Shown: positions 1-64,000 of the stretch, piece by piece
Layout of the letters: each line of letters starts with the position of its first letter
Numbering within the stretch: the stretch's first letter is position 1
Source: Escherichia phage RB16
Reading direction: 5' to 3' (one strand)
DNA length: 64,000 nt
Sequence record: NC_014467.1
Program-made: the position numbers and the translations under genes
Notes under the pieces: model-generated
Databases searched by the model: none
What the model was told of the DNA's origin: nothing
Seen by the model: only the letters and a program-made list of their open reading frames with translations

Positions 1-175
1 GAAAATCAGAGGTTTCTGGGTATTCCCAATTACCATCATCAGAAACAATAGCACCCACTGATAAACCAGTTTCGGGGTTGCGAGTCAACGCCAGCCCCAG
101 CGGGTGCAATATTTCTTTGTTGATTTTCCAGATCAGCCCCATATCGGACAGGGTGTTGAAATCAACAATTTTCAT
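1..175 (-). CDS. hypothetical protein, 5' part only (runs off window start)
   Basis: ATG at 175-173 immediately after stop of next gene; reverse-strand translation MKIVDFNTLSDMGLIWKINKEILHPLGLALTRNPETGL... continues to position 1. Confidence 0.4.
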   Translation of the reverse strand, partial: MKIVDFNTLSDMGLIWKINKEILHPLGLALTRNPETGLSVGAIVSDDGNWEYPETSDF

Positions 176-176
176 G

Positions 177-563
177 TTATGCCTTTGGGACAACACCGAA
201 TGCCAGAAGACCCATACGATGATCGTTATCTGCCTCTTCACGGAAGAAATAGTATTGTTCATCGGAAATATCGATTACGGTGATACCCTCTTTCAGATAC
301 GGCAACAGATATAACGGGATCAGCATCAAATCAGATTCACTGCTCCATTTACGGAAACCCAGATTTTCCATTTCTTCCCGCGTCAAATCATTAGGATCTA
401 CCGGAAAGAAATTAGGCGATTTCATCAGGCGACCAGGAAGGTCACGAATATTGCTGATTGCGAATTCCGTTCCCCATGAAGTGTATTCAATAGGTTCGGC
501 GGCACGGGTTGCGGTAGCAACGAGAATCATTTGGCACAGTTGAAAAGTATTTGGATTGCTCAT
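177..563 (-). CDS. hypothetical protein (128 aa)
   Basis: ORF track; tightly packed with neighbours (4-nt overlap with NUDIX gene). Confidence 0.5.
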   Translation of the reverse strand: MSNPNTFQLCQMILVATATRAAEPIEYTSWGTEFAISNIRDLPGRLMKSPNFFPVDPNDLTREEMENLGFRKWSSESDLMLIPLYLLPYLKEGITVIDISDEQYYFFREEADNDHRMGLLAFGVVPKA

Positions 564-973
564 GATATAGATCCCACAAGTTTAGTCAGAAGGTGTCCCA
601 TAGTCTTACGCGCATGATCGCGGATCTGGCTATACGGAACATATTTGAAGTCATCCATTTCAGTAATGGTTCGACCGTTTTTAACGAAGGTTGAAGCGCA
701 AACACATTTTTCTGCTTCGGGGTAATTATTACCCACATATACGAATAACACAAGCTCTTTTTTACTCGTATAATCAATCAGACCCAGGCTCAACAGTTCG
801 TGTTGTTCAACTACAACGCCCGTTTCCTCGAAGCATTCACGGATAGCAGCATTGATCGGGGATTCGCCTTTTTCGATATGCCCCTTTGGGATGTCCCAAT
901 GAGGCGTTTCGGTTGCGTGACCCATTAAAACGCTGCCGTTATTCAGAAAGAGAATACCAGCAGACCGTTCCAT
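560..973 (-). CDS. nudE: NUDIX hydrolase (T4 NudE-like)
   Basis: Complete Nudix box GHIEKGESPINAAIRECFEETGV (G-x5-E-x7-REUxEExGU); size 137 aa. Confidence 0.8.
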   Translation of the reverse strand: MERSAGILFLNNGSVLMGHATETPHWDIPKGHIEKGESPINAAIRECFEETGVVVEQHELLSLGLIDYTSKKELVLFVYVGNNYPEAEKCVCASTFVKNGRTITEMDDFKYVPYSQIRDHARKTMGHLLTKLVGSIS

Positions 974-1212
974 TACTGTGCTCCGAACTTGCGATCGTAT
1001 GCTGCCAGCGCTTTATCTGCTGCATCAACAGCCTGTGTGTGCTTGTTGTTTGAACGCTCAGTAAACACTTCGCGGTAAATCGCAGTCCAGAGATTGCGGC
1101 GGGTATGTTCACTTTCTTCGTTGACACGAGAAGCCGCAAAAGCATTATGCTCTTTGATTAGTTGCGCCAGTTGCACATCATGATTGTTTTGTTGAATAGC
1201 TGTAGAAGTCAT
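973..1212 (-). CDS. hypothetical protein (79 aa)
   Basis: ORF track; start/stop coupled to flanking genes. Confidence 0.45.
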   Translation of the reverse strand: MTSTAIQQNNHDVQLAQLIKEHNAFAASRVNEESEHTRRNLWTAIYREVFTERSNNKHTQAVDAADKALAAYDRKFGAQ

Positions 1213-1493
1213 AATTCACCTATTTCTTTCAGTTCAGTTTTCAGTTTTTCGAGAGTTGATTGGTACTGAATGCCGTTTTCTGGGTTTGGCAGACGGGCAT
1301 AATACAGCGTACCAGTTTTGTTTATGTCGGACAACACCTCTTGATCGAGGGTAGCCGGATCAATACCGAAAGCCATTTTAAACATGGTTTCCGCGTCTGG
1401 GGCGAATCCGTGAGAGAATGCAAACCCCAGCTTTTTATCAAACTGCATCAGGGATACTTTATTCACTTTTTCCATAATGTTCTTCGTAGTCAT
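1209..1493 (-). CDS. hypothetical protein (start placed at internal Met, MTTKNIMEKV...)
   Basis: ORF 1209..1595 overlaps next gene; internal ATG at about 1493 or 1475 gives a typical short overlap. Confidence 0.4.
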   Translation of the reverse strand: MTTKNIMEKVNKVSLMQFDKKLGFAFSHGFAPDAETMFKMAFGIDPATLDQEVLSDINKTGTLYYARLPNPENGIQYQSTLEKLKTELKEIGEL

Positions 1494-1761
1494 CGCATTC
1501 AGGGAGATAAGTTTCGCAGAACATGCACAGCGTGAAGAAAGTAGGCTGGCGAATCCCGATATTATCAGGTAAGTACATCCAGAACGTGTTAGCAAACACG
1601 ATGAACGTTTTCAGGTTTTCAACGGTTACGGTACTGACACCATCATAACCGGATTGAGCAATTGCGCGTTCCAGGGGAACGGGGTATTGTTCGCAGTAAT
1701 CGACGTAATGATCGCTTGTTACAAGCGCATTAGCCGCCTTTACGAGATCGATAATTTTCAT
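1459..1761 (-). CDS. hypothetical protein (100 aa)
   Basis: ORF track. Confidence 0.45.
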   Translation of the reverse strand: MKIIDLVKAANALVTSDHYVDYCEQYPVPLERAIAQSGYDGVSTVTVENLKTFIVFANTFWMYLPDNIGIRQPTFFTLCMFCETYLPECDDYEEHYGKSE

Positions 1762-2096
1762 GCTTTTACATATTCCACTTTAACAGGTTTGGCGATAAGG
1801 TGATCTTTGGTGTAACCTTGTCCGTCGCAAACATCACAAACGATTTTGAAATCTTCCATTTGGTCGACCCATCCAGAATCAGGCAATCCAGAAGGGTACG
1901 TGTTGAAGGTTTTAACACTGTATCCTTTCCCATCACACTTAGGGCATTTATACGGGTATTTCGATTTGATCGCACTATACAATTGACCCAGTGTGGTCGA
2001 ATGATCAAAGTGTATAACAAATGCTTCAATGTCAGCAATACGCAGTTCGTTTGGCTTGATCACAGTAAACACATTTGAAGGTATGTTTGAGCGCAT
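1758..2096 (-). CDS. zinc-ribbon protein (CPKCDGKGY ... CDVCDGQGY); start probably the internal Met MRSNIPS, ORF-track alternative start at 2228
   Basis: Two CxxC pairs; upstream part of the 156-aa track ORF is overlapped in another frame by a small hydrophobic ORF. Confidence 0.45.
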   Translation of the reverse strand: MRSNIPSNVFTVIKPNELRIADIEAFVIHFDHSTTLGQLYSAIKSKYPYKCPKCDGKGYSVKTFNTYPSGLPDSGWVDQMEDFKIVCDVCDGQGYTKDHLIAKPVKVEYVKA

Positions 2097-2106
2097 AATA
2101 TATTTC

Positions 2107-2247
2107 TCACTTAAAGAATTTTTTGATGAAAGAGAGGAACAATCCACCACCGAACATGATCCAGTATCCCGCGCCGTCACCGTGAAACAGGACGTAAACC
2201 GCGACACCATAACAAAAGATTTCTGCAATATTCAGTAAGTTTCTCAT
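2107..2247 (-). CDS. small hydrophobic protein (46 aa, MRNLLNIAEIFCYGVAVYVLFHGDGAGYWIMFGGGLFLSFIKKFFK)
   Basis: Hand-translated; GGAGGGAG Shine-Dalgarno about 7 nt upstream of ATG at 2247; single predicted membrane helix; below the ORF-track size cutoff. Confidence 0.35.
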   Translation of the reverse strand: MRNLLNIAEIFCYGVAVYVLFHGDGAGYWIMFGGGLFLSFIKKFFK

Positions 2248-2336
2248 AACTCCCTCCTTTGTCTACACCAGGTATTTTACCAGAAAATAGACTACTGTCA
2301 ACAACAAAGTTTTATCAACCCACTTATCACCAGTCA

Positions 2337-2477
2337 TCAGTAGTCACCCATAGGTTGAGAAGAAGCAACGCTCAATACGCGGAAAGAACATTTGTTCCAT
2401 TCACAATATGCTTTCGCACAGTGAACACTACCTTTCATCACAAACCCGTTTGAGAACACCAACCAGTAAAGTTTCAT
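2337..2477 (-). CDS. small ORF (46 aa, MKLYWLVFSNGFVMKGSVHCAKAYCEW...)
   Basis: Strong SD AAGGAGGT 5 nt before ATG at 2477; the longer track ORF 2337..2600 would span a terminator hairpin. Confidence 0.3.
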   Translation of the reverse strand: MKLYWLVFSNGFVMKGSVHCAKAYCEWNKCSFRVLSVASSQPMGDY

Positions 2478-2513
2478 GATTACCTCCTTTGTTTCGACAC
2501 CCCTAATATAACA

Positions 2514-2545
2514 AAAGCCCTTGCACGAATGCAAGGGCTTTTTCA
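2514..2545. terminator. bidirectional rho-independent terminator hairpin
   Basis: GCCCTTGCA-cgaa-TGCAAGGGC followed by T5 on plus strand and preceded by A-run (T-run on minus strand). Confidence 0.55.
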
Positions 2546-2712
2546 AATATTTTTCAACATGCGTAGTTGAGGTGGACAATCTGGAGAAGCAATCAAACAA
2601 TCCAGGCGAGACATAACGCGACGGTATCCGTCATACTCAAACTTGATTTTAGGCGGTACGTAGTTCACGTTAATTGCGTTGCGCGTGTTAATGTTCGCTT
2701 CGTACTCAGGGA

Positions 2713-3234
2713 TCACGAACTCTCGCCGCGATGTTCGATGTGCTCCGTGATATCCTCAACAGTCTTATCAAGGTCCAGAGATTCAGCATCTTCCTTGATA
2801 ATAGTCAAATCTACAGGCAGTGTCAACAGTCTTTTCACTCCGCTGATATCTTCGATACGAGAATCATACGCAAGGGTAACATGCGGTTTGTAGTTGTCAA
2901 AATCGTAAGTCGCTCCGGCATCCATCGCATCATTGAAACGGCTATGCAGATAATCAGACTCCAGAACACCGACGATAGTGTTACCGTATTTTGTGTCCCA
3001 CTTCTCTACGTCAACCAGTCGGGCAGGTTCAGAGATACCAGAGGCAGGGAACAAATCAACCGTCTTACGGCTATACACAATCGTTGTATGAAGTTTTTCA
3101 GCAGACACCGGATTCTCTACACCCAGAAGTTTTTGCACTTGTGCAAGCGCTTCACAGGAAGCCTGATCGAACTTCGCACACATATAGATCCCCGAATCAA
3201 CTACGGGTTTCGCAACTTCAATAAAACTTTTCAT
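2713..3234 (-). CDS. 57B: gp57B-like protein (assigned by position next to gp57A/gp1)
   Basis: Synteny with T4 57B-57A-1-3 order; size 173 aa; no motif recognised. Confidence 0.45.
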   Translation of the reverse strand: MKSFIEVAKPVVDSGIYMCAKFDQASCEALAQVQKLLGVENPVSAEKLHTTIVYSRKTVDLFPASGISEPARLVDVEKWDTKYGNTIVGVLESDYLHSRFNDAMDAGATYDFDNYKPHVTLAYDSRIEDISGVKRLLTLPVDLTIIKEDAESLDLDKTVEDITEHIEHRGESS

Positions 3235-3247
3235 GTGTACTCCAAAT

Positions 3248-3270
3248 GAAAAAGGGGCCGAAGCCCCTAG
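3248..3270 (-). terminator. rho-independent terminator between gp57A and gp57B
   Basis: Minus strand AGGGGC-ttcg-GCCCCT followed by T5. Confidence 0.5.
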
Positions 3271-3288
3271 TGGTTAAACGCCTAAGCG

Positions 3289-3549
3289 TTAAGCATCTTT
3301 TGTTTCTGCGTCATCGGTTTCATCGGCTTCCGGCAGAAGTGCTTTGATAGCACCCAGCAGAGCATCAGGGGTTACACCCTGGGAACCGTCGATTTCCAGC
3401 AGACCGCAAATTTGACCGACGAGTTGGCGATGGCTTTGCAGTTCCTGATCTTTACCCTGAATGATTTCATTCAGATCGAATACACGGGCTTTCAGGATCA
3501 GTACATCGTTTTGCAGTTGCTGGGTTTGGTTTTGGGTTTGTTCAGTCAT
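3289..3549 (-). CDS. 57A: gp57A tail fibre assembly chaperone
   Basis: 86-aa acidic coiled-coil protein MTEQTQNQTQQLQNDVLILKARV..., same size class and character as T4 gp57A; directly upstream of gene 1. Confidence 0.7.
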   Translation of the reverse strand: MTEQTQNQTQQLQNDVLILKARVFDLNEIIQGKDQELQSHRQLVGQICGLLEIDGSQGVTPDALLGAIKALLPEADETDDAETKDA

Positions 3550-3560
3550 TGTTTACACTC

Positions 3561-4220
3561 TTAAAAGTTAAATACATTCAGTACGTTAGTTTTCAATTCA
3601 CCAAGCGTACCATTATTTAGGATGATAATATCAGTGGGTTGCGGTTTCAAGCCTTTCTCAGTTGAATGACTATCATCTTCCCCCGTATCACGTTCGATGA
3701 ATACAAATTTAGTCCCGAACTTGCTCAGGTATTTATATTCATGTTTTTGTCGAACGTCTGTAATGATAAAGTGATCTTTATCGGATTTCAAGATTTTCTT
3801 CAATACAATGTCAGTCCATACAGAATCGTTCTCATTGCAAACGATGTCAGTACCGAAAACCTGCATCAAACGGCGTATTGTCCAGGGATGTTTGTTTGTT
3901 TGGCAAATTTCATACGCGATGATATCAGCATTATTAAGCCAGTACCCGCGTTTAGTCAACGATTCAATGCCATTAGCAAACACCATACGCGCACATTCGT
4001 TAGACATCAACAGGGGTGCTTCCCGATCCCCTGAATAGAATGGGTTTGTTTTAGAGAGTTCTCGCAGATAGCGATTCCCTGATGCAGACATTCCATTTCT
4101 CAGGATACTCTTTATTTCATCAGCAAGCGCGATTGCTTCAACGTTCTGATAGTTATCCAAAACGAATTGAGAAACGGTGTCTTTACCTGTTCTCTTTTTT
4201 CCGCAAATACCATAAATCAT
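3561..4220 (-). CDS. 1: gp1 deoxynucleoside monophosphate kinase
   Basis: N-terminal GICGKKRTGKDT P-loop and RRLMQVFGTD motif as in T4 gp1; 219 aa. Confidence 0.85.
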   Translation of the reverse strand: MIYGICGKKRTGKDTVSQFVLDNYQNVEAIALADEIKSILRNGMSASGNRYLRELSKTNPFYSGDREAPLLMSNECARMVFANGIESLTKRGYWLNNADIIAYEICQTNKHPWTIRRLMQVFGTDIVCNENDSVWTDIVLKKILKSDKDHFIITDVRQKHEYKYLSKFGTKFVFIERDTGEDDSHSTEKGLKPQPTDIIILNNGTLGELKTNVLNVFNF

Positions 4221-4756
4221 GATTCTTTTTTCCGTGGAGTCGGCACGAGTACCTTTCCGTCTATCTCAATTTCCATATGTGCGAAGTTGAACATAGCCAT
4301 ACAGGAAACGGCTTCATCCGAGTCATTAGTGTACATAAGCTCAAGCTCTCCCAGGTTGGAGGGCCAAGCACCATAAAAGCGAAATGTCGCCACAGTTTTT
4401 GATTGCGAGTTATCCAGGATGTGTAAAGCCATTGCCTGTTGTGGTTCACTCCATCGAATTGAATCGAAGGTGTTAAAATCACAGGTTCCAAGCATCCACA
4501 GGTAAACACCCAGATACGAACGCAATTCTTCATCAACAGCAAAACGGATAGTCAACGGATCGAACTCCATTGCAGATCCAGGGATTTTCCCACGGATCAT
4601 AGGGTTCAATGGTACTTCCGTAATTGGAATGTTGACAGAAGGTAGTGTAACACCCTGAATTTGTAGTTTCAACCCTTTCATATAATCATTATCAGGAATA
4701 TCTAACATAAAGTTAGTTGGTGAAATCTGGTTCAGGATCATAGCAGTAGTGTTCAT
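4217..4756 (-). CDS. 3: gp3 tail completion and sheath stabiliser protein
   Basis: 179 aa, position after gene 1 as in T4 (T4 gp3 is about 176 aa). Confidence 0.65.
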   Translation of the reverse strand: MNTTAMILNQISPTNFMLDIPDNDYMKGLKLQIQGVTLPSVNIPITEVPLNPMIRGKIPGSAMEFDPLTIRFAVDEELRSYLGVYLWMLGTCDFNTFDSIRWSEPQQAMALHILDNSQSKTVATFRFYGAWPSNLGELELMYTNDSDEAVSCMAMFNFAHMEIEIDGKVLVPTPRKKES

Positions 4757-4789
4757 TAATGATCTCCATTTTGTAGATATTTATGTAGA

Positions 4790-4960
4790 CCGTGAGCGAA
4801 GCGAACACACGAACGAAGTGAGTGTTTTTTAACTCAACTACATAATTATATATTTATATTTTATATATAGAGAAAAATGTAGTTTTTGGTATAGTTTTTA
4901 ACCAACTGTAAACTATCCGTCTTCGCTTCGCTTGACGGAACTCGCTTCGCTCGTGATCTT
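4790..4960 (+). repeat. repeat cassette copy A: GC-rich inverted-repeat arms flanking an AT-rich core
   Basis: Arms GAGCGAAGCGA...ACGAACGAAGTGAGTG (4794-4824) and TTCGCTTCGCT...TCGCTTCGCTC (4921-4955); core about 90% identical to copy B at 41798-41966. Confidence 0.8.
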
Positions 4961-4970
4961 GAAAAACTAT

Positions 4971-4999
4971 TTGACCCTTTCAATAAATAGGTATATCAT
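4971..4999 (+). promoter_or_regulatory. sigma70-like early promoter (TTGACC-17-TATCAT) in front of the Ip-like gene; an AATAAATA late-promoter-like motif lies in the spacer
   Basis: Hexamer match and spacing; directly downstream of repeat copy A. Confidence 0.45.
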
Positions 5000-5027
5000 A
5001 CCTATACTTTCAAAAGAGATTGAAAAC

Positions 5028-5813
5028 ATGAAATCATTCAAAGAACTACTGTCTGAATCTGTTCAGACCAAAAAATTTGCTAAAACTGTTGATCTGGTTG
5101 ACCGTGGTAATGCTTCAAAAGGTCAGATCGGTTTCCTGCACTTTGCACACGGTGCTGATTACGATGTGTATGCGCCGGACTCTCACGATCTCGCCTACTT
5201 CGGTAAAGGTGTTGTTCGCCTGAAAGGTAAAACCACTGGTAAAACTCAGGCTGCATATGTTGACTGGGCGAAAGGTACGGTTTCTTTCTATAGCGGCGAT
5301 CCGGCAGATGACCTGAAATTCGACAAGCCAGCGAAATTCAAAGGCGCTTCCCTGTACAAAGAAGCCGAAGAAAATCTGGATCTGTATAATCAGTTAGCGG
5401 AAGACTTCGAAATTGATGTACCGATGGATGAAGCACTGGTGAAAGGTAAGGTGTACAAGCTCCCAAGCAACGATATGCGCTTGCTGTATACCGGACGTAC
5501 CAAAAACAAGCCTACAGGTGAATACGCTGTGTTTACGGTTGTAGATGCCTCCGGTAAGCCTCGTCTGGTATCGGGTAAACGATTTACCCAGGAATACAAA
5601 GGCGATATGCTGTCTAAACTGGTTCTCGCTGAATCGGAAGATCTGAACGAGGCCGCTAAAGGCATTCGCGAAAAAGTTATTGCGGTGTTGGTGAAGCGCG
5701 GGTTTAACGAAAAAGATGCAGAAAAGATGGTTGATAAAAACCTAAAAGATGCGATGAAAGTTCGCCCTGGTGCAACTCCAGGAAAACTAGCGGAAATCGT
5801 GAGCACCTTGTAA
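5028..5813 (+). CDS. internal-protein-like basic protein with capsid-targeting leader (Ip-like)
   Basis: N-terminus MKSFKELLSE matches the T4 internal-protein leader pattern MKTYQEFIAE cleaved by gp21 after L/I-x-E; Lys-rich 262-aa product; strong terminator downstream; ORF track gives a longer ORF from 4932. Confidence 0.6.
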   Translation: MKSFKELLSESVQTKKFAKTVDLVDRGNASKGQIGFLHFAHGADYDVYAPDSHDLAYFGKGVVRLKGKTTGKTQAAYVDWAKGTVSFYSGDPADDLKFDKPAKFKGASLYKEAEENLDLYNQLAEDFEIDVPMDEALVKGKVYKLPSNDMRLLYTGRTKNKPTGEYAVFTVVDASGKPRLVSGKRFTQEYKGDMLSKLVLAESEDLNEAAKGIREKVIAVLVKRGFNEKDAEKMVDKNLKDAMKVRPGATPGKLAEIVSTL

Positions 5814-5817
5814 AAAT

Positions 5818-5848
5818 AAAGCCCCTTCCTTTCGGTTGGGGCTTTTTT
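5818..5848. terminator. bidirectional rho-independent terminator (AAAGCCCC-loop-GGGGCTTT + T7), copy 1
   Basis: Hairpin between convergent Ip-like gene (+) and gp2 (-); near-identical hairpin at 42925-42958. Confidence 0.75.
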
Positions 5849-6702
5849 TAATATCGGTTCCAAACTTTTTTCGCGCTGTATGGTTTTCCTTTCGACTGGA
5901 AAGCCTGTGTAGGCAACCAAACTGCTTTCGCCCAGTCTTTTGGGGCTATCTCTGCAAGAGGTGATCGCAGGTGCGCAGGTAAGTATGCTTTGATCATTTG
6001 ATCTGCACCGCGCATCCCTTTCACGTTGTTCCAGTTGATTTTCAATCTGGTTTTGTTTGAAAGGCGATCTGTTGATCCGTATCCACGTTTCAAAAGTTCT
6101 TCTAAAAACTCTTGACGGGCTTTAGGTGGCGCATAGTGCAAGTTCAAACCGTACAGAACTAAATTACCCGCTTTAGAACGTCCTGAACCCAGGAAGATGA
6201 TTAGCGGGAACCGATCCCAGTATGGTAGGGTATCTTTGTATTTCGCGTCATACACGAACGTATACAATCGCCCTGTTGCTGGTTTCGCTACCCTGTGCGT
6301 TTTGATGCTGGTTTTGATGAAGTCACCAAACCAATCGGTTGAATCCTTTTGACGTTTCGCAGCAGAAACACCCACTGTAATTTTCCGTAAACTATTTCGG
6401 AAGTCGTTGATGATGTCAACTGTATGTTTTTTGCGATAGTCATTGCGTTTTCGTCGGGCTTCGGTTTCTGCTGTACGTCGCGAGATTTCATCATCAATCT
6501 GCTGTTTATAGCGGTGCATAGACTTTGTGAACGTTGCGTATGCAATCCCGTTTTCGTCCGCGAATTTTTTGGCTGTCATGCCTTTTAATTTTGCGCGTCT
6601 GAATTTAACACCCAGTTCAACCCATTCACCAAGTTTTCGCTTCGGTGGCGGTTTCGGCTTATCTTCTTCTGCGATGATCTCAAACTCAAATATAAAACTC
6701 AT
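5848..6702 (-). CDS. 2: gp2 DNA end protector protein
   Basis: 284 aa, position and size as T4 gp2; basic N-terminus. Confidence 0.7.
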   Translation of the reverse strand: MSFIFEFEIIAEEDKPKPPPKRKLGEWVELGVKFRRAKLKGMTAKKFADENGIAYATFTKSMHRYKQQIDDEISRRTAETEARRKRNDYRKKHTVDIINDFRNSLRKITVGVSAAKRQKDSTDWFGDFIKTSIKTHRVAKPATGRLYTFVYDAKYKDTLPYWDRFPLIIFLGSGRSKAGNLVLYGLNLHYAPPKARQEFLEELLKRGYGSTDRLSNKTRLKINWNNVKGMRGADQMIKAYLPAHLRSPLAEIAPKDWAKAVWLPTQAFQSKGKPYSAKKVWNRY

Positions 6703-7388
6703 AATTCCCTCCGTTTACACTTATCACCATGCCAACGTTTAAACATACCCGGCCTGAAACTATTACCGCAGTATTGGCATTCCATTTTCTCTATATTTGA
6801 AACTGCTTCCCTTATGCGTATCTTTTGTTCTTCTGTTCGGGGTTTCCCCTTTCTAGCATCTGCTGATTTTTTTACTGCATCAGGGGGCATAGTTTTTCCT
6901 GAACATGAGATAGAAATTTTTTGTTTATGTTCTTCTGATAGAGATCTCCCTACCTTAGCGTTTCTCATCTTTTCTATAGACTGTTCGTTGAATAGCCCTG
7001 GTCGAGTTTTACCTTTCAATGGATTGACCCACCCATCTTTCATTTTGCGAGATTTACCTATTTTTGCTTTACTCATTTTCTCTCGCGTTTCGCTGGATGC
7101 TGTTGTGTATGATACCCCACCCTCCCCACCAATTTTTAAATTGTATGTGTGTTCCGATAGCACGAACTCGCGATTGACAAGTTCCTTTTCTTTATCATAC
7201 ATTTCAGAAGGGGTGTCAAACACATACAATATACTTTTTGTGAAGTTGTGTATGCCATATTTGGTTTGTGCTTTCAATAAAAGTTTACCAGACCCCATAT
7301 ACGAATCATTCACATCTGTGGTTGCATGTGCGCCGATATAAATTTTATCGTTGATATTGTTTTTAATCTGATAGACTAAATATTTCAT
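6699..7388 (-). CDS. GIY-YIG homing endonuclease (Seg-like) inserted between genes 2 and 4
   Basis: N-terminal KYLVYQIKNNINDKIYIGAHATT GIY-YIG motif; C-terminal CQYCGNSF zinc finger; start chosen at the Met before the motif, which abuts the gp4 stop (7385-7387) in ATGA form. Confidence 0.8.
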   Translation of the reverse strand: MKYLVYQIKNNINDKIYIGAHATTDVNDSYMGSGKLLLKAQTKYGIHNFTKSILYVFDTPSEMYDKEKELVNREFVLSEHTYNLKIGGEGGVSYTTASSETREKMSKAKIGKSRKMKDGWVNPLKGKTRPGLFNEQSIEKMRNAKVGRSLSEEHKQKISISCSGKTMPPDAVKKSADARKGKPRTEEQKIRIREAVSNIEKMECQYCGNSFRPGMFKRWHGDKCKRREL

Positions 7389-7858
7389 TTCTCGTACCCT
7401 TTCCATCCAAAAACACGTTTGAGGGTGTCTTCGGTTATGATCTTGAACTCCCATCCTTTTGCTTTACATGCAGCATTGGCGGCTTTCCATTTGTCTATAT
7501 TTATGGAGTAAACATAGAGAGCATCAACAAATTTCTTTTTGTTGTGAACGTTGTTGTTCGCTGGCTTAGGTGGGGGCAATGTTTCTTTCATCGGTTTGAC
7601 TTCCCATAGGTAGGTCACACCGTTATCCATCTCAACATAAAAATCCATGAAGTAACGCCGTCTTTTACCGTCTGCGTTGCTGAAATAAGGTATCACAACC
7701 TCTTCACTGTTCCAGCGTTTCACATGCGGATTCCTGTCAAGCCAGTTCATTATATATTTTTCCCAGCTTGACCGATACGTTATCTTTCGAGGATCGCCTT
7801 TATATTTTGTTATGTTCTGGGGCATAAAAGACCCCTTGTACGTCTGTCTTCCAGCCAT
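7385..7858 (-). CDS. 4: gp4 head completion protein
   Basis: 157 aa, position relative to genes 2 and 53. Confidence 0.7.
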   Translation of the reverse strand: MAGRQTYKGSFMPQNITKYKGDPRKITYRSSWEKYIMNWLDRNPHVKRWNSEEVVIPYFSNADGKRRRYFMDFYVEMDNGVTYLWEVKPMKETLPPPKPANNNVHNKKKFVDALYVYSINIDKWKAANAACKAKGWEFKIITEDTLKRVFGWKGYEK

Positions 7859-7902
7859 TATAGATCCTAAATATAGTAAACATTAGATAGGGGAAATTAC
7901 AA

Positions 7903-8457
7903 ATGTTATTCTCGTTCTTTCCACCAGTTGATTACAAAGGCACACCGACTACTGATATTTTTCGGGATTATCGTTTTTACTTTAATCGCGTTATCAGAAA
8001 TTATAAGCCACGTACTTATCAACTGACCGGATCACTAAGACCCGAACAATTAGCTGAAACGCTATACGGAAACCAACAATATTATTGGGTTATCCTGATG
8101 CTCAATGATAACTATGACCCGTTTTACGGATGGATTACAGATCAGGAAACCGCTTATCAATGCGCGGTGCAGCGTTATTCAAAAGTAGGTGGTGAACAGG
8201 TTCTTTATCATATGGATGGGAAAAACAACCGATATTACAATCTGGTTGAAGATCCTAACAACCCTGGTCATTGGTATGACAAAGGTGATAAAGATATGCG
8301 GTATTTGCAATATCAAGGAACATTAGTCCCTATTGATATTTATGAAGATGCAGTGTTGAAAAATGAATCAATGCGAACCATCAAAATTATTAACCCTTCG
8401 GATATTCAATCGTTTGTAAGCGATTATATCAAGGAAATGGAAAAGGCGAATCTATGA
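7903..8457 (+). CDS. 53: gp53 baseplate wedge subunit
   Basis: 184 aa, immediately upstream of gp5 with 4-nt overlap. Confidence 0.8.
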   Translation: MLFSFFPPVDYKGTPTTDIFRDYRFYFNRVIRNYKPRTYQLTGSLRPEQLAETLYGNQQYYWVILMLNDNYDPFYGWITDQETAYQCAVQRYSKVGGEQVLYHMDGKNNRYYNLVEDPNNPGHWYDKGDKDMRYLQYQGTLVPIDIYEDAVLKNESMRTIKIINPSDIQSFVSDYIKEMEKANL

Positions 8458-10220
8458 AATTCGGTGGAAATATGCATTCCCCTTTCTTTGAGGGGGTGGT
8501 CGAAAACGTTGATGATCCTCGTCTACTGGGGCGTGTTCAGGTGCGTGTATTTGGTGAGCATCCGGCACAGAAACAAAAATCTGAAACTATCGGTATTCCG
8601 GTTGAGGAATTGCCGTGGATGATGCCTATTCAGGATATTCGCAGCGCCGCTATTTCCGGTGTTGGTTTTTCTCCGACTGGTATTACGCGCGGTAGTTTCG
8701 TTATCGGTTACTGGCGCGATAAATGGCACCAGGACGGCGTTATACTGGGAACCTTTGCTGGTGAGTACCGAGAGAAACCGGACACCCAGAAAGGCTTCTG
8801 TGACCCGTTTGGTGAGTATCCTCGTTATGTAGGTAACGATGTCAACGTACTGGCTCGCGGTGGTGCAGAAGGACGCGGTTCTTCAAGCGTGATTATTCGT
8901 GATGCTAACAGTTCGTTAGCTGTCAATCCAGATGATCGCCCACTTGATGAGATTCCAGAAGATAACCGACCTGATACTGGTGGGTTTACGATAGAAAAAA
9001 TGATCCGTGGTGATGAAGGTATTAGATTGACGTGGTATTATGATGTTAAAGGTTATACCATCGGGATCGGACACTTTTTCTTAACCGCACCACAAGGAAC
9101 AGACCCAGCAGTTGTTAACGCGGCGTTATCTAGACAAATTGGCAGAACGGTTACTGGTGTTCCTGGATCAATCACTGCTGATGAAGCGAGTGTTTTATTT
9201 CAGCAGGATTTAGCTAAAGTTCATAACGATATTCAGAATAATAGCAAAGTTCGGGAAGTGTATGTGACGTTAAACCGTCCTCGTCAAATGGCTATTGAAA
9301 ATATGTGCTTCCAAATGGGCGTTGGCGGTGTCGCCAAATTTACTAATGCTCTGGCTGCTATGAAGCGTCAGGACTGGAAAACCGCTTACAACGAACTGCG
9401 AAACTCTACATGGGCTAACCAGACGCCAGGACGTTCTTCACGCGTATCTAAAATCGTGCTGACGGGCAACCTTGAATCATACGGTGTTCAGGTTCCAGAT
9501 CCAGAAGGACGTTCATTGAGTGCTGCTTATAATGCGGTGGTTCTGCAAACAAGCAACCCAGAAGATCCTTTTGTTCCTGGTGATACCCGCGTAATGTTCG
9601 AGGAACCTAAATCGGCATACGCTGCTGAATATCCATACAACATGGTATTCGAATCCCGTTCTGGACACATTCAGGAATTCGACGACACCCCAGGCTTTGA
9701 GCGTTACAACCGCGTTCACCCAGCAGGATCATACGAAGAAATTCGTCCTGATGGAACCCGTGTTGTTAAAATCGTTGGTGATGATTATCTGATTGTTCAA
9801 CAGGGAAGAAAGGTAAACATCAAAGGTAATTTACAAGTAGTGATCGAAGGTGATGCGTTCATTTACAATATGGGTAACGTTCAACAGACTGTCGATGGAA
9901 ACGTAACTGAGTTCGTGCGCGGTAACGTAAACCAGACTGTCGAGGGTGAATATGTTGGGCGTATCAAAGGTAACGCAGAATTAACCGTCGAAAAAGATGC
10001 TACTGTAAACGTGGATCAGAATTTAATGGCTAACGTTAAACAGAATGCAACTGTTAACGTAACCGAAGATGCAACTGTTACCGCAAAAAATGCGATGATG
10101 GATATTGAACAAGACTTCGATTTAAACGCGAACAATATCACAATGGTTGCCCGACAAAATACACTAATCGATTCCGGTTCTCTGACTAAGATTACTGGCG
10201 GGACAGTCCAGGTAGGTTAA
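8454..10220 (+). CDS. 5: gp5 baseplate hub subunit and tail lysozyme
   Basis: Central T4-lysozyme-like domain (EGIRLTWYYDVKGYTIGIGHF...FQMGVGGVAKFTN...WANQTPGRSSRV) and C-terminal beta-helix repeats (VNQTVEGEYVG, NATVNVTEDATV). Confidence 0.95.
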   Translation: MKFGGNMHSPFFEGVVENVDDPRLLGRVQVRVFGEHPAQKQKSETIGIPVEELPWMMPIQDIRSAAISGVGFSPTGITRGSFVIGYWRDKWHQDGVILGTFAGEYREKPDTQKGFCDPFGEYPRYVGNDVNVLARGGAEGRGSSSVIIRDANSSLAVNPDDRPLDEIPEDNRPDTGGFTIEKMIRGDEGIRLTWYYDVKGYTIGIGHFFLTAPQGTDPAVVNAALSRQIGRTVTGVPGSITADEASVLFQQDLAKVHNDIQNNSKVREVYVTLNRPRQMAIENMCFQMGVGGVAKFTNALAAMKRQDWKTAYNELRNSTWANQTPGRSSRVSKIVLTGNLESYGVQVPDPEGRSLSAAYNAVVLQTSNPEDPFVPGDTRVMFEEPKSAYAAEYPYNMVFESRSGHIQEFDDTPGFERYNRVHPAGSYEEIRPDGTRVVKIVGDDYLIVQQGRKVNIKGNLQVVIEGDAFIYNMGNVQQTVDGNVTEFVRGNVNQTVEGEYVGRIKGNAELTVEKDATVNVDQNLMANVKQNATVNVTEDATVTAKNAMMDIEQDFDLNANNITMVARQNTLIDSGSLTKITGGTVQVG

Positions 10221-10222
10221 TC

Positions 10223-12295
10223 ATGATCATGGATTATGAATCCATCATTGATGGAATTATGCAAGATTTTCAGCATCCATGTGATGCTGAAATACCTGCT
10301 GGATCGTACAGACGTATTATCTGGCAGGGACATACAGAAGACTACCCCGCTGTCGGGGTAGAATGGGATACTGAAATAATTCCGATCGGGGCGCATCTTT
10401 ACACACAATCCCCTTTCGGACAGAAAAGCGATCCGCTTCCGGTAGTTAACTCCCCTGGAACCGATCCAGGAACTGGGGAAGCAACTGGGATTCTTGTAGA
10501 AAAGATAGGTTATTATTTCGCCACACAACAGGAGATTGATGACTATATCACTTCTATCGGGGCAACAAAACTAACTGGTAATGATTGGTACGGCGCGGAT
10601 CTGACAAAAGCAAACCTGTATAAAAACCCTGGGGAACTCGCGATGTATAAGGTCGAGAACTCTGGAGGTTATTTGCTTACTTCTGGCCCACGTTGCGATC
10701 AACGCATCAGACAGGCATATAATGAGGACACAGGCGCGTTTACAAGCATTGATTACTATTGGAATGGTAATCGTATTGCCTACATGAAACACGACGACAC
10801 AGGGGCGCACAATTGCAAATACGTGGGTATGGTGGTTAACACCAACGCCGACACAAGCATTCCCCCTGTACCTCCGGCTATGCCGTCAATTTACGGGGCA
10901 TTGCCTAGCGAAATTTCAATGATGCGCTCCGGTTTGGGTTGTCTTCCTGCAACGGTAGGTTTTGCGTACACGAATATCAGTGATGCAATGCTATCCGCAT
11001 GGAACGAAACGCGCAAGTCGTTTAAGCTCGTGTTTGATATGCTTACGGGTATCACTAAAACGGGTTCCGGTGGTATCTCCACGATGTACGATGGTTTGTC
11101 TATCGCAATGGAGGAAATCACAGCAGGTGCTCTTGCGTTGTCACAGCAAGCATGGCAAGCCGCAATTAAGGTGTTCAAAGATATTATGTCTTCTGCGTTA
11201 AACATCGTAGGTGGTGCGTGGAACATGATAAAGAGTTTTTTACCGACTGTTACGATTCTGGGTGTTTCAATAAACATCTATGATTTGATTTTTGGTGATA
11301 ACTCAGTACAGACACTGAAAGATTCATTCCAAGCGATCATTGATGCTGGTACAGAAACCTATGAGAACGTCATAAACGCAATATACAGCGCTATAGGCAG
11401 TGCATACAATTATACCGTTGAATATGTCAAGGCTGGCGCTCGCGACCTCGTGGATGCTTGCAGTACGCTTTTTGACTGGTGTATTACCATGTTTCAGAAT
11501 GGTTGTGTTGCTCTGGTGGATCTGTACGGACGAATAATGCAAATCTGGGCTATGCCTCCAACGGTTCCAAACCCTTTATGGGCTGCTGTTCTGGCTATCC
11601 GTAACATTATGATGCAAATCAAACCGCTTGATGTGATCCTGGGTGGAAACTTCCCTGGGTTTACGGCAATGGATTTGTACCAAATGGCACAGGAGAAGGT
11701 GAAAGAGTTTATCGATCAGTCGTATGCGCAAATACGCGTGTATTATGATCAGGTTAAGGATCTGTATAACACACTGACTACACAGACACAAGAAAGGGAT
11801 GCGATTAAACGCAAGTTCGATCAATACCTAAACTGGATGTGGGAACCTGTAAAGGAAGCAACGACTGCTGCTTATCAGGCTGCACTTGATGCCGCTAACG
11901 CTGCTGTGAATGCGACTAAGGCCGCATATGAGGGAATCAAAGCACAGATTGCTAATCTGCAAAATGGGATGAAAGACACCTACAGCATGGCAATGGCTGA
12001 ACTCAAGAAACTGCCTGTAATGGCTCAGATTAACCAGTTCTTAGGTTACTGTGGGGTTGCATTCGATGACCTGTTAAAAACGTATGAGAACGCGCTGACG
12101 GGCGCACAATCGCTATATAAAAACTTTGTTGACAGTTCCCGCTCGTTTAAGGACACATGCAAGGTGATTTATAACCAGATTTGTACGCTTGCTCTAAGTA
12201 AGGTAACTCAATACGTAAACAAATTATTGTCATTAATCGGACTCGCGATCACATTCGGTTCAATTAGTGTTTGCGTCCCTATGGTTCAATACTAA
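10223..12295 (+). CDS. large hypothetical protein (690 aa) directly after gp5; candidate spike-tip/baseplate-associated protein
   Basis: Long uninterrupted ORF, start 3 nt after gp5 stop; N-terminal region with His/Cys and P-A-x-G-like repeats, long helical/hydrophobic C-terminal part; no recognisable T4 counterpart. Confidence 0.7.
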   Translation: MIMDYESIIDGIMQDFQHPCDAEIPAGSYRRIIWQGHTEDYPAVGVEWDTEIIPIGAHLYTQSPFGQKSDPLPVVNSPGTDPGTGEATGILVEKIGYYFATQQEIDDYITSIGATKLTGNDWYGADLTKANLYKNPGELAMYKVENSGGYLLTSGPRCDQRIRQAYNEDTGAFTSIDYYWNGNRIAYMKHDDTGAHNCKYVGMVVNTNADTSIPPVPPAMPSIYGALPSEISMMRSGLGCLPATVGFAYTNISDAMLSAWNETRKSFKLVFDMLTGITKTGSGGISTMYDGLSIAMEEITAGALALSQQAWQAAIKVFKDIMSSALNIVGGAWNMIKSFLPTVTILGVSINIYDLIFGDNSVQTLKDSFQAIIDAGTETYENVINAIYSAIGSAYNYTVEYVKAGARDLVDACSTLFDWCITMFQNGCVALVDLYGRIMQIWAMPPTVPNPLWAAVLAIRNIMMQIKPLDVILGGNFPGFTAMDLYQMAQEKVKEFIDQSYAQIRVYYDQVKDLYNTLTTQTQERDAIKRKFDQYLNWMWEPVKEATTAAYQAALDAANAAVNATKAAYEGIKAQIANLQNGMKDTYSMAMAELKKLPVMAQINQFLGYCGVAFDDLLKTYENALTGAQSLYKNFVDSSRSFKDTCKVIYNQICTLALSKVTQYVNKLLSLIGLAITFGSISVCVPMVQY

Positions 12296-12318
12296 ATACC
12301 CGATAACGAGGGGTAATA

Positions 12319-12996
12319 ATGAATTACGATAGGATATATAAAGCTCTTATAGATAAGCGGAGGAAAACTCCGCTTAAAGACGGATATAAGGAACATCATC
12401 ACATCATTCCTAAATCTATGGGCGGTAGTGATGATTTTGATAATATGGTGTATTTGACAGCGAGAGAACATTTCGTTGCGCATCTTTTACTCGCTCGTAT
12501 ACATGGTGGTAAGATGTGGTTTGCTGTTGCTATGATGTGTGGGCGTGGATCAAGTAGCGCGAAAGGCGTTGTCCCTACTTCTCGAATATATGAGTTAGCC
12601 AAAAAACGGGTAGCCAATGAAAGAAGTATATTGTTTTCTGGGAAATTACATCCATTATACGGAAAGCCTTGTACAGAACAACGAAGAAAACGCATAGCTG
12701 AAGGACGTAAAGGGAAAACGCATACTCAGGAAACGAAACAGAAAATGTCTGAATCGAAGAAAGGATATAAACATACTCAGGAGACGAAACAGAAAATGTC
12801 TGAGTCACGGAAGAGACAAACACCTCCTACTCTGGGTAAAAAGTTACCTTCTCCATCAATCGAAAAAAGAAAGAAACTTAGTGAGGCTATTAAAAATCAG
12901 CCAATCATCAAATGTCCATATTGCGGGTTAGAAAGTAACAGCAAAGGAAATATGGTGAGGTTTCATTTCGACAACTGCAAATATAGGAAACCATGA
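12319..12996 (+). CDS. HNH homing endonuclease with tandem NUMOD3-like DNA-binding motifs
   Basis: HNH core EHHHIIPKSMGGSDDFDNMVYLTAREHFVAH; repeats GKTHTQETKQKMSESKKG / YKHTQETKQKMSESRKR; C-terminal CPYCG zinc finger. Confidence 0.85.
   Translation: MNYDRIYKALIDKRRKTPLKDGYKEHHHIIPKSMGGSDDFDNMVYLTAREHFVAHLLLARIHGGKMWFAVAMMCGRGSSSAKGVVPTSRIYELAKKRVANERSILFSGKLHPLYGKPCTEQRRKRIAEGRKGKTHTQETKQKMSESKKGYKHTQETKQKMSESRKRQTPPTLGKKLPSPSIEKRKKLSEAIKNQPIIKCPYCGLESNSKGNMVRFHFDNCKYRKP
12721..12815 (+). repeat. tandem direct repeat (about 51 bp x2) encoding the NUMOD3 motifs
   Basis: CATACTCAGGAAACGAAACAGAAAATGTCTGAATC... repeated with few substitutions. Confidence 0.7.
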
Positions 12997-14909
12997 TGGC
13001 TACAACTCGTAAGCAAATTAATCAGATCCCCGATATCTTTGTCGGGGCTACTTTTGACGAAATCAAATCTGACTTAATCAACTGGCTCCGAGGTCAGGAC
13101 GAATTCAAGGATTATGATTTCTCCGGCTCGCGCATGAACGTACTTGTGGATCTGTTATCATACTGTACACTGTACATTCAGCAAATGAGTAACACCGCAC
13201 TGTTCGAATCGTTTATTCGTACCGCTGCATTGCGTAGTTCTGTTGTCCAACAGGCTCAGGATTTGGGCTATATGCCGGACTCCCGTACCGCTGCAAATAC
13301 TGCGATCCTGATCACTGCGAAGAACCCACTGAACCCGACATCGATCCGTATTCCACGCGGTACGAAATTCATTGGTACAGTGAAAGAAACAAACAGTTTC
13401 CCGTTCGTCGTATCCGATGACGTGGTGATTGTTCGTGATAAAGACAATAACTATGTTTCGATGTTGAACATCGTACAGGGGCGTTTAGTCCGTACCGAAG
13501 TCATCTTTGATGGTTCTACGATCCTGATTCGAGATCCTAACATCGACCGTAGTCAGGTTCGCGTTACTGTCAACGGCGCTCAATGGGATGACTGGACAAA
13601 CGAAAGTATCGTAAACGCAACGGGCGCATCAACAATTTTCTACATGCGTGAAACTGTGGATGGACATACCGAAGTTTACTTTGGTGAAGGTGAAACCAGC
13701 CAACAGGTCGCAGGTGGTGCTCTGACTGCGGATTACATCGGTGGCTTGAAACCTGCAAACGGTTCAACCGTTGTTATTGAATATATTTCAACCAACGGCG
13801 AAGAAGCAAACGGTGCTGAAAACTTTGTCTACGTGGATACGTTGACAAACATTAGCATTACGAATATTGTTGAGAACCCGACTGATTCAGCGGACTATGT
13901 AGGCGCTGATGGTGGTGGTGAACCGGAAGATATCGAACGTATTCGTGAACTCGCGCCTATTATGCGTGAGACACAGCGCCGTTGTGTTACTGCATCGGAT
14001 TATGAATCGTTCCTGTCTCACCGTTTCGGTTCTGTTATTCAGGCGGTTCAGTGCTTTACTGATAAAGAAAAACCTGGCTATGCGTTCATCGCTGTTAAAC
14101 CGAAATCAGGGTTGCGCTTAACCTCTGTTCAAAAAGAGGACATGCAAAACTATCTGGCGAAGTATAACCTGGCGACTATTACGCCGTCTATCCTTGACCC
14201 GAACTACCTGTATATTGTACAAAGCGTTAAAGTAACGTATGATATCAGTAAGTTGATCGAGTCTGAGGAATGGTTGCGTGGTCAAGTAATCAATGAAATT
14301 GACAGATACTACACAGATAACGTTGAAATTTTCAACAAATCTTTCAGTAAATCCAAGATGTTGACTTATGTTGATAACGCGGACGTGTCGATCATTGGTT
14401 CTTCTGCGACTATTCAGCTATTGCGTGAACTGGATAACTATTACAGCGCCCCGATGTCTGGTATTCACTTCTTAAACCAGGTGAAATCACGTTCTGTTGT
14501 TTCGAATGGGTTCAAGTACACAAATGCTGCTGGTGATTCGTATGATGTGCGCTATGCGTCAACAGATATGAACACCACGACCGGACTCGCGAAAATGGTT
14601 ATCGGGCCATTCAAAAACGGTGATATCGGTATCGCAGCCTATACAGGAAACGATTTTGATAAATATCCTGGAGTAACCGATCGTGATAAATATTACGAAG
14701 TCGGCTATGTGGAACATTTTAATGATTTCATTAGTTTCGATCTTGGTGTCCTGAACGTTCCATCCGAGCGATTCAGCGCTGCTTACATCGAACTGACTGG
14801 TACACCTCTGGAAGAGAACATTTTCACCCGTGATGGTTCTCTGATTGTATTTGAAAACGATCTACGTCCTCAATATACAACGTTGACGATGAATCCAATC
14901 AGTCAATAA
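12993..14909 (+). CDS. 6: gp6 baseplate wedge subunit
   Basis: N-terminus IPDIFVGATFDEIKSDLINWLRGQDEFKDYDFSGSRMNVL and internal ADGGGEPEDIERIRE match T4 gp6 as I recall it; 638 aa. Confidence 0.9.
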   Translation: MMATTRKQINQIPDIFVGATFDEIKSDLINWLRGQDEFKDYDFSGSRMNVLVDLLSYCTLYIQQMSNTALFESFIRTAALRSSVVQQAQDLGYMPDSRTAANTAILITAKNPLNPTSIRIPRGTKFIGTVKETNSFPFVVSDDVVIVRDKDNNYVSMLNIVQGRLVRTEVIFDGSTILIRDPNIDRSQVRVTVNGAQWDDWTNESIVNATGASTIFYMRETVDGHTEVYFGEGETSQQVAGGALTADYIGGLKPANGSTVVIEYISTNGEEANGAENFVYVDTLTNISITNIVENPTDSADYVGADGGGEPEDIERIRELAPIMRETQRRCVTASDYESFLSHRFGSVIQAVQCFTDKEKPGYAFIAVKPKSGLRLTSVQKEDMQNYLAKYNLATITPSILDPNYLYIVQSVKVTYDISKLIESEEWLRGQVINEIDRYYTDNVEIFNKSFSKSKMLTYVDNADVSIIGSSATIQLLRELDNYYSAPMSGIHFLNQVKSRSVVSNGFKYTNAAGDSYDVRYASTDMNTTTGLAKMVIGPFKNGDIGIAAYTGNDFDKYPGVTDRDKYYEVGYVEHFNDFISFDLGVLNVPSERFSAAYIELTGTPLEENIFTRDGSLIVFENDLRPQYTTLTMNPISQ

Positions 14910-14914
14910 TTTAC

Positions 14915-14944
14915 AACCCCTGTCATTTGGCAGGGGTTTTTTGT
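14915..14944 (+). terminator. rho-independent terminator after gp6
   Basis: CCCCTG-tcatttgg-CAGGGG followed by T6. Confidence 0.65.
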
Positions 14945-14989
14945 TTGCTAAATATGGGATATAAGTAAAACGCAAATTTGGAGAAACAT

Positions 14990-17900
14990 ATGATTAAAGC
15001 GCCGTCAATTACCAGTTTGCGCGTTGATAAACTGGCTGCTAACTTCGTTTATTTGAAGTGGGATAGCGTCGGCATGGATTTTTACTATGTCGTGGAAATG
15101 GCTGAAACTCGCGGTGCGGGTGGTGCTGTGATTCCAGATGCGGATCTAACATGGTTCCAGTTGGGCTATGCGTATGTGAACGAATGGTTCTCTACTGCTG
15201 TGCAACCGGATAGCTTTTACAAATTCCGTATTAAGGTTACACATCAGGGATTTGAACCGTCTGATTGGGTTTACAGTGATGAACTCTGGACATTCACCCT
15301 TAACGCCTACGCATATTCAACCATGCGCGAATTTACACCAAGTGACGCATTTATAAACGAAAAATTCGCAAAGAACAATCAGAATTACGTGAATTTTAAT
15401 ACAGATGTGGTAATGGCAGCGTTGATGAAAGAAGACTTTGTGTTTTCTCCACTGTACACTGACGTATCCCAGATTAGTGATAAGATTCTTACACAGGAAA
15501 ACTATCACGAGATCCAGGATCACATTGAACACGTTTGTAATGACATTAACAGAACTTTTCTGGTAGCGTCAAACGGTTTGTTATATCTGTTTGAACGTTT
15601 TCAGAACATGGCTAAGGTATCCAATGACAAGGGGCAAACATGGCATTACTACAAGGCGTTTAACGACCGCGTAGGAAACCCCGTATCGCGTTCTGTCGCG
15701 TACCAAAGCACAAACACAACATATGTACTGGGTTACGACCGGATCTTCTACGGGCGCACCTCAACGGATATTCGCTGGTCTGCTGACGATGTGCGATTCT
15801 CTGCTGACGATATCATCTTTGCAAAACTGGGGAACCAGACAGGGTTAGATTTTGATGTTGACTCATACAATACCTTTGCAAAACTTCCTGGTGATGTATC
15901 GAAATATGCAGAAGCAATGGCATGTTCCGACGATTGGCTTTATGTTGCAGCGAAAAACATAGTTCGTCGTATTGCTCTGAAACAAACACCGATCGACACC
16001 GATCCGAGTTCTCCAACTTTTGGGGAAAAGATTTTCGACGAAACAAGCTATACCATTGTTCCAGGCAATGATAAAATTGTTGTTAAGAAAATGGATGTGA
16101 TGGACAGCAAACTTTACGTGCTCGTTACAGGCGAAGTTAAAGTTGCTCTGCAAGATCCAACAAAACCGGAAAACGTAGTTCCTTCTGTTGATTCTGGTGT
16201 GTATCAGTGGCAAGAAGACACTAAAACCTTTGTGCGCCTGTATGGGAACACTGAGGAAGAACGTTTCTTCATTGAACATGAATACACCAATATGTCAACA
16301 AACGGAAAAGAAATTTATATTTCTGTTGCCAACTACAAATACCCAGGAACTTTGCCAGATCCTGAACTGCTGATAACTAATCCTGAATTGGTTGCTGCTG
16401 TTAAGTATGATTTGCGTCCTGGCTATACTGCTAGTCTGTCTATCAACTTTGCTACTATTCGAGCAAATATTGATGATCCGACCGTGTGGAAATTCGGCGC
16501 ACAGGAATACTACAACGAGGCAAATTATAGCTGGTTCTTCCGTGATTCTGTTCGTACATGGATCACGAATGATAACCGTCCGTTGGTTGTGTATCCGAAA
16601 ATTGTATATGAAATGGTAACTGATACCGCTGGACCTTCTTCTACGTTGCGCGTCAACAAAGAGGTGTGGGATCGTGGACATGTTACAATTTACATTAACA
16701 ACATTAAATTTACCGGATTTACCAAATACACTAACGGTGTGTTGTTGTATAAAAGTTCTGGTGAAATTATCGGGTTCTTTGAACTGAGTTACCGCGCTCG
16801 TGATAGCCTTACGATTTTCTGGAAACCAGATAACACATTACTGATTGCGGATCTTATTCAGCAGGAAAGGGAACAACCTTATGTACCGGATTTGTCGCCC
16901 GGTTTGATTGATCCTGATTTAAGCCATATGATTACTCGCTTTGCACCACAAAGCTATCTGGATCAGGAATATTTCGAGAAGTTTGGTGAATATTATTTGC
17001 AGTTCGTTTCGTTGGGTGAAAACACCTACTATAACAAATTGCTGAACCTTATCAGGAACAAATATCCACGCGAGAAGAACTGTGTTGAATATTTGTGGTC
17101 GGAAGTAAACCGACGCAATATCTATCTGGATAAAACGAAGCGTGATCAAGTTGTGCGATTCTTTGAATCCCGTGCGAGTGATTTTTACTCCACGAAAGGT
17201 ATCGAGGCAAGTTATAAATTCCTGTTCAAACTGCTGTACAACGAAGACGTATCCGTAGAAATCGAGAGTTCAAACACTCTGGAATATGATATACTGGTTT
17301 CTTCGACTAACATCAGTCAGGACATTGTAGGGCGCACGATTTATACACCAACAGCAAGAGCAAACGTGACATATATCGAACGTGATTATGAAGACGGGCA
17401 ATTGCGATGGTCTATGACTCTGCATAACGTGATCGGTAACTTCCTTGAAGGACAGGTTGTTAAGTCAGAAAAGACTAATTTCACGGGTAGTATTCTGCGT
17501 GGTGTTCGTGGTAAGCAAATGGCGAACAACTCGATCGACTATTTCAACCGTGGGCGTTCATACTACGTGATGAAAATCCGTTCAAACCTTCCGGCTTCTC
17601 GTTATAAAGATGACGTGTTGCGGTTTGTGCATCCGGTAGGTTTTGGCTTTATCGGGATCACTATGCTGACGGTGTTCATTAACTCCGGTTTGTCGATGAC
17701 CCATAGTGAAACAATCATTGATATCCTCCGAAACTATCGCTTTGATAGCGGATATCCTAAGTATTGGCCCGATCGTGTTGCACGTCTTGACGGTAACGGA
17801 AACCAGACATTTGACCTTGTAACAGGTGAAGCATTATATGAACCACACCCTAAAGCGGGGCAACCGTTCGATGTTCCACCACAATATGACATTGATGAAC

Positions 17901-18073
17901 AACCGTTAAACGGTGTTTTGCCGTCTGCGCGTCGATTCGATCAAAGTCCTCTGTTCGATAGTTCAGCGGTTAAATACTCTCAGTTCCGTAACTTAGTGGA
18001 AAAACGATTGAAAGACGATGCGGGTAATCCTCGTGATCCGAATCCACCGACTCAGAGAAAGGTAGGAAAATAA
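14990..18073 (+). CDS. 7: gp7 baseplate wedge initiator
   Basis: About 1027 aa; start placed at MIKAPSITSLRVDKLAAN after a GGAG SD (track ORF starts 4 codons earlier); N-terminus resembles T4 gp7. Confidence 0.9.
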   Translation: MIKAPSITSLRVDKLAANFVYLKWDSVGMDFYYVVEMAETRGAGGAVIPDADLTWFQLGYAYVNEWFSTAVQPDSFYKFRIKVTHQGFEPSDWVYSDELWTFTLNAYAYSTMREFTPSDAFINEKFAKNNQNYVNFNTDVVMAALMKEDFVFSPLYTDVSQISDKILTQENYHEIQDHIEHVCNDINRTFLVASNGLLYLFERFQNMAKVSNDKGQTWHYYKAFNDRVGNPVSRSVAYQSTNTTYVLGYDRIFYGRTSTDIRWSADDVRFSADDIIFAKLGNQTGLDFDVDSYNTFAKLPGDVSKYAEAMACSDDWLYVAAKNIVRRIALKQTPIDTDPSSPTFGEKIFDETSYTIVPGNDKIVVKKMDVMDSKLYVLVTGEVKVALQDPTKPENVVPSVDSGVYQWQEDTKTFVRLYGNTEEERFFIEHEYTNMSTNGKEIYISVANYKYPGTLPDPELLITNPELVAAVKYDLRPGYTASLSINFATIRANIDDPTVWKFGAQEYYNEANYSWFFRDSVRTWITNDNRPLVVYPKIVYEMVTDTAGPSSTLRVNKEVWDRGHVTIYINNIKFTGFTKYTNGVLLYKSSGEIIGFFELSYRARDSLTIFWKPDNTLLIADLIQQEREQPYVPDLSPGLIDPDLSHMITRFAPQSYLDQEYFEKFGEYYLQFVSLGENTYYNKLLNLIRNKYPREKNCVEYLWSEVNRRNIYLDKTKRDQVVRFFESRASDFYSTKGIEASYKFLFKLLYNEDVSVEIESSNTLEYDILVSSTNISQDIVGRTIYTPTARANVTYIERDYEDGQLRWSMTLHNVIGNFLEGQVVKSEKTNFTGSILRGVRGKQMANNSIDYFNRGRSYYVMKIRSNLPASRYKDDVLRFVHPVGFGFIGITMLTVFINSGLSMTHSETIIDILRNYRFDSGYPKYWPDRVARLDGNGNQTFDLVTGEALYEPHPKAGQPFDVPPQYDIDEQPLNGVLPSARRFDQSPLFDSSAVKYSQFRNLVEKRLKDDAGNPRDPNPPTQRKVGK

Positions 18074-19065
18074 TGGCTCAACAAAACATCTACCGTGCGG
18101 TTGTAACAGGAAAATTCCGCACGGAAAACATGATGAACTTTCGTGATATGATCGGGGATGACCCCGATCACAACTCGATTTATATGTCAATAGGGAGAAC
18201 TGAACAATGGGCTGATAACGAATCAGATCCTGAATTCGCTCCCCCGTATCCAAACGATGATACAGATGGTATTGTTGATATGTGGACGCATATGATCGGG
18301 GCGACAAAAGTTCCTGGCGAAATGATTGATGCAATCGTTCCGCGTAAAGATTGGGGCGACACTCGCTATCCAAACCCTAAAATATTCTATGTGAATGATA
18401 TCGTGGTTGTCAACTCCGCACCTTACAACCGTACTGACTACGGGAAAGGATGGATGATTTACCGCGTTGTAGACGTTCCTGATATTGGTTCTTGTTCTAT
18501 TTCCAGTATCACAGGTAAAGTCGAATGTGTGCGCATTGGTGGTATCTGGACACCGACCCATGAATCTGTTGAACCTCCACGCGGAGAAGCAAACGGAATT
18601 GATATGGGCGACGGGTACAAGTGGGAATATCTTTATACGATCCCGCCTGATGTCGTTATCAACCGATGCACAAACGAACATATCGTTGTTCCGTTCCCTG
18701 ATGAACTGGAAGAAGATCCGGTACGCTGGGGTTATGACAACGTGATCAAATGGTATCCAGATATGTATGATCTGGTGTTCCGTATGAAAGTTCATTCAAT
18801 GCGATTCCGTGCGTATATGGATTCTCTATTTTTCCCACAAGCCTCGCTACCTGGCAACCGTGGATTCCGTCAAATCAGCGTGATTGTTAACCCGCTGTTG
18901 AAAAAGGCGCAACCAACAGACCCAGAAGTGAAAGCAACCGGACAATTCTATACAAAGGATCAATTCGAACTGGATTCTGGACAGATGATCTATATGGAAA
19001 ACAGACAACCGATTATTCGATCCCCAGATCAGACCGAAGAAGTCAGTATTATTTTCGAATTCTAA
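18073..19065 (+). CDS. 8: gp8 baseplate wedge subunit
   Basis: 330 aa, order and size. Confidence 0.85.
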   Translation: MAQQNIYRAVVTGKFRTENMMNFRDMIGDDPDHNSIYMSIGRTEQWADNESDPEFAPPYPNDDTDGIVDMWTHMIGATKVPGEMIDAIVPRKDWGDTRYPNPKIFYVNDIVVVNSAPYNRTDYGKGWMIYRVVDVPDIGSCSISSITGKVECVRIGGIWTPTHESVEPPRGEANGIDMGDGYKWEYLYTIPPDVVINRCTNEHIVVPFPDELEEDPVRWGYDNVIKWYPDMYDLVFRMKVHSMRFRAYMDSLFFPQASLPGNRGFRQISVIVNPLLKKAQPTDPEVKATGQFYTKDQFELDSGQMIYMENRQPIIRSPDQTEEVSIIFEF

Positions 19066-19075
19066 GGAAACCATA

Positions 19076-19939
19076 ATGGCATATCAAACAGGTAAAAAAT
19101 TAATTGACGTGGGGCAGATCGGCAACCCGTCAACTGGTGACCCGCTGTATGACGGCGGTGTTAAACTTAACGAAATCATCACCAACGTGTATAATGCGTT
19201 CGGTGATGTGCGTTTGCTGACTGCAAATGATGGTGTTGGTACAATGCTGCTTCATGCAACTGGATATTTCCAGAAGTTGCCAAGAACGTATTATTCAGCA
19301 AACCCGATCGAACTGGGTTCATTGCATGATATGGATACAGCAACAGGGCCAATTACGGTTGTTCTTCCGTCTGGTAAGGCTGGCGAAGGGTGCTATTTCA
19401 TAAATAGTAACGGTAGTATTTCTGTTGATCGTCCTGTTGTATTTCGTCCTCAAGTTGGCGATAACATCAAAGGGGTTCAGGATCAGCTTTATATCACTTC
19501 TCCTTACACCCAGATTAAATTATGGTGTGTGAAGAAAGAAGGTTCAGTAACCACATGGGATTATTCAGTCGAATCTATGTTCGGATCTAAAACAATGCCC
19601 GTGGATACTACCAAACTAATTTTGAAAGCATCACCGACCGCAATTCCTTTATTCGGTTACAGTGAATTCAGCGGGGCTAAGTTGCTCGTATATGCTGAAA
19701 ATATGACAGGTACAGTCAACAAAATGGCTGAACTTCTCCTGTCTGTGGATCGTATCGCAAGGGGCGTATATTCTACGGAATATGCTGTACTGAAAAATAG
19801 CGATGATGACATGTATTCACTTACTTTCACTGTCGGTGCTGGTGACATTGTATATGCAAACGTCCAATCGGTACTCGAAGATCGAATTAAGTTCTCGATT
19901 AAAGCGGTTGACACCATTAAATCAGGGATCGCAGCATGA
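19076..19939 (+). CDS. 9: gp9 baseplate wedge tail fibre connector
   Basis: 287 aa, order and size. Confidence 0.85.
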   Translation: MAYQTGKKLIDVGQIGNPSTGDPLYDGGVKLNEIITNVYNAFGDVRLLTANDGVGTMLLHATGYFQKLPRTYYSANPIELGSLHDMDTATGPITVVLPSGKAGEGCYFINSNGSISVDRPVVFRPQVGDNIKGVQDQLYITSPYTQIKLWCVKKEGSVTTWDYSVESMFGSKTMPVDTTKLILKASPTAIPLFGYSEFSGAKLLVYAENMTGTVNKMAELLLSVDRIARGVYSTEYAVLKNSDDDMYSLTFTVGAGDIVYANVQSVLEDRIKFSIKAVDTIKSGIAA

Positions 19940-21753
19940 AACAAGAAATTATTATTGGTAACGTGGTTGATGATGGCGCTGGCGATTACTTACGCCGTGG
20001 TGGTCAGAAAACAAACGCTAACTTTACCGAACTATACGAAAAGCTGGGTGATGGGGAGATCCCACACCCAGCGGGTGCATGGAAAACACATTCAGCACCG
20101 ACTCTGAACCCGATTTTCGGTGATTCATGGGCGCTGAATACCAGCAACAACCGTATTACTGTAAACCTCCCTAAAGGCGGCGTAGGCGATTATAACAAGG
20201 TTATTCGTCTGCGTGACGTATGGAGTAAATGGGCTGTAAACAACGTCCGTATTGTTCCTGCAACTGGTGATACCATCAAAGGATCACCAACTTACAAAGA
20301 ACTGTACAAAGATTTCATGGATGTTGAGTTAGTTTATTGTGCGCCTGGTCGTTGGGAATATGTCGAAAACAAACAGGTTGACAAAATCACAACTTCCGAT
20401 CTGGCTACTGTAGCAAAAGAAACATATATTGCTACACAAGGACAGACAGATTTCCCGAATGTGTTTGGCCCTGGTAACTCGTACAACGTCCGTGCTCTGG
20501 AAGTTTACTATCGTGGTAACTTGCTGTACATCGACGACAAAAACGGATTTGTTGAAGCAAACAGCGATTATGGTTCACCTGGTACAAACCCTGGAGAATT
20601 GATTGACCTTGATGGTACTAACATACGCCTTAAACGTCCGTGTAACGCTGGAGACACGCTTCAATTCGTAACCTATATGGATGGTATAGCGACATGGCGA
20701 TCGACGTATGAGGCGCATACTATGCGCGTATACAACACGGGTGATACTGAACTGGTAAGCGTACCTGGTGAAATCTGGGTTGGCAACCTTGCAACCAAAA
20801 AAGAATTTACCACTGCTGAATTCGGGATCAGTTCTCGTGTATTGATTAATCCGAACTCTTTCGAACTGCTGTTGAACGGTCGCCAACTTGTTAAAGCAGG
20901 TGACGCGGATCTTCCTACATTCGTGTGTGAAGGGGCAGAAGGTTATGATGAAGATAGCTGTTTAGCTAACTCCGGTGCGTGGGTTCCTTCTGGACAGGAC
21001 TACAGTTTGATCTTTGTTGATTCCATTGTAACAGGTATCAAATTCAGTCAACCTCTTGAAAGTCGCGATGTTGTTACGATCCGTTGGTTCAATAACGATA
21101 TCGGAACTGTAATGGAATGGGAAGGTGTTGGCGGTATTAAAGAGCATACCGATAAAATCTATCTGAACAACGAAGAAGAGTTAACCCTAGTTGGACGGAT
21201 TGAATATACCGACTATAACAACCCGTCGCAGAAAACGATGCGTAAAATTACGGAACCTTTCAGCGGTCGATTGCTGGATCTGCAAGCGTTTTTTGATGTG
21301 ATTCATCCGATCGGGACGATCTACGAAAACGCGCATAACGACGCAAACCCAGGCGAATACATGGGCTTCGGTATCTGGAAACGGTACGCAGAAGGTCAAT
21401 TTATCGCTGGTTGGACAACTGATGCAGCAGATAGCGATTTTGGTTTAAACAACAACGATTTGGATGGTTCTGGACAGCCTACACACACAGCAGGTGGTTC
21501 TGGTGGTGAACGTGGTTATGAAATTCATCCGATCAACGTTCCACAAATTGAATCAACCGATAAAGTTCTGATTAAGGACGACAACGGGATCATTATCATT
21601 GGTGGCTGTCAGGTTGACCCAGATGCAACAGGGCCAGGATACACTAAATACCGTGAGGATGTATTGAAAGTAAATCAGGGTAACACTACCCCAGATAAAC
21701 TTAAAACGCTCCCTCCGTATATTACTGCACATCGCTGGATAAGGGTAGCATAA
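19936..21753 (+). CDS. 10: gp10 baseplate wedge subunit and tail pin
   Basis: 605 aa, order and size. Confidence 0.85.
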   Translation: MKQEIIIGNVVDDGAGDYLRRGGQKTNANFTELYEKLGDGEIPHPAGAWKTHSAPTLNPIFGDSWALNTSNNRITVNLPKGGVGDYNKVIRLRDVWSKWAVNNVRIVPATGDTIKGSPTYKELYKDFMDVELVYCAPGRWEYVENKQVDKITTSDLATVAKETYIATQGQTDFPNVFGPGNSYNVRALEVYYRGNLLYIDDKNGFVEANSDYGSPGTNPGELIDLDGTNIRLKRPCNAGDTLQFVTYMDGIATWRSTYEAHTMRVYNTGDTELVSVPGEIWVGNLATKKEFTTAEFGISSRVLINPNSFELLLNGRQLVKAGDADLPTFVCEGAEGYDEDSCLANSGAWVPSGQDYSLIFVDSIVTGIKFSQPLESRDVVTIRWFNNDIGTVMEWEGVGGIKEHTDKIYLNNEEELTLVGRIEYTDYNNPSQKTMRKITEPFSGRLLDLQAFFDVIHPIGTIYENAHNDANPGEYMGFGIWKRYAEGQFIAGWTTDAADSDFGLNNNDLDGSGQPTHTAGGSGGERGYEIHPINVPQIESTDKVLIKDDNGIIIIGGCQVDPDATGPGYTKYREDVLKVNQGNTTPDKLKTLPPYITAHRWIRVA

Positions 21754-22415
21754 TGACACAATTTATTTCAAAGACAAGGGAGGGGGCGAAAGTCCCTTCC
21801 CGTGAAGCAGACTTTTTGCAATATGAAATGGGTACTAAAGACCCTCTTATCGGTGGTAAACGTACTATCGGTGGTGCAAACGTCGATCAGCTTCGTAAAG
21901 GGGTAGATTATCCCAACGTGCAATCAGCAATCGATGACCTGTATACTCTGTCTCAACAGATCCCGATCAACGGGGTTATCATGATGACAGAAGACAGTCC
22001 TCCGACCGCTGTTCAGCAGGTAGAGACTATAACTTTTGATGGTACTGTACAAAACACAGATCCAGACCAGACAAAAGCAACAATTCATGTTTATGGATTC
22101 CCGTTCGTGTTCGATAACACAACGAACGCATCAACCGTATGCGAAACAGTCTACAACAAGTTTACTGAATTTGTCAATGACGAAAAATATTTCGATCTGG
22201 TAACTCGCAAGGGCTTGAACGGTGAAATTCTGGAAGTTCGGTTTATTGATTGTGTTCCGCATCCGGTAACAAATACTACTGAAAACGGAATATCTATGGT
22301 AGGAACAATCGATGTACAGGCACGATCTGGTTACGGTACGTGGTCGAAACTGGGTGAGGTGGATCTTGCTGTAACTCCGGCAGTTCCAATTTTCTACTTT
22401 AAACGTATTGCGTAA
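21753..22415 (+). CDS. 11: gp11 baseplate wedge subunit and tail pin
   Basis: 220 aa, order and size. Confidence 0.85.
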   Translation: MTQFISKTREGAKVPSREADFLQYEMGTKDPLIGGKRTIGGANVDQLRKGVDYPNVQSAIDDLYTLSQQIPINGVIMMTEDSPPTAVQQVETITFDGTVQNTDPDQTKATIHVYGFPFVFDNTTNASTVCETVYNKFTEFVNDEKYFDLVTRKGLNGEILEVRFIDCVPHPVTNTTENGISMVGTIDVQARSGYGTWSKLGEVDLAVTPAVPIFYFKRIA

Positions 22416-22424
22416 GGATAACCA

Positions 22425-23816
22425 ATGAGTAACAACACAATTAACCACGTAAGCGATGCGTCCGTTTACGTGACTTTTGATCCGGCAGGTACGCAATGGC
22501 CCTCGACTTTCGTCAACGTACAGCAAGCATTAGCCTCTATAGGCCCGTGGGCGCGTACTGATGTTGGTTTGCCTAACGCGGCTCCTGGTATGCGTGGTAT
22601 TGCTGCTATTGCTACCGAGGCGATGATTGACGCAGGGACAGACAACGAAACGATCGTTACTCCTGCATTGCTGGCATATCGTTTACAAAATCCTCATGCG
22701 TCACAAACCGTTTGGGGATATACCAAATACGCAACTGATGCGGAAGCGGTTGATGTCGCAAACGATCTGGTTTCATTAACTCCGCGTTCGATCAATGTGG
22801 TTTTCAATACCAGACACGCATCAGAAACCGTGTGGGGTTCTTCTAAACTGTCAACGACAGCACAGGCAACAGCGGGTACTGATGATACAACCTCAATGAC
22901 ACCATTGAAGGTAAAACAAGCAATCTCTGCTCTGGTTCCGGTACAATCCAACGCAACAGAAAGCGCGTTCGGTTTGGTTCAGTTGGCTACGGTTTCAGAA
23001 GTCCGCGCGGGTACTATTCGCGACGGTTTCGCAATTTCACCGTATACGTTTATTCGTCTGAATGCAACAGAAAGCGATCTGGGTATTGTTCGCCTAGCAA
23101 GTCAGGCAGAAGTAAACGCAGGAACTGATGATACCAAAGCCGTTACCCCGTTAAAACTGGCTAACCTTAAAGGCTCCGGTGGTTCTTTCGGTTTGGTTAA
23201 ATTATCAACAGAAGTAAACGCAGGGCTGGCTAACACTGCTCTTTCTGCGGGTGCTAACGTAGTACCGAGCAACCGTGACAGCGCTATCACTGGTGGTGCA
23301 TTGTATCAGGGTTCAGTTGCTGCTGCTAATAAATACCAGACACATAGCGATATCGAAGCATCGTTACCGATTGGCTGTATGATGATGGCTGCATTTAACT
23401 CCGATTACGGAAACCTGTGTATTGCCAACGGTCGCGGGATGTATACATACGAATACCCAGAACTGTTTGCACGTATAGGCTATACGTATGGCGGTAGTGG
23501 TAACATCTTTAATCTTCCTGATATGCGCGGCGTAGTTGCTCGCGGATTTGATGCGGGACGTGGTTTAGACCCAGGTCGTGGATTTGGTACATACCAGCAT
23601 CACGAAGTACAGTCTCATGAGCATCCATTGCAGATGATCTATCAGTCTGGTGGTAACTTACCATCATGGCAGTGTGTTTATGAACTGCGTACTGCTGAGA
23701 AGAATGACCAGAAATTATACTGGCCTGATCCATCACTCAGTAAAGCAATGGCTGTAGGCGGTAACGAAACGCGAATGAAGAACCTTGCGGTCAACTATGT
23801 AATTCGAGTACGATAA
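22425..23816 (+). CDS. 12: gp12 short tail fibre protein
   Basis: 463 aa; repetitive SQTVWGYTKYATDAEA / SETVWGSSKLSTTAQA motifs; position before wac. Confidence 0.8.
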   Translation: MSNNTINHVSDASVYVTFDPAGTQWPSTFVNVQQALASIGPWARTDVGLPNAAPGMRGIAAIATEAMIDAGTDNETIVTPALLAYRLQNPHASQTVWGYTKYATDAEAVDVANDLVSLTPRSINVVFNTRHASETVWGSSKLSTTAQATAGTDDTTSMTPLKVKQAISALVPVQSNATESAFGLVQLATVSEVRAGTIRDGFAISPYTFIRLNATESDLGIVRLASQAEVNAGTDDTKAVTPLKLANLKGSGGSFGLVKLSTEVNAGLANTALSAGANVVPSNRDSAITGGALYQGSVAAANKYQTHSDIEASLPIGCMMMAAFNSDYGNLCIANGRGMYTYEYPELFARIGYTYGGSGNIFNLPDMRGVVARGFDAGRGLDPGRGFGTYQHHEVQSHEHPLQMIYQSGGNLPSWQCVYELRTAEKNDQKLYWPDPSLSKAMAVGGNETRMKNLAVNYVIRVR

Positions 23817-23828
23817 AGGGGTTAATCC

Positions 23829-26117
23829 ATGATTTCAAAACTTAACCCGTTACCAAAGATCCCGTTTGTTGATGGTGTCCCTTCGGACACCACACAAACC
23901 CCGATCAACTGGATAATTAACGGCGAAACTCTCGATGGTGCTAAAACCAAAGTCACTAACGAGGGTTCTTTAAACAGGTGCGGTGTTCTGGTACAAAAGA
24001 ACGCGGTGCAATTAGAAACCAACACCATTACACAGACTGCAAAAATCAACGAAGTTATCGATCAGGTTAACCTCATTAGTGAAAACCTCGCGGCTATTTC
24101 TGATGAAAGCGTGATTGACAAACTGGATCAGGTTGTTGCTGATGTAGAAGTGTTGAAAGTTGATATGACTGCGGTTCAAGGTTCTACTGCAAGCAATACC
24201 CTGAAAATCCAGGATCTCGATAAAGAGATCGGGACGTGGGACGCTTCAACAGATCCTAAACACCGTACCATTCGAAAAGATATTATTTTCCTGAAAGGGG
24301 AAATGGGTGCGTACCCTGGGTTTAACGAAAACGGCGACGTAGATCCGACATCAACGGGTTCCGGCATGAAATACAAAATCATGACGAACGCGCAAGCGAT
24401 TTCGATTCATGAAGGACGTATTACGCGCCTTGAAGATGATTGGGCTAACTCAGACGTAGGTCATTTAACTGATGAAGTAACCGATCTGCGTAACGAAATG
24501 GGGCCAAAACATTTAGCGACGTTTGAATCTGTATATGTTCGTCTAAACATTATCGGTACTGAGATCACTGGTATCAATTCCGAACTAACCAGCATCAACC
24601 AATATATCGGTCGTACTGGCACGGGTGGAACTGGTAGTATTTCTGCGCGTATGACTACAGCAGAATCGAATATCGCAACCCTGCAAACACAGATGAATGA
24701 TTCTGCTACTGGTGTATTACCTCGCGTAATTTCTTTGGAAAATGCTGTCGGTAACTCTCAGATCCCTGGTAGTATTCGTTACGACATCAGCGCAATCAAA
24801 CGTGACATCGGTGATATCAACATGATCGTCGGTGAATCAAGCGATGATGGTCTTCGTGGGGAAATGGCTCAGGTTATGACCGATATCGGTACTGATTCAC
24901 AGCCTACGAGCATCAAAGGCCGTTTGCTGAACGTTGAGAACACCCAACGTGACGATCACCAGAAACTGATTGACGTTGAATCTGTTGTTGGTAATACTTC
25001 AAGTGGACTCGTTGCGGCTAATATCGCGATGGGTAAAGCTGTTTACGGTGATGCAACGAGTTCTGATCCATTCCTGAAAGACGGTATTCAGAAAACAGCG
25101 CGTGACAGTAAAGCGGCTATCGGTGTAAACACAACCGGATCGGAAACAGGGATCTATAAACTGATTTCAGATTTGACTGCTCGTGTTGCTGCACTTGAAA
25201 GCGGTACTGGTGGCGAACTTGAACAACGTGTTTCTGATTTGGAAACCAATAAAGCATCGCATCAGGACGTTGCAAACGCATTGGTTCCGTATATTACCGA
25301 AGCGGAAGCAGATGTTAAGTACGAACCGAAGAAAATTCCGTTATCGTTTACGCAAAACCTTGTTAGGCGTGGCGATTATATCGAAGGTGATGACATTTCT
25401 TTCATGGTTACGGTAACAGGTGGTAAACTGCCTTATGTCTACCAGTGGAAGAAAGGAACCGCTGATGTAGGTACTAACGCATCGAGCATTCTGATCCAAA
25501 GCATTACCTCTGCCGACGCTGGCGTGTATAAAGTTGTTGTTACCGATGCAGACAACACCGTAATTACTTCTGACGAAGTGACGGTTGCTGTTTATCCGGT
25601 TCCTCAGTTTGATACTAACCTGGCTGACAAATCGGTGGTTGACGGTGATCCTCTGACTCTGGAAGTTGTATACAGCGGTGGTAAACCTCCGTACACTTAC
25701 GAATGGTTCAAAGATAACTCTGTTATCTCTGGGGAAACATCAGCAACATTTACCAAATCTGCTGTTACAAGCGCTGATGCTGGTGAATACTATGTTTCTG
25801 TAACTGACGCAATGAACAACCAAAACGATTCAGTGAAAGCAACCGTGACTGTAACACCTCGTCCGGCTCTTGCATTCACTACGGATCTGAGTGCTACTAA
25901 ATCATACAGCACAGGTGCTAACATGGATCTTGCTGTTGTCGTGACTGGTGGTAAAACACCATATACGTATAAATGGTTTAAAGACACTGCGGAAATTTCC
26001 GGTCAGACAGGCGCAAGCCTTACCACTGTAGCAGAAGATGGGGTGTATAAAGTCGAAGTGACGGATGCACTAACGACTAAAATAACATCAACTGAATGCA
26101 CGGTAACTGTGGCATAA
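23829..26117 (+). CDS. wac: fibritin (wac) with three C-terminal Ig-like repeats
   Basis: N-terminal LPKIPFVDGVPSD...NWIINGETLDGAKT and segmented coiled coil resemble T4 fibritin; no foldon-like C-terminus, instead three ~90-aa repeats (VTVTGGKLPYVYQWKKG..., VYSGGKPPYTYEWFKD..., VVTGGKTPYTYKWFKD...). Confidence 0.85.
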   Translation: MISKLNPLPKIPFVDGVPSDTTQTPINWIINGETLDGAKTKVTNEGSLNRCGVLVQKNAVQLETNTITQTAKINEVIDQVNLISENLAAISDESVIDKLDQVVADVEVLKVDMTAVQGSTASNTLKIQDLDKEIGTWDASTDPKHRTIRKDIIFLKGEMGAYPGFNENGDVDPTSTGSGMKYKIMTNAQAISIHEGRITRLEDDWANSDVGHLTDEVTDLRNEMGPKHLATFESVYVRLNIIGTEITGINSELTSINQYIGRTGTGGTGSISARMTTAESNIATLQTQMNDSATGVLPRVISLENAVGNSQIPGSIRYDISAIKRDIGDINMIVGESSDDGLRGEMAQVMTDIGTDSQPTSIKGRLLNVENTQRDDHQKLIDVESVVGNTSSGLVAANIAMGKAVYGDATSSDPFLKDGIQKTARDSKAAIGVNTTGSETGIYKLISDLTARVAALESGTGGELEQRVSDLETNKASHQDVANALVPYITEAEADVKYEPKKIPLSFTQNLVRRGDYIEGDDISFMVTVTGGKLPYVYQWKKGTADVGTNASSILIQSITSADAGVYKVVVTDADNTVITSDEVTVAVYPVPQFDTNLADKSVVDGDPLTLEVVYSGGKPPYTYEWFKDNSVISGETSATFTKSAVTSADAGEYYVSVTDAMNNQNDSVKATVTVTPRPALAFTTDLSATKSYSTGANMDLAVVVTGGKTPYTYKWFKDTAEISGQTGASLTTVAEDGVYKVEVTDALTTKITSTECTVTVA

Positions 26118-26121
26118 TTTA

Positions 26122-26147
26122 ACAAGGGGCGCAAGCCCCTTTTGAGG
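26122..26147 (+). terminator. rho-independent terminator after wac
   Basis: AAGGGGC-gcaa-GCCCCTTTT. Confidence 0.6.
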
Positions 26148-26152
26148 ATCAT

Positions 26153-27076
26153 ATGATTACGAACAATCCTGAACAATTGAAGGATGAAATTCTTCGTCGT
26201 CTGGGCGCACCAATCATCAAAATCGAAATCACACAAGACCAGATTTACGATTGCATTCAACGCGCACTGGATCTGTATGCGGAATATCACTACAACGGAA
26301 CAAACAAAAGTTACATTATCCTTACGTTAGGCGAAGACAACCCGCGAAACGTATTTGATTTGAGTAAAGAACATATTTTCGCGGTTACAAAAGTATTGCG
26401 TACAAATATCGGTTCATTGGTTTCTATGGACGGTACAGCGGTTTATCCGTGGTTTACTGATTTCCTGATGGGGCTTACTGGTGGTTCTCTGGGCGGTCGC
26501 TGTGCATCAAGCGTGTACGGTATGAATGCATATGGCGCGGATCTGGGGTATTTTACACAGATGATGTCATATCAACGTTCAATGCAAGAGTTGCTGGCTC
26601 CATTACCTGATTACTGGTACAACGACGACACTGGTCAGTTTTGTGTATGGGGTAAAGTCAACAACGGTGATATTATTGTCATTGAAGTGATGGTAAGATC
26701 CTTTGTCGATGTTCCTAGTGCCGTAGGAAGCGTTGCAGGATACGCTACAGCGGGTTCTAACGCAGTAGAAGACCAATCCATAGCCGACATCTACGATAAC
26801 CCGTATAACGCGGTTGTGGGCGGTGTACGAGCGGGACAGGGTACAACTGTTACTGGTGGAACCTCTGCATATAACAACCGTTGGGTAAAAGACTACTCAA
26901 CCGCGCTGGTAAAAGAAATCAACGGGCAAATTCTGGCTAAGTTTCAGGGTATGCAATTGCCTGGTGGTGTTGCTCCAGATGGAACACGACTGATTCAGGA
27001 AGCGGAAACCAAATTACAAGGATTGCGCGACGAACTGATTTCTATGTCTGACGCAGTTCCTATTATTATGGTGTAG
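26153..27076 (+). CDS. 13: gp13 neck protein
   Basis: 307 aa, order and size. Confidence 0.8.
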   Translation: MITNNPEQLKDEILRRLGAPIIKIEITQDQIYDCIQRALDLYAEYHYNGTNKSYIILTLGEDNPRNVFDLSKEHIFAVTKVLRTNIGSLVSMDGTAVYPWFTDFLMGLTGGSLGGRCASSVYGMNAYGADLGYFTQMMSYQRSMQELLAPLPDYWYNDDTGQFCVWGKVNNGDIIVIEVMVRSFVDVPSAVGSVAGYATAGSNAVEDQSIADIYDNPYNAVVGGVRAGQGTTVTGGTSAYNNRWVKDYSTALVKEINGQILAKFQGMQLPGGVAPDGTRLIQEAETKLQGLRDELISMSDAVPIIMV

Positions 27077-27084
27077 GGGGAATA

Positions 27085-27831
27085 ATGCAAAACTGGGATG
27101 AAAGTTTATTCGCTCAGTTGTCAACGGGGGAGGGAGTCGATCGCAACTTAAAGGATCAAGTCACTAACCCGTATGTAAACTGGTACAAATATAACCCAAC
27201 ACAACAGCTACATGATTCACTTACAGCAGAATCAATCCAGATGAAATCACCTGATATGTATTATGTCAGACGTGAATTTGTGAATATAGATAAAATTCTG
27301 GGTGAAGACCGAGAGTCTAAATTCACGAAATCGTGGAAGATCGCTGCATATATTGAATCATATGCTAACTATGAAGGACAGCGGGACTTCTTTAGAAAAT
27401 TCGGGTTGAGTTCTAACGACGAAATGACGCTGGTACTAAATCCGCGTTTATTTGCACATCAAACTGATGGTGGTATTCCGGTGCTGGGGGATTTGGTTTA
27501 TTTCCCAATGGATAACAGCTTGTTTGAAATTACATGGGTGGAAGCAGATCCGTTCTATCAGTTCGGTGATCGTCCTCAACGTAAAATCAACCTGGCTAAA
27601 TTCATCTACACGGGCGAAGAATTGGCTCCTGAATTGCAGCGAAACGAAGGAATCCATATCGAACCTGATGCAGAACTGGATCTTGAACCTATTCGAAATC
27701 TTGACGGGCTGGCAGATATTAACATTGAACAGTACGAAGAAGACAAAGAATTTGAAAGAGAAGGTGACGAGTTTATCGAATCTTTTGATGTTGTCAACGG
27801 TCGCGGTTCTCCGTTTGCAAGTCTACCATAA
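27085..27831 (+). CDS. 14: gp14 neck protein
   Basis: 248 aa, order and size. Confidence 0.8.
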   Translation: MQNWDESLFAQLSTGEGVDRNLKDQVTNPYVNWYKYNPTQQLHDSLTAESIQMKSPDMYYVRREFVNIDKILGEDRESKFTKSWKIAAYIESYANYEGQRDFFRKFGLSSNDEMTLVLNPRLFAHQTDGGIPVLGDLVYFPMDNSLFEITWVEADPFYQFGDRPQRKINLAKFIYTGEELAPELQRNEGIHIEPDAELDLEPIRNLDGLADINIEQYEEDKEFEREGDEFIESFDVVNGRGSPFASLP

Positions 27832-27888
27832 ATAAGTTAAATGGGTATAGGCGGAAGTCTATACCCTCTTCAAAGAGGGGTTTATGAT

Positions 27889-28614
27889 ATGGTTGCAAAA
27901 ATCTCTATAGAACAACGAGAACATCAATTAAAAGAACGTTGTGCGGAATTAGAACTATCTTTTGATGGATGGGTAGACCAATCAGCGATCACAAAATATT
28001 CAAAGTTTTATGTTGTTTGCAGTAAAGGACATAGAACAGAAAAACAGATCAAACCATTTGTCAACAAAAGTCGTCCAAACGGATGTTATTTGTGTTCTCC
28101 TAAGATGAAAATATCAAAGGAAAACAGAATCGAGGAAATCAAAACTCTTGCAGATTCAATTGGATATACATTCATAGATTTCGTTGGGGTGTATAAAGAT
28201 GCTCACACAAAAATATCAATGGTTTGCGATAAAGGCCATAATTGGGATGTAAGTATAGTTGCTTTTCTCAATCAAGGTCATCGCTGTAAAAAATGCGCAA
28301 CGTCTGGGTTCAATACGAACAAACCAGCATACGTATACGTACAATCACTATCTGGAAAATTTCTGAAATTTGGGATAACCAACAGAACACCAAAGAAAAG
28401 AATGTGTGCGCAATCAAATAAATCCGTTTATAAACACGAACTGGTTTATCAAAAATTATTCGATAAAGGTATTGATGCAATGAGTATTGAACAGAAGATC
28501 AAACAATCTCTTGTTTGTGGCGTAGTTGATAAATCAGATATGATGGATGGATATACAGAAACAACAGATATATCCAATTACGATAAACTGTTGAATATTA
28601 TAGAAGGAGTATAA
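27889..28614 (+). CDS. zinc-ribbon repeat protein with C-terminal GIY-YIG-like segment; putative free-standing endonuclease between genes 14 and 15
   Basis: Two CxKGH...CxxC modules; C-terminal PAYVYVQSLSGKFLKFGITNRTPKKR resembles a GIY-x10-YIG core; start at MVAKISIE with AGAGGGG SD (track ORF starts at 27841). Confidence 0.45.
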   Translation: MVAKISIEQREHQLKERCAELELSFDGWVDQSAITKYSKFYVVCSKGHRTEKQIKPFVNKSRPNGCYLCSPKMKISKENRIEEIKTLADSIGYTFIDFVGVYKDAHTKISMVCDKGHNWDVSIVAFLNQGHRCKKCATSGFNTNKPAYVYVQSLSGKFLKFGITNRTPKKRMCAQSNKSVYKHELVYQKLFDKGIDAMSIEQKIKQSLVCGVVDKSDMMDGYTETTDISNYDKLLNIIEGV

Positions 28615-28616
28615 AA

Positions 28617-29434
28617 TTGTTTGGATACTGGTATAATAGTTCGCTGCGTAACTACATTGTTCTTATGGGACAATTGTTTAACCATGTTCAGGTTAAAAGA
28701 GTACGCGGCGATCAAGAAAAATTTATTAAGGTTCCAATTACCTACGCATCGAAAGAGAAATTTCTTGCTTCCATGAATAAACTCAACTATGCGTATAGTC
28801 AGGAAAACGTAGCAAAGACGGAAACCATTTTACCGCGAATGAACCTATCACTGGTCGATCTGCAATATAACGCAATTCGTAAAACCAGCATAGCGGTCAA
28901 CCAAAAAATGACGCAATTGCAATCACCCCGCAAGACGATCACACAGTTTAACCCTGTGCCTTATCGTTTAATTTTTGAACTGGGTGTGTATACGCGATAT
29001 GAAGACGACATGTTTCAGATCGCAGAACAGATTTTACCGTATTTTCAACCACATTTCAACTGCAAGATTACCGAACTGCATAAGAACGAAATCACAGTTG
29101 ACCGAGACATCAAAATCAGTCTCCAGTCGGTTGCACCAGATACAACGTTTGAGGGCGAAGCATCACAGCGCCGACATGTTGAATGGTCTTTCATGTTCGA
29201 ATTGCAGGGTTATCTGTACCCGCCTGTTACTGACGTTAAGGGCGAAATCAGAACAGTATACACGGATTTCTTTGCCAATATGAACCCATTGGATAAAGAT
29301 AACTTTGAATCCGTTGATAGTCAAGCCGATCCGGTAGATCTGCCTTTGCAGGATTACACGGGCGAAGAATATATTCAGACGTATTCGCACGATAAGCCGA
29401 TCCCGTCTGGTGATGAACCTCCTAAGCCGAGGGA

Positions 29435-29438
<4 letters not shown>
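28617..29438 (+). CDS. 15: gp15 tail sheath stabiliser and completion protein
   Basis: N-terminus MFGYWYNSSLRNY and ...IFELGVYTRYEDDMFQIAEQILPYFQPHF match T4 gp15; 273 aa. Confidence 0.85.
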
Positions 29439-31778
<2,340 letters not shown>

Positions 31779-31796
31779 ATTAGAGGAAATTCTATA

Positions 31797-33788
31797 ATGG
31801 CTTTACAATCTCCAGGTATTGAAACAAAAGAAACATCGGTACAATCTACCGTTGTTCGAAATTCAACTGGTCGCGCTGCCATTGTTGGTAAATTTTCATG
31901 GGGGCCAGCTTATCAGATCCGTCAGATTTCTAACGAAGTCGAACTGGTAAACTATTTTGGTTCCCCAGACAACCTAACCGCTGATTATTTCATGAGTGCT
32001 GTTAACTTCTTGCAGTACGGTAATGATCTCCGTGTGGTTCGTGTTGTCGATAAAGATGCCGCAAAAAACGCAAGCGCAATTTTTAACCAGATCAAAACAA
32101 CCATTGCTTCGCAGGGTTCCAACTACACCGTTGGCGACGTAATTAAGGTAAAATATAGCAACAACGTAGTTGAAGAAAATGGTAAAGTGTCCAAAGTTGA
32201 CAGTAACGGCAAAATCCTTGCGGTAGTCATCCCAAGCGAAAAAATCGTTGCTCGTGCAAAACAAATCGGGACTTATCCAGATATTTCTACTGGCTGGACT
32301 ACTGAAATCGTTTCTCAGTCTTCCGGTGTGTCTGCGTCAATCACGATCGATGGTATCGAAAGCGATTCTGGTATCACTCTGTTGAACCTGGATATTGCTA
32401 AAGAAACCATTCAAGGAACTGCGTTCCAGACACTGACCCAGAAATACCAGATCCCGTCTGTTGTGGCTCTGTATCCTGGCGAACTGGGTTCTACTGTACA
32501 GGTGGAGATTATCTCCAAAGCTGCTTACGATTCTGGCGCTATGATTTCCGGTTTCCCTTCTGGGATCTCCGTTAAAAACAGCGGTCGCTCTGTGATGACT
32601 TATGGTCCACAGACCGAAAACCAGTACGCTTTTGTTGTGCGTCGTGGTGGTATTGTACAAGAATCTTTCATCGTGTCAACAGAAAAAACCGACAAAGATA
32701 TCTACGGCGTAAACATCTATATGGATGACTTTTTCGCTAACGGTGGTTCACAGTACGTATTCGGTACTTCTATGAACTGGCCTAAAGGCTTCTCCGGTAT
32801 TCTAGAATTTGGTGGTGGTTTGTCCTCAAACGACACCGTAGGCGCTGATGAACTGATGACTGGTTGGGATATGTTCGCAGACCGCGAAGCCCTGCACGTT
32901 CCTCTGCTGATTGCTGGTGCTTGCGCTGGTGAAACTGTAGAAGTAATGTCAACCGTTCAGAAACACGTTATCTCGATCGGTGACGAACGTCAGGATTGTA
33001 CTGTGTTTGTATCGCCTCCGCGTTCTCTTCTGGTGAACATTCCTCTTGCTCAGGCAGTGGATAACATCATTGAATGGCGTATGGGATATACAATCAGTGG
33101 TAACACTCCGGTAGACAACAACCTGAACGTAAGTTCAAGCTATGGCTTCCTGGATGGTAACTATAAATATCAGTATGATAAATACAATGACGTGAACCGC
33201 TGGGTTCCGCTGGCAGGTGATATCGCTGGCCTGTGTGTTTACACTGATAGCGTTGCGCAACCGTGGATGTCTCCGGCTGGTTACAACCGTGGTCAGATCC
33301 GTAACTGCATTAAACTGGCTATTGAACCGCGTACTGCACACCGTGACGCGATGTATCAAGTTCAGATTAACCCGGTAACAGGTTTTGCAGGTGGCTCTGG
33401 TTTCGTTCTGTTCGGTGATAAAACACTGACTAATGTTCCGAGTCCGTTCGATCGTATCAACGTTCGTCGCTTGTTCAACATGATCAAGAAAGACATCGGG
33501 GATAACGCGAAATACAAACTGTTTGAAAACAACGACGATTTCACCCGTGCTTCGTTCCGTATGGATACTGGTCAGTACATGACGAATATTCGTGCGCTGG
33601 GTGGTTGCTATGATTACCGTGTAATCTGCGATATCACGAACAACACGCCAGATGTAATCGATCGTAACGAGTTTGTAGCGACTGTTTACGTGAAACCGCC
33701 ACGTTCTATCAACTACATCACTCTGAACTTCGTAGCAACGTCTACAGGCGCAGATTTCGATGAATTGGTAGGGCCACAAGCCGTATAA
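31797..33788 (+). CDS. 18: gp18 tail sheath protein
   Basis: 663 aa, order, size, N-terminus MALQSPGIETKETS typical of gp18. Confidence 0.95.
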   Translation: MALQSPGIETKETSVQSTVVRNSTGRAAIVGKFSWGPAYQIRQISNEVELVNYFGSPDNLTADYFMSAVNFLQYGNDLRVVRVVDKDAAKNASAIFNQIKTTIASQGSNYTVGDVIKVKYSNNVVEENGKVSKVDSNGKILAVVIPSEKIVARAKQIGTYPDISTGWTTEIVSQSSGVSASITIDGIESDSGITLLNLDIAKETIQGTAFQTLTQKYQIPSVVALYPGELGSTVQVEIISKAAYDSGAMISGFPSGISVKNSGRSVMTYGPQTENQYAFVVRRGGIVQESFIVSTEKTDKDIYGVNIYMDDFFANGGSQYVFGTSMNWPKGFSGILEFGGGLSSNDTVGADELMTGWDMFADREALHVPLLIAGACAGETVEVMSTVQKHVISIGDERQDCTVFVSPPRSLLVNIPLAQAVDNIIEWRMGYTISGNTPVDNNLNVSSSYGFLDGNYKYQYDKYNDVNRWVPLAGDIAGLCVYTDSVAQPWMSPAGYNRGQIRNCIKLAIEPRTAHRDAMYQVQINPVTGFAGGSGFVLFGDKTLTNVPSPFDRINVRRLFNMIKKDIGDNAKYKLFENNDDFTRASFRMDTGQYMTNIRALGGCYDYRVICDITNNTPDVIDRNEFVATVYVKPPRSINYITLNFVATSTGADFDELVGPQAV

Positions 33789-33791
33789 GTC

Positions 33792-33811
33792 AAAGGGGCT
33801 TTTCAGCCCCT
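33792..33811 (+). terminator. hairpin after gp18 (weak terminator or RNA-stabilising stem-loop)
   Basis: AAAGGGGCT-tttc-AGCCCCT; no strong T-run. Confidence 0.45.
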
Positions 33812-33818
33812 ATAAATA
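33811..33818 (+). promoter_or_regulatory. T4-type late promoter motif TATAAATA upstream of gp19
   Basis: Exact TATAAATA 15 nt before ATG at 33833. Confidence 0.6.
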
Positions 33819-33832
33819 ATCCGAGGTTAAAA

Positions 33833-34318
33833 ATGCTTACTGACATTTTACGCGCCTTTGAATCCGGTGATTTCGCACGTCCGAACTTGTTCGAAGTAGA
33901 GATCCCGTATCTGGGCAAAAACTTTAAATTCAAATGTAAAGCGGCAACCATGCCAGCGGCTACAGTTGAAAAAGTTCCTGTAGGCTACCAAAACCGCAAA
34001 ATAAACCTTGCTGGTGACCGTACCTATGATGACTGGACAATCACAATCTATAACGATGACGCGCACAATACGAGAAACGCACTGGTAGCATGGTCAAATA
34101 TGCTGCACGGTATGGGTGATCAAATTAGCGGTGATATTCCAGCGAACTACAAAAAAACTGCTACGGTGAAACAGAAAAACCGTAACGAAGAGATAACCGC
34201 AGATCACACCATTCATGGTTTATTCCCAACTAACGTGGGTGAGGTTACTTTAGACTGGGATTCGAATAATGAAGTATCAACTTTCGAGTGTACCTTTGCG
34301 CTGGACTGGTGGGAATAA
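33833..34318 (+). CDS. 19: gp19 tail tube protein
   Basis: 161 aa, order and size. Confidence 0.9.
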   Translation: MLTDILRAFESGDFARPNLFEVEIPYLGKNFKFKCKAATMPAATVEKVPVGYQNRKINLAGDRTYDDWTITIYNDDAHNTRNALVAWSNMLHGMGDQISGDIPANYKKTATVKQKNRNEEITADHTIHGLFPTNVGEVTLDWDSNNEVSTFECTFALDWWE

Positions 34319-34323
34319 AGAGT

Positions 34324-34331
34324 TATAAATA
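34324..34331 (+). promoter_or_regulatory. T4-type late promoter motif TATAAATA upstream of gp20, followed by a hairpin at 34333-34350
   Basis: Exact TATAAATA 42 nt before ATG at 34373. Confidence 0.55.
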
Positions 34332-34372
34332 CAGGGGTAGCAATACCCCTATCATTATTTTTCGGAGTTACT

Positions 34373-35947
34373 ATGAACTTTTTGGGCTTTGGCAATGTAC
34401 TTAGCTTTTTCAAGAATTTCGCCCGTGAGGATGAAATTGAACTTGAACAGCAATTAAAAAATGATACAGGTTCGGTCGCGCCTCCTAAAAATAATGATGG
34501 TGCTTACGAGATCGAAACCGACCTGAATAACCAGAAATATGCTGGCGTATTCCAACAATTTTATTCTGGACAAGATCCAGCGATCCAAAACAAAGAACAA
34601 TTAATTAATACGTATCGCGGTATTATGTCTTATCCAGAAGTTGAAAACGCAGTGTCGGAAATTATCGACGATGCGATCGTTAACGAACAGGGTAAAGATA
34701 TCATCACCCTGGATCTGGCTAAAACGAATTTTAGTAAGGCTATTCAAGATAAGATCGTTGAAGAGTTCGACAACGTTCTAAATATCTATGACTTTGATAA
34801 CATGGGCGCACGTCTGTTCCGTGATTGGTATGTGGATTCCCGTATATACTTCCATAAAATCATGCACAAAGACGAAACCAAAGGTATCCGCGAACTGCGT
34901 CAACTTGACCCGCGTTGCATGGAACTGATCCGAGAATCTATCACAGAAACCCTTGATGGTGGCGTGAAAGTATTCCGGGGTTATCGCGAATTTTTCGTGT
35001 ATAGCGCTCCTAAAGCTGGCTATACATACAACGGACAGATCTACCAGGCAAACCAGAAGATTAAGATCCCGCGCTCCGCTATCGTGTACGCTCATTCCGG
35101 TCTGGAAGATTGCAGCAACAATATTATCGGATATCTTCACCGCGCTGTCAAGCCTGCAAACCAATTGCGTTTGCTTGAAGATGCGATGGTGATCTACCGT
35201 ATTACCCGTGCTCCTGAACGCCGTGTGTTCTATATCGACGTTGGACAGATGGGCGGTAACAAAGCGACTCAGTACGTGAATAACATTGCACAGGGCTTAA
35301 AAAACCGTGTTGTGTATGATGCCCGTACAGGTACTGTTAAAAACCAGCAGAACAACCTGTCAATGACAGAAGATTACTGGTTGATGCGTCGTGACGGTAA
35401 AGCGATTACAGAGGTTTCTACGCTTCCAGGCGGTCAGAACTTCTCTGATATGGATGATATCAAATGGTTTAACCGTAAGCTATATGAAGCCCTGCGTGTG
35501 CCATTAAGCCGTATGCCTCGCGATGACGGGGGTATGCAAATTGGTGGTGGTGGTGAAATCACCCGTGATGAACTCAAATTTAACAAGTTCATACGCACAC
35601 TGCAAATTCAGTTCAGTCCTGTTCTGTCAGATCCGTTAAAAACGAACCTGATTGCGAAAAAAGTCATCACCGAAGATGAATGGGACGAGAACGTTAGCAA
35701 AATTTCGTTTATCTTCCAGCAGGATTCATATTATGCGGAAGTAAAAGACATCGAGATCATGGAACGCCGTCTAACGTTGATGTCTCAGGTCGAGGGTGTA
35801 GTTGGGAAATATGTCTCCCATAAATACATCATGAAAGAGATTCTTCGAATGTCCGACGAGGATATTGACGAACAAGCGAAATTGATCGAAGAAGAATCTA
35901 AAGAAGAACGTTTTAAAAATCCAGAAGCGGAAGAGGAAAACTTTTGA
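34373..35947 (+). CDS. 20: gp20 portal vertex protein
   Basis: 524 aa (same as T4 gp20), order. Confidence 0.95.
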   Translation: MNFLGFGNVLSFFKNFAREDEIELEQQLKNDTGSVAPPKNNDGAYEIETDLNNQKYAGVFQQFYSGQDPAIQNKEQLINTYRGIMSYPEVENAVSEIIDDAIVNEQGKDIITLDLAKTNFSKAIQDKIVEEFDNVLNIYDFDNMGARLFRDWYVDSRIYFHKIMHKDETKGIRELRQLDPRCMELIRESITETLDGGVKVFRGYREFFVYSAPKAGYTYNGQIYQANQKIKIPRSAIVYAHSGLEDCSNNIIGYLHRAVKPANQLRLLEDAMVIYRITRAPERRVFYIDVGQMGGNKATQYVNNIAQGLKNRVVYDARTGTVKNQQNNLSMTEDYWLMRRDGKAITEVSTLPGGQNFSDMDDIKWFNRKLYEALRVPLSRMPRDDGGMQIGGGGEITRDELKFNKFIRTLQIQFSPVLSDPLKTNLIAKKVITEDEWDENVSKISFIFQQDSYYAEVKDIEIMERRLTLMSQVEGVVGKYVSHKYIMKEILRMSDEDIDEQAKLIEEESKEERFKNPEAEEENF

Positions 35948-36192
35948 TGAAAGAATTTATCGAAGCAATCAAAAGCGGCGATCTGGTGGAGGCTAAGAAG
36001 CAATTCTACTCCATCATGGAAGACCGTACCGAAGCCCTTCGCCAAGAAATGCGCGTTGAAATTGCAGAAGCAGTCCGAATCGAAGGTGAAACCGACGAAG
36101 ACGACAGCGACGATGATAAAGACGACAAAGACGGCGAAAAAGGCGAAAAAGACAAAAAGCCGTCTGAAAAAGACGACAAAGCCGACGAATAA
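35944..36192 (+). CDS. 67: gp67 prohead core protein
   Basis: 82-aa highly acidic protein (DEDDSDDDKDDKDGEKGEKDKK) between portal and protease genes. Confidence 0.75.
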   Translation: MMKEFIEAIKSGDLVEAKKQFYSIMEDRTEALRQEMRVEIAEAVRIEGETDEDDSDDDKDDKDGEKGEKDKKPSEKDDKADE

Positions 36193-36204
36193 GAGGTGTA
36201 AATA

Positions 36205-36612
36205 ATGCAACTCGAACTCGAAGATATTAGTACCGAACTTATCGAACCCCATTTAACCGAAGCGAAAGCCCGTGTTGATATTCTGGGGATTGATGAAGGT
36301 ACAATTAAAATTATCGAAAATTTGGCGGTCGATGAACCTCATTTAGCCCTGGCGATGATGTCCATTGTTGAGGGTTTGAGTTTAGATGAAGTCATTGTTA
36401 AACACGTCGATTCTCGCGGTAATGTGGAACGTAAAAAGGACCGCAAAACCCGTGAACGTAACGCGTATCAAACAACTGGTCTTACTAAATCTCAACGTCG
36501 CCAGATCGCGCGTCGTGCGATGAAAACAAAACGTGCGAATCCTTCTATTACAACCCGCGCACAACGCAAGCGCAAAAAAGCGCTCCGTAAACGCGCCGCA
36601 TTAGGGCTATAA
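36205..36612 (+). CDS. 68: gp68 prohead core protein
   Basis: 135 aa, basic C-terminus, position. Confidence 0.75.
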   Translation: MQLELEDISTELIEPHLTEAKARVDILGIDEGTIKIIENLAVDEPHLALAMMSIVEGLSLDEVIVKHVDSRGNVERKKDRKTRERNAYQTTGLTKSQRRQIARRAMKTKRANPSITTRAQRKRKKALRKRAALGL

Positions 36613-36614
36613 AT

Positions 36615-37262
36615 ATGAATGAATCCCAACTCAATGAAAACGGCGATATGCTGCTAATCGAGGAATGGGGTTTACCTTGTGCGGATATTTCCGATTCGAT
36701 TTTAGAATCGGTCGGTGCGTCTAAAGACGGTAAACTTCGGATTGAAGGTATTTTCCTACAGGCTGAAAAAGTAAACCATAATAAACGACTGTACCCGAAA
36801 AAAGTATTAGAAGAAGCAGTAAATGATTATATCAGAACTCAAGTTAATACCCGTCAAGCACTGGGTGAAATGAATCACCCTCCGCGCCCGAATGTGGACC
36901 CGCGAAATGCTTGCATCCTCATTGAAAAAATGTGGTGGAAAGGTAATGACGTTTGGGGCCGTGCGGTTGTTGTCGAAGGTGACAACGCGGATGGTGATAA
37001 ACTTGCGGCGTTAATTCGTGCTGGTTGGGTTCCTGGTGTTTCTTCTCGCGGACTAGGTAAACTTGCCGATTCCGGTAAAGGTTACGGTATCGTACAAGAA
37101 GGGTTTAAATTGGCTGTAGGTGTTGATGTAGTTTGGGGGCCAAGCGCTCCAGATGCTTACGTTAAACCAATAACCGAATCTCAGCAGACGAAACCGCTTG
37201 TTGAGAATATTAGTGCTGATGACGCTTTCAGAAAATTATCTGAACGTTTGAAAGGTCTATAA
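36615..37262 (+). CDS. 21: gp21 prohead core protease
   Basis: 215 aa, order and size, position before scaffold gene. Confidence 0.9.
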   Translation: MNESQLNENGDMLLIEEWGLPCADISDSILESVGASKDGKLRIEGIFLQAEKVNHNKRLYPKKVLEEAVNDYIRTQVNTRQALGEMNHPPRPNVDPRNACILIEKMWWKGNDVWGRAVVVEGDNADGDKLAALIRAGWVPGVSSRGLGKLADSGKGYGIVQEGFKLAVGVDVVWGPSAPDAYVKPITESQQTKPLVENISADDAFRKLSERLKGL

Positions 37263-37265
37263 ATA
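37258..37265 (+). promoter_or_regulatory. T4-type late promoter motif TATAAATA upstream of gp22
   Basis: Exact TATAAATA 27 nt before ATG at 37293. Confidence 0.6.
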
Positions 37266-37292
37266 ATATCATATCAAACAGGAAACTTAGAA

Positions 37293-38084
37293 ATGCTAAA
37301 AGAACAACTGTTGGCAGAAGCCCAGAACCTGGATACTCCAGTTGAGTTAGACAGCATTTTCGAATCAGTTGAACTTTCTGATGAAGTGAAAGCGAATTTC
37401 ACCACTGTATTCGAACAAGCTGTAAAAGCTAACGCTGTAAAACTCGCAGAATCCCATATCAATCAGATCGCGGAACGTTCCGATGAACTGGTTGAAGCCC
37501 AGGTTGCCGAAAAAGCTGGCGCAATCGAAACACAACTGTACGAAGATGCAAATAAATACTTCGACCACATCGCACAAGAATGGCTCTCAGAAAACAAAGA
37601 AGCCGTATCCCGCGATATTAAGGCCGACTTATTCGAATCTCTGGTTGCTGGTATGAAAGAATTGTTCGTTGATCACAACGTAATTATTCCAGAAGCCCAG
37701 GTTGATGTTGTTGCAGAACTCGAAGATGAACTGACCGAAAATCAGCAGGAAGTTAAGCGCCTGTTTGAAGCGAATCAGGCTCAGGCTAAAGAGATCGCCA
37801 ACATGAAACGCGATACAATCGTTTCAGAAAAAACCAAAGATTTAACCGAATCCCAGGTTGAGAAAGTTCAGAACCTGATCGAAGGTTTGGAATATTCCGA
37901 CAAGTTCGAATCCAAACTGACCGCAATTGTCGAAATGGTAGCGACTAAAGCGGAAAAACAGGTTGACGAGAGTACAAATACTCAGACAACCACTAAAGAC
38001 GATTTTGTTCCGGTAAATGAAAATGCTCCGGCAGAGAAATCGAAGATCAATAAATATGTTGAAGCGGCTAAACGCCTTTCCTAA
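37293..38084 (+). CDS. 22: gp22 prohead core scaffold protein
   Basis: 263-aa acidic alpha-helical protein, position before major capsid gene. Confidence 0.85.
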   Translation: MLKEQLLAEAQNLDTPVELDSIFESVELSDEVKANFTTVFEQAVKANAVKLAESHINQIAERSDELVEAQVAEKAGAIETQLYEDANKYFDHIAQEWLSENKEAVSRDIKADLFESLVAGMKELFVDHNVIIPEAQVDVVAELEDELTENQQEVKRLFEANQAQAKEIANMKRDTIVSEKTKDLTESQVEKVQNLIEGLEYSDKFESKLTAIVEMVATKAEKQVDESTNTQTTTKDDFVPVNENAPAEKSKINKYVEAAKRLS

Positions 38085-38105
38085 TCTTTTATAAGGTAAG
38101 AAACA

Positions 38106-39680
38106 ATGTCTAAGAAAAACGAATTGATGGAAAAATGGAACGATCTTCTGGAATCTCAGGAAGGTTTACCGGATATCGCTACCAAATCCAAAAAACAACT
38201 GGTCGCTGCCATTCTGGAAGCACAGGAAAAAGACGCTGAAACCGATCCGGTTTATCGCGACGAAAAAATTGTGGAATCCTTCGGTGGTTTCCTGGCAGAA
38301 GCAGAAATTGCTGGCGATCATAACTATGACCCGACCAACATCGCTTCTGGTAAATCCAGCGGTGCTATCACCAACATCGGTCCTGCTGTAATCGGTATGG
38401 TTCGCCGTGCGATCCCTAACCTGATTGCGTTCGACATTTGCGGTGTTCAGCCTATGACTGGTCCTACTGGTCAGGTGTTCGCTCTCCGTGCTGTCTACGG
38501 TAAAGATCCTCTGGCTGGCGGTACTCCGGCAGATGTTCGTGAAGCATTCCATCCGATGTTTGCCCCGGATACCATGTATTCTGGTGAAGGTGCTCACACT
38601 GCATTCTCGAAAATCACCACTGGTACAGCGATCGCTACTGGCGCTATCGTATACCACATTTTCCAGGAAACTGGTATTGCATACTTCCAGAACGTTACCT
38701 CTGGCAACGTAACTGTAACTGGTGCTGATCCGGCTGCTCTGGATGCTGCTGTAATCGCAGAGAACGAAAAAGGTACTCTGGCTGAAATCTCTGTTGGTAT
38801 GGCTACCAGTGTAGCAGAACTGCAAGAGAACTTCAACGGTTCCAGCTCTAACCCGTGGAACGAAATGGCTTTCCGTATCGACAAACAGGTTATCGAAGCC
38901 CGTAGCCGTCAACTGAAAGCACAGTATTCTGTTGAACTGGCACAGGATCTTCGCGCTGTTCACGGTATGGACGCTGACGCAGAACTGTCTGCAATTCTGG
39001 CAACTGAAATCATGCTGGAAATCAACCGCGAAATCGTTGATCTGATCAACTATACCGCTCAGGTTGGTAAATCTGGTTTCACCCAGACCGTAGGCTCTAA
39101 AGCTGGCTCCTTCGACTTCCAAGATCCGGTAGATATTCGCGGCGCTCGTTGGGCTGGTGAAAGCTACAAGGCTCTGCTGATTCAGATCGACAAAGAAGCG
39201 AACGAAATCGCACGTCAAACAGGCCGTGGTGCTGGTAACTTCATCATCGCTTCCCGTAACGTGGTTTCCGCTCTGGCTCGTATCGACAGCGGCATCACTC
39301 CGGCAAGTCAAGGTCTCCAGAAGACTCTGAACGTTGATACCACGAAAGCAGTATTCGCTGGTGTTCTGGGTGGCACTTACAAAGTGTACATCGACCAGTA
39401 CGCTCGCCAGGATTACTTCACCGTTGGCTTCAAGGGCGACAACGAAATGGATGCTGGTATCTACTACGCGCCATACGTTGCACTGACCCCGCTGCGTGGT
39501 TCTGATCCGAAGAACTTCCAGCCAGTAATGGGCTTCAAAACTCGTTACGGTATCGGTATCAACCCGTTTGCGAACTCTCGCTCTCAGGCTCCGGCAGATC
39601 GTATCACCTCTGGTATGATCAGCAAAGAAATGTGCGGTAAAAACGCATACTTCCGTAAGGTCTGGGTTAAGGGACTTTGA
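38106..39680 (+). CDS. 23: gp23 major capsid protein
   Basis: 524 aa; CGVQPMTGPTGQVFALRAVYGKDP and many other segments match T4 gp23. Confidence 0.97.
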   Translation: MSKKNELMEKWNDLLESQEGLPDIATKSKKQLVAAILEAQEKDAETDPVYRDEKIVESFGGFLAEAEIAGDHNYDPTNIASGKSSGAITNIGPAVIGMVRRAIPNLIAFDICGVQPMTGPTGQVFALRAVYGKDPLAGGTPADVREAFHPMFAPDTMYSGEGAHTAFSKITTGTAIATGAIVYHIFQETGIAYFQNVTSGNVTVTGADPAALDAAVIAENEKGTLAEISVGMATSVAELQENFNGSSSNPWNEMAFRIDKQVIEARSRQLKAQYSVELAQDLRAVHGMDADAELSAILATEIMLEINREIVDLINYTAQVGKSGFTQTVGSKAGSFDFQDPVDIRGARWAGESYKALLIQIDKEANEIARQTGRGAGNFIIASRNVVSALARIDSGITPASQGLQKTLNVDTTKAVFAGVLGGTYKVYIDQYARQDYFTVGFKGDNEMDAGIYYAPYVALTPLRGSDPKNFQPVMGFKTRYGIGINPFANSRSQAPADRITSGMISKEMCGKNAYFRKVWVKGL

Positions 39681-39710
39681 TCCTAAGCTGTTGAAAAACA
39701 ACGACTTTTT

Positions 39711-39736
39711 AAAGGGAACCTTCGGGTTCCCTTTTT
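39711..39736 (+). terminator. rho-independent terminator after gp23
   Basis: AAAGGGAACC-ttcg-GGTTCCCTTTTT. Confidence 0.75.
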
Positions 39737-39741
39737 GTTTA

Positions 39742-39749
39742 TATAAATA
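39742..39749 (+). promoter_or_regulatory. T4-type late promoter motif TATAAATA upstream of the SegD-like gene
   Basis: Exact TATAAATA 24 nt before ATG at 39773. Confidence 0.55.
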
Positions 39750-39772
39750 GTGAAAACATTCGAGGCTATATT

Positions 39773-40411
39773 ATGAAACACATCATTTATAAAATAACAA
39801 ACACCATCAATAACAAAATATATGTTGGTGCTCACTCAACCGAAGATATCAACGATTCATACATGGGTTCCGGTATTGCAATCAAAAAAGCGCAAAAGAA
39901 ATATGGTATGGAACATTTCACAAAAGAAATACTTCATGTATTTGATACCCGTGAAGAAATGTATGAGAAGGAAAGGGAAATAGTTGATATTGAATTCATA
40001 AATCGACCAGATACATATAATGCTGGTATTGGTGGTAAAGGTGCTCCAATGGCGTTGATTGGATGGAGTGATGAACAACGCAAGCTGATTTCCGAAAATA
40101 CTTCGAAAGCTATGCAAACTCCAGAAATGCGCGAACGCCTTTCAAAAATAAAAACAGGGAAGAAGCAATCAGAAGAATCCAACAGGAAGCGTTCAGAGAC
40201 TATCAAAGCTATGTACAAGGGTTCTGCATTCGACAGAACCGGATCTAAGCTCACAGACGCGCACAAGGCCAAAATAAGCCGTTCTGTGTCGATAGATGGA
40301 GTTGTTTACGCAAGCGGTTCCGATGCTTCTAAAGCGTTGGGGCTTTCTCGATCTGGCCTTGATTACCGTTTAAAGAGTGACAAATTTCCTGAATGGAAAT
40401 TCGTTGCATAA
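39773..40411 (+). CDS. segD: GIY-YIG homing endonuclease (SegD-like) between genes 23 and 24
   Basis: N-terminal HIIYKITNTINNKIYVGAHST GIY-YIG motif; same position as T4 segD; clear paralogue of the endonuclease at 6699-7388. Confidence 0.85.
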   Translation: MKHIIYKITNTINNKIYVGAHSTEDINDSYMGSGIAIKKAQKKYGMEHFTKEILHVFDTREEMYEKEREIVDIEFINRPDTYNAGIGGKGAPMALIGWSDEQRKLISENTSKAMQTPEMRERLSKIKTGKKQSEESNRKRSETIKAMYKGSAFDRTGSKLTDAHKAKISRSVSIDGVVYASGSDASKALGLSRSGLDYRLKSDKFPEWKFVA

Positions 40412-40449
40412 ATAAACAATATACTCCCTCTAATTCAGGAACCAAAGAA

Positions 40450-41748
40450 ATGAGTGATAAACACTACACAATTCACAAGTTGATGCGTCAGTCTGCGCTT
40501 CCGTCTGGTAAACGCGAAAAGGTTATCAACGAAGCAACAGGCACGACCGATATCAACGTACAGAACACGCGCCCAGAACTGGTTTCTTTGACTCGCGCTG
40601 TGAACAACCTGATCTATCATGAACTGGTTGCTGTACAAGAAACGGATTTACCAGTAGCTACCCTTTTCGGTGTTCGTTATCGCAACCCTAATGGGGACAT
40701 GACTTTCTCCAGCGCTGCAACCTATTCAGGCCGCATATCTGGACGTACAGACATCGACGATATCGATCTGGCTAAGGCATACGTCAAAGGCGATTTATTC
40801 AAGCACGATGTCACTGACGTTGTGTATGAGGTCATCGAACCTGTAAAGCTAAACGCGCTGGATACTGATAAAGACACCGCAATCATGAAAGCTGTGTTCC
40901 AAAGTAAAATTCGTTTGGTTAGCGAAGCCGCAGACACTTCAAAATATGAAACCAGTGAAGATATCGCATCAACCTCTTTCCAGATGGATCGTTGGAACAT
41001 TCCGGTTCGTTCACGTAAGTTTAAAACTGAAATGACCGTGGAATTGATGCAGGATCTGGAAGCAAACCAGTTTGAAGCCGATGGGGTAATTGAAGATATC
41101 CTGGGTACGGTTGCAAGCGAAGAAGTCAACAAAGATATTATTCAGACGCTGATCACCGTTTCCAAACGATATAACGTTGATGGTGTAGTTGTCGATGGTA
41201 TTTTTGACGGTACAACCACATACACTGCGAAGGATGCTCCAGCATTGGGCCGCATACTCTATCAATTAGCGTGCGAAATGGGCCAAGAAATGAATAGAAC
41301 GACTTCATTTGATGCAACCTACGTCCTCGCTAGTGCTCGCGTTGTAGGCGTTCTGGCTGCGTCTGGTTGGATGACCGAAACCGACGAACAACACCCGCTG
41401 GCAACTGGTAAACTTCAAAACGGTTATTATGTCTATACCGACACGAATACACCGTTTGATTATCTGCTTACCGGATGCAAATACGATCTGGGTGATATGG
41501 ATCACGTAGGTTCTCTGTTCTTCACTCCGTACACCGAAGCGGATGATGCAGGTTCAATCAAGGTATCCGTAGATCCTGCATCACTGCAACCGAAAGTTGC
41601 TATTCTGATGCGTTACGGTTTATCTGTGAACCCATACACAACGGAATCCGACTCTGAACGGTTGACCAAAGGCGATGACTGGTCGAATCTGGCTGGTAAA
41701 TCCAAACTCAGTCAAATCGTAGGTATTAAATTACCTAAGCTGGGTTAA
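40450..41748 (+). CDS. 24: gp24 head vertex protein
   Basis: About 432 aa; start at MSDKHYTIHKL after SD (track ORF begins at 40393 inside the endonuclease gene); 7/8 late-promoter-like CATAAATA at 40407. Confidence 0.9.
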   Translation: MSDKHYTIHKLMRQSALPSGKREKVINEATGTTDINVQNTRPELVSLTRAVNNLIYHELVAVQETDLPVATLFGVRYRNPNGDMTFSSAATYSGRISGRTDIDDIDLAKAYVKGDLFKHDVTDVVYEVIEPVKLNALDTDKDTAIMKAVFQSKIRLVSEAADTSKYETSEDIASTSFQMDRWNIPVRSRKFKTEMTVELMQDLEANQFEADGVIEDILGTVASEEVNKDIIQTLITVSKRYNVDGVVVDGIFDGTTTYTAKDAPALGRILYQLACEMGQEMNRTTSFDATYVLASARVVGVLAASGWMTETDEQHPLATGKLQNGYYVYTDTNTPFDYLLTGCKYDLGDMDHVGSLFFTPYTEADDAGSIKVSVDPASLQPKVAILMRYGLSVNPYTTESDSERLTKGDDWSNLAGKSKLSQIVGIKLPKLG

Positions 41749-41797
41749 TCAAGTTTTGAGAAGACCATTATAATAACAAAGATCAAGAAGGTCAAAC

Positions 41798-41966
41798 GAG
41801 CGAAGCGAGTTTTCACGAACGAAGTGAGTGATGGGTACTACTAACTACATAATTATATTTTTATATTTTATATATAGAGAAAAATGTAGTTTTTGGTATG
41901 TTTTTTAACCAGATGTAAACTAACATTCATTCGCTTCGCTCATTCATGTACTCACTTCGTTCGTAG
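41798..41966 (+). repeat. repeat cassette copy B (same element as 4790-4960)
   Basis: Arms GAGCGAAGCGA...ACGAACGAAGTGAGTG and TCGCTTCGCTC...ACTCACTTCGTTCGT flank the shared AT-rich core. Confidence 0.8.
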
Positions 41967-41968
41967 AT

Positions 41969-41996
41969 TTGACTTCTTGATCATGATGGTTATAAT
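41969..41996 (+). promoter_or_regulatory. strong sigma70-like promoter TTGACT-16-TATAAT upstream of uvsY
   Basis: Consensus-like hexamers, 24 nt before uvsY ATG. Confidence 0.6.
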
Positions 41997-42019
41997 ACTA
42001 CTTTGTTTTGAGGTGATTC

Positions 42020-42442
42020 ATGGCTGAACTAAAACTTGAAGATTTACAGGCTGAACTCGAAAAGGATATGTTGATCGACCCTCTGAAACTACAGAGTGAA
42101 TCAGCAGACATTCCTAAGATTTGGTCTAAGTGGCTTCGATATCATTCGAATGCTAAGAAAAAACTGATCCAGCTACAGGCCAGGAAAGAAGCAGAAGTGA
42201 AAGAACGTCTTCTGTATTACACTGGACGGCATGAGACTGAAATGACTGATGTCATTTACACAGGTTCAGGTGAAATTAAGATTGCGATCAATGGCGATCC
42301 GAAAATTGTTGAGGTTAACAAACTGATTCAGTATTTCGAACTGATTGCAGAATTCACCAGTAAGGCGCTGGACATTGTTAAGAACAAAGGATATTCTATC
42401 AAAAATATGTTGGAAATCCGAAAACTTGAGAGTGGTGCATAA
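42020..42442 (+). CDS. uvsY: UvsY recombination mediator protein
   Basis: 140 aa; LEDLQAELEKDMLIDPLKLQSE...WSKWLRYHSNAKKKL...ERLLYYTGR pattern matches T4 UvsY as I recall it. Confidence 0.85.
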   Translation: MAELKLEDLQAELEKDMLIDPLKLQSESADIPKIWSKWLRYHSNAKKKLIQLQARKEAEVKERLLYYTGRHETEMTDVIYTGSGEIKIAINGDPKIVEVNKLIQYFELIAEFTSKALDIVKNKGYSIKNMLEIRKLESGA

Positions 42443-42443
42443 A

Positions 42444-42623
42444 ATGTCAGAACAAGAAGACTGCAAATGTGTGGTTTGTAAAAATCCGATTCCTACTGCA
42501 ACTGGGTTTGTAACTGAATCTGGTCGTGTGTGTGGTGTGATTTGTGCTCAGTATTTGATTGAGCGTAACAAAACCGGATTGAATGAAGCCGACGATCTGA
42601 ACGAAGTTCAAATGTTGTTGTAG
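42444..42623 (+). CDS. small Cys-rich protein (59 aa), uvsY.-2-like by position
   Basis: MSEQEDCKCVVCKNP...CGVICAQ; start abuts uvsY stop; track ORF 42345..42623 extends into uvsY. Confidence 0.5.
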   Translation: MSEQEDCKCVVCKNPIPTATGFVTESGRVCGVICAQYLIERNKTGLNEADDLNEVQMLL

Positions 42624-42639
42624 GTGGAATATGAGCAAA

Positions 42640-42920
42640 GTTGATTCGGGATGTTTCGAAGACGAACACCCAGATTTTTAGGGTAGGTAAAAAGTTGCCA
42701 TAGGCAAGACAAATCAAACTATAGGACAAACTTACGGATAGCCTAACGCCGAGGTGAGAACGTTAACTTTTGTCCGAGGCGGGTTTGAGTTCGAAACGCA
42801 AGGATCGGACGCTCTAAATACTGGTGTACCCCTTGTGGGGCTTGGCTGGCTGATTAATCAGCTTACGCAGTTTAGAATAGCGGTGTCGTCACCGCGTTAA
42901 AAATCAACTATGCTTCAAAA
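42640..42920 (+). ncRNA. candidate structured non-coding region (function unknown)
   Basis: About 280 bp without plausible ORF on the plus strand, several hairpins and a perfect 14-bp palindrome GCTGATTAATCAGC; ends at a strong terminator. Confidence 0.25.
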
Positions 42921-42924
42921 TTAA

Positions 42925-42958
42925 AGCCCCTTCCTTTCGGTTGGGGCTTCTTTTTTAG
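42925..42958. terminator. bidirectional rho-independent terminator, copy 2 of the hairpin at 5818-5848
   Basis: AAAGCCCCTTCCTTTCGGTTGGGGCTT followed by T-run; between convergent plus-strand region and uvsW.1. Confidence 0.75.
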
Positions 42959-43185
42959 AACTTCTCTTCTTCTCCGGTTTCAAGTTCGGCTTTGAGTTCT
43001 TCACGCCGTCCCTTGATCGCGTCACGCATTGAAATGTCATCGGATGCTGCAACTTCAACTTCCTTGACCCGCGTATTGTAATATTTTTCCAACTCTTTCA
43101 AACCGTCCAATGTACGGCACGAAGCAACTTTATTCATGAAATCATCAATTGCGGCTTCGTTAACGAATTCAGTAAAACTTTTCAT
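42955..43185 (-). CDS. uvsW.1: UvsW.1-like small protein
   Basis: 76 aa, directly downstream of uvsW on the same strand (T4 UvsW.1 is about this size). Confidence 0.6.
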   Translation of the reverse strand: MKSFTEFVNEAAIDDFMNKVASCRTLDGLKELEKYYNTRVKEVEVAASDDISMRDAIKGRREELKAELETGEEEKF

Positions 43186-43194
43186 CTTAACCTC

Positions 43195-44694
43195 TTAAAT
43201 TTCTACCTGTTTGATCACGTAGTCGAATCGTTCTTCATTGTAGATCCGCACACGTTCCATAGCATGTTTCATGCCGTAGTTAGTTGCACTATATTTATTT
43301 TTGGCTGTCTTCGACTTCGCCAGCGTTGCCAGGTTATCGACGATATCCCATACAGTTGCAAGCGCTTTCGAACCATGCTTACGCAACACGCGCCCGATCG
43401 ACTGCTTAACAACAACGGCAGATTTGCAAGGGTGTGCAAAAATGATGTGATGCAGGTTCTTGATTGAAATACCTGTACTCAGTACCCCGATCGAACCGAT
43501 TACAATCAAACCCTTTGTTGATTCCGCAATCTTTTTCATTTCGTTGCGGTCGTCAATGTCCGTATCGCCGTTGATCAATACAACGTTGTCATAAACCTTG
43601 CTTAACTTCTCGTACAGCCATTTTCCGTGTTCTTTATACCGGAACATCACGAATGTGTTTTCGTTCTTCTCACGGGCTAATTTAAGCGCTAATTTTAGAA
43701 TCCATGCGTTGCGCCGTGTATGGCTTGTAACGTATTTGATTTCAGTCTGGTAGTCTGCACCCTTCAATTTCTTGATCTCTTCTTCTTTGTACCGAAGGAA
43801 GATTGTGTTAATTTTCAGGTTGGTGACTTGTCCATCATCCATCAAACGACGCGTATCAACTGGTTTAAAGACTTTACCGAACGCACCGATGTATTGCATC
43901 ATGTTCGTTTTCCCTTCTTTCAGGGAACCGGATAAACCCAGTTTGAAAATGCACTGATCCATTGTGTCGATAATCTTTTTGATGCTCAACCCTGTTGATA
44001 GGTGGCATTCATCAACCATCAGGCACATGAACTGCTGGAACCACTCAGCAGGCATTTTAACCGCTGATTGCCAGGTTGAAACATAGATTAGCGCGTTGCT
44101 GTTCTTAGCAGTACCGGAACGAATACCCAACATTGCCGATTTCGGAAACAGTCGATAGTTTGCGATGTCCTCAATCATTTGGTCAACCAGCGCCGTAGTT
44201 GGAACGATAATCAGCACTTTTCCGCTGTAATGTTCCAGACACCAACGGGAGATAAGACCCTGAATTAGAGATTTACCCGCTGACGTTGGCAGGTTCAGAA
44301 CTCCTCGACGGTTTTTGATACCGTGGAATACGGATTCGCGCTGATACCAGTAAGGATCGATCTGTTTGTCACCGTCATAAACTGGATGCTCGTTAACCCA
44401 CTTGTCAAAATCTTCTTGCGTGATATCCTCTGTCTCGTGGATCTTCGGATCTACCCAGATTGAATAACCGCGTGATTCTGCGAATTTTGTTACCAGATAG
44501 GCTAACCCATACGGGAGTTTTCCGTTGTAGTCCATCAGGTAAATGTACCCGTTCCATCCACCATATTTGTATTTGGCTTGATACTGATAGCCTGGAGGCT
44601 GGAATGAAAAATAGTCACGAAGTTCATAGACAATGTTTGCTTCTGCCTGAATCTGTACGTGGCTTGTGTTTAAAAATTTGACTTCAATATCCAC
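43195..44694 (-). CDS. uvsW: UvsW RNA-DNA and DNA-DNA helicase
   Basis: 499 aa; Walker A LPTSAGKSL, DECH box MVDECH, SF2 helicase C-terminal motifs. Confidence 0.85.
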   Translation of the reverse strand: MDIEVKFLNTSHVQIQAEANIVYELRDYFSFQPPGYQYQAKYKYGGWNGYIYLMDYNGKLPYGLAYLVTKFAESRGYSIWVDPKIHETEDITQEDFDKWVNEHPVYDGDKQIDPYWYQRESVFHGIKNRRGVLNLPTSAGKSLIQGLISRWCLEHYSGKVLIIVPTTALVDQMIEDIANYRLFPKSAMLGIRSGTAKNSNALIYVSTWQSAVKMPAEWFQQFMCLMVDECHLSTGLSIKKIIDTMDQCIFKLGLSGSLKEGKTNMMQYIGAFGKVFKPVDTRRLMDDGQVTNLKINTIFLRYKEEEIKKLKGADYQTEIKYVTSHTRRNAWILKLALKLAREKNENTFVMFRYKEHGKWLYEKLSKVYDNVVLINGDTDIDDRNEMKKIAESTKGLIVIGSIGVLSTGISIKNLHHIIFAHPCKSAVVVKQSIGRVLRKHGSKALATVWDIVDNLATLAKSKTAKNKYSATNYGMKHAMERVRIYNEERFDYVIKQVEI

Positions 44695-44765
44695 TATGAT
44701 TACCCTATGTACAAAGTATATAGGTATTTATTGCCTAAATATTGAATAAACACTGGAGATAGACA

Positions 44766-45422
44766 ATGAAAATTGATTACGAATTGGTAGAAGGGTTCCG
44801 TGCTCTGCCTACTAAAGAACAGAAAGGCGCACTGGCTGACTACGCTCAAAGCACCTTCGAAGTAAAACTGAACAAACAAAAATCATTCGATAACATGCTG
44901 GCTGATCTGGAAGCTGCTGTACCAGCGGAAGAAAAACCGGAACTGTTGATTGATTCCCCAGAACCAGAAATAGTTTCGTACACTGGTAGCTCTATGATGG
45001 ATGAACCTGTTGTTAACGCTCCGAACATTCCTGATGTGGTTGTCGATGTGTCGCAGGACTTTATGAATTACGTCAAAGAAGTTGCGCCGGAAGTGGCTGA
45101 CCAGATTCAATTAGTACCTGATGTTGTAGAAGCTCCTGTAACCGCTTCTGACGAGTCCAAAGCTGATACGGCATGGTTGGATGGTTTTAGTCCTACCATC
45201 GTTCTGATGGGGCGTAGCGCTCGTTCTAACGGCTATTATACGTGTCCCTGGTGGATCTATGATTGGATTAAGAAAAATCCAGATTGGTACAAAGATCCTG
45301 ACCAATGTCCACACTACAGCGCACGGGATACCCTGAAATCGCTGGTGTACTACATCAAGCGTGATGGTCAAGTTACTGTGCGTGAAACTCGCAACAGCAG
45401 TTTCGACACCTTCAAGTTTTAG
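44766..45422 (+). CDS. hypothetical protein (218 aa) with C-terminal CPWWIYDWIKKNPDWY motif
   Basis: ORF track; shares the PWWIYD-x-I...DW motif with the ORF at 46477. Confidence 0.55.
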   Translation: MKIDYELVEGFRALPTKEQKGALADYAQSTFEVKLNKQKSFDNMLADLEAAVPAEEKPELLIDSPEPEIVSYTGSSMMDEPVVNAPNIPDVVVDVSQDFMNYVKEVAPEVADQIQLVPDVVEAPVTASDESKADTAWLDGFSPTIVLMGRSARSNGYYTCPWWIYDWIKKNPDWYKDPDQCPHYSARDTLKSLVYYIKRDGQVTVRETRNSSFDTFKF

Positions 45423-45442
45423 CACTTTTTGCTAAAATCTGG

Positions 45443-45471
45443 TTGACTCATACCCCGCTTTAAAGTATATT
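45443..45471 (+). promoter_or_regulatory. sigma70-like promoter candidate (TTGACT-17-TATATT)
   Basis: Hexamer match upstream of the gene at 45522. Confidence 0.35.
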
Positions 45472-45521
45472 TGTACTCGAAGGCGGGGGAAAGGCTCTCG
45501 CAGTGAAAGAAGGAAAGCAAA

Positions 45522-45839
45522 ATGAAAAACGAAATGATGAAAAATGCTTATTATCCGGTTCTGTTTGTTTGGGGCGGGGAAAAAGTTAAAACTATCGTTA
45601 ATTCACAAGCTCCGTATTACACTGTTGGTGAAGCACTTCGTCATGCCGCCGAAGCTGATTATCCGGTATCATTTGAACCTGGTTATGCTCGTTGGAATGG
45701 TTCTAAATGGGTTGCTGATAGCTGGGACAACTACGAAGAATCAAGAATGGAACATGATCCTGATTATGTTTCTCGCCAGATGGAAGCGCACATGATTGCA
45801 GACCGTCGCCTCGATAACGAAGCTCGCGGGTTCTGGTAA
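45522..45839 (+). CDS. hypothetical protein (105 aa)
   Basis: ORF track; AGGA SD; terminator downstream. Confidence 0.5.
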   Translation: MKNEMMKNAYYPVLFVWGGEKVKTIVNSQAPYYTVGEALRHAAEADYPVSFEPGYARWNGSKWVADSWDNYEESRMEHDPDYVSRQMEAHMIADRRLDNEARGFW

Positions 45840-45844
45840 AATTT

Positions 45845-45868
45845 AAGGGGGCGAAAGCCTCCTTTTTT
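45845..45868 (+). terminator. rho-independent terminator (GNRA-loop hairpin + T6)
   Basis: AAGGGGGC-gaaa-GCCTCCTTTTTT. Confidence 0.55.
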
Positions 45869-45879
45869 ATAGGTGAAGA

Positions 45880-46449
45880 ATGAACAAATTAAACCATGAA
45901 TGTCTGAAAGATTTGTCAGATGGTAAAGAAATCGAGAACGTTATATTCCTCGATATTGACGGCGTGTTAAATAATATGCGCTCTATGAAATTCGGTGAAC
46001 ATATGGACATCGAATGTGCGCGACATCTACGCCGGATCGTCAACCATGCAAATTGTGATATCGTTGTTTCTTCAACGTGGCGCATGGGGAACACGACACA
46101 CACCCTACGCGAAATCCTGTACCCCTGGGGATTGTATCGCGTTATAGGCCGAACCTGTAGCAACATGGTTGGTAATCGTGTGCGTGGTGATGAAATAAAG
46201 GCGTGGATCGATACGTTCGGATGTAAGAACTATATGATCCTTGATGATGATTGTGATATGTTGCCAGAACAAAAAGATCACTTCGTCAGAACAGATCCTG
46301 AAATCGGGCTTACCGAAGAACAATCAACCTTTGCGATCCGCAATATATTTGGAGTAACAACCCCGTTTTGTCCTGAATGCAACGGCTACGGGCGCGTGAA
46401 CCAATACGATAAATGCGGTAGCTGTAACGGTAAAATATTGCGTCTATAA
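45880..46449 (+). CDS. HAD-like phosphatase-fold protein with C-terminal zinc ribbon
   Basis: VIFLDIDGVLNN (HAD motif I DxDGV) near N-terminus; C-terminal CPECNGYG...CGSCNGK. Confidence 0.55.
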   Translation: MNKLNHECLKDLSDGKEIENVIFLDIDGVLNNMRSMKFGEHMDIECARHLRRIVNHANCDIVVSSTWRMGNTTHTLREILYPWGLYRVIGRTCSNMVGNRVRGDEIKAWIDTFGCKNYMILDDDCDMLPEQKDHFVRTDPEIGLTEEQSTFAIRNIFGVTTPFCPECNGYGRVNQYDKCGSCNGKILRL

Positions 46450-46452
46450 ATA
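46445..46452 (+). promoter_or_regulatory. T4-type late promoter motif TATAAATA upstream of the Ig-like domain gene
   Basis: Exact TATAAATA 25 nt before ATG at 46477. Confidence 0.5.
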
Positions 46453-46476
46453 CAGAAAAACTAAGAGGTTTCAATA

Positions 46477-46980
46477 ATGGCTACTGAAAAATGGACTACG
46501 GTTCACCCTATCCCGTGGCGTAACACCAGCTTTACCTATCTTCCGTGGTGGATCTATGATATCATTGTTGCTGCTAATACGGCAGGTGGAGATTGGCGTG
46601 ATTACGCAGAAGAAAAATATGCGAAAGAATTCGACACGCTGAAACAAGCATATATCGACTATACCGATGTTGATTTCATCGAATCTCGCAACGGCTACCT
46701 GTACAAACTCAGTGATTTTACTCCGGCTGATCCGGTTGTTACTATCACCCCGAAAACTGCCCCTGCTGATTTTAAAGTAGGCGATCCTGACCTTGCTGCA
46801 ACCGATCTGTTTACTATCGATCCGAGCGGTACGGCTATGACTCTGACTGTGGATTCCTCTGGTCATGCGTCGATCGTTGGCGGTAAACTCCACGCTGTAA
46901 GCGCTGGTGATGTTGTTGTAACTGCGACCTCCGGTTCTGTTACTGCAAACCTGACTGTAAATGTTAAAGTTGCTCCATAA
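46477..46980 (+). CDS. protein with N-terminal PWWIYD motif and C-terminal bacterial Ig-like (Big_2-type) domain; possible virion decoration protein
   Basis: C-terminal DPSGTAMTLTVDSSGHASIVGGKLHAVSAGDVVVTATSGSVTANLTVNVKV typical of Ig-like beta-sandwich; late promoter motif upstream. Confidence 0.6.
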   Translation: MATEKWTTVHPIPWRNTSFTYLPWWIYDIIVAANTAGGDWRDYAEEKYAKEFDTLKQAYIDYTDVDFIESRNGYLYKLSDFTPADPVVTITPKTAPADFKVGDPDLAATDLFTIDPSGTAMTLTVDSSGHASIVGGKLHAVSAGDVVVTATSGSVTANLTVNVKVAP

Positions 46981-46995
46981 CTAAGAAGGTAAAAC

Positions 46996-47496
46996 ATGCT
47001 TCTATTCGAATTCAATGATGTATTCTCGAAGTTTAGTGATGCAATTCAGGCAAAATTCGGCAAACGTCCCGAAAACATGACAGAAACAGAATACAATACT
47101 GCTGTTTCGTCCCTGGTTCGTACAGATTTCTATGAAAAGCTGGCGATCGAGGTTTTGGGCTGGGATATGATGAAATGGGGTATGACTTATCGCGATCGCG
47201 AAGTCGGTTTTATTCTCGTCAACGAGGTTAAAAGCCCGTTGTGGGTGAATAACCAAAAAATTGCATACATGGATAAAGTGTGTGCGGAAATGGGTATTGT
47301 ACGTCTGGATTTCTGGATGTGTAAAGATCTGAATGAACTGAAAGGCCATGCTTATCGATGCCCTCTGATTTCTCGCAACGAGAAACATCGTCAAGCATGG
47401 GATAGCGCTGGCAAGTATCGCAGTGTATATCTGAATGATGACATGAACATCACTATCCAGGATGTGAACCGCGCCTTTGCGGATTACACACCATAA
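46996..47496 (+). CDS. hypothetical protein (166 aa)
   Basis: ORF track; terminator downstream. Confidence 0.5.
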   Translation: MLLFEFNDVFSKFSDAIQAKFGKRPENMTETEYNTAVSSLVRTDFYEKLAIEVLGWDMMKWGMTYRDREVGFILVNEVKSPLWVNNQKIAYMDKVCAEMGIVRLDFWMCKDLNELKGHAYRCPLISRNEKHRQAWDSAGKYRSVYLNDDMNITIQDVNRAFADYTP

Positions 47497-47499
47497 ACA

Positions 47500-47532
47500 A
47501 AAAAGGGAACCGCAATGGTTCCCTTTCTTTTT
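47500..47532. terminator. bidirectional rho-independent terminator between convergent genes
   Basis: AAAGGGAACC-gcaa-TGGTTCCCTTTCTTTTT. Confidence 0.7.
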
Positions 47533-47974
47533 ACAGCTTTCTAACTTCTTTCAACGCTTCTTCTTTGCTACCAACGAAGAGGATCGCTTTTCCTCCCGCT
47601 TTCCTGAAAGGTAATACTGCTTTCGCTCTGTCATCGAACAGTACACCCTGACTTGCATAGGCTGCTTTTTCGCCGCTGCTTTTGGTGTAGTGGAATTCAG
47701 GCAGATACCCAAACAGTTTAACAAGCGCTTTACGTTTTTGTTCTGCAACTTTTTCGGAATTGTATTTACCGACACTGGTCAAGATCGCAACCTCGCCTAA
47801 TGTTCTCATATGACAGAACAGCGCAACACCCTCTTCAATCGGTTTTAAATTTTCGTAGAAGTCGGTTTTAGATATTGCCTCTTTTGCCTTTTTGAGTTCA
47901 TCCTCTGGCATTCTTGCCGGATCACCATACATCGGTATGAAAGAACCTTCCCAATCGAACAGTACACCATCCAT
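47531..47974 (-). CDS. HAD-superfamily 5'(3')-deoxyribonucleotidase-like protein; N-terminus apparently truncated by a frameshift
   Basis: Begins MDGVLFDWEG; in-frame upstream codons read N-F-F-F-D before the ATG (47975-47989); upstream ATG at 47993 is in another frame across a T6 run. Confidence 0.55.
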   Translation of the reverse strand: MDGVLFDWEGSFIPMYGDPARMPEDELKKAKEAISKTDFYENLKPIEEGVALFCHMRTLGEVAILTSVGKYNSEKVAEQKRKALVKLFGYLPEFHYTKSSGEKAAYASQGVLFDDRAKAVLPFRKAGGKAILFVGSKEEALKEVRKL

Positions 47975-48042
47975 ATCAAAGAAAAAATTTCATATCAATT
48001 CCTCGCTTTGTGTGTGCATCATATTCATATATGTTCTCATTG

Positions 48043-48876
48043 TCAACCCCATGTGTCTGTTTTAGGTGCGTATGCTGCAACTTTAGCCACTAATTCCTTA
48101 TCAAGCTGATCGATAGATTTCTGTGCTTTGCCTTTTGCCTTAACTTTGATGTAGTTAGACTTGACAACGAACATACCGCCTTTGTCAGATTTCTTGATTT
48201 CGCTATCGATACCAACTTTGTTAAAGCTGATCCAGATATCACCATCCATGTATTGTTTCAGTGAATCACCCATGTTCAGGATCTTAGCCATAGTAAGCGC
48301 TGCTCCTTCGTGGGTATCCATAAGGATCTCTTTAGGAACCACACGGTCACGTTTCAGGTTCTGCTGCATAGCAATATGAACATCGTTCATTACCCAAACG
48401 ATATGGATGTTTTCTTTATGATATCCCAGCGTTTCAACGTCACGGGCAATGCTTGCCAGCTTGCTCATGCTTTTTAGGGTAACGTCGAAAATCAGGTTTG
48501 GTTTGCGGTCTTCTGGTGCTGCTGCAATACCAGCATAAACACGCGCCTGGTTTTTGTTGGATACGTTGAAAACGTCTGCGATCACATGATGCAGGGTTGC
48601 CACGTTATCCGGGTTTTTCAAGTTCATGGTTTTAACATCATGACCAGTTTTAGCTTTGATTTCTGCCGCCAGTTTGGTGCTACCCATTACCAGCTTTTTC
48701 AGTGCGTCAACGTCCAGTGTGATTCCTTCGATACCTAACAGTTTTTCGAGGGTAAAACCTTTACCGGAACCCGCACCGCCAGCCAGGATCACAACCTGAC
48801 CAAATTTAGGATATGCCTTGCCGCCAAACGTAATCAACGCTTCGTCAAGGGATACAAAGTCTTTGAATGATTTCAT
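48043..48876 (-). CDS. P-loop-like nucleotide-binding protein (277 aa), possible kinase
   Basis: Glycine-rich VVILAGGAGSGKGF near N-terminus (atypical Walker A, no S/T after Lys). Confidence 0.5.
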   Translation of the reverse strand: MKSFKDFVSLDEALITFGGKAYPKFGQVVILAGGAGSGKGFTLEKLLGIEGITLDVDALKKLVMGSTKLAAEIKAKTGHDVKTMNLKNPDNVATLHHVIADVFNVSNKNQARVYAGIAAAPEDRKPNLIFDVTLKSMSKLASIARDVETLGYHKENIHIVWVMNDVHIAMQQNLKRDRVVPKEILMDTHEGAALTMAKILNMGDSLKQYMDGDIWISFNKVGIDSEIKKSDKGGMFVVKSNYIKVKAKGKAQKSIDQLDKELVAKVAAYAPKTDTWG

Positions 48877-48908
48877 CTTAGAACTCCAGGGTTATTTTAA
48901 TATATTTA

Positions 48909-48938
48909 TTGACACCGTTTATTGGTTGGGTTTATAGT
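48909..48938 (+). promoter_or_regulatory. sigma70-like promoter candidate (TTGACA-18-TATAGT)
   Basis: Hexamer match upstream of the gene at 48989. Confidence 0.35.
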
Positions 48939-48988
48939 GAAGTTGTTCGACGGATAGGCCGGAAGAACTTTAACCATAAGGTAAAATC

Positions 48989-64000: not shown

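What the first reader, a model, noticed from the sequence alone, without database searches (positions are those of the whole stretch)
1758..2247. Track ORF at 1758-2228 is probably two genes: a 46-aa membrane peptide and a zinc-ribbon protein
A strong SD (GGAGGGAG) precedes an ATG at 2247 that opens a 46-aa ORF encoding a hydrophobic peptide, in a different frame from the first ~45 codons of the 156-aa track ORF. The zinc-ribbon protein then probably starts at the internal Met near 2096. Small hydrophobic peptides in T4-like early regions are often unannotated.
Basis: seen in the sequence. Interest (0 to 1): 0.3.

Follow-up and report, generated by a model that had tools for sequence, protein, structure and literature searches.

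The report
Two small phage genes, not one

Summary
All genes lie on the minus strand.

- **Peptide gene:** A sigma-70-type promoter (2301..2274) and a strong Shine-Dalgarno sequence precede an ATG at 2247. This opens a 46-codon gene (2247..2107).
- **Zinc-protein gene:** Ten bases after the peptide's TGA stop, an ATG at 2096 opens a 112-codon gene (2096..1758). It carries two CxxCxGxG motifs.
- **The artefact:** The TTG at 2228 that gives the "156-aa ORF" has no ribosome-binding site.
- **Selection:** Between the window and RB43 the peptide frame has 16 synonymous and 1 non-synonymous changes. The extension frame has 1 and 16.
- **Relatives:** The extension frame is cut by stop codons in other relatives. 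The two genes sit in all three relative frames, and one contig has the peptide without the zinc protein.
- **Prior knowledge:** Both genes have their own PHROG families. They are annotated separately in 13 of 15 relatives inspected, for example as RB43ORF192c and RB43ORF191c. Two recent records carry the merged call.

The window is a Pseudotevenvirus (RB43 group), and the genes lie between Acb1/57B and nudE. The function of both proteins is unknown. The result is already known and of low interest.

The parts
2274..2301 (-). Sigma-70-type (T4-like early) promoter, TTGACA-16 nt-TAAAAT with TG before the -10 hexamer. It drives the transcription unit that begins with the 46-aa gene.
   Evidence: Consensus scan gives 11 of 12 matches. 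The hexamers and spacing are kept in Pseudotevenvirus, Slopekvirus, L015, L018 and L020. It matches the RB43 early-promoter description, -35 TTGACA and -10 TAAAGT (PMC3486835). No transcription start has been mapped.
2250..2259 (-). Shine-Dalgarno sequence AAGGAGGGAG, with 5 nt between GGAGG and the ATG at 2247.
   Evidence: Read in the sequence. Duplex with the anti-SD is -12.1 kcal/mol, within the top 0.8% of window positions. It is conserved in relatives.
2107..2247 (-). Gene for a 46-aa helical-hairpin membrane peptide (phrog_7448; orthologue of RB43ORF192c).
   Evidence: ORF seen. phrog_7448 hit at E 6.7e-34 covering 1-46 of 46. Purifying selection acts in this frame only. tblastn finds it in 173 phage records. 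There are 12 stand-alone representatives of 46-53 aa. AF2 predicts helices 2-21 and 25-42 with pLDDT 90.
2097..2106 (-). 10-nt intercistronic spacer GAAATATATT. The weak SD-like GUGAG overlaps the peptide's stop codon.
   Evidence: Sequence. The junction AAGTGAGAAATATAYTATG is conserved in Pseudotevenvirus and Slopekvirus. Anti-SD pairing is -5.4 kcal/mol.
1758..2096 (-). Gene for a 112-aa protein with an N-terminal helical part and a C-terminal single zinc knuckle made of two CxxCxGxG motifs (phrog_6730; orthologue of RB43ORF191c). Its TGA overlaps the ATG of the next gene at 1761 (ATGA).
2097..2228 (-). The 44-codon 'N-terminal extension' of the 156-aa mechanical ORF. It is not coding in that frame.
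   Evidence: The TTG start has no SD, at -2.7 kcal/mol. The frame gives Sd 1 / Nd 16 against RB43. It is interrupted by stops in Slopekvirus, Phynn, L018, L020 and L021.
2263..2337 (-). Conserved 24-codon micro-ORF (MTGDKWVDKTLLLTVVYFLVKYLV), the orthologue of RB43ORF193c. Its ATG overlaps the stop of the upstream gene (TGATG), and the promoter above lies inside it.
   Evidence: It is annotated in RB43 and Phynn.
2337..2477 (-). Upstream 46-aa gene (phrog_7770; orthologue of RB43ORF194c), first gene after the terminator.
   Evidence: phrog_7770 hit at E 2.7e-36 covering 1-46 of 46. SD pairing is -12.9 kcal/mol. It is annotated in relatives.
2513..2542 (-). Intrinsic-terminator-like hairpin (13 pairs, followed by a T run) that closes the Acb1 unit upstream.
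   Evidence: A terminator is annotated at the equivalent place in Miller and Matisse.

Best explanation
The region holds two separate, adjacent genes of one early transcription unit of a Pseudotevenvirus (RB43-group T4-like phage). It does not encode a single 156-aa protein.

**Inferred from consensus and conservation:** Host RNA polymerase starts at the TTGACA-16-TAAAAT promoter at 2301..2274.

**Shown by sequence and comparative evidence:**
- Ribosomes load on the strong SD and translate the 46-aa gene (2247..2107).
- A second cistron starts at ATG 2096, ten bases after the TGA, and encodes a 112-aa protein ending at 1758.

**Inferred:**
- The second cistron has only a weak SD (GUGAG). It is probably translated largely by coupling or re-initiation. 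Relatives replace the 10-nt gap by a 2- or 6-nt gap, a 1-nt overlap or an ATGA overlap, which fits this. The zinc gene is itself ATGA-coupled to the next gene.
- The peptide is an inner-membrane helical hairpin. Helices 2-21 and 25-42 are joined by a conserved G-D/N-x turn. R2 and the KKxFK tail would sit on the cytoplasmic side. The second helix is the more reliably hydrophobic one across the family.
- The 112-aa protein binds one zinc ion through four invariant cysteines in two DnaJ-type CxxCxGxG knuckles, and acts as a protein-binding module.

**Speculative:** What either protein does in infection is not known. My best guess for the peptide is an early envelope-acting or host-takeover factor. 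For the zinc protein, the best guess is the published suggestion that it interferes with the host DnaK/DnaJ chaperone system.
For: - **Gene structure:**
- **Frame-specific selection:** Window versus RB43 gives Sd 16 / Nd 1 in the peptide frame (omega about 0.01) and Sd 1 / Nd 16 in the extension frame. Variable sites by codon position are 20/11/32.
- **Stops in the extension frame:** Seen in Lemur, Matisse, KLB23, Phynn, L018, L020 and L021.
- **Relative frame:** 0, +1 or +2 in different relatives.
- **Uneven divergence:** The peptide stays about 98% identical where the zinc protein has dropped to about 69%.
- **Start of the zinc protein:** Its sequence diverges immediately after a positionally fixed ATG.
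- **Independence:** The peptide occurs without the zinc gene in L017.
- **Family profiles:** There are separate full-length PHROG profiles.
- **Existing annotation:** The genes are split in 13 of 15 annotated relatives inspected.
- **Homologue lengths:** Zinc-protein homologues are 105-114 aa. Peptide homologues are 46-53 aa.
- **Peptide structure:** AF2 predicts a hairpin with pLDDT 90. Hydropathy agrees. TMHMM predicted a helix at 10-30 of RB43ORF192c in Nolan et al. 2006, Additional file 2.
Against: - There is no direct expression evidence for this phage or any relative. Nothing was found from ribosome profiling, proteomics or 5'-end mapping.
- In RB43-group phages the extension frame stays open for 45 codons. 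Two public records (Olmo, phi1_146015) and one JGI protein (P0011, 150 aa) annotate a merged 145-150-aa product.
- The first helix of the peptide carries an invariant Glu, and Lys or Arg in some members. A one-TM topology with an interfacial N-terminal helix is therefore as possible as a two-TM hairpin.
Confidence: 0.95

Rival explanations
1. A single protein of 145-156 aa is made from the long frame (start TTG 2228 or ATG 2210), as in the mechanical ORF call. On this reading the 46-aa ORF is an accidental overlapping frame.
For: The frame is open for 45 codons upstream of ATG 2096 in all RB43-group phages examined. It is annotated this way in Olmo and phi1_146015, and in JGI protein P0011.
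Against: Neither candidate start has an SD, at -2.7 and +0.2 kcal/mol. The extension frame evolves like non-coding sequence, with Sd 1 / Nd 16 against RB43. It is closed by stops in Slopekvirus, Phynn, L018, L020 and L021. phrog_6730 and 14 of 15 homologue clusters lack the extension. P0011's extension shows no similarity beyond the DNA shared with the peptide's C-terminus.
Confidence: 0.02
2. The two frames are joined by programmed +1 ribosomal frameshifting near the A-rich end of the peptide gene (ATC AAA AAA TTC TTT AAG TGA). This would give a membrane-anchored zinc protein in addition to the free peptide.
For: The zinc frame is +1 relative to the peptide frame in the window. An A-rich run lies just before the stop.
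Against: The relative frame is not conserved: 0 in Phynn with a stop between the genes, +2 in L018, L020 and L021, and +1 in the window group. The zinc gene always keeps its own ATG. The zinc gene can be absent. No stimulatory element was sought or seen.
Confidence: 0.01
3. The 46-codon frame is not translated into a functional product. It would be a leader or regulatory uORF, or a conserved RNA or DNA element, whose only role is to control expression of the zinc protein.
For: It sits directly upstream of a cistron with a weak SD, and the junction is conserved.
Against: Strong amino-acid-level purifying selection acts over the whole 46 codons, with Sd 16 / Nd 1. The hairpin pattern is kept at 35-60% identity in distant members. 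The peptide is retained where the zinc gene is lost (L017). It is more conserved than the protein it would regulate.
Confidence: 0.02

Closest known systems
RB43ORF192c (AAX78714.1) / phrog_7448, annotated 46-aa hypothetical proteins of Pseudotevenvirus and Slopekvirus
   Same: The length is the same and the sequence is 97.8% identical to RB43. The position is the same, after the 24-aa ORF and 10 nt before the zinc-protein gene. The PHROG profile is matched over its full length. A TM helix was predicted for the RB43 protein in 2006, and KLB23's record notes a transmembrane domain.
   Different: Nothing of substance differs. The window peptide is identical to those of Miller, Lw1 and CfP1.
RB43ORF191c (AAX78713.1, UniProt Q56BK7) / phrog_6730
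   Same: It is the orthologous position and family, at 63% identity to RB43 over residues 10-112. The same invariant CPKCxGxG...CxxCxGxG core is present. Perrody et al. 2012 (PMC3486835) flagged it as similar to the DnaJ zinc-binding domain.
   Different: The window protein is 112 aa against 106 aa, with a divergent N-terminus (MRSNIPSN versus MSKFNLV).
DnaJ central cysteine-rich domain (Pfam PF00684) and its single-domain relatives Anti-TRAP and BSD2
   Different: There are two motifs (one zinc site) rather than four (two sites). The motifs are 32 residues apart, with a family-specific invariant YPxGLPDSGW loop. There is an unrelated N-terminal helical part and no J domain. Scores are below every curated cut-off.
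Small early membrane proteins of T4, such as Imm (from my own knowledge, not tested here)
   Same: Both are short, membrane-embedded, expressed from early promoters, and encoded in variable regions of small ORFs.
   Different: No sequence relation was detected. tblastn with the peptide found only Pseudotevenvirus, Slopekvirus and Phynn, and no Tequatrovirus.

Membership tests
phrog_7448 (RB43ORF192c-like 46-aa peptide) | Full-length match to the family profile | tested here: met
   E 6.7e-34, residues 1-46 on profile positions 1-46 of 46.
phrog_7448 (RB43ORF192c-like 46-aa peptide) | Two hydrophobic helices joined by a Gly-rich turn, with a basic C-terminal tail | tested here: met
   Hydropathy. 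AF2 helices at 2-21 and 25-42, pLDDT 90. The pattern is kept in 16 members. Actual membrane insertion cannot be tested here.
phrog_7448 (RB43ORF192c-like 46-aa peptide) | Coding frame under purifying selection | tested here: met
   Sd 16 / Nd 1 against RB43. The other two frames have an excess of non-synonymous changes.
phrog_6730 (RB43ORF191c-like zinc protein) | Full-length profile match starting at the internal Met, not at the long-ORF start | tested here: met
   E 4.3e-53, residues 8-112 on profile positions 2-106 of 106. Homologues are 105-114 aa.
phrog_6730 (RB43ORF191c-like zinc protein) | Four invariant cysteines in two CxxCxGxG motifs | tested here: met
   C51, C54, G58, C87, C90, G92 and G94 are invariant in 20 sequences.
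DnaJ central cysteine-rich domain (PF00684) | Score at or above Pfam's gathering threshold | tested here: not met
   21.7 bits against a cut-off of 32.7.
DnaJ central cysteine-rich domain (PF00684) | Four CxxCxGxG repeats forming two zinc centres | tested here: not met
   Only two repeats are present, giving one possible centre.
DnaJ central cysteine-rich domain (PF00684) | Fold similarity to solved CR domains | tested here: inconclusive
DnaJ central cysteine-rich domain (PF00684) | Zinc binding | not testable with these tools
   Needs metal analysis of the purified protein.
Anti-TRAP (PF15777 / NF058604 RtpA) | Score at or above the curated cut-off | tested here: not met
   16.5 bits against 32. 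19.6 bits against 65.
T4-like early (sigma-70-type) promoter | -35 TTGACA and -10 TAnAnT hexamers at 16-18 nt, upstream of an early-region ORF, conserved in relatives | tested here: met
   11 of 12 matches. Conserved in relatives. Agrees with the RB43 early consensus quoted in PMC3486835.
T4-like early (sigma-70-type) promoter | Mapped transcription start and early timing | not testable with these tools
   Needs 5'-end mapping or RNA-seq of infected cells.
Programmed-frameshift fusion of two ORFs | Conserved relative frame and slippery site across relatives | tested here: not met
   The relative frame is 0, +1 or +2 in different relatives. The junctions are unrelated.

The most novel reading that the evidence does not exclude
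The membrane hairpin peptide and the DnaJ-type zinc-knuckle protein may work as a pair. Together with the 24-aa and 46-aa micro-proteins just upstream, they would form a conserved early cassette next to the anti-CBASS gene Acb1. The cassette would either recruit or block the host DnaK/DnaJ chaperone system at the membrane (an extension of the hypothesis in PMC3486835), or counteract a membrane-acting host defence.
Probability: 0.1. Interest if true: 0.5.

Novelty: already known. Interest (0 to 1): 0.1.

Why it matters
This is mainly a matter of annotation hygiene. A longest-ORF rule merges a real 46-aa membrane peptide into a false N-terminal extension of its neighbour. The same error is present in at least two recent GenBank phage records and one metagenome protein. 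The corrected model leaves intact a small, strongly conserved early gene cassette of unknown function (46 aa, 24 aa, 46 aa, 112 aa) beside Acb1 in RB43- and KP15-group phages, several of which were isolated on Klebsiella, Enterobacter and Cronobacter hosts. Nothing here would surprise a T4 specialist.

Tried and rejected
- **Sequence search of the zinc protein against PDB chains:** Only chance C2H2-finger matches, E > 0.2.
- **NCBIfam:** No family above cut-off for any of the four small proteins.
- **Aeromonas phage Ahp1:** It has a zinc-protein homologue and a 44-aa hydrophobic ORF two genes upstream. A profile comparison with the peptide family gave probability 0.5%, so I do not count it as a homologue.
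- **Frameshift fusion:** Considered and rejected because the relative frame varies.
- **Synonymous/non-synonymous counts for the 24-aa micro-ORF:** Not decisive, because the ORF is short and overlaps the promoter.
- **Literature search for Slopekvirus plus DnaJ:** Found nothing.
- **Two long hits in the representative search** (P0020, 1327 aa with 22 stretches; P0030, 546 aa): I set these aside as probable repetitive hydrophobic matches without examining them.

Full report
**What is there.** All genes in this part of the window run on the minus strand. Reading 5' to 3' on that strand:

- A terminator-like hairpin lies at 2542..2513.
- A 46-codon gene follows at 2477..2337, with a strong SD.
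- A 24-codon ORF lies at 2337..2263. Its ATG overlaps the preceding stop as TGATG.
- Inside that ORF is a sigma-70-type promoter match, TTGACA-16-TAAAAT, at 2301..2274 (11 of 12, with TG before the -10 hexamer).
- The SD AAAGGAGGGAG comes next, then ATG 2247 opening a 46-codon ORF that ends with TGA at 2109..2107.
- Ten bases later, ATG 2096 opens a frame that runs to the TGA at 1760..1758. That stop overlaps the ATG (1761) of the next gene.
- The "156-aa track ORF" is simply this last frame extended upstream to the first TTG after a stop (2228). That is how a mechanical ORF list is built.

**Is it more than chance?** Predicted pairing of the 20 nt upstream of each candidate start with the 3' end of 16S rRNA gave these values:

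| Candidate start | Pairing (kcal/mol) |
|---|---|
| ATG 2247 (peptide) | -12.1 |
| TTG 2228 (long ORF) | -2.7 |
| ATG 2210 (in-frame, long ORF) | +0.2 |
| ATG 2096 (zinc protein) | -5.4 |

Only 0.8% of 1,730 sampled positions of the window reach -9 or better. The long ORF therefore has no credible initiation site, while the 46-codon ORF has one of the best in the window.

**Where the window comes from.** Megablast against phage genomes gives Escherichia phage Lw1 (95%) as the closest match. Citrobacter phages Xman, IME-CF2, CfP1 and Miller follow at 93%. Then come RB43-group (Pseudotevenvirus) phages of Cronobacter, Enterobacter and Klebsiella at 85-88%, and Slopekvirus (KP15 group) at lower identity.

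The neighbourhood in transcription order is as follows:

1. gp1 dNMP kinase (3561-4220)
2. An 86-aa gene (3289-3549); its positional counterparts in L018 and L021 carry a weak PF17594 (GP57) hit
3. Acb1/57B (2713-3234; PF23474, 163 bits)
4. The terminator
5. The small-gene cassette
6. A 100-aa gene (phrog_7464)
7. Further downstream, after other small ORFs, NUDIX nudE (560-973)

**The comparative test.** I collected the orthologous region from 14 phage records and 8 metagenomic contigs.

1. *Substitution pattern.* Over the 46 codons, window versus RB43 shows 16 synonymous and 1 non-synonymous differences in the peptide frame (omega about 0.01). The same differences score as 1 synonymous and 16 non-synonymous in the frame of the 156-aa ORF. 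Other pairs behave the same way. Variable sites fall 20/11/32 on codon positions 1/2/3 of the peptide frame.
2. *Openness of the extension frame.* It is open for 45 codons in RB43-group phages. It is open for only 30, 21 and 16 codons in Lemur, Matisse and KLB23, 11 in L018, 3 in L020 and L021, and 2 in Phynn.
3. *Relative frame.* The two genes are in frame +1 in the window group and L015, with a 10-nt gap. They are in frame 0 in Phynn, with a 6-nt gap and a stop between them. They are in frame +2 in L018 (ATGA overlap), L020 (2-nt gap) and L021 (1-nt overlap).
4. *Independence.* In L017 the peptide gene is ATGA-coupled directly to the phrog_7464 homologue, and the zinc gene is absent.
5. *Uneven divergence.* The peptide is about 98% identical in phages whose zinc protein is only about 69% identical. 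The zinc proteins diverge immediately after a positionally fixed ATG (MRSN, MSKF, MAKP, MATR, MENK).

Together they contradict the single-ORF model, and points 2 to 4 also exclude a conserved frameshift fusion.

**It is already known.**
- PHROGs holds both proteins as separate families. phrog_7448 is a 46-position profile matched end to end at E 6.7e-34. phrog_6730 is a 106-position profile matched by residues 8-112 at E 4.3e-53.
- The original RB43 record (AY967407) annotates RB43ORF191c (321 bp), ORF192c (141 bp), ORF193c (75 bp) and ORF194c (141 bp) exactly as found here.
- Nolan et al. 2006 list a TMHMM helix at residues 10-30 of RB43ORF192c in their Additional file 2 (PMC1524935).
- Perrody et al. 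2012 name ORF191c (106 aa) as one of two RB43 ORFans resembling the DnaJ zinc-binding domain. They suggest these may act with the phage J-domain protein Rki on the host DnaK machine (PMC3486835).
- Of 15 annotated relatives I inspected, 13 split the genes. Two carry a merged 438-bp CDS: Olmo and phi1_146015. One JGI protein (P0011, 150 aa) is likewise merged.

**The 46-aa peptide.**
- It has two hydrophobic segments (about 4-21 and 26-41) around a conserved H/N-G-D-G turn, with R2 at one end and KKFFK at the other. GRAVY is 0.85 and the 19-residue Kyte-Doolittle maximum is 1.66.
- AlphaFold2 with a 16-sequence alignment gives helices 2-21 and 25-42 at mean pLDDT 90.
- An exhaustive profile search of 1.8 billion representatives found 12 stand-alone relatives of 46-53 aa, all matched from residue 1.
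- In the 16-sequence family alignment M1, Y13, G35 and K42 are invariant, and E9, S39 and F45 nearly so.
- Some members have K, R or E in the first helix. The second helix is therefore the safer transmembrane segment, and the first may be interfacial.
- No relative was found outside Pseudotevenvirus, Slopekvirus, Phynn and similar metagenomic contigs.

**The 112-aa protein.**
- The AF2 model (pLDDT 87) has two N-terminal helices (20-30, 36-46) and a C-terminal beta-hairpin part.
- C51-P-K-C54-x-G-x-G58 and C87-x-x-C90-x-G92-x-G94 are invariant. So is much of the intervening YPxGLPDSGW loop.
- Pfam DnaJ_CXXCXGXG scores 21.7 bits against a cut-off of 32.7. Anti-TRAP is also sub-threshold.
- I therefore describe it as working like a single DnaJ-type zinc knuckle, but not as a member of PF00684. 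It has two motifs rather than four, and it fails the curated threshold.

**Mechanism.** The two-cistron structure is shown by sequence and comparative evidence. Several steps are inferred:
- The promoter rests on consensus, conservation, and agreement with the published RB43 early consensus.
- Translational coupling of the zinc gene rests on its weak SD and on the short gaps or overlaps in all relatives.
- Membrane insertion and zinc binding are inferred from sequence and models.

Biological roles remain speculative.

**Verdict.** The finding corrects a mechanical ORF call rather than revealing anything new. Novelty is "already known" and interest is low.

Noticed in passing
window 2263-2337 (-): A 24-codon micro-ORF (MTGDKWVDKTLLLTVVYFLVKYLV) has its ATG overlapping the upstream stop (TGATG), and the early promoter of the next gene lies inside it. 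It is open and conserved at protein level in every relative examined that holds this region (L017 and the truncated L022 gave no match). That includes divergent contigs (65-92% identity where neighbouring proteins are 36-57%) and Phynn. In L021 the promoter hexamers are not obviously kept, but the peptide is. It is annotated only in RB43 (ORF193c) and Phynn. Synonymous/non-synonymous counts were not decisive.
   Followed up: partly
window 2337-2600 (-): This is a second over-extended mechanical ORF. The listed 87-aa TTG-start ORF runs through the terminator hairpin (2513-2542). The real gene is the 46-aa one from ATG 2477, with SD pairing of -12.9 kcal/mol and an end-to-end phrog_7770 match, as annotated in relatives.
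   Followed up: yes
window 2713-3234 (-): The 173-aa protein is an Acb1 (anti-CBASS, T4 57B) homologue, PF23474 at 163 bits. It is shorter than the 207-208-aa Acb1 genes of Miller, RB43, L015 and L018. Those phages also carry an extra 172-183-aa gene (RB43ORF195c) between Acb1 and the terminator. In the window and in Lw1 only a 57-aa ORF (2543-2716) lies there, which suggests a deletion in this lineage.
   Followed up: partly
L012 (Klebsiella phage CPRSB, OM971649.1) 701-1357: In this record the peptide is 45 aa with a shifted stop. The zinc-protein gene and the next gene are each split into two short CDS. This looks like frameshift-type sequencing errors in the record.
   Followed up: no
L015 4476-5000, L016 3693-3940 and L018 4773-5162: In several divergent relatives a GmrSD_N-domain gene (PF03235) and a DUF7415 gene lie just downstream of nudE. 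I did not check whether the window has them.
   Followed up: no
L007 (Klebsiella phage Matisse) 713-841: Matisse annotates the peptide from an internal Met (42 aa), although the conserved SD and ATG at 701 are present.
   Followed up: no

What the first reader, a model, noticed from the sequence alone, without database searches (positions are those of the whole stretch)
5818..5848. The same bidirectional terminator closes both cassettes (also at 42925-42958)
The hairpin AAAGCCCCTTCCTTTCGGTTGGGGCTT with a T-run is present after the Ip-like gene and again after the uvsY/non-coding region, each time between convergent genes (Ip-like versus gp2; uvsY region versus uvsW.1). Together with the upstream repeat, each unit is repeat, promoter, gene(s), identical terminator. 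That is the signature expected of interchangeable expression modules or of recombination between shared ends.
Basis: seen in the sequence. Interest (0 to 1): 0.5.

Follow-up and report, generated by a model that had tools for sequence, protein, structure and literature searches.

The report
Shared two-way terminator hairpin in phage
Two small gene units in this RB43-like T4-type phage end in the same transcription-stop hairpin, a conserved two-way terminator carried by many phages that also marks where related phages have swapped DNA; it is not the end of a movable gene cassette.

Summary
AAAGCCCCTTCCTTTCGGTTGGGGCTT occurs exactly twice in the window, at 5818-5844 and 42923-42949 (0 expected by chance). 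Each copy has an A-tract, a stable hairpin and a T-run, and sits between convergent genes.

It is best read as a two-way intrinsic terminator. The uvsY.-2/uvsW.1 copy is the orthologue of a terminator already described as conserved in T4-like phages. T4 has the same architecture with one compensatory pair flip.

The 22-nt hairpin core is identical in 18 copies from 9 genomes of 4 genera, including the podovirus phiEco32. It is essentially absent from bacterial genomes.

The cassette reading fails:
- The cargo is the same orthologous gene set in every relative.
- The hairpin occurs without the upstream repeat in Slopekvirus, Jiaodavirus and Kuravirus.
- In Lw1 the third repeat and third hairpin lie 32.7 kb apart.

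The recombination half of the idea is supported:
- Relatedness between phages switches within about 30 nt of the hairpin in four comparisons. The window itself is Miller-like to its left and RB43-like to its right at locus 2.
- The stretch upstream of copy 2 is a patchwork of insertions and deletions.
- The core of the upstream repeat evolves in concert between loci.

Interest is moderate.

The parts
5812..5849 (.). Terminator copy 1 (T1): A-tract 5812-5820, hairpin 5821-5842 (GCCCC TT CC TTTC GG TT GGGGC), T-run 5843-5849. The last T's plus A5850 form the TAA stop of gp2 on the - strand.
   Evidence: the orthologous copy is annotated as a two-way terminator in Miller and KP15
42917..42956 (.). 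Terminator copy 2 (T2): A-tract AAAATTAAA 42917-42925, hairpin 42926-42947, T-run TTCTTTTTT 42948-42956, overlapping the stop of uvsW.1. It is also the crossover point between Miller-like (left) and RB43-like (right) sequence.
   Evidence: positional orthologue of the conserved uvsW.1 terminator (PMC1524935) and of the T4 hairpin
5028..5813 (+).
   Evidence: phrog_7322, no Pfam; only in Pseudotevenvirus/Slopekvirus
5848..6702 (-). gp2 DNA end protector, convergent with the 261-aa gene.
4794..4952 (+). Upstream repeat R, locus 1. Two forward 12-mers (4794, 4811), an AT-rich core with inverted repeat AACTACAT...ATGTAGTT (4836-4915), and two reverse 12-mers (4921, 4941). Predicted nested palindrome.
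4971..4999 (+). Sigma70-like promoter TTGACC-17-TATCAT downstream of R, upstream of the 261-aa gene. Consensus match only.
41798..41962 (+). Upstream repeat R, locus 2, between gene 24 and uvsY. 12-mers at 41798 and 41817 (forward) and 41930 and 41951 (reverse); core 41843-41922.
41969..41996 (+). Sigma70-like promoter TTGACT-16-TATAAT upstream of uvsY. Consensus match only.
42020..42623 (+). uvsY (42020-42442) and uvsY.-2 (42444-42623, DUF2685).
42624..42916 (+). Non-coding mosaic between uvsY.-2 and T2. It holds a 16-aa remnant (42631-42681) of a 45-aa ORF that is intact in Lw1, Invicta and phi1_146002; a hairpin-rich 163-nt block (42682-42844); and a 72-nt block (42845-42916). Each block is patchily distributed among relatives.
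42955..43185 (-). uvsW.1, convergent with the uvsY unit.

Best explanation
The hairpin is a multi-copy, two-way Rho-independent terminator. Each copy sits where a rightward unit meets leftward genes. There it should stop RNA polymerase from both directions, using the same GC stem with an A-tract on one side and a T-tract on the other. That keeps the embedded units (the 261-aa gene; uvsY/uvsY.-2) and their neighbours (gp2; uvsW.1) from reading into each other as antisense. The uvsY.-2/uvsW.1 copy is ancestral in T4-like phages. The copies after the 261-aa gene and after gene 25 are duplicates that arose in the Pseudotevenvirus/Slopekvirus lineage at new convergent junctions. The roughly 30-nt sequence is invariant while its surroundings diverge, and it lies exactly at gene-module boundaries. 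It therefore also serves as a patch of perfect homology at which crossovers between co-infecting relatives resolve, so mosaic junctions accumulate on it. The upstream repeat is a separate, genus-specific element, not the other end of a mobile cassette. Shown: sequence identity, fold, context, distribution, breakpoints. Inferred: actual termination, direction of duplication, and whether the hairpin promotes recombination or merely tolerates it.
For: Identity and non-chance. Stable hairpin on both strands with U-runs. Convergent context at every copy examined. Orthology with the terminator reported as conserved in T4 and five other genomes: PMC1524935. T4 itself has GGCCC-TT-CC-TTTTT-GG-TT-GGGCC, the same architecture with a G-C to C-G flip at pair 2. 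The 22-nt core is identical in 18 copies from 9 genomes and 4 genera, always in the same orientation relative to the rightward gene. It is not host-derived: 1 of 5426 E. coli genomes and 2 hits in 100,044 bacterial and archaeal species genomes, neither enterobacterial. It is independent of the repeat. Breakpoints on the hairpin (positions relative to hairpin base 0): window vs Miller is identical from -627 to -4 except one mismatch at -308, then mismatches from +24. Window vs RB43 is unalignable up to -10, then has 3 mismatches in the next ~650 nt. phi1_146002 vs Invicta at locus 1 has dense mismatches up to -10, then 4 in 900 nt. Miller vs phi1_146002 has only 3 mismatches from -103 to +56 and is dense after. 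Flank identities: left, window-Miller 96.6% vs window-RB43 87.8%; right, 93.6% vs 99.3%.
Against: There are no transcript 3'-end data, so termination is inferred from sequence. A generic terminator does not need an invariant loop and an invariant UU/UU internal loop, so conservation across unrelated phages suggests an extra constraint. RB43 has a shortened GCCCCTTTCGGGGC at the gene-25 junction, so the full form is dispensable at least there. KpV477 lacks the upstream A-tract, so the element is not two-way everywhere. Breakpoints may cluster at the hairpin simply because it is a gene boundary: one pair (window vs Lw1, locus 1) breaks at +255 inside gp2 instead, and only a handful of pairs were examined. 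Another convergent junction in the window uses a different terminator (47499-47529).
Confidence: 0.72

Rival explanations
1. Mobile or interchangeable expression cassette. Repeat + promoter + cargo + hairpin would be a unit whose ends allow different cargo genes to be swapped in, or the unit to move, by recombination between the shared ends.
For: Both units have the layout repeat / sigma70-like promoter / gene(s) / identical hairpin. The 261-aa gene unit looks like an insertion on the opposite strand between genes 3 and 2, which are annotated consecutively on one strand in these relatives. The segment between uvsY.-2 and T2 differs in content between relatives. The repeat cores exchange sequence between loci.
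Against: The cargo is orthologous and syntenic in all relatives. KP15 has the same genes and hairpins without the repeat. The hairpin occurs alone in Jiaodavirus, Kuravirus and other viral contigs. In Lw1 the third repeat and third hairpin are 32.7 kb apart. No genome examined carries a different gene between the same two ends.
Confidence: 0.07
2. Specific recognition element. The hairpin would primarily be a sequence-specific site in RNA or DNA: for example a processing or stability determinant, a site for a phage or host protein, or a recombination or nuclease target. Its terminator-like appearance would be secondary. This would explain why loop and internal loop are invariant across phage families.
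For: The 22-nt core, including the unpaired bases, is identical in 4 genera whose flanking genes are only 70-77% identical. There is 33 nt of identity with phiEco32. The TTCC...GGTT interior is retained even in T4. The minus-strand version has a GAAA tetraloop. Breakpoints concentrate on it.
Against: No known RNA family matches. Every copy has the A-tract/T-tract context expected of a terminator and lies at the 3' ends of genes. RB43 tolerates loss of the interior 8 nt at one site. No candidate binding protein was identified.
Confidence: 0.15
3. Chance or convergent similarity of two ordinary GC-rich terminators.
For: Other terminators in the window share the generic AAAGCCCC...GGGGCTTTT frame (family D1: 14907, 55992, 60608; 2513-2542).
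Against: Those other terminators are only 63-68% identical and differ in the interior, whereas the two copies are 27/27. There were zero matches in shuffles, and the exact sequence recurs at orthologous sites in every relative.
Confidence: 0.01

Closest known systems
Conserved bidirectional terminator downstream of uvsW.1 in T4-like phages (Nolan et al. 2006, Virol J 3:30, PMC1524935)
   Same: Copy 2 occupies exactly this position, between uvsW.1 and the oppositely transcribed uvsY.-2. It is a predicted two-way Rho-independent terminator. RB43 was one of the genomes analysed in that paper. T4's hairpin has the same stem / internal-loop / stem design.
   Different: In the passages read, that paper reports conserved position only. 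It does not mention that the same sequence recurs at one or two other junctions of the same genome, that it is shared with unrelated phages, or that it coincides with recombination breakpoints.
PeSL (promoter-early stem-loop) cassettes of RB49/phi1 and other T4-like phages (Arbiol et al. 2010, PMC2839356; Comeau et al. 2014, PMC4122927)
   Same: A repeated short regulatory motif containing a GC-rich stem-loop that acts as a terminator, provides homology for recombination, and marks the borders of shuffled segments. The patchwork upstream of copy 2 and the crossovers on the hairpin behave in this way.
   Different: PeSLs are composite promoter + stem-loop units between co-directional ORFs. They are present in many copies, concentrated in hyperplastic regions, and flank ORFans. 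This hairpin has no promoter, lies between convergent conserved genes, has 2-3 copies, and the exchanges seen are between orthologous copies in different phages, not between neighbouring copies.
Generic bidirectional intrinsic terminators at convergent gene pairs
   Same: GC-rich hairpin flanked by an A-tract and a T-tract, so that both transcripts end in hairpin + U-run. Sited between converging stop codons.
   Different: The unusual points are exact sequence reuse within a genome and across phage families, and a conserved 2x2 internal loop.

Membership tests
Bidirectional Rho-independent terminator | Stable GC-rich hairpin in the RNA of both strands | tested here: met
   -16.2 to -17.7 kcal/mol, z -3.4 to -4.25, for all four strand/copy combinations
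Bidirectional Rho-independent terminator | U-run immediately 3' of the hairpin on both strands | tested here: met
   + strand TTTTTTT / TTCTTTTTT; - strand TTTATTTTT / TTTAATTTT
Bidirectional Rho-independent terminator | Located between convergent transcription units | tested here: met
   261-aa gene(+)/gp2(-) and uvsY.-2(+)/uvsW.1(-). The same holds at every copy examined in Lw1, KP15, KpV477 and phiEco32
Bidirectional Rho-independent terminator | Transcripts actually end there in vivo or in vitro | not testable with these tools
   No transcript data were available. GenBank annotations in Miller and KP15 are themselves predictions
Conserved uvsW.1 terminator of T4-like phages | Position between uvsW.1 and the oppositely oriented downstream gene | tested here: met
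   Copy 2; literature
Conserved uvsW.1 terminator of T4-like phages | Sequence/structure homology with the T4 element | tested here: met
   T4 GGCCCTTCCTTTTTGGTTGGGCC vs GCCCCTTCCTTTCGGTTGGGGC: same design, one compensatory pair flip, loop 5 vs 4 nt
PeSL regulatory cassette | Sigma70-like early promoter within the same short motif as the stem-loop | tested here: not met
   The hairpin abuts the stop codons of convergent genes on both sides. The nearest promoter-like sites for the two units are about 800-950 nt upstream; definition
PeSL regulatory cassette | Many copies, concentrated in hyperplastic regions, flanking ORFans between co-directional ORFs | tested here: not met
   2 exact copies in this phage and 3 in Lw1, CfP1 and KP15. 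They flank conserved genes (gp2, uvsW.1, gene 25)
PeSL regulatory cassette | Sites of recombination that delimit shuffled segments | tested here: met
   Breakpoints within about 30 nt of the hairpin in 4 pairwise comparisons; indel patchwork directly upstream of copy 2
PeSL regulatory cassette | Formation of mini-circles by recombination between copies | not testable with these tools
   Needs inverse PCR or long-read data
Mobile cassette with shared ends (repeat ... hairpin) | Different cargo between the same ends, or the same unit at different genomic sites | tested here: not met
   Orthologous cargo at fixed sites in the relatives examined. Third repeat and third hairpin are 32.7 kb apart
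Mobile cassette with shared ends (repeat ... hairpin) | The two ends co-occur across genomes | tested here: not met
   A search with the 41-nt terminator region matched 563 phage records at least in part; the repeat is in 61. KP15 has three hairpins and no repeat
T4-type replication origin (considered only for the upstream repeat) | Position at the uvsY promoter region, as for T4 oriF | tested here: met
   T4 oriF is annotated at the 5' end of uvsY. The repeat lies 58 nt upstream of uvsY here
T4-type replication origin (considered only for the upstream repeat) | MotA-dependent middle promoter plus unwinding element; origin activity | tested here: inconclusive
   RB43 has no MotA or middle-promoter consensus. 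An AT-rich core flanked by GC-rich 12-mers is compatible with an unwinding element but proves nothing. The supposed parallel with oriG is weak, because oriG lies 2.1 kb inside gene 34

The most novel reading that the evidence does not exclude
The hairpin could be more than a terminator. It could be a sequence-invariant, horizontally spreading 'linker' that unrelated enterobacterial phages (T4-like myoviruses of three genera, phiEco32-like podoviruses and uncultured viral contigs) share, and that actively channels homologous exchange to gene-module borders. That would make it a promoter-less counterpart of PeSLs working between phage genomes. In Pseudotevenvirus it could pair functionally with the upstream nested-palindrome repeat, whose core evolves in concert at three loci and lies where T4 has oriF. 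That repeat could be an origin or a factor-binding regulatory site, and the two together would create insulated units.
Probability: 0.2. Interest if true: 0.6.

Novelty: new member of a known kind. Interest (0 to 1): 0.38.

Why it matters
On its own this is an ordinary and partly already annotated two-way terminator, so the cassette idea should not be carried forward. Three results are worth keeping.

1. One exact terminator sequence is reused within a genome and across phage families, yet is absent from hosts. That is a clean marker of horizontal exchange of regulatory DNA between phages.

2. Mosaic junctions between closely related phages map onto it at near base-pair resolution. This gives a concrete, testable example of how an invariant regulatory motif can set the borders of exchangeable modules in T4-like genomes outside the hyperplastic regions where PeSLs were described.

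3. As a compact element predicted to work in both directions, it is a candidate part for phage engineering.

Tried and rejected
- Rfam: a gathering-threshold scan of the whole window and an E-value scan of 42400-43100 found no family, only weak sub-threshold hits over the terminator. No tRNA or tmRNA was found.
- Host origin of the hairpin: rejected.
- A Slopekvirus counterpart of the upstream repeat: KP15's two upstream regions are both AT-rich and GATC-rich with good sigma70-like promoters, but they share no real repeat. I dropped the idea of a conserved analogue.
- Positional parallel between the third repeat (next to rnh) and T4 oriG: weakened, because oriG lies 2.1 kb inside gene 34.
- ncRNA reading of 42682-42844: the fold z-score is only -2.7 on either strand, and the copies in other phages are 98-100% identical, so covariation cannot be assessed. 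Left open.
- A 17-mer scan of IMG/VR for the repeat arm gave mostly chance hits; only 13 of 58 loci were real.
- Concerted evolution of the hairpin itself could not be tested, because the full copies show no variation.
- The 'Ip-like' label: the N-terminus MKSFKELLSE resembles, from my memory, the T4 internal-protein capsid-targeting sequence. I did not verify this against T4 sequences; the review I read gives no sequence.

Full report
**What the window is.** The window is a T4-like phage of the genus Pseudotevenvirus (RB43 group). Locus 1 (4500-6500) is 99.2-99.5% identical to Escherichia phage Lw1 and Citrobacter phage KKP_3664. Locus 2 (41800-43400) is 95.6% identical to Citrobacter phage Miller. 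Segments checked at both loci match the IMG/VR contig IMGVR_UViG_648936715_000001 (176,788 nt) exactly. The window aligns to Lw1 positions 95.9-159 kb with identity varying from 79 to 97% by segment, so the genome is a mosaic of related phages.

**Checking the observation.** The 27-mer AAAGCCCCTTCCTTTCGGTTGGGGCTT occurs exactly at 5818-5844 and 42923-42949 on the + strand. No further match appears even with three mismatches, and none in 100 shuffles.
- Similarity extends to 38 nt (5812-5849 vs 42917-42954, 95%) and then stops. The shared part is therefore just A-tract + hairpin + T-tract.
- Both strands fold into GCCCC / 2x2 internal loop / CC-tetraloop-GG at -16.2 to -17.7 kcal/mol, z -3.4 to -4.25. 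U-runs follow on both strands.
- Copy 1 lies between a 261-aa gene (5028-5813, +; phrog_7322, no Pfam match) and gp2 (5848-6702, -).
- Copy 2 lies between uvsY (42020-42442), uvsY.-2 (42444-42623) plus about 290 nt of non-coding DNA on the + strand, and uvsW.1 (42955-43185) on the - strand.
- At both copies the - strand gene's TAA stop is formed by the end of the T-run.
An 80-nt core is 94% identical between 4836-4915 and 41843-41922. It is flanked by two forward and two reverse copies of the 12-mer GARCGAAGYGAG: 7 hits with at most one mismatch against 0.73 expected, all at these two loci.

**What the hairpin is.** Copy 2 sits at a junction already described in the literature. Nolan et al. 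[quoted passage not shown]
- I read the T4 junction directly. It is GGCCC-TT-CC-TTTTT-GG-TT-GGGCC followed by T6, the same stem / UU-UU internal loop / CC-GG design with a compensatory G-C to C-G flip at the second pair.
- The orthologous copies are annotated as terminators on both strands in KP15, and at the 261-aa gene/gp2 site in Miller; Miller's uvsW.1 copy is annotated on one strand only.
- Together with the fold and the convergent context, this makes a two-way intrinsic terminator the best-supported function. No transcript data were available, so termination itself remains inferred.

**How many copies, and where.** I rebuilt the complete Lw1 genome from four fetched pieces and searched it.
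- The hairpin occurs three times: after gene 25 (64.4 kb), after the 261-aa gene (101.7 kb) and after the uvsY unit (137.0 kb). Each time it lies between convergent genes.
- KP15 (genus Slopekvirus) has the same three copies at the same three junctions. CfP1 also has three exact matches, one of them after gene 25.
- The window's own phage and RB43 have only the two exact copies seen in the window. At the gene-25 junction RB43 has a shortened GCCCCTTTCGGGGC.
- A further convergent junction in the window (47499-47529) uses an unrelated two-way terminator.
- In T4, gene 25 directly precedes uvsY. In this lineage the two are separated and each block is followed by a copy of the hairpin. This fits duplication of the ancestral terminator during rearrangement, but that is an inference.

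**Distribution beyond this genus.** A search with the 41-nt terminator region matched 563 phage records at least in part.
- The 22-nt core is identical in all 18 copies I extracted from 9 genomes of 4 genera. These include Jiaodavirus KpV477 (at the uvsY.-2/uvsW.1 junction) and the podovirus phiEco32, where it again lies between convergent genes and shares 33 identical nt with copy 1.
- It also occurs in other, unidentified IMG/VR contigs with different flanking sequence.
- It is not a host terminator. It is found in 1 of 5426 complete E. coli genomes, and in 2 places among 100,044 bacterial and archaeal species genomes, neither enterobacterial.
- The flanking genes are only about 70-77% identical between KP15 and the window. 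The invariance of the unpaired loop and internal-loop bases is therefore stronger than generic terminator function requires. I could not decide among purifying selection for an optimised element, horizontal transfer, and an additional sequence-specific role.

**Testing the cassette idea.**
- The cargo does not vary. The 261-aa gene aligns in all seven genomes compared, at the same gp3/gp2 site, including KP15; RB43 merely has a C-terminal truncation. A protein search found it in 177 records, essentially confined to Pseudotevenvirus and Slopekvirus. uvsY and uvsY.-2 are present in every relative fetched.
- The two 'ends' are not linked. The repeat is confined to 61 Pseudotevenvirus records. KP15 has all three hairpins but no such repeat: its upstream regions are AT-rich and GATC-rich with good promoters but do not align with each other.
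- In Lw1 the third repeat lies between rnh and gene 55 (31.7 kb), 32.7 kb from the third hairpin, with a whole block of about 50 genes in between.
- The hairpin also fails the definition of a PeSL, the known recombinogenic promoter + stem-loop cassette of T4-like phages. It has no promoter in the motif, lies between convergent conserved genes, and has only 2-3 copies.
- 'Interchangeable expression modules' is therefore not supported.

**Recombination at the shared sequences is supported.** I compared mismatch positions around the hairpins between pairs of phages, numbering positions from the first hairpin base.
- Locus 2, window vs Miller: one mismatch from -627 to -4, then mismatches from +24 onward.
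- Locus 2, window vs RB43: unalignable up to -10, then only 3 mismatches in the next ~650 nt.
- The window is thus Miller-like on the left and RB43-like on the right, and the crossover falls inside the A-tract at the hairpin edge. The flank identities agree: left 96.6% vs 87.8%, right 93.6% vs 99.3%.
- Locus 1, phi1_146002 vs Invicta: about 80 mismatches in the 1000 nt before -10, and 4 in the 900 nt after.
- Locus 2, Miller vs phi1_146002: only 3 mismatches from -103 to +56, then a steady run of mismatches beyond.
- One pair (window vs Lw1, locus 1) breaks at +255 instead.
- The stretch between uvsY.-2 and copy 2 is a patchwork. A 45-aa ORF is intact in some phages and reduced to a 16-aa remnant here. 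The 163-nt block at 42682-42844 is 98-100% identical in Miller, Lw1, CfP1, Xman and Invicta, but absent from RB43 and replaced in phi1_146002. A 72-nt block has yet another distribution.
- These data show that exchange junctions accumulate on the hairpin. They do not show whether it promotes crossovers or is merely the only invariant patch at a boundary where recombinants remain viable.

**The upstream repeat (outside the finding, but relevant to it).**
- It is a nested palindrome of about 165 nt. The outer and inner 12-mer arms and a central inverted repeat (AACTACAT...ATGTAGTT) enclose an AT-rich core. Fold z-scores are -5.6 to -8.4.
- Each copy is followed by a sigma70-like promoter and a gene start: the 261-aa gene, uvsY, and in Lw1 gene 55.
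- Its arms are locus-specific and behave as orthologues. Distance between loci within a genome is 0.30, against 0.06 for the same locus between genomes.
- The core does not behave that way (0.17 vs 0.18). phi1_146002, the Invicta type and RB43 each carry private core variants shared by both loci. In the Invicta type the inverted repeat is changed on both sides (ATGTACTGT...ACAGTACAT), which preserves complementarity.
- In Lw1 the 3' part of the locus-2 core carries the locus-1 sequence, an ectopic conversion footprint.
- The copies therefore evolve in concert, through gene conversion or co-evolution with a factor.
- The function is unknown. The repeat's position just upstream of uvsY matches T4 oriF. 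RB43-type phages lack MotA and middle promoters, and the parallel with oriG is weak. An origin or factor-binding regulatory role is a hypothesis only.

**Verdict.** The sequence observation is confirmed. The feature is a conserved, multi-copy two-way terminator whose uvsW.1 copy is already known by position. The 'shared ends' do recombine, but as homologous exchange between phages at orthologous copies and as gene conversion between repeat cores, not as swapping of cargo. I rate the novelty as a new member of a known kind and the interest as moderate. The modest surprises are the exact reuse of one terminator across phage families and the base-level coincidence with mosaic junctions.

Noticed in passing
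window 4794-4952 and 41798-41962; Lw1 31672-31815 (L012): The upstream repeat is a nested palindrome of about 165 nt: four 12-mers GARCGAAGYGAG around an AT-rich core with its own inverted repeat. RNA fold z is -5.6 to -8.4. There are three copies per genome in Lw1 and in the window's phage, each followed by a sigma70-like promoter. The arms are locus-specific, but the core carries genome-specific variants shared between loci, including compensatory changes in the inverted repeat (Invicta type). This is concerted evolution.
   Followed up: partly
Lw1 locus 2 repeat (L004 ~36280-36320) vs locus 1 (L004 ~1290-1330): The 3' part of the Lw1 locus-2 core (GGTATGGTTTTTAACCAACTGTAAACTATCCGTC) is the locus-1 sequence, whereas the window keeps the locus-2 type there. 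This is an ectopic gene-conversion tract between copies 35 kb apart.
   Followed up: partly
window 42682-42844: A 163-nt hairpin-rich non-coding block is 98-100% identical in Miller, Lw1, CfP1, Xman and Invicta, absent in RB43 and replaced in phi1_146002. It has no Rfam match, and the fold z-score for the surrounding 289-nt stretch (42668-42956) is only about -2.7 on both strands. It could be a small RNA, a remnant, or a mobile patch.
   Followed up: partly
window 42631-42681: A 16-codon ORF (MSKVDSGCFEDEHPDF) is the deletion remnant of a 45-aa ORF that is intact in Lw1, phi1_146002 and Invicta.
   Followed up: yes
window 41795-41767 (- strand): A strong sigma70-like promoter match (TTGACC-17-TATAAT, 11/12) at the left edge of the locus-2 repeat points leftward, antisense into the 3' end of gene 24.
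   Followed up: no
window 5028-5060: The 261-aa protein starts MKSFKELLSES. From memory this resembles the capsid-targeting sequence of T4 internal proteins (MKTYQEFIAE, cut after E by the prohead protease). The gene is confined to Pseudotevenvirus and Slopekvirus.
   Followed up: partly
RB43 gene 25 / ORF110c junction (L105 4310-4335): Where Lw1, CfP1 and KP15 have the full hairpin, RB43 has GCCCCTTTCGGGGC. This is the same element minus the interior TTCC/GGTT, so the extension is dispensable at that site.
   Followed up: yes
phiEco32 30486-30521 (L014 1201-1236); IMG/VR loci L081-L085, L097, L101-L104: The identical hairpin occurs in a podovirus (Kuravirus), between convergent genes, and in other uncultured viral contigs whose flanks differ from the T4-like ones. 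This points to horizontal spread of a terminator between phages.
   Followed up: partly
window 47499-47529: Another convergent junction carries a different, perfectly palindromic two-way terminator (AAAGGGAACCGCAATGGTTCCCTTT).
   Followed up: no
window 12709-12810 and 36093-36193: There is a tandem 51-nt repeat (80% identical copies) at 12709-12810. There are also short overlapping GA-rich repeats (GACGACAAAGACG...) at 36093-36193, probably coding low-complexity acidic/lysine stretches.
   Followed up: no
KP15 102169-upstream and 136300-136600 (L016 380-715; L076 1000-1310): In Slopekvirus the regions upstream of the 261-aa gene and of uvsY are extremely AT-rich, packed with GATC sites, and contain near-consensus sigma70 promoters. 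They are not sequence repeats of each other.
   Followed up: partly

What the first reader, a model, noticed from the sequence alone, without database searches (positions are those of the whole stretch)
6699..7388. GIY-YIG homing endonuclease wedged between genes 2 and 4
A Seg-like endonuclease gene (KYLVYQIKNNINDKIYIGA motif, C-terminal zinc finger) starts one codon after the gp4 stop in an ATGA overlap and ends 4 nt into gp2. T4 has no gene at this position. It is a paralogue of the SegD-like gene at 39773-40411.
Basis: seen in the sequence. Interest (0 to 1): 0.4.

Follow-up and report, generated by a model that had tools for sequence, protein, structure and literature searches.

The report
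Free-standing Seg homing endonuclease, gp4/gp2 junction
This is an ordinary, already annotated selfish gene of phage RB16: a GIY-YIG "Seg-type" homing endonuclease inserted exactly between head-completion gene 4 and DNA-end-protector gene 2, with clear sequence signs that it moved between phages recently.

Summary
Window 6699-7388 (minus strand) is an intact 229-aa ORF joined to gp4 and gp2 by ATGA overlaps.

- **Family:** it passes the Pfam GIY-YIG and NUMOD3 thresholds. Its AlphaFold model matches the I-TevI catalytic domain. It ends in a conserved C-x2-C-x12-H-x3-C finger.
- **Already known:** the protein is identical to RB16 ADJ55491.1, annotated "putative Seg-like homing endonuclease". 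The window is phage RB16.
- **Rare in the genus:** of 199 related phage records, only Cronobacter phage GAP161 has the insert. In relatives without the endonuclease gene (HEG-minus), 679 nt are replaced by 12 nt (CAATAAATACCC).
- **Recent transfer:** RB16 and GAP161 are identical over 888 nt (6692-7579), though their flanks differ by about 9%. On the gp2 side RB16 matches insert-free Lw1/KKP_3664 right up to the insert edge.
- **Linked gp4 allele:** the last ~125 nt of gp4 carry an allele found only with the insert. It includes a late-promoter-like CATAAATA.
- **Same site in other genera:** homologues 38-43% identical, with the same finger, occupy this junction in five other Straboviridae lineages.
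- **Relation to the second seg gene:** the SegD-like gene at 39773-40411 shares only the N-terminal two-thirds. It ends in an I-TevI-type helix-turn-helix.

Interest is low. The cleavage site is inferred, not shown.

The parts
6699..7388 (-). seg-like ORF, 229 aa plus stop (RB16 ADJ55491.1)
7113..7388 (-). GIY-YIG catalytic domain, residues 1 to about 92 (beta-beta-alpha-beta-alpha-alpha)
   Evidence: Pfam PF01541 at residues 2-72. The family profile matches I-TevI 1MK0 over positions 2-92, E 0.003. AF2 pLDDT is above 95 and Foldseek top hits are 1MK0/1LN0. All family-invariant residues are present: Y6, Y17, G19, H21, E67, N83.
6798..7097 (-). Linker of about five NUMOD3-like helical repeats, residues about 98-197
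   Evidence: Pfam NUMOD3 26.4 bits. Predicted helices at 99-109, 135-145, 152-162, 169-179 and 186-197. Weak profile match to the I-TevI DNA-binding domain 1I3J, E 0.029.
6717..6779 (-). C-terminal CCHC zinc-finger-like motif (C204, C207, H220, C224; ...KRWHGDKC...)
   Evidence: Read from the sequence. Conserved in all gp4/gp2-located homologues and other finger-type Segs. Predicted hairpin plus helix. Metal binding was not tested.
6718..7396 (-). 679-nt block present in RB16 and GAP161, replaced by 12 nt (CAATAAATACCC) in relatives that lack the gene
   Evidence: Junction alignment and anchor positions. The empty site is invariant in Lw1, KKP_3664, Miller, leB and Olmo.
6692..7579 (.). 888-nt block 100% identical to GAP161, embedded in flanks about 9% divergent from GAP161
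   Evidence: Mismatch lists: the bounding mismatches are at 6691 and 7580. Binned profile.
7397..7520 (-). Endonuclease-linked allele of the gp4 3' end: 26 substitutions against Lw1/KKP_3664 (all five HEG-minus phages compared carry the alternative allele), five amino-acid changes, and a C-terminus YEK* instead of Q*
   Evidence: At 99% identity or more this tract occurs only in GAP161; all other records are at or below 87.7%.
7498..7505 (-). CATAAATA, one mismatch from the T4 late-promoter core TATAAATA, 110 nt upstream of the seg ATG
   Evidence: The homologous position in metagenomic locus L005 is a perfect TATAAATA and HEG-minus alleles read GTAAACAT. Promoter function is inferred only.
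6707..6712 (-). gp2 Shine-Dalgarno GGAGGG, lying inside the last codons of seg
   Evidence: Read from the sequence. The same arrangement is seen in all seven gp4/gp2 Seg loci.
7385..7858 (-). gp4 head completion gene (upstream neighbour and inferred target gene)
5848..6702 (-). gp2 DNA end protector gene (downstream neighbour). Only five differences from HEG-minus KKP_3664 over 6000-6717, and none from 6374 to the insert edge
39773..40411 (+). Second seg gene of the window (SegD-like, RB16 ADJ55519.1), homologous in the N-terminal two-thirds only

Best explanation
This is a free-standing Seg-type GIY-YIG homing endonuclease gene of phage RB16. It sits precisely after the last conserved gp4 codons (...W-K-G) and before the gp2 start.

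Shown:
- It is an intact ORF with a GIY-YIG catalytic fold, a NUMOD3 helical linker and a conserved terminal CCHC finger.
- It is present or absent among close relatives.
- It travels as an 888-nt cassette that is identical in two phages whose backbones are otherwise about 9% apart.
- The cassette includes a distinctive recoded version of the last ~125 nt of gp4.

Inferred mechanism:
- The gene is transcribed with gp4 and gp2. It may also be transcribed from a late-promoter-like CATAAATA inside the gp4 3' end. It is translated by coupling through the ATGA overlap.
- In a mixed infection with a relative that lacks the gene, the enzyme cuts that genome in or next to the gp4 3' end or the gp4-gp2 spacer.
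- Recombinational repair from the RB16 copy then copies seg together with the adjacent gp4 tail. This is intron-less homing with co-conversion.
- RB16 is protected from its own enzyme because the junction is split by the insert and the gp4 tail is recoded.
- The last seg codons supply the gp2 ribosome-binding site, so loss of the element is costly.
For: - **Family and fold:**
- **Identity to annotated RB16, GAP161 and ENC19 proteins:**
- **Presence/absence:** only GAP161 among 199 matching phage records carries the insert. The empty site is invariant in five phages.
- **Lateral transfer:** window and GAP161 are identical over 6692-7579, with about 9% divergence outside. On the gp2 side the window has only five differences from HEG-minus KKP_3664 over 6000-6717, and none from 6374 to the insert edge. 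GAP161's gp2 start reads like those of leB and Olmo. So in two different backbones the exchange boundary lies within 26 nt of the insert.
- **Linked gp4 allele:** it is found only with the gene and clusters in the last 125 nt.
- **Same pattern in Mosigvirus:** p000v differs from AV109 by 33 mismatches in the last 120 nt of gp4, against 13 in the first 330 nt.
- **Self-immunity argument:** because RB16's gp2 5' end is identical to that of HEG-minus phages, a target confined to gp2 would also be cut in RB16 (inference).
- **Purifying selection:** against the 64%-identical homologue at the same site, dN is 0.27 and dS about 2.2, which is saturated.
- **Deep conservation of the site:**
- **T4 precedents:** promoters in the 3' end of the upstream gene, overlap coupling, co-conversion and marker exclusion are described in Edgell et al. 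2010, PMC2988022.
Against: - No cleavage assay or cross exists, so activity and target position are both inferred.
- Phage mosaicism is common here without any endonuclease. Two further blocks nearly identical to GAP161 (at most 2 mismatches per 50 nt) lie in gp5 at 8447-8846 and 8947-9396, so an identity block alone does not prove homing.
- The same pattern fits loss of the gene from the Lw1/KKP lineage by recombination with a phage that lacks it.
- The counterpart of catalytic Arg27 of I-TevI could not be aligned.
- CATAAATA is one mismatch from the late-promoter consensus, and its enrichment in the window is only modest (9 observed against 3.3 expected).
- The gene is rare: only RB16, GAP161 and ENC19 carry it, against roughly 200 genus records without it. 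That is unexpected for an efficient homing element.
Confidence: 0.85

Rival explanations
1. The gene is an inactive or decaying relic. It is retained only because its 3' end carries the gp2 ribosome-binding site and its removal would disturb gp4/gp2 expression.
For: It is rare in the genus. The gp2 Shine-Dalgarno lies inside its last codons. The Arg27 equivalent was not identified.
Against: The ORF is full length and keeps every family-invariant residue. The catalytic-domain model is highly confident. dN is far below dS against the 64%-identical homologue at the same site. The cassette is identical in two diverged backbones, which implies recent spread.
Confidence: 0.08
2. The 888-nt block shared with GAP161 arose by ordinary homologous recombination between co-infecting phages. 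The endonuclease played no part in it.
For: Other blocks nearly identical to GAP161 lie close by in gp5, where there is no endonuclease gene.
Against: In both RB16 and GAP161 the gp2-side boundary falls within 26 nt of the insert edge. The linked gp4 allele is never found without the gene among 192 records. The same asymmetric divergence next to the insert recurs in Mosigvirus.
Confidence: 0.15
3. The protein has been recruited mainly for competition between phages (localised marker exclusion of co-infecting relatives) or as a DNA-binding autorepressor, rather than for its own spread.
For: T4 Seg enzymes cause marker exclusion, and I-TevI doubles as an autorepressor at a late promoter (PMC2988022). 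A late-promoter-like sequence lies upstream of seg, and another (AATAAATA) sits in the empty site.
Against: Nothing here separates this role from homing; the two are compatible. No operator-like repeat of the empty site was shown.
Confidence: 0.1

Closest known systems
T4 SegD, SegB, SegA, SegC and SegE (free-standing GIY-YIG homing endonucleases of phage T4)
   Same: The N-terminal catalytic domain is 43-52% identical (52% to SegD over residues 1-111, E 6e-35). The gene is free-standing between conserved genes, in the same orientation as its neighbours, overlaps the upstream gene, and is polymorphic among relatives.
   Different: T4 has no seg gene at the gene 4/gene 2 junction. None of T4 SegA-F carries the C-terminal C-x2-C...KRWHxDxC finger. 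Activity has been shown for most T4 Segs but not for this gene.
I-TevI (td intron endonuclease; PDB 1MK0/1LN0 catalytic domain, 1I3J DNA-binding domain)
   Same: Same catalytic fold (Foldseek probability 1.00, TM 0.67). Same modular logic: a catalytic domain, an extended NUMOD3-type linker and a zinc-binding motif.
   Different: It is not intron-encoded. TIGR01453 scores 48.9 bits, below its 56.05 cut-off. I-TevI has its finger inside the linker followed by a helix-turn-helix; here the finger is the last module and there is no HTH.
Seg-like genes at the gp4/gp2 junction of Acj61 (Lasallevirus), p000v/HX01 (Mosigvirus), Yersinia phage P8, STP4-a (Gelderlandvirus) and RZH (Karamvirus), plus metagenomic P0002
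   Same: Same insertion point after the gp4 ...[WYF]-K-G codons. Same overlap with the gp2 start and the gp2 Shine-Dalgarno inside the last codons. Same finger signature...P-[AG]-[PM]-[YF]-KRWHG[DE]NC[KR]. They form one clade in my NJ tree.
   Different: They are only 38-43% identical (64% for P0002). Bootstrap support for including the RB16/P0002 pair in the clade is moderate (0.70). All are annotated only as putative.
RB16 SegD-like gene (window 39773-40411; ADJ55519.1) and KP27/T4 SegD
   Same: Homologous GIY-YIG domain and first part of the linker (41% identity over 181 aa).
   Different: It lies at a different site (gp23/gp24) and ends in an I-TevI-type HTH (PF20987). It is widespread in the genus (24 members in its 90% cluster). 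It groups with SegD rather than with this gene.

Membership tests
GIY-YIG nuclease superfamily | GIY and YIG motifs about 10 residues apart at the N-terminus, and a Pfam PF01541 match above the gathering score | tested here: met
   The sequence reads LVY(4-6)...IYIG(16-19). PF01541 scores 23.9 bits against a 22.6 cut-off.
GIY-YIG nuclease superfamily | Conserved catalytic Glu and Asn (E75 and N90 of I-TevI) | tested here: met
   E67 and N83 are invariant across 41 family members. They fall in the stretch of the profile alignment that corresponds to I-TevI 2-92.
GIY-YIG nuclease superfamily | Conserved Arg (R27 of I-TevI) | tested here: inconclusive
   The R27 region of I-TevI falls opposite an insertion in the profile alignment. 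The Seg subfamily has H21/D28/Y30 invariant instead.
GIY-YIG nuclease superfamily | Alpha/beta fold with a three-stranded antiparallel sheet | tested here: met
   AF2 predicts strands 2-10, 16-23 and 49-57 with flanking helices at pLDDT above 95. Foldseek top hits are 1MK0/1LN0 with TM 0.64-0.67.
Free-standing Seg-type homing endonuclease genes of T4-like phages | Free-standing ORF between conserved phage genes, not inside an intron | tested here: met
   It lies between gp4 and gp2. No Rfam family, including group I introns, is found in 5800-7950.
Free-standing Seg-type homing endonuclease genes of T4-like phages | Sequence relationship to T4 Seg proteins | tested here: met
   BLASTP gives 43-52% identity to SegA-E over the catalytic domain, with E from 2.5e-24 to 6e-35.
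Free-standing Seg-type homing endonuclease genes of T4-like phages | Presence/absence polymorphism with a precise empty site in close relatives | tested here: met
Free-standing Seg-type homing endonuclease genes of T4-like phages | Transfer together with flanking markers (co-conversion) | tested here: met
   An 888-nt identical cassette includes 183 nt of gp4. The linked allele is exclusive to carriers of the gene. This is a pattern consistent with co-conversion, not a cross.
Free-standing Seg-type homing endonuclease genes of T4-like phages | Site-specific double-strand cleavage of the allele that lacks the gene | not testable with these tools
   Needs an in-vitro cleavage assay or phage crosses.
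I-TevI-type architecture (TIGR01453 group I intron endonuclease) | Whole-protein score above the NCBIfam cut-off, and a C-terminal I-TevI helix-turn-helix | tested here: not met
   TIGR01453 scores 48.9 bits, below 56.05. There is no PF20987 hit in this protein, whereas the SegD-like gene has it at 1.7e-27.
SegD orthologue | Location between genes 23 and 24, and full-length similarity to T4 SegD | tested here: not met
   It lies between genes 4 and 2. Similarity to SegD stops at residue 111. The tree places it apart from SegD.
Zinc finger (CCHC) | Four conserved metal ligands with knuckle geometry, and metal binding | tested here: inconclusive
   The ligands are conserved and a hairpin plus helix is predicted. 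No Pfam model matched, ligand geometry was not measured, and metal binding is not testable here.

The most novel reading that the evidence does not exclude
One Seg lineage, defined by a terminal CCHC finger in place of the usual helix-turn-helix, has kept the same nucleotide-precise site across at least six Straboviridae lineages: five named genera plus Yersinia phage P8. The site lies after the gp4 ...[WYF]-K-G codons and before the gp2 ATG. The unit that moves is not the gene alone. It is the gene plus a recoded ~125-nt tail of the essential gp4 gene. That tail would both remove the enzyme's target and bring the element's own late promoter. The gene would also replace a probable gp2 late promoter (AATAAATA in the empty site) and supply the gp2 ribosome-binding site, making itself hard to lose.
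Probability: 0.4. Interest if true: 0.4.

Novelty: already known. Interest (0 to 1): 0.2.

Why it matters
By itself it matters little. The gene has been annotated in RB16 since 2010 and behaves like a textbook free-standing homing endonuclease gene. Its modest value is as a clean natural example.

- The donor-type cassette (RB16, GAP161) and several empty-site relatives (Lw1, KKP_3664, Miller) are all sequenced, and RB16 and Lw1 both grow on E. coli. The target site, co-conversion gradient and self-immunity could therefore be measured directly.
- The recurrence of the same site and the same finger in distant T4-like genera would allow a comparative study. It could show how a homing endonuclease follows a conserved structural gene across hosts.
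- It could also show whether a terminal zinc finger can stand in for the helix-turn-helix as the site-recognition module.

Tried and rejected
- **Single-sequence search of solved structures.** It aligned only the first 21 residues to I-TevI (E 0.5), which was not informative. The family profile and the fold search settled the question.
- **MAFFT alignment of the junction with the insert included.** It misplaced the short empty-site sequences. I replaced it with exact anchor matching.
- **Sigma-70 promoter and terminator scan.** It found nothing above shuffled expectation between gp4, seg and gp2, so I treat the three genes as one transcription unit.
- **Group I intron or other RNA.** Nothing was found.
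- **RB16 accession HM134276.** It is not in the phage collection. Identity with RB16 was shown instead by exact protein look-up.
- **Literature searches.** I found no paper describing a seg gene between genes 2 and 4; only general reviews turned up.
- **CNNNG cleavage motif.** An I-TevI-type motif (CGTTG, 32-36 nt upstream of the junction) is present in empty-site alleles and destroyed in carriers. I do not claim it as the cut site, because nothing tests it.
- **Direction of the RB16/Lw1 difference.** I could not decide from these sequences whether RB16 gained the gene or Lw1 lost it.
Full report
**1. Observation**

- The ORF described is real and the coordinates are exact. On the minus strand, the ATG at 7388 opens a 229-codon frame ending with the TGA at 6701-6699.
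- The upstream gene (7385-7858, minus strand) is gp4, the head completion protein. The downstream gene (5848-6702, minus strand) is gp2, the DNA end protector. Both names follow the annotation of near-identical relatives.
- Both junctions are ATGA overlaps.
- The frame is also open further upstream, with another ATG at 7406.
- The N-terminus reads MKYLVYQIKNNINDKIYIGA.
- The C-terminus reads C204-x2-C207-x12-H220-x3-C224.

**2. What the protein is**

- Pfam gives GIY-YIG at 23.9 bits (gathering score 22.6) and NUMOD3 at 26.4 bits (20.4).
- PHROG_314 'homing endonuclease' matches at 1e-50.
- NCBIfam TIGR01453 'group I intron endonuclease' matches at 8e-13 but scores below its cut-off.
- A profile of 41 homologues matches the I-TevI catalytic domain over its whole length, E 0.003. 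It matches the I-TevI DNA-binding domain weakly, E 0.029.
- The AlphaFold2 model has mean pLDDT 81.9, and above 95 for residues 1-85.
  - It predicts a beta-beta-alpha-beta-alpha-alpha domain.
  - A low-confidence hinge follows at residues 90-129.
  - Then come five short helices that coincide with NUMOD3-like repeats.
  - The model ends in a hairpin plus helix over the Cys/His motif.
- Its only credible solved-structure matches are I-TevI 1MK0 and 1LN0 (probability 1.00, target TM 0.64-0.67).
- All residues invariant in the family are present.
- No RNA family, and so no group I intron, is detected around the gene. It is free-standing.

**3. Identity of the window and prior knowledge**

- The exact protein is ADJ55491.1 / YP_003858487.1 of Escherichia phage RB16. 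It is also AFC22295.1 of Cronobacter phage GAP161 and UIW12653.1 of Enterobacter phage ENC19. All are named 'putative Seg-like homing endonuclease, GIY-YIG family' or 'homing endonuclease'.
- The exact sequence of the second seg protein (39773-40411) is carried by RB16 (ADJ55519.1; its UniRef100 entry lists RB16 only). The window is therefore RB16.
- RB16 itself is missing from the phage collection that was searched.
- Petrov et al. 2010 list two seg-like GIY-YIG genes for RB16 and none for RB43 (PMC2993671).
- The gene is therefore already known as an annotation. I found no experimental study of it.

**4. Insertion anatomy**

- Of 199 phage records that match the gp2-gp4 region, only GAP161 (GenBank and RefSeq copies) contains the insert. 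The rest match in two pieces that skip it.
- Exact anchors define the shared flanks. They end at window 6717 and resume at 7397.
- Window 6718-7396 (679 nt) stands in place of 12 nt, CAATAAATACCC.
- The empty site GGATGGAAAGGG-CAATAAATACCC-TAAACGGAGGGAATTATGAG is identical in Lw1, KKP_3664, Miller, leB and Olmo.
- Three consequences follow:
  - gp4 ends ...GWKGYEK* instead of ...GWKGQ*.
  - The gp2 Shine-Dalgarno GGAGGG (6707-6712) now lies inside the last seg codons (K-R-R-E-L).
  - An AATAAATA sequence about 20 nt upstream of the gp2 ATG in the empty site is removed by the insertion. It may be a gp2 late promoter.
- T4 genes 4 and 2 overlap directly (TAATG) with nothing between them.

**5. 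Evidence of recent movement**

- RB16 and GAP161 are identical from 6692 to 7579 (888 nt). The bounding mismatches are at 6691 and 7580. Outside this block they differ at roughly 9% of positions.
- On the gp2 side, RB16 has only five differences from insert-free KKP_3664 over 6000-6717, and none from 6374 to the insert edge.
- GAP161's gp2 start reads like those of leB and Olmo. So in two different backbones the exchange boundary on the gp2 side lies within 26 nt of the insert.
- On the gp4 side, the cassette extends 183 nt.
- Within the cassette, the last ~125 nt of gp4 (7397-7520) carry 26 substitutions relative to Lw1/KKP_3664, in three clusters. All five insert-free phages examined carry the alternative allele there. 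The changes include five amino-acid replacements.
- This allele is found at 99% identity or more only in GAP161. All other records are at or below 87.7%.
- A diverged homologue sits at the same site in metagenomic Pseudotevenvirus-like contigs (P0002, 64% identical). It shares part of this allele, including TATAAATA where RB16 has CATAAATA.
- dN (0.27) is far below dS (about 2.2, saturated) between the RB16 and P0002 genes.

**6. Inference on target and immunity**

- RB16's gp2 5' end is identical to that of insert-free phages. A target confined to gp2 would therefore also be present in RB16.
- The differences that could protect RB16 are the split junction and the recoded gp4 tail.
- The asymmetry of the cassette (183 nt on the gp4 side, 26 nt or fewer on the gp2 side) also points to a break on the gp4 side or at the junction.
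- This matches how T4 SegF, SegG and SegE target the neighbouring gene, and how co-conversion produces localised marker exclusion (PMC2988022).
- It remains an inference. Ordinary mosaicism is frequent here: two further blocks nearly identical to GAP161 lie in gp5.
- The RB16/Lw1 difference could equally reflect loss from the Lw1 lineage.

**7. Expression (inferred)**

- No terminator or sigma-70-like promoter separates gp4, seg and gp2. The overlaps suggest translational coupling.
- TATAAATA is enriched in the window (9 observed against 2.6 expected) and typically lies 15-45 nt upstream of late genes.
- CATAAATA occurs at 7498-7505, 110 nt upstream of the seg ATG. Another copy lies 22 nt upstream of the gp3 start.
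- In T4, endonuclease-specific promoters lie in the 3' end of the upstream gene for segA, segG, mobC and mobD (PMC2988022).

**8. Wider distribution**

Full-length homologues (38-43% identical) with the same terminal finger occupy the same junction in five other lineages:

| Phage | Genus |
|---|---|
| Acj61 | Lasallevirus |
| p000v | Mosigvirus |
| Yersinia phage P8 | not assigned in the record |
| STP4-a | Gelderlandvirus |
| RZH | Karamvirus |

- In all of them seg starts within about 8 nt of the gp4 stop (in RZH the annotated start lies 12 nt upstream of it).
- In all of them the last codons hold the gp2 Shine-Dalgarno, and the stop overlaps or abuts the gp2 ATG.
- Finger-type Segs also occur at other sites. 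VH7D has one between regA and gene 62, and Ah1 has one in its tRNA cluster.
- In a neighbour-joining tree the gp4/gp2 Segs are monophyletic with bootstrap 0.70. The five outside Pseudotevenvirus group at 0.99.
- The window's SegD-like gene groups with KP27 SegD and T4 SegD.
- In Mosigvirus the gene is also rare: 6 records carry it against roughly 150 Mosigvirus-level matches without it.
- p000v shows the same dense recoding of the gp4 tail relative to AV109. There are 33 mismatches in the last 120 nt against 13 in the first 330 nt.

**9. The 'paralogue' claim**

- The SegD-like gene is homologous over the catalytic domain and the first part of the linker (41% identity over 181 aa).
- It ends in an I-TevI-type helix-turn-helix (PF20987, 1.7e-27). 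This gene ends in the finger instead.
- None of T4 SegA-F has this finger.
- The two genes belong to the same family but differ in their DNA-recognition ends, as expected for different target sites.

**10. Verdict**

- The gene is an already annotated, uncharacterised member of the Seg family.
- The added value here is the precise empty site, the 888-nt cassette with its linked gp4 allele, and the recurrence of the same site and finger in other genera.
- None of this is surprising for a homing endonuclease gene, so interest is low.

Noticed in passing
window 39742-40411: The SegD-like gene has a perfect late-promoter core TATAAATA 24 nt upstream of its ATG. It lies on the same strand as gp23/gp24, whereas T4 segD is on the opposite strand. 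It carries an I-TevI-type HTH, and its 90%-identity cluster has 24 members across many Pseudotevenvirus phages. It is therefore far more widespread than the gp4/gp2 seg gene.
   Followed up: partly
window 12319-12996 (+): A 225-aa ORF among the baseplate genes matches HNH (24.7 bits) and NUMOD3 (56.3 bits). It is probably another free-standing (Mob-like) homing endonuclease gene of RB16.
   Followed up: partly
window 8447-8846 and 8947-9396: Two further blocks in gp5 are nearly identical to GAP161 (at most 2 mismatches per 50 nt) but 10-25% divergent from Lw1/KKP_3664. No endonuclease gene lies next to them. This shows that mosaic exchange is common in this genome region.
   Followed up: no
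empty site of HEG-minus relatives (e.g. L002 2419-2430, reverse strand): The 12 nt removed by the insertion (CAATAAATACCC) contain AATAAATA about 20 nt upstream of the gp2 ATG. This may be a late promoter for gp2 that the insertion deletes.
   Followed up: no
window 7406-7388 and L005 4001-4022: An in-frame upstream ATG (MERVREMKY...) lies inside the conserved gp4 codons GGATGGAAAGG. In the metagenomic homologue the usual ATG is ATA, so the called start is this host-provided ATG (an in-frame GTG three codons downstream is an alternative).
   Followed up: partly
window 7385-7858 (-): gp4 (head completion protein) matches Pfam Tn7_TnsA-like_N (PF08722) at 6.8e-23. That is an endonuclease-like fold in a structural protein.
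   Followed up: no
window 2713-3234 (-): A 173-aa ORF matches the anti-CBASS protein Acb1 (PF23474, 3.3e-48).
   Followed up: no
window 48043-48876 (-) and 56240-57091 (+): One ORF has a Zeta-toxin-like P-loop match (2.6e-07). The other is a D12-class N6-adenine DNA methyltransferase (4e-35).
   Followed up: no
window 5028-5813 (+): A 261-aa ORF on the opposite strand between gp3 and gp2 has no Pfam match. It is annotated as a conserved hypothetical protein in GAP161 and Lw1.
   Followed up: no
L016 1501-2070 and L017 1501-2118: Full-length finger-type Seg homologues in Vibrio phage VH7D (between regA and gene 62) and Aeromonas phage Ah1 (inside the tRNA cluster) have no annotated CDS in their GenBank records.
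   Followed up: partly

Follow-up and report, generated by a model that had tools for sequence, protein, structure and literature searches.

The 690-residue protein encoded behind gene 5 of Escherichia phage RB16 as a candidate non-PAAR spike-tip protein

In phage T4, gene 5 is followed by genes 5.1–5.4, and the PAAR protein gp5.4 forms the tip of the spike. What takes their place in Escherichia phage RB16 (NC_014467.1)? In the stretch of DNA analysed here (64,000 nt, called the window below), gene 5 is followed by an ORF of 690 codons. The original prediction offered, as one hypothesis for its product, a PAAR-like tip fused to a large membrane-active or ejected cargo domain. The genes of the locus are the following.

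7903..8457, + strand: gp53 baseplate wedge gene (Pfam Phage_gp53, 5.9e-63), which opens the co-oriented block 53–5–ORF–(HNH)–6
8454..10220, + strand: gp5 baseplate hub and tail lysozyme, the central spike (588 aa; Pfam Gp5_OB 1e-61, Phage_lysozyme and Gp5_C; PHROG 430)
10223..12295, + strand: 690-aa ORF, orthologue of RB43 orf205w (PHROG 5296), candidate non-PAAR spike-tip protein
12319..12996, + strand: HNH and NUMOD3 homing endonuclease (Pfam NUMOD3 3e-15, HNH 2.7e-5; PHROG 655)
12993..14909, + strand: gp6 baseplate wedge gene (five Gp6 Pfam domains), the right-hand border of the variable interval

The ORF list and the Pfam matches confirm this arrangement as first described, with the ORF directly behind gp5, then the HNH gene and then gp6. 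The junction reads GGT TAA tc ATG, so that 2 nt separate the two frames, and a ribosome-binding site (AGGTAGG) is located within the last codons of gene 5. Position 10229 offers another ATG in the same frame (MDY...), which agrees with the MNY start of most homologues, and the true start may be this codon, 6 nt further on. From gp53 onwards, the gene order in the window matches that of RB43, GuL6, G8, PM2 and Bp7. The homing endonuclease, which sits between the ORF and gene 6, is an insertion outside the tip system; it is not present at this site in RB43, GuL6, phi1_146015, G8, PM2 and Bp7.

Because no exact TATAAATA late promoter is found on the + strand from 4858 to 33162, the timing of expression was judged from the gene block. 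A variant late-promoter sequence, CTAAATATAG, is found upstream of gene 53 and is the sole such match. No strong terminator-like hairpin was detected between gene 5 and gene 6 in our scan, the weak matches being at shuffle expectation. The strongest such site downstream of the ORF lies behind gene 6.

14915..14938, + strand: terminator-like hairpin behind gene 6, with a stem of 10 pairs and then a run of T

The proposal of a PAAR-like tip with cargo was upheld in part. The replacement of the T4 5.1–5.4 interval, the linkage to gp5 and the lack of a separate PAAR gene stand, but the PAAR nature of the N-terminus does not. Three P[AI]x0-1G segments are indeed present at residues 25, 42 and 54, together with His18, Cys20, His37 and His58. 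These segments and His/Cys residues within the first 60 residues, and the gene position, speak for a PAAR fusion. When the first 100 residues are shuffled, 0.27% of the shuffles contain three matches, for a pattern that was picked after the fact. Of these N-terminal residues, P19, C20, G27 and P42 alone are conserved throughout the family, and the PAAR site of three His and one Cys is not kept (C20 in 49/50 members, H18 in 34/50, H37 in 13/50 and H58 in 29/50). Neither residues 1–240 nor the whole protein gives a Pfam match at E ≤ 1, while the gp5.4 controls of T4 and CC31 match PAAR_motif at 9e-10 and 5e-9. Alignment of the protein with gp5.4 by hhalign gives a probability of 0.06%, and an HMM built from 55 gp5.4 sequences gives none of the 50 family members a score above 0.8 bits. 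The predicted structure contains no cone built from three beta-hairpins that are related by local threefold symmetry. By sequence and by predicted fold, the 690-aa protein is not a PAAR protein, and the fusion of a PAAR-like tip domain with cargo or an effector, already contradicted by both, is hardly credible. A relationship of the N-terminal domain to T4 gp5.1 was also considered and rejected (hhalign probability 0.14%).

As had been noted, no small PAAR-like gene is visible between gp5 and gp6, and searching the window gave none either. With phmmer and the 55-sequence HMM, no gp5.4/PAAR gene was found in the 64-kb window, which is the part of RB16 covered, or in the complete genomes of RB43 and G8, the two read in whole; the best E value was 0.37, while the T4 and CC31 controls score 1e-57. 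The top noise match, at window positions 53698-53892, was tried as a hidden PAAR gene; it matches nothing in Pfam at E ≤ 10 and does not form a genuine ORF.

The 690-aa protein belongs instead to PHROG 5296, which it matches over residues 3–690 (E=0). It shares 94% aa identity with RB43 orf205w (YP_239181.1). The family comprises 52 clusters of 580–717 aa, of which only P0048 (580 aa) is shorter than 664, and 214 phage records with hosts from many genera; our 50-sequence alignment reaches down to 36% identity. Homology is full-length for the 690-aa protein (~660–720 aa, with an N-terminal alpha/beta part and a helical rest). The order gp53–gp5–ORF–gp6 is kept in Pseudotevenvirus, a Klebsiella relative, Cronobacter S13, Bragavirus PM2, Tequatrovirus G8 and Dhakavirus Bp7, and also in the distant metagenomic members P0053 and P0054 and in 12/12 IMG/VR loci. 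The family gene adjoins gene 5 on the gene-6 side in RB43, GuL6, phi1_146015, S13, G8, PM2 and Bp7, and in all loci examined it starts within 4 nt after gene 5 or overlaps it. A profile search of 1.84 billion representatives gave only members from T4-like phages and weak matches to helical regions of other proteins, so the helical domain has no other informative context. All 690 residues are kept together as a single unit, which is restricted to T4-like phages (18 matches among these representatives).

The central idea, that an orf205w-type protein replaces the T4 needle-tip protein, is already known, although unproven, because the locus, the absence of gp5.4 and a larger tip were reported for RB43 (Mattenberger et al., bioRxiv 2025, PMC12407873). 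According to that preprint, RB43, RB16 and Lw1 have no gene 5.4, and orf205w fills the 5.1–5.4 locus. A cryo-EM map of RB43 at 17.7 Å, with C6 symmetry imposed, shows a larger spike tip, into which a model of orf205w can be placed, and orf205w "possibly" encodes this density (PMC12407873).

Independent evidence for a tip role comes from gp5 itself, in particular from the end of its beta-helix.

9960..10217, + strand: gp5 residues ~503–588, the beta-helix end (...KITGGTVQVG), a segment that travels with the downstream gene

In every gp5 read upstream of a family member, the C-terminus follows G(G/A)(T/N)V(Q/S/V)VG, with the variants ITGGTVQVG, ITGANVQVG, VSGGNVQVG, FTGGTVSVG and FTGGTVVVG. The gp5 of the gp5.4 type, as in T4 and CC31, ends in DGSRIDIG. 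Tequatrovirus G8 carries the family gene in a locus with ~98% DNA identity to T4 on both flanks (gp53 99.5% and gp6 99.7% identical). The G8 gp5 is 97–100% identical to that of T4 per 40-column window up to alignment column 520; for columns 561–600 the identity is 18%. DNA homology stops at gp5 codon ~502 and restarts 10 nt before gene 6. The swap thus covers exactly gp5 residues ~503 to the end and genes 5.1–5.4, which are replaced by the family cassette. The inserted module is nearest to that of Dhakavirus Bp7 (gp5 C-terminus 89% aa, tip protein 72.5% aa). On this sequence evidence, the last ~85 residues of gp5 and the tip gene move as one recombination cassette between genera. Comparison of the interval across phages, which had been suggested as a check, therefore shows the family gene in place of the T4 5.1–5.4 interval, both by synteny and by the swap in G8. 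The suspected linkage of the 690-aa protein to the gp5 beta-helix tip is likewise borne out by the covariation, the cassette swap and the larger tip of RB43 (PMC12407873).

These tests support a tip role. The ORF probably encodes an RB43-type spike-tip protein, a ~77-kDa virion protein seated where the gp5 beta-helix ends bluntly at its C-terminus and replacing T4 gp5.4. Several points weigh against this reading: a folded protein of 77 kDa makes a blunt tip for a structure that has to pierce, and the preprint grades the assignment as 'possible', from a map at 17.7 Å with C6 symmetry imposed (PMC12407873); the virion and co-expression results given below also count against it. Covariation and co-transfer with the gp5 C-terminus would be equally expected of a chaperone or assembly factor that is dedicated to gp5 and not kept in the virion, for example one that folds or caps the beta-helix end during hub assembly. 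No virion mass-spectrometry data were found in the literature for any phage carrying the PHROG 5296 family. The nearest candidates were data for Klebsiella ValerieMcCarty, which is a Jiaodavirus, phiEap-3, without mass spectrometry, and KP15/KP27, with none in the main text. In addition, an attempt to co-express orf205w with a gp5 beta-helix fragment and obtain their complex failed (PMC12407873). Nevertheless, a chaperone would leave the larger tip seen on RB43 virions (PMC12407873) in need of another source, no other candidate gene exists in the 5-to-6 interval, and 690 well-conserved, confidently folded residues are much for a client of ~85 residues. We thus consider an assembly factor unlikely.

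The tip could also serve recognition, with the N-terminal domain binding an envelope component (LPS core, periplasmic or inner-membrane target) and the helical part acting as a spacer. The many host genera would fit this, as would the independent divergence of the tip gene from gp5: against Citrobacter phage Miller, gp5 is 99.3% and the tip protein 94.6% identical at the aa level. The preprint further describes T4 gp5.4 as specifically important on deep-rough LPS hosts (PMC12407873). We regard a dedicated recognition tip as quite unlikely.

Current records label family members 'tail length tape measure', 'baseplate hub structural protein' or 'SbcC-like', and several automatic annotations would make the protein a second tape-measure or tube-lumen protein. 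Besides the GenBank label 'tail length tape measure protein', weak matches to PHROG tape-measure families over residues 250–657 (E 2.5e-14 to 1e-3) and profile matches to three real tape-measure proteins (E 6e-7 to 3.5e-5) point in this direction. These matches, however, lie only in apolipoprotein-like helical parts, outside the PhageMin_Tail and TMP_3 domains, and the 690-aa protein and T4 gp29 are not similar. The AlphaFold2 model of the 690-aa protein is compact, and its N-terminal domain is globular. Moreover, true gp29 orthologues coexist with the family gene. In RB43 the gp29 orthologue follows gp28, where ORF103w+104w match phrog_7361 (579 aa; relation to the gp29 PHROG 3e-10), and G8 retains a 590-aa T4-type gp29 (gp215) beside its family member. 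T4 gp29 and other tape-measure proteins are helical and of similar length, but the gp29 gene lies between genes 28 and 48 and the 690-aa ORF adjoins gene 5. With neither gp29 homology nor a TMP core domain, the tape-measure identity was rejected as very unlikely. The analysis corrects these database labels, which are spreading.

How a spike-tip protein of this size could act is suggested by its predicted architecture. The AlphaFold2 model, a monomer, reaches a pLDDT of 86.6 and a pTM of 0.75.

10223..10867, + strand: alpha/beta domain at the N-terminus (aa 1 to ~215), unlike any solved structure
11105..12232, + strand: amphipathic helical bundle (aa 295–670), with long helices 405–442, 482–536, 545–582 and 639–670
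11237..11293, + strand: conserved hydrophobic beta-hairpin between helices (aa 339–357, FLPTVTILGVSINIYDLIF)
12224..12280, + strand: conserved hydrophobic C-terminal segment (aa 668–686), preceded by aa 641–670

The N-terminal alpha/beta fold is confidently predicted and has no match in the PDB. The description of the remainder as long, helical and partly hydrophobic with a hydrophobic tail agrees with the model, which is helical over residues 295–670, and with the Kyte-Doolittle peaks at 668–686 (2.04 here, 1.8 as family mean) and 339–357 (1.63 here, 1.29 as family mean). Within the hairpin, the model places strands at 342–345 and 348–351, and P341 and G347 are invariant. A strand is modelled at 681–689 near the C-terminus, and residues 641–670 are the most conserved stretch of the family (major-residue frequency 0.80). 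Candidates for the segment that would touch the end of gp5 are residues 641–690 or the block 444–486.

The spike-tip protein would take over from gp5.4 at the blunt tip of the gp5 beta-helix and would be the first part of the virion to pass through the outer membrane into the periplasm. Because the tip would enter the outer membrane first, the amphipathic bundle may be membrane-active; we regard this as possible rather than probable. The buried conserved hydrophobic elements at 339–357 and 668–686 would open on lipid contact. The opened bundle would then either aid the breach of the outer membrane or insert in the inner membrane and prepare a conduit for the DNA. To our knowledge, the passage of myovirus DNA across the periplasm and the inner membrane after piercing of the outer membrane is unsolved, even for T4. 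A large tip that combines a new fold with hidden hydrophobic elements readily suggests itself for a role in this step. In the strongest form of this idea, rather unlikely in our estimate, the 77-kDa protein with its PDB-novel fold would be a membrane-inserting translocon, delivered by the spike to the periplasm, where its helical bundle would open and build or prime an inner-membrane DNA channel. If so, the beta-helix end and the tip would form a 'penetration cassette' exchangeable between genera, as from a Dhakavirus-like phage to Tequatrovirus G8. T4 is the best-developed phage genetic system. G8 and T4 form an isogenic pair that differs at the locus only by the cassette, and both kinds of tip are directly comparable in how they affect adsorption, the injection of DNA and growth on hosts with deep-rough LPS.

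A comparison with RB43 orf205w reveals equal length and an equal position between gene 5 and gene 6, and both genome groups are without gene 5.4. The RB43 locus has no HNH homing endonuclease whereas the 690-aa ORF is followed by one; otherwise nothing essential differs. With T4 gp5.4 and the PAAR-repeat proteins of the T6SS (PF05488; structures 4KU0, 4JIV and 4JIW are named in the literature), the protein shares the genomic slot behind the spike gene and a presumed seat at the blunt end of the spike beta-helix. It is, however, seven times larger than gp5.4 (97 residues) and resembles it neither in sequence nor in fold. PAAR proteins are three-hairpin cones with a His3Cys site, whereas the 690-aa protein is alpha/beta and helical without a conserved His3Cys. 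In the complete genomes of RB43 and G8, the family gene and gp5.4 are mutually exclusive. Specialised PAAR proteins and evolved VgrGs of the T6SS share the concept of a tip adaptor that brings an additional large module into the target envelope ahead of everything else. They differ in that the 690-aa protein has neither a PAAR or VgrG module nor a recognisable toxin domain, and the analogy to T6SS PAAR effectors is functional at most, not one of homology. A further point of comparison are the alpha-helical pore-forming toxins and translocators (ClyA/Hbl/Nhe, YaxAB/XaxAB, AhlC and IpaB); in those of the ClyA/Hbl and YaxAB/XaxAB type, a helical bundle carries a hydrophobic hairpin, the 'tongue', which enters the membrane.

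The best-supported explanation of the 690-aa ORF is that its product probably forms the tip of the tail spike. ORF listing confirms the predicted position of the gene (10223..12295, + strand, 690 aa), here called the tip gene. The sequence here is that of a Pseudotevenvirus, an RB43-like relative of T4, and the RB43 counterpart, RB43ORF205w, is annotated as 'hypothetical'. The gene 5 to gene 6 locus of the window and the corresponding cassette of Escherichia phage vB_EcoM_G8 contain the following features.

Features of the locus
8454..10220, gene 5, with Gp5_OB, lysozyme and Gp5_C domains (Pfam)
10223..12295, + strand, tip gene
12319..12996, + strand, HNH+NUMOD3 homing endonuclease gene between the tip gene and gene 6, with a 4-nt overlap with the gene 6 start
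12993..14909, gp6, after the endonuclease gene
14915-14938, terminator-like hairpin after gene 6, 10-pair stem and T run
G8 genome (L016), 4233-6529, Dhakavirus-like cassette: new beta-helix end and 678-aa family member

Gene 5 stops with TAA and the ORF starts 2 bases on, preceded by an AGGTAGG ribosome-binding site inside the final codons of gene 5. The protein starts MIMDY..., and the second in-frame ATG, at 10229, is aligned with the MNY/MDY start of most homologues. Because these begin at the second ATG, the annotated start at 10223 may be 6 nt too early. The hairpin at 14915-14938 is the clearest terminator-like site found by scanning downstream of gene 5, and weaker matches between the two are at shuffle level (7 found, 5.7 expected). 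The exact T4 late-promoter octamer TATAAATA is absent from the + strand of the whole baseplate/tail gene block (window 4858-33162), while elsewhere it is enriched (9 found versus 2.6 expected); gene 53 is preceded only by a variant, CTAAATATAG. The HNH+NUMOD3 endonuclease has no counterpart at the same position in RB43, GuL6, phi1_146015, G8, PM2 and Bp7. T4 carries another homing endonuclease, segC (GIY-YIG), in the same interval, which therefore looks like a repeated landing site for such genes. A 251-aa GIY-YIG + NUMOD3 (segE-like) endonuclease gene (6699-7454, - strand) separates the gp2 and gp4 homologues, which are adjacent in RB43 and GuL6. The gp4 (head completion) homologue itself (7385-7858, - strand) matches the Pfam domain Tn7_TnsA-like_N, which has an endonuclease fold; the E-value is 6.6e-23 and the match passes the curated cut-off.

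The ORF shares 92% DNA identity with Buttiauxella phage GuL6 and 91% with RB43, and its protein is 94-95% identical to those of Miller and RB43. The IMG/VR contig UViG_648936715_000001 is 100% identical to the ORF and its flanks. The gp5 has 99.3% aa identity with that of Citrobacter phage Miller, whereas the tip gene reaches only ~90% nt and 94.6% aa identity with Miller and has its closest DNA match in GuL6. This difference points to a putative recombination junction near the gene 5/tip boundary, making window 8454-12295 a likely mosaic.

The tip gene directly follows gene 5, either overlapping it or starting no more than 4 nt behind it, in every context examined: RB43, GuL6, a Klebsiella relative, Cronobacter S13, Proteus PM2 (Bragavirus), E. 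coli Bp7 (Dhakavirus), G8 (Tequatrovirus), every one of 12 IMG/VR loci, and two distantly related members from metagenomes. In each of them gp5 ends in G(G/A)(T/N)V(Q/S/V)VG (KITGGTVQVG, KITGANVQVG, KVSGGNVQVG, FTGGTVSVG, FTGGTVVVG, for example); in the gp5.4-carrying phages T4 and CC31 the ending is DGSRIDIG. On the JGI contig Ga0620835_007198 (219-3624), a distant 743-aa member lies behind a short 389-aa gp5 ending in FTGGTVVVG, in which the OB domain alone was detected, with no lysozyme-domain match on record. In phT4A (NC_055712.1, 101438-102907) the tblastn match spans residues 198-690 only (71%), so that the tip gene there may be truncated or split.

Phage G8 (NC_054915.1) is classified in T4's own genus, and the identity with T4 is 99.5% for gp53 and 99.7% for gp6. 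Its gp5 is 97-100% identical to that of T4 through alignment column 520 and then falls to 18% (columns 561-600). DNA homology (98.4%) ends at gp5 codon ~502 and restarts 10 nt before gene 6. The cassette stands where T4 has 5.1-segC-5.3-5.4, and both gp5.4 and gp5.1 are absent from the complete G8 genome. This module resembles that of Dhakavirus Bp7, with 89% aa identity in the gp5 C-terminus and 72.5% in the tip protein. G8 is thus a natural T4 chimera. The position after gene 5, the shared gp5 ending and the cassette swap show that the last ~85 residues of gp5 and the tip gene are inherited and exchanged as one unit, and this unit and gp5.4 are mutually exclusive. Such co-inheritance and exclusion of gp5.4 would be the pattern expected if the tip protein bound directly to the end of the beta-helix. 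A less likely alternative, an assembly factor specific for gp5 that does not stay in the virion, would account for the co-inheritance, but it leaves without explanation the larger protein seen on the spike tip in a 17.7 Å cryo-EM reconstruction of the RB43 baseplate (PMC12407873).

The original prediction suggested, as one hypothesis, that a PAAR-like tip is fused to a large cargo domain. The results support replacement of the tip but not the PAAR fold. All six-frame ORFs of the complete RB43 genome and of the 64-kb window were searched, and they contain no separate PAAR gene, as predicted: phmmer with T4 and CC31 gp5.4 gave a best E of 0.4, and an HMM from 55 gp5.4 homologues gave 0.37, with T4 and CC31 as positive controls at 1e-57. 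The strongest match, at 53698-53892, is noise: it lacks any Pfam match, and no real ORF lies there. By tblastn gp5.4 is readily found, in 1,485 phage records and at identities as low as about 25-35%. The ORF, whole or as residues 1-240, matches zero Pfam families at E<=1, while the gp5.4 control finds PAAR_motif at 9e-10. With hhalign the N-terminal family alignment reaches a probability of 0.06% against gp5.4 and 0.14% against gp5.1. RB16 does have the three P[AI]xG segments and the four His/Cys residues, but the family keeps only P19, C20, G27 and P42, and the metal site of 3 His + 1 Cys that defines PAAR is unconserved. Together with the mixed alpha/beta model of the N-terminus, these results contradict a PAAR fusion.

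The AlphaFold2 model (50-sequence alignment) is confident, with pLDDT 86.6 and pTM 0.75, and residues ~20-200 modelled alone form a mixed alpha/beta domain with pLDDT above 90. The 52 clusters of the family form a narrow, uniform group (580-717 aa, down to 35% identity), and 51 of them fall within 664-717 aa, P0048 with 580 aa being the exception. Conservation is strongest in residues 641-670, 444-486 and the N-terminal block SIGAT..NDWYGADLSK, and variability is greatest in the long hairpin of helices 482-582. A recognition role of the N-terminal domain is possible, but the domain stays conserved in phages whose hosts range from Proteus to Klebsiella. Conservation also extends to two hydrophobic elements, the beta-hairpin 339-357 (family-averaged KD 1.29) and the C-terminal 668-686 (1.8), and both are packed within the soluble fold in the model. 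For the tip protein, position and composition tentatively suggest membrane activity of the helical bundle, which would then be a lipid-responsive module. From the tip position, the bundle would reach the outer membrane before any other part of the virion and would also enter the periplasm first, and could thus aid penetration or ready passage of the inner membrane.

Several GenBank records of the family carry the label 'tail length tape measure protein', 'baseplate hub structural protein' or 'SbcC-like', owing to PHROG matches over residues 250-657 that are weak. When 1.84 billion representative proteins were searched with a profile, 18 matches only were obtained. Thirteen belong to this phage family itself (eight full-length, five fragments). 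In three tape-measure proteins the match is confined to apolipoprotein-like helical parts, outside the PhageMin_Tail/TMP_3 core. The tip protein has no similarity to T4 gp29. The RB43 counterpart of gp29 sits after gene 28 as ORF103w and ORF104w, together matching one 579-residue PHROG (7361) related to the gp29 PHROG at 3e-10, and G8 retains a T4-type gp29 of 590 aa. The tape-measure reading is contradicted on these grounds. In RB43 (11095-12826), 103w (457 aa) covers PHROG positions 1-459 and 104w (105 aa) 476-579, a pattern that points to a frameshift, an error in sequencing or a real split of the gene.

A large protein in place of the PAAR tip, the central idea of the original prediction, was proposed before by specialists, in PMC12407873, where orf205w is a possible spike-tip protein; with low-resolution imaging support it is an unproven candidate. 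According to this preprint, RB43, RB16 and Lw1 lack a gene 5.4 orthologue, and orf205w (about 690 residues) fills the locus of T4 genes 5.1-5.4, with residues 1-220 a mix of helix and strand and the remainder helical. Its AlphaFold model, of low confidence in the authors' hands, fits into the tip density, and production in complex with a gp5 beta-helix fragment was attempted and failed. The argument from gp5-tip co-inheritance and exchange in G8 was not found in its available text. Added here are a confident model whose fold has no match in the PDB, the formal rejection of both the PAAR and the tape-measure reading, the signature at the gp5 C-terminus, and the natural chimera G8, which offers an isogenic T4 system for testing.

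What the first reader, a model, noticed from the sequence alone, without database searches (positions are those of the whole stretch)
12319..12996. HNH endonuclease with tandemly duplicated NUMOD3 motifs between the 690-aa ORF and gp6
The gene has an HNH core and two nearly identical NUMOD3-like DNA-binding repeats encoded by a 51-bp tandem DNA duplication, which looks recent. Its stop overlaps the gp6 start. Together with the GIY-YIG genes and the zinc-ribbon gene at 27889, the structural block carries an unusually high load of free-standing endonucleases, about five candidates in 64 kb.
Basis: seen in the sequence. Interest (0 to 1): 0.4.

Follow-up and report, generated by a model that had tools for sequence, protein, structure and literature searches.

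The report
Mob-like HNH homing endonuclease, phage RB16
This is an ordinary, already annotated selfish "homing" nuclease gene of coliphage RB16, inserted exactly at the start codon of baseplate gene 6; its flanks still carry the recombination scar of its arrival, and its repeated DNA-binding motif is old but varies in copy number in nature.

Summary
ORF 12319-12996 encodes a 225-aa protein with an intact HNH motif, NUMOD3 repeats and a C-terminal C2HC zinc finger. Two NUMOD3 units come from a 51-nt tandem repeat, and the stop codon overlaps the gp6 start.

The window is coliphage RB16. The protein is ADJ55496.1, already annotated "putative Mob-like HNH homing endonuclease". Its first 98 aa are 49% identical to T4 MobE. 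RB16's high endonuclease load is published (10 genes); five lie in this window.

New here:
- **Insertion.** A 677-bp insert sits exactly at the gp6 ATG. It is absent from 53 related phage records.
- **Recombination scar.** RB16 is 87% identical to GAP161 overall but about 100% identical for 0.5 kb left and 2.1 kb right of the insert.
- **Likely target.** HEG+ and HEG- alleles differ only by the insert and six substitutions in 10 bp (AAG AAA to CGT AAG). This points to a target at the gp6 5' end.
- **Age of the duplication.** It is not recent. An 85%-identical homolog has both copies, and a third of silent sites differ.
- **Copy number.** Two 208-aa variants each lack exactly one unit.

Known kind, modest interest.

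The parts
11825..12321 (.). Left co-conversion tract. These 497 bp are 100% identical to GAP161-type phages, while the RB16 backbone further upstream is 72-83% identical.
12308..12313 (+). Shine-Dalgarno GAGGGG. It serves gp6 in genomes without the insert and here serves the HNH gene.
   Evidence: Junction alignment with the empty sites of GAP161 and KPN-12i and with six IMG/VR empty sites.
12322..12998 (+). The 677-bp insertion relative to genomes without it. The boundary is ambiguous by the 3-nt ATG present at both ends.
12319..12996 (+). Mob-like HNH homing endonuclease gene (225 aa), identical to ADJ55496.1 / YP_003858492.1 of phage RB16.
12354..12376 (+). Strong RNA hairpin (9-bp stem, 5-nt loop, -15 kcal/mol, z -6.05) beginning 35 nt after the AUG, with no U tract. 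It lies at the same place as the functional terminator hairpin of T4 mobE.
   Evidence: PMC2790892 section 21
12391..12483 (+). HNH catalytic motif, aa 25-55 (EHHHIIPKSMGGSDDFDNMVYLTAREHFVAH). The family-invariant residues are E25, H27, H28, P31, N42, H51 and H55.
12658..12708 (+). NUMOD3-like unit 1 (aa 114-130, core CTEQRRKRIAEGRK), diverged from units 2 and 3.
12709..12759 (+). NUMOD3 unit 2, the first copy of the 51-nt tandem repeat (KGKTHTQETKQKMSESK).
12760..12810 (+). NUMOD3 unit 3, the second copy of the 51-nt tandem repeat (KGYKHTQETKQKMSESR). One unit's worth is missing in the 208-aa variants P0124 and P0127.
12841..12894 (+). NUMOD3-like unit 4 (aa about 175-192, core SIEKRKKLSEAIK).
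12913..12978 (+). C-terminal C2HC zinc finger (C199, C202, H216, C220). These four residues are invariant in 25 aligned homologs. No Pfam model matches it.
12985..12998 (+). New translation start for gp6 supplied by the insert: AGGA, then ATG ATG overlapping the HNH stop codon TGA.
13004..13013 (+). Six substitutions in 10 bp of gp6 codons 3-6 (ACT ACA AAG AAA becomes ACA ACT CGT AAG; only K5R changes the protein). They are strictly linked to the insert and are the inferred immunity and target-site polymorphism.
12999..15102 (.). Right co-conversion tract. These 2,104 bp, through gp6 into the gp6-gp7 spacer and the start of gp7, are about 100% identical to GAP161-type phages. Identity drops to 79% from 15103.

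Best explanation
The gene is a free-standing homing endonuclease gene (HEG) of the T4 Mob family.

**Architecture.** It has an N-terminal HNH nuclease domain, then four NUMOD3 minor-groove helices, two of which form an old tandem duplicate, then a C-terminal C2HC zinc finger.

**Insertion.** The 677-bp element sits exactly at the start codon of baseplate gene 6. The endonuclease takes over gp6's ribosome-binding site and ATG. gp6 restarts from a new AGGA..ATGATG that overlaps the endonuclease stop codon.

**Proposed mechanism (inferred).**
1. In a mixed infection the enzyme nicks or cuts the gp6 5' region of a relative that lacks the gene.
2. Repair copies the gene, together with flanking DNA, from the genome that carries it.
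3. The carrier is protected by the insertion itself and/or by six substitutions in gp6 codons 3-6.

**History.** RB16 itself looks like a recipient. It received the gene plus about 0.5 kb of upstream and 2.1 kb of downstream flank from a GAP161-like donor.

**The repeat.** The NUMOD3 duplication predates an 85%-identity split in the gene's lineage. What is recent is its occasional contraction by one unit.

**Shown and inferred.** Shown here: the sequence anatomy, the presence/absence pattern, the linkage of the substitutions to the insert, the recombination patch and the length variants. Inferred: nuclease activity, the exact cleavage position and how self-protection works.
For: **Identity of the gene.**
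- HNH and NUMOD3 score above Pfam cut-offs.
- The first 98 aa are 49% identical to T4 MobE, E 3e-27.
- The HNH residues are invariant across 67 sequences.
- It is annotated as a Mob-like HNH HEG of RB16, and one mob-like HNH is counted for RB16 in PMC2993671 Table 5.

**Presence/absence.**
- 53 of 54 Pseudotevenvirus records in the phage collection have an empty site.
- So do six IMG/VR genomes, including RB43.
- The junction is precise.
- GC content is 39.1% against 44-45% in the flanks.

**Recombination patch.**
- RB16 and GAP161 are 87.3% identical over 59.5 kb.
- Only four near-100% patches exist. Two are the immediate flanks of this gene (11813-12322 and 13011-15114), and a third covers another HEG.

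**Linked substitutions.**
- Within the patch, alleles with and without the gene differ only by the insert and by six substitutions at 13004-13013. Position 14189 is private to RB16.
- The chance of such clustering is about 2e-11.
- The variant occurs only with the gene: 1 of 1 carrier records, against 36 empty-site records that carry exactly the other allele.
- The lysine codon AAG became the arginine codon CGT, with all three bases changed for a conservative replacement. That argues for selection on the DNA sequence rather than on the protein.
- The same pattern is reported at the MobE nick site: AAG in phages without mobE, CGG or CGA among those in phages with it (PMC2790892 discussion).

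**The repeat.**
- Both copies are present in the 85%-identical cluster.
- Precise one-unit deletions occur in both clusters.
- There are no internal indels in ten other family clusters of about 100 members.
Against: - There is no experimental evidence for cleavage or homing by this protein. MobE itself could never be shown active in vitro (PMC2790892).
- Mosaic patches unrelated to HEGs exist in this genome, for example 8416-8830. The patch could in principle be ordinary recombination.
- The cleavage site could lie anywhere in the 2.6-kb patch.
- The DNA of the 208-aa variants and the genomic site of the 85% homolog could not be retrieved. The contraction is therefore seen only at the protein level, on short metagenome contigs.
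- No usable structure model was obtained.
Confidence: 0.8

Rival explanations
1. The gene is a decaying or inactive endonuclease that no longer cuts. It is carried passively, and the near-identical flanks reflect ordinary homologous recombination between co-infecting Pseudotevenviruses.
For: The gene is rare, in 1 of 54 records plus RB16. A mosaic patch with no HEG also exists at 8416-8830. Defunct HEGs are known, such as T4 I-TevIII.
Against: - All catalytic and zinc-finger residues are intact.
- Full-length copies are identical across independent sources: the RB16 genome, KPN-11i and recent Dutch sewage metagenomes.
- The 85% homolog keeps its full length and all invariant residues.
- The patch is centred on the gene, and the six linked substitutions are hard to explain without a nuclease.
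Confidence: 0.1
2. The protein's main role is competitive exclusion of related phages, or regulation of gp6 expression. It would be a domesticated nuclease or DNA-binding protein, and spreading itself would be secondary.
For: HEG nucleases contribute to the partial exclusion of T2 by T4 (PMC2993671). The gene controls gp6's translation start through the overlap and carries a strong 5' hairpin like the regulatory one in mobE.
Against: Most close relatives do without it, so it is not needed for gp6 expression. Exclusion and homing use the same cleavage, so this is more a different emphasis than a different mechanism.
Confidence: 0.07
3. The 51-nt tandem repeat is a recent duplication or an assembly artefact, as the first reader proposed or feared.
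For: Core identity is high at 33 of 35 nt. Two 208-aa forms exist and could be read as the ancestral single-copy state.
Against: - The repeat is identical in five independently obtained sequences.
- Both copies, with copy-specific residues, are shared across an 85%-identity split.
- 4 of 13 silent sites differ.
- Each 208-aa form carries its own cluster's substitutions elsewhere in the protein. Two independent deletions are therefore more parsimonious than two surviving ancestors.
Confidence: 0.03

Closest known systems
T4 MobE (free-standing HNH homing endonuclease between nrdA and nrdB; Wilson & Edgell 2009, PMC2790892)
   Same: - The N-terminal HNH domain is 49% identical over 98 aa.
- Both are free-standing genes squeezed between two conserved genes, with start and stop codons abutting the neighbours.
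- Both have a hairpin about 30 nt after the AUG.
- Both show a polymorphic Lys (AAG) to Arg (CGN) codon in the downstream gene that distinguishes phages with and without the endonuclease.
- T4 MobE has one NUMOD3-like motif (SEETRLKMS, read).
   Different: - The RB16 protein is longer (225 against 141 aa), with four NUMOD3 units and a C2HC zinc finger.
- It targets a baseplate gene (gp6) rather than nrdB.
- The polymorphic site is 6-15 bp from the insertion point, not over 100 bp into the downstream gene.
- Its hairpin lacks a U tract.
- No experiments exist for it.
I-HmuI (intron-encoded HNH nicking endonuclease of Bacillus phage SPO1)
   Same: HNH catalytic domain followed by an extended DNA-binding region that includes a NUMOD3 minor-groove helix (as summarised in PMC3664794). 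Both are modular and bind long, asymmetric sites.
   Different: I-HmuI is intron-encoded and ends in a helix-turn-helix. The RB16 gene is free-standing with no intron (no Rfam hit) and ends in a zinc finger. No PDB chain matched beyond the HNH motif itself; the best hit was a group II intron maturase at E 0.0016.
I-TevI / I-BmoI and the Seg proteins (GIY-YIG homing endonucleases with NUMOD3 linkers)
   Same: The same DNA-binding building blocks are used. I-BmoI has three predicted NUMOD3 repeats, and I-TevI combines a zinc finger with a NUMOD3 helix. Intronless homing with co-conversion of flanks up to about 2 kb is documented for T4 (PMC2790892).
   Different: The catalytic domain is different (GIY-YIG, not HNH). 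The window has three such genes of its own, at 6699-7454, 39773-40411 and 57404-58483.
Mob-like homologs in other Straboviridae (E. coli phage phiS between nrdA and nrdB; Klebsiella Jiaodavirus between denA and rnlA)
   Same: About 40% identity over the full length, with the same HNH, NUMOD3 and C2HC architecture.
   Different: They have different insertion sites, and so presumably different targets. They lack the near-identical adjacent NUMOD3 pair and the 5' hairpin.

Membership tests
HNH (beta-beta-alpha-metal) endonuclease superfamily | HNH motif with the catalytic His, the structural Asn and the metal-binding His | tested here: met
   PF01844 scores 24.7 bits against a 21.4 cut-off. H27, H28, N42, H51 and H55 are invariant in the 67-sequence alignment. 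The motif aligns to solved HNH domains.
HNH (beta-beta-alpha-metal) endonuclease superfamily | beta-beta-alpha fold | tested here: inconclusive
   The single-sequence AlphaFold model had pLDDT 45 and is unusable.
T4 Mob-like free-standing HNH homing endonucleases | Sequence homology to MobA-E | tested here: met
   49% identity, E 3e-27, to T4 MobE over aa 1-98. The source annotation is 'Putative Mob-like HNH homing endonuclease'. Only MobE was compared; MobA-D were not.
T4 Mob-like free-standing HNH homing endonucleases | Free-standing gene in an intergenic position, not in an intron or intein | tested here: met
   It is inserted at the gp6 ATG, between the 690-aa ORF and gp6. No RNA family hit was found.
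Homing endonuclease gene (functional definition) | Presence/absence polymorphism at a fixed site among close relatives | tested here: met
   53 of 54 phage records and six IMG/VR genomes are empty at this site. Wherever the exact protein was found, it is always at this site.
Homing endonuclease gene (functional definition) | Co-conversion of flanking markers with the gene | tested here: met
   A patch of about 100% identity (11825-15102) is centred on the gene in a backbone that is 87% identical. This is a natural-history inference, not the result of a cross.
Homing endonuclease gene (functional definition) | Site-specific cleavage of the allele lacking the gene, and super-Mendelian inheritance | not testable with these tools
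   This needs mixed infections and mapping of nicks or breaks.
NUMOD3 DNA-binding repeat (PF07460) | Match to the NUMOD3 profile | tested here: met
   56.3 bits against a 20.4 cut-off, with three stretches. A fourth unit was found by motif scan.
I-HmuI-type intron-encoded HNH endonucleases | Encoded inside a group I intron | tested here: not met
   No Rfam match in 11700-13400 at E up to 1. The gene lies upstream of the gp6 start and does not interrupt a coding sequence.

The most novel reading that the evidence does not exclude
The near-identical NUMOD3 pair could act as a natural length switch. Gain or loss of one 17-aa minor-groove helix (the 225-aa and 208-aa forms, both seen in two lineages that are 85% identical) would change the distance between the zinc-finger anchor and the HNH active site. 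That would move the nick position or change the target preference. Repeat-number polymorphism would then be a way for this endonuclease to keep up with target-site escape. The hypervariable residue just before unit 3 (K/H/R/S at position 151; Y/C at 150) would fit a DNA-contact role.
Probability: 0.1. Interest if true: 0.55.

Novelty: already known. Interest (0 to 1): 0.28.

Why it matters
The gene and RB16's high endonuclease load are already in GenBank and in the literature. The value here is documentary.

- **A natural homing footprint.** The insertion has precise boundaries, the co-converted flanks end sharply (0.5 and 2.1 kb), and one six-base cluster narrows the likely target and immunity determinant to gp6 codons 3-6.
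- **A ready experiment.** KPN-11i carries the gene and KPN-12i does not. Both were isolated on the same Klebsiella strain, so a clean homing cross is possible for a Mob-family enzyme. Direct biochemistry has been elusive for this family.
- **A side result.** A modular DNA-binding repeat in a homing endonuclease varies in copy number in nature. This is small but testable, and it bears on how these enzymes, and engineered nucleases built from the same modules, set the spacing between binding and cutting.

Tried and rejected
- **Tandem Repeats Finder.** It did not report the 51-nt repeat even at minimum score 30. The repeat finder did.
- **Context of the variants.** The insertion site of the 85% homolog and the DNA of the 208-aa variants are therefore unknown.
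- **IMG/VR scan with P0002.** It found only RB16 itself as a close relative.
- **Metagenome scan.** None of the ten members of the two close clusters comes from JGI, so the yield would probably be nil.
- **RB16 record.** RB16 is not in the annotated phage collection. I used GAP161's annotation, which cross-references RB16 accessions.
- **Structure.** The single-sequence model was too poor for fold search (pLDDT 45).
- **Terminator-like hairpin at 12458-12478.** Rejected: z -0.29.
- **Late promoter upstream of the gene.** Only 6 of 8 matches to TATAAATA in RB16 and GAP161, though the match is exact in RB43-type genomes. I do not claim a promoter.
- **5' hairpin as a family-wide feature.** Rejected: it is present in RB16 and T4 mobE and absent in two other homologs.
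- **Unit-sized indels as a family-wide feature.** Rejected: ten other clusters show only terminal truncations.
- **NCBIfam.** Nothing useful.

Full report
**What is there**

ORF 12319-12996 (+) encodes 225 aa.
- Pfam places an HNH domain at aa 24-46 (24.7 bits, cut-off 21.4) and NUMOD3 repeats (56.3 bits, cut-off 20.4, three stretches).
- PHROG 655 'homing endonuclease' matches over the whole length at E 1e-60.
- The motif EHHHIIPKSMGGSDDFDNMVYLTAREHFVAH aligns to solved HNH domains.
- E25, H27, H28, P31, N42, H51 and H55 are invariant in a 67-sequence family alignment that includes T4 MobE.
- A C-terminal CxxC-x13-H-x3-C zinc finger (C199, C202, H216, C220) is invariant in 25 homologs and has no Pfam model.

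The tandem repeat is 12709-12759 and 12760-12810. The copies share 41 of 51 nt and 14 of 17 aa, and the longest exact run is 20 nt. A motif scan finds four NUMOD3-like units in all, at aa 116, 133, 150 and 177. The TGA stop overlaps two in-frame gp6 ATGs.

**Where the window comes from**

The window is 100% identical over 10,675 bp to a 176,788-bp IMG/VR genome. The protein is ADJ55496.1 / YP_003858492.1, 'Putative Mob-like HNH homing endonuclease' of Escherichia phage RB16. Three other window proteins are also RB16 entries. The window is therefore RB16 (Pseudotevenvirus), roughly genome positions 96-160 kb. RB16 is missing from the annotated phage collection. The nearest record there is Klebsiella phage iPHaGe-KPN-11i at 99.8%.

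Petrov et al. 2010 list ten putative homing endonuclease genes (HEGs) for RB16: two seg-like, one other GIY-YIG, one mob-like HNH and six HNH-AP2 (PMC2993671 Table 5). The gene and the high endonuclease load are thus already known.

**It is a mobile insertion**

Of 54 related phage records, 53 align in two pieces with 677 bp missing. Six IMG/VR genomes, including RB43, are also empty at this site. The junction is exact:
- Empty sites read GAGGGGTAATA-ATG-GCTAC...
- RB16 reads GAGGGGTAATA-ATG-AATTAC...AGGAAACC-ATG-ATG-GCTAC.

The endonuclease therefore uses what is gp6's ribosome-binding site and ATG in other phages. gp6 restarts at an ATG that overlaps the endonuclease stop, behind a weaker AGGA carried by the insert. 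The gene's GC content is 39.1% against 44-45% for its neighbours. No intron or other RNA family is detected.

Wherever the exact protein was found, it sits at this same site. These are KPN-11i, three Dutch sewage metagenome contigs and a Logan contig. In the four whose DNA could be read, the 677 bp show 0 mismatches to the window.

**A recombination scar around it**

RB16 and GAP161 are 87.3% identical over 59.5 kb of this window. Only four stretches are near 100% (at most one mismatch per 300 bp):

| Stretch | What it covers |
|---|---|
| 6683-7606 | another HEG, the GIY-YIG gene at 6699-7454 |
| 8416-8830 | the gp53/gp5 junction, no HEG |
| 11813-12322 | left flank of the HNH insert |
| 13011-15114 | right flank of the HNH insert |

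Identity drops sharply to 72-83% upstream of 11825 and to 79% from 15103. More than 36 genomes without the gene share the patch sequence in a uniformly GAP161-like backbone. The patch is therefore native to that lineage, and RB16 is the recipient.

The simplest reading is that RB16 acquired the gene by gene conversion from a GAP161-like carrier such as KPN-11i, with 0.5 kb and 2.1 kb of flank copied along. This matches the roughly 2-kb maximum co-conversion reported for T4 homing (PMC2790892 discussion).

**Where the enzyme probably acts**

Inside the patch, carriers and non-carriers differ only by the insert and by six substitutions at 13004-13013. Position 14189 is private to RB16. Six of seven differences falling within 10 bp has a probability of about 2e-11.

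The change is ACT ACA AAG AAA to ACA ACT CGT AAG. That is three silent changes plus K5R, written with all three bases of the codon changed. This looks like selection on the DNA rather than on the protein.

In the phage collection the variant occurs only in the one carrier record. Thirty-six empty-site records carry exactly the other allele. More distant empty-site genomes also keep AAGAAACAAAT.

Since a carrier must not cut itself, the determinant of immunity, and hence at least part of the target, must lie at the gp6 start region. The parallel with MobE is close. MobE-dependent nicks fall in a Lys codon (AAG) of nrdB, and in some mobE-carrying phages that codon is Arg (CGG or CGA). This step is inference; no cleavage data exist.

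**The NUMOD3 duplication**

It is not recent.
- The cluster that is 85% identical (P0002, P0126, P0128) has both units, with the same copy-specific beginnings: GK(T/F)H.. against GY(K/H/R/S)H...
- Between the two RB16 copies, 4 of 13 degenerate codons that encode the same residue differ.
- In the core, codon identity (8 of 11) exceeds the 4.8-5.6 expected from codon usage only marginally, P 0.04-0.12.

Each of the two close clusters contains one 208-aa member, P0124 (ENA) and P0127 (Logan). Each lacks exactly 17 aa and has a hybrid junction, GK(T/F)|HTQETKQKMSESRKR. Each is otherwise like its own cluster's 225-aa form. Two independent contractions by recombination within the shared core are the most parsimonious reading.

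Assembly collapse is unlikely in RB16-type DNA, where the longest exact repeat is 20 nt. I could not obtain the contigs or reads to exclude it.

Ten other family clusters, about 100 members, show only terminal truncations. The instability therefore appears specific to this near-identical adjacent pair. Across the family, the number of NUMOD3 units ranges from 0 to 6 by a crude scan, and similar within-protein pairs occur elsewhere.

NUMOD3 units are minor-groove-binding helices in I-TevI, I-HmuI and I-BmoI (PMC3664794). A unit gained or lost could in principle change the spacing between anchor and active site. This is speculation.

**Regulatory detail**

A strong hairpin lies at 12354-12376 (9-bp stem, -15 kcal/mol, z -6.05), beginning 35 nt after the AUG. 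T4 mobE has a 9-bp hairpin 27 nt after its AUG that works as a weak terminator (PMC2790892). Folding both genes puts the two hairpins at the same place, nt 36-58 and nt 33-54. The RB16 hairpin has no U tract, and two other homologs lack any hairpin. Its role is open.

**Comparison with known systems, and verdict**

This is a member of the T4 Mob family of free-standing HNH homing endonucleases.
- Defining features tested and met: HNH motif, homology to MobE, free-standing position, presence/absence polymorphism, co-converted flanks.
- Not testable here: cleavage and super-Mendelian inheritance.
- It is not an I-HmuI-type intron-encoded enzyme.

The finding is ordinary and already annotated. 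What this work adds is a well-resolved natural homing footprint, a narrowed candidate target, and a small copy-number polymorphism in the DNA-binding repeat.

Noticed in passing
window 27841/27889-28614 (insert 27867-28604 relative to GAP161): A gene between gp14 and gp15 is absent from GAP161. It has two CapR-homology/treble-clef zinc-finger stretches (Pfam E 6.5e-18) and matches PHROG 681 'endonuclease', but no recognised catalytic domain. It is RB16 ADJ55507.1, and close copies (same 90%-identity cluster) occur in some other Pseudotevenviruses (leE, Lw1, Cronuts, JC03). It may be a mobile nuclease of an uncharacterised type.
   Followed up: partly
window 57404-58483: A 359-aa SegE-like GIY-YIG gene (Pfam E 4e-34; RB16 ADJ55547.1) sits between nrdC and nrdD. 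GAP161 and RB43 have gp49 endonuclease VII at exactly this position, and no gp49 sequence aligns here. Petrov 2010 remarks that RB16 appears to have circumvented the need for gp49.
   Followed up: partly
window 6683-7606: The Seg-like GIY-YIG gene between gp2 and gp4 (6699-7454, minus strand), with 16 bp and 152 bp of flank, is 99.8% identical between RB16 and GAP161, whose backbones are 87% identical. This looks like a second, independent trace of recent HEG spread. The Seg-like gene at 39773-40411 shows no such patch.
   Followed up: partly
window 8416-8830: A 415-bp patch at the gp53/gp5 junction is 99.8% identical to GAP161 and has no endonuclease gene next to it in either phage. It is unexplained. 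It may be a remnant of a past homing event or ordinary mosaicism.
   Followed up: no
window 10223-11824 (within the 690-aa ORF 10223-12295): The first three quarters of the 690-aa ORF (PHROG 5296, with weak tape-measure-like matches) is among the most divergent DNA between RB16 and GAP161, at 72-83%. The homolog is 695 aa in GAP161 and KPN-11i. Its function is unknown.
   Followed up: no
window 13028-13047: An 8-bp GC-rich hairpin (CCCCGATATCTTTGTCGGGG, followed by CTACTTTTGA) lies 30 nt into gp6 and is identical in GAP161, which lacks the insert. It sits in the conserved block next to the putative target. It was flagged as terminator-like, but inside an essential gene.
   Followed up: partly
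HNH protein aa 150-151 (window 12766-12771): The two residues just before the third NUMOD3 unit are the most variable in the ten close homologs (YK, CK, YH, YR, YS), while the rest of each cluster is at least 97% identical.
   Followed up: no
proteins P0039 and P0049 (homologs; alignment A4): Some family members carry two copies of the C-terminal C2HC zinc-finger module. This module, which has no Pfam model, therefore also varies in number.
   Followed up: no
window 25856-26099: A 244-bp stretch at the 3' end of the whisker (wac) gene has no counterpart in GAP161.
   Followed up: no
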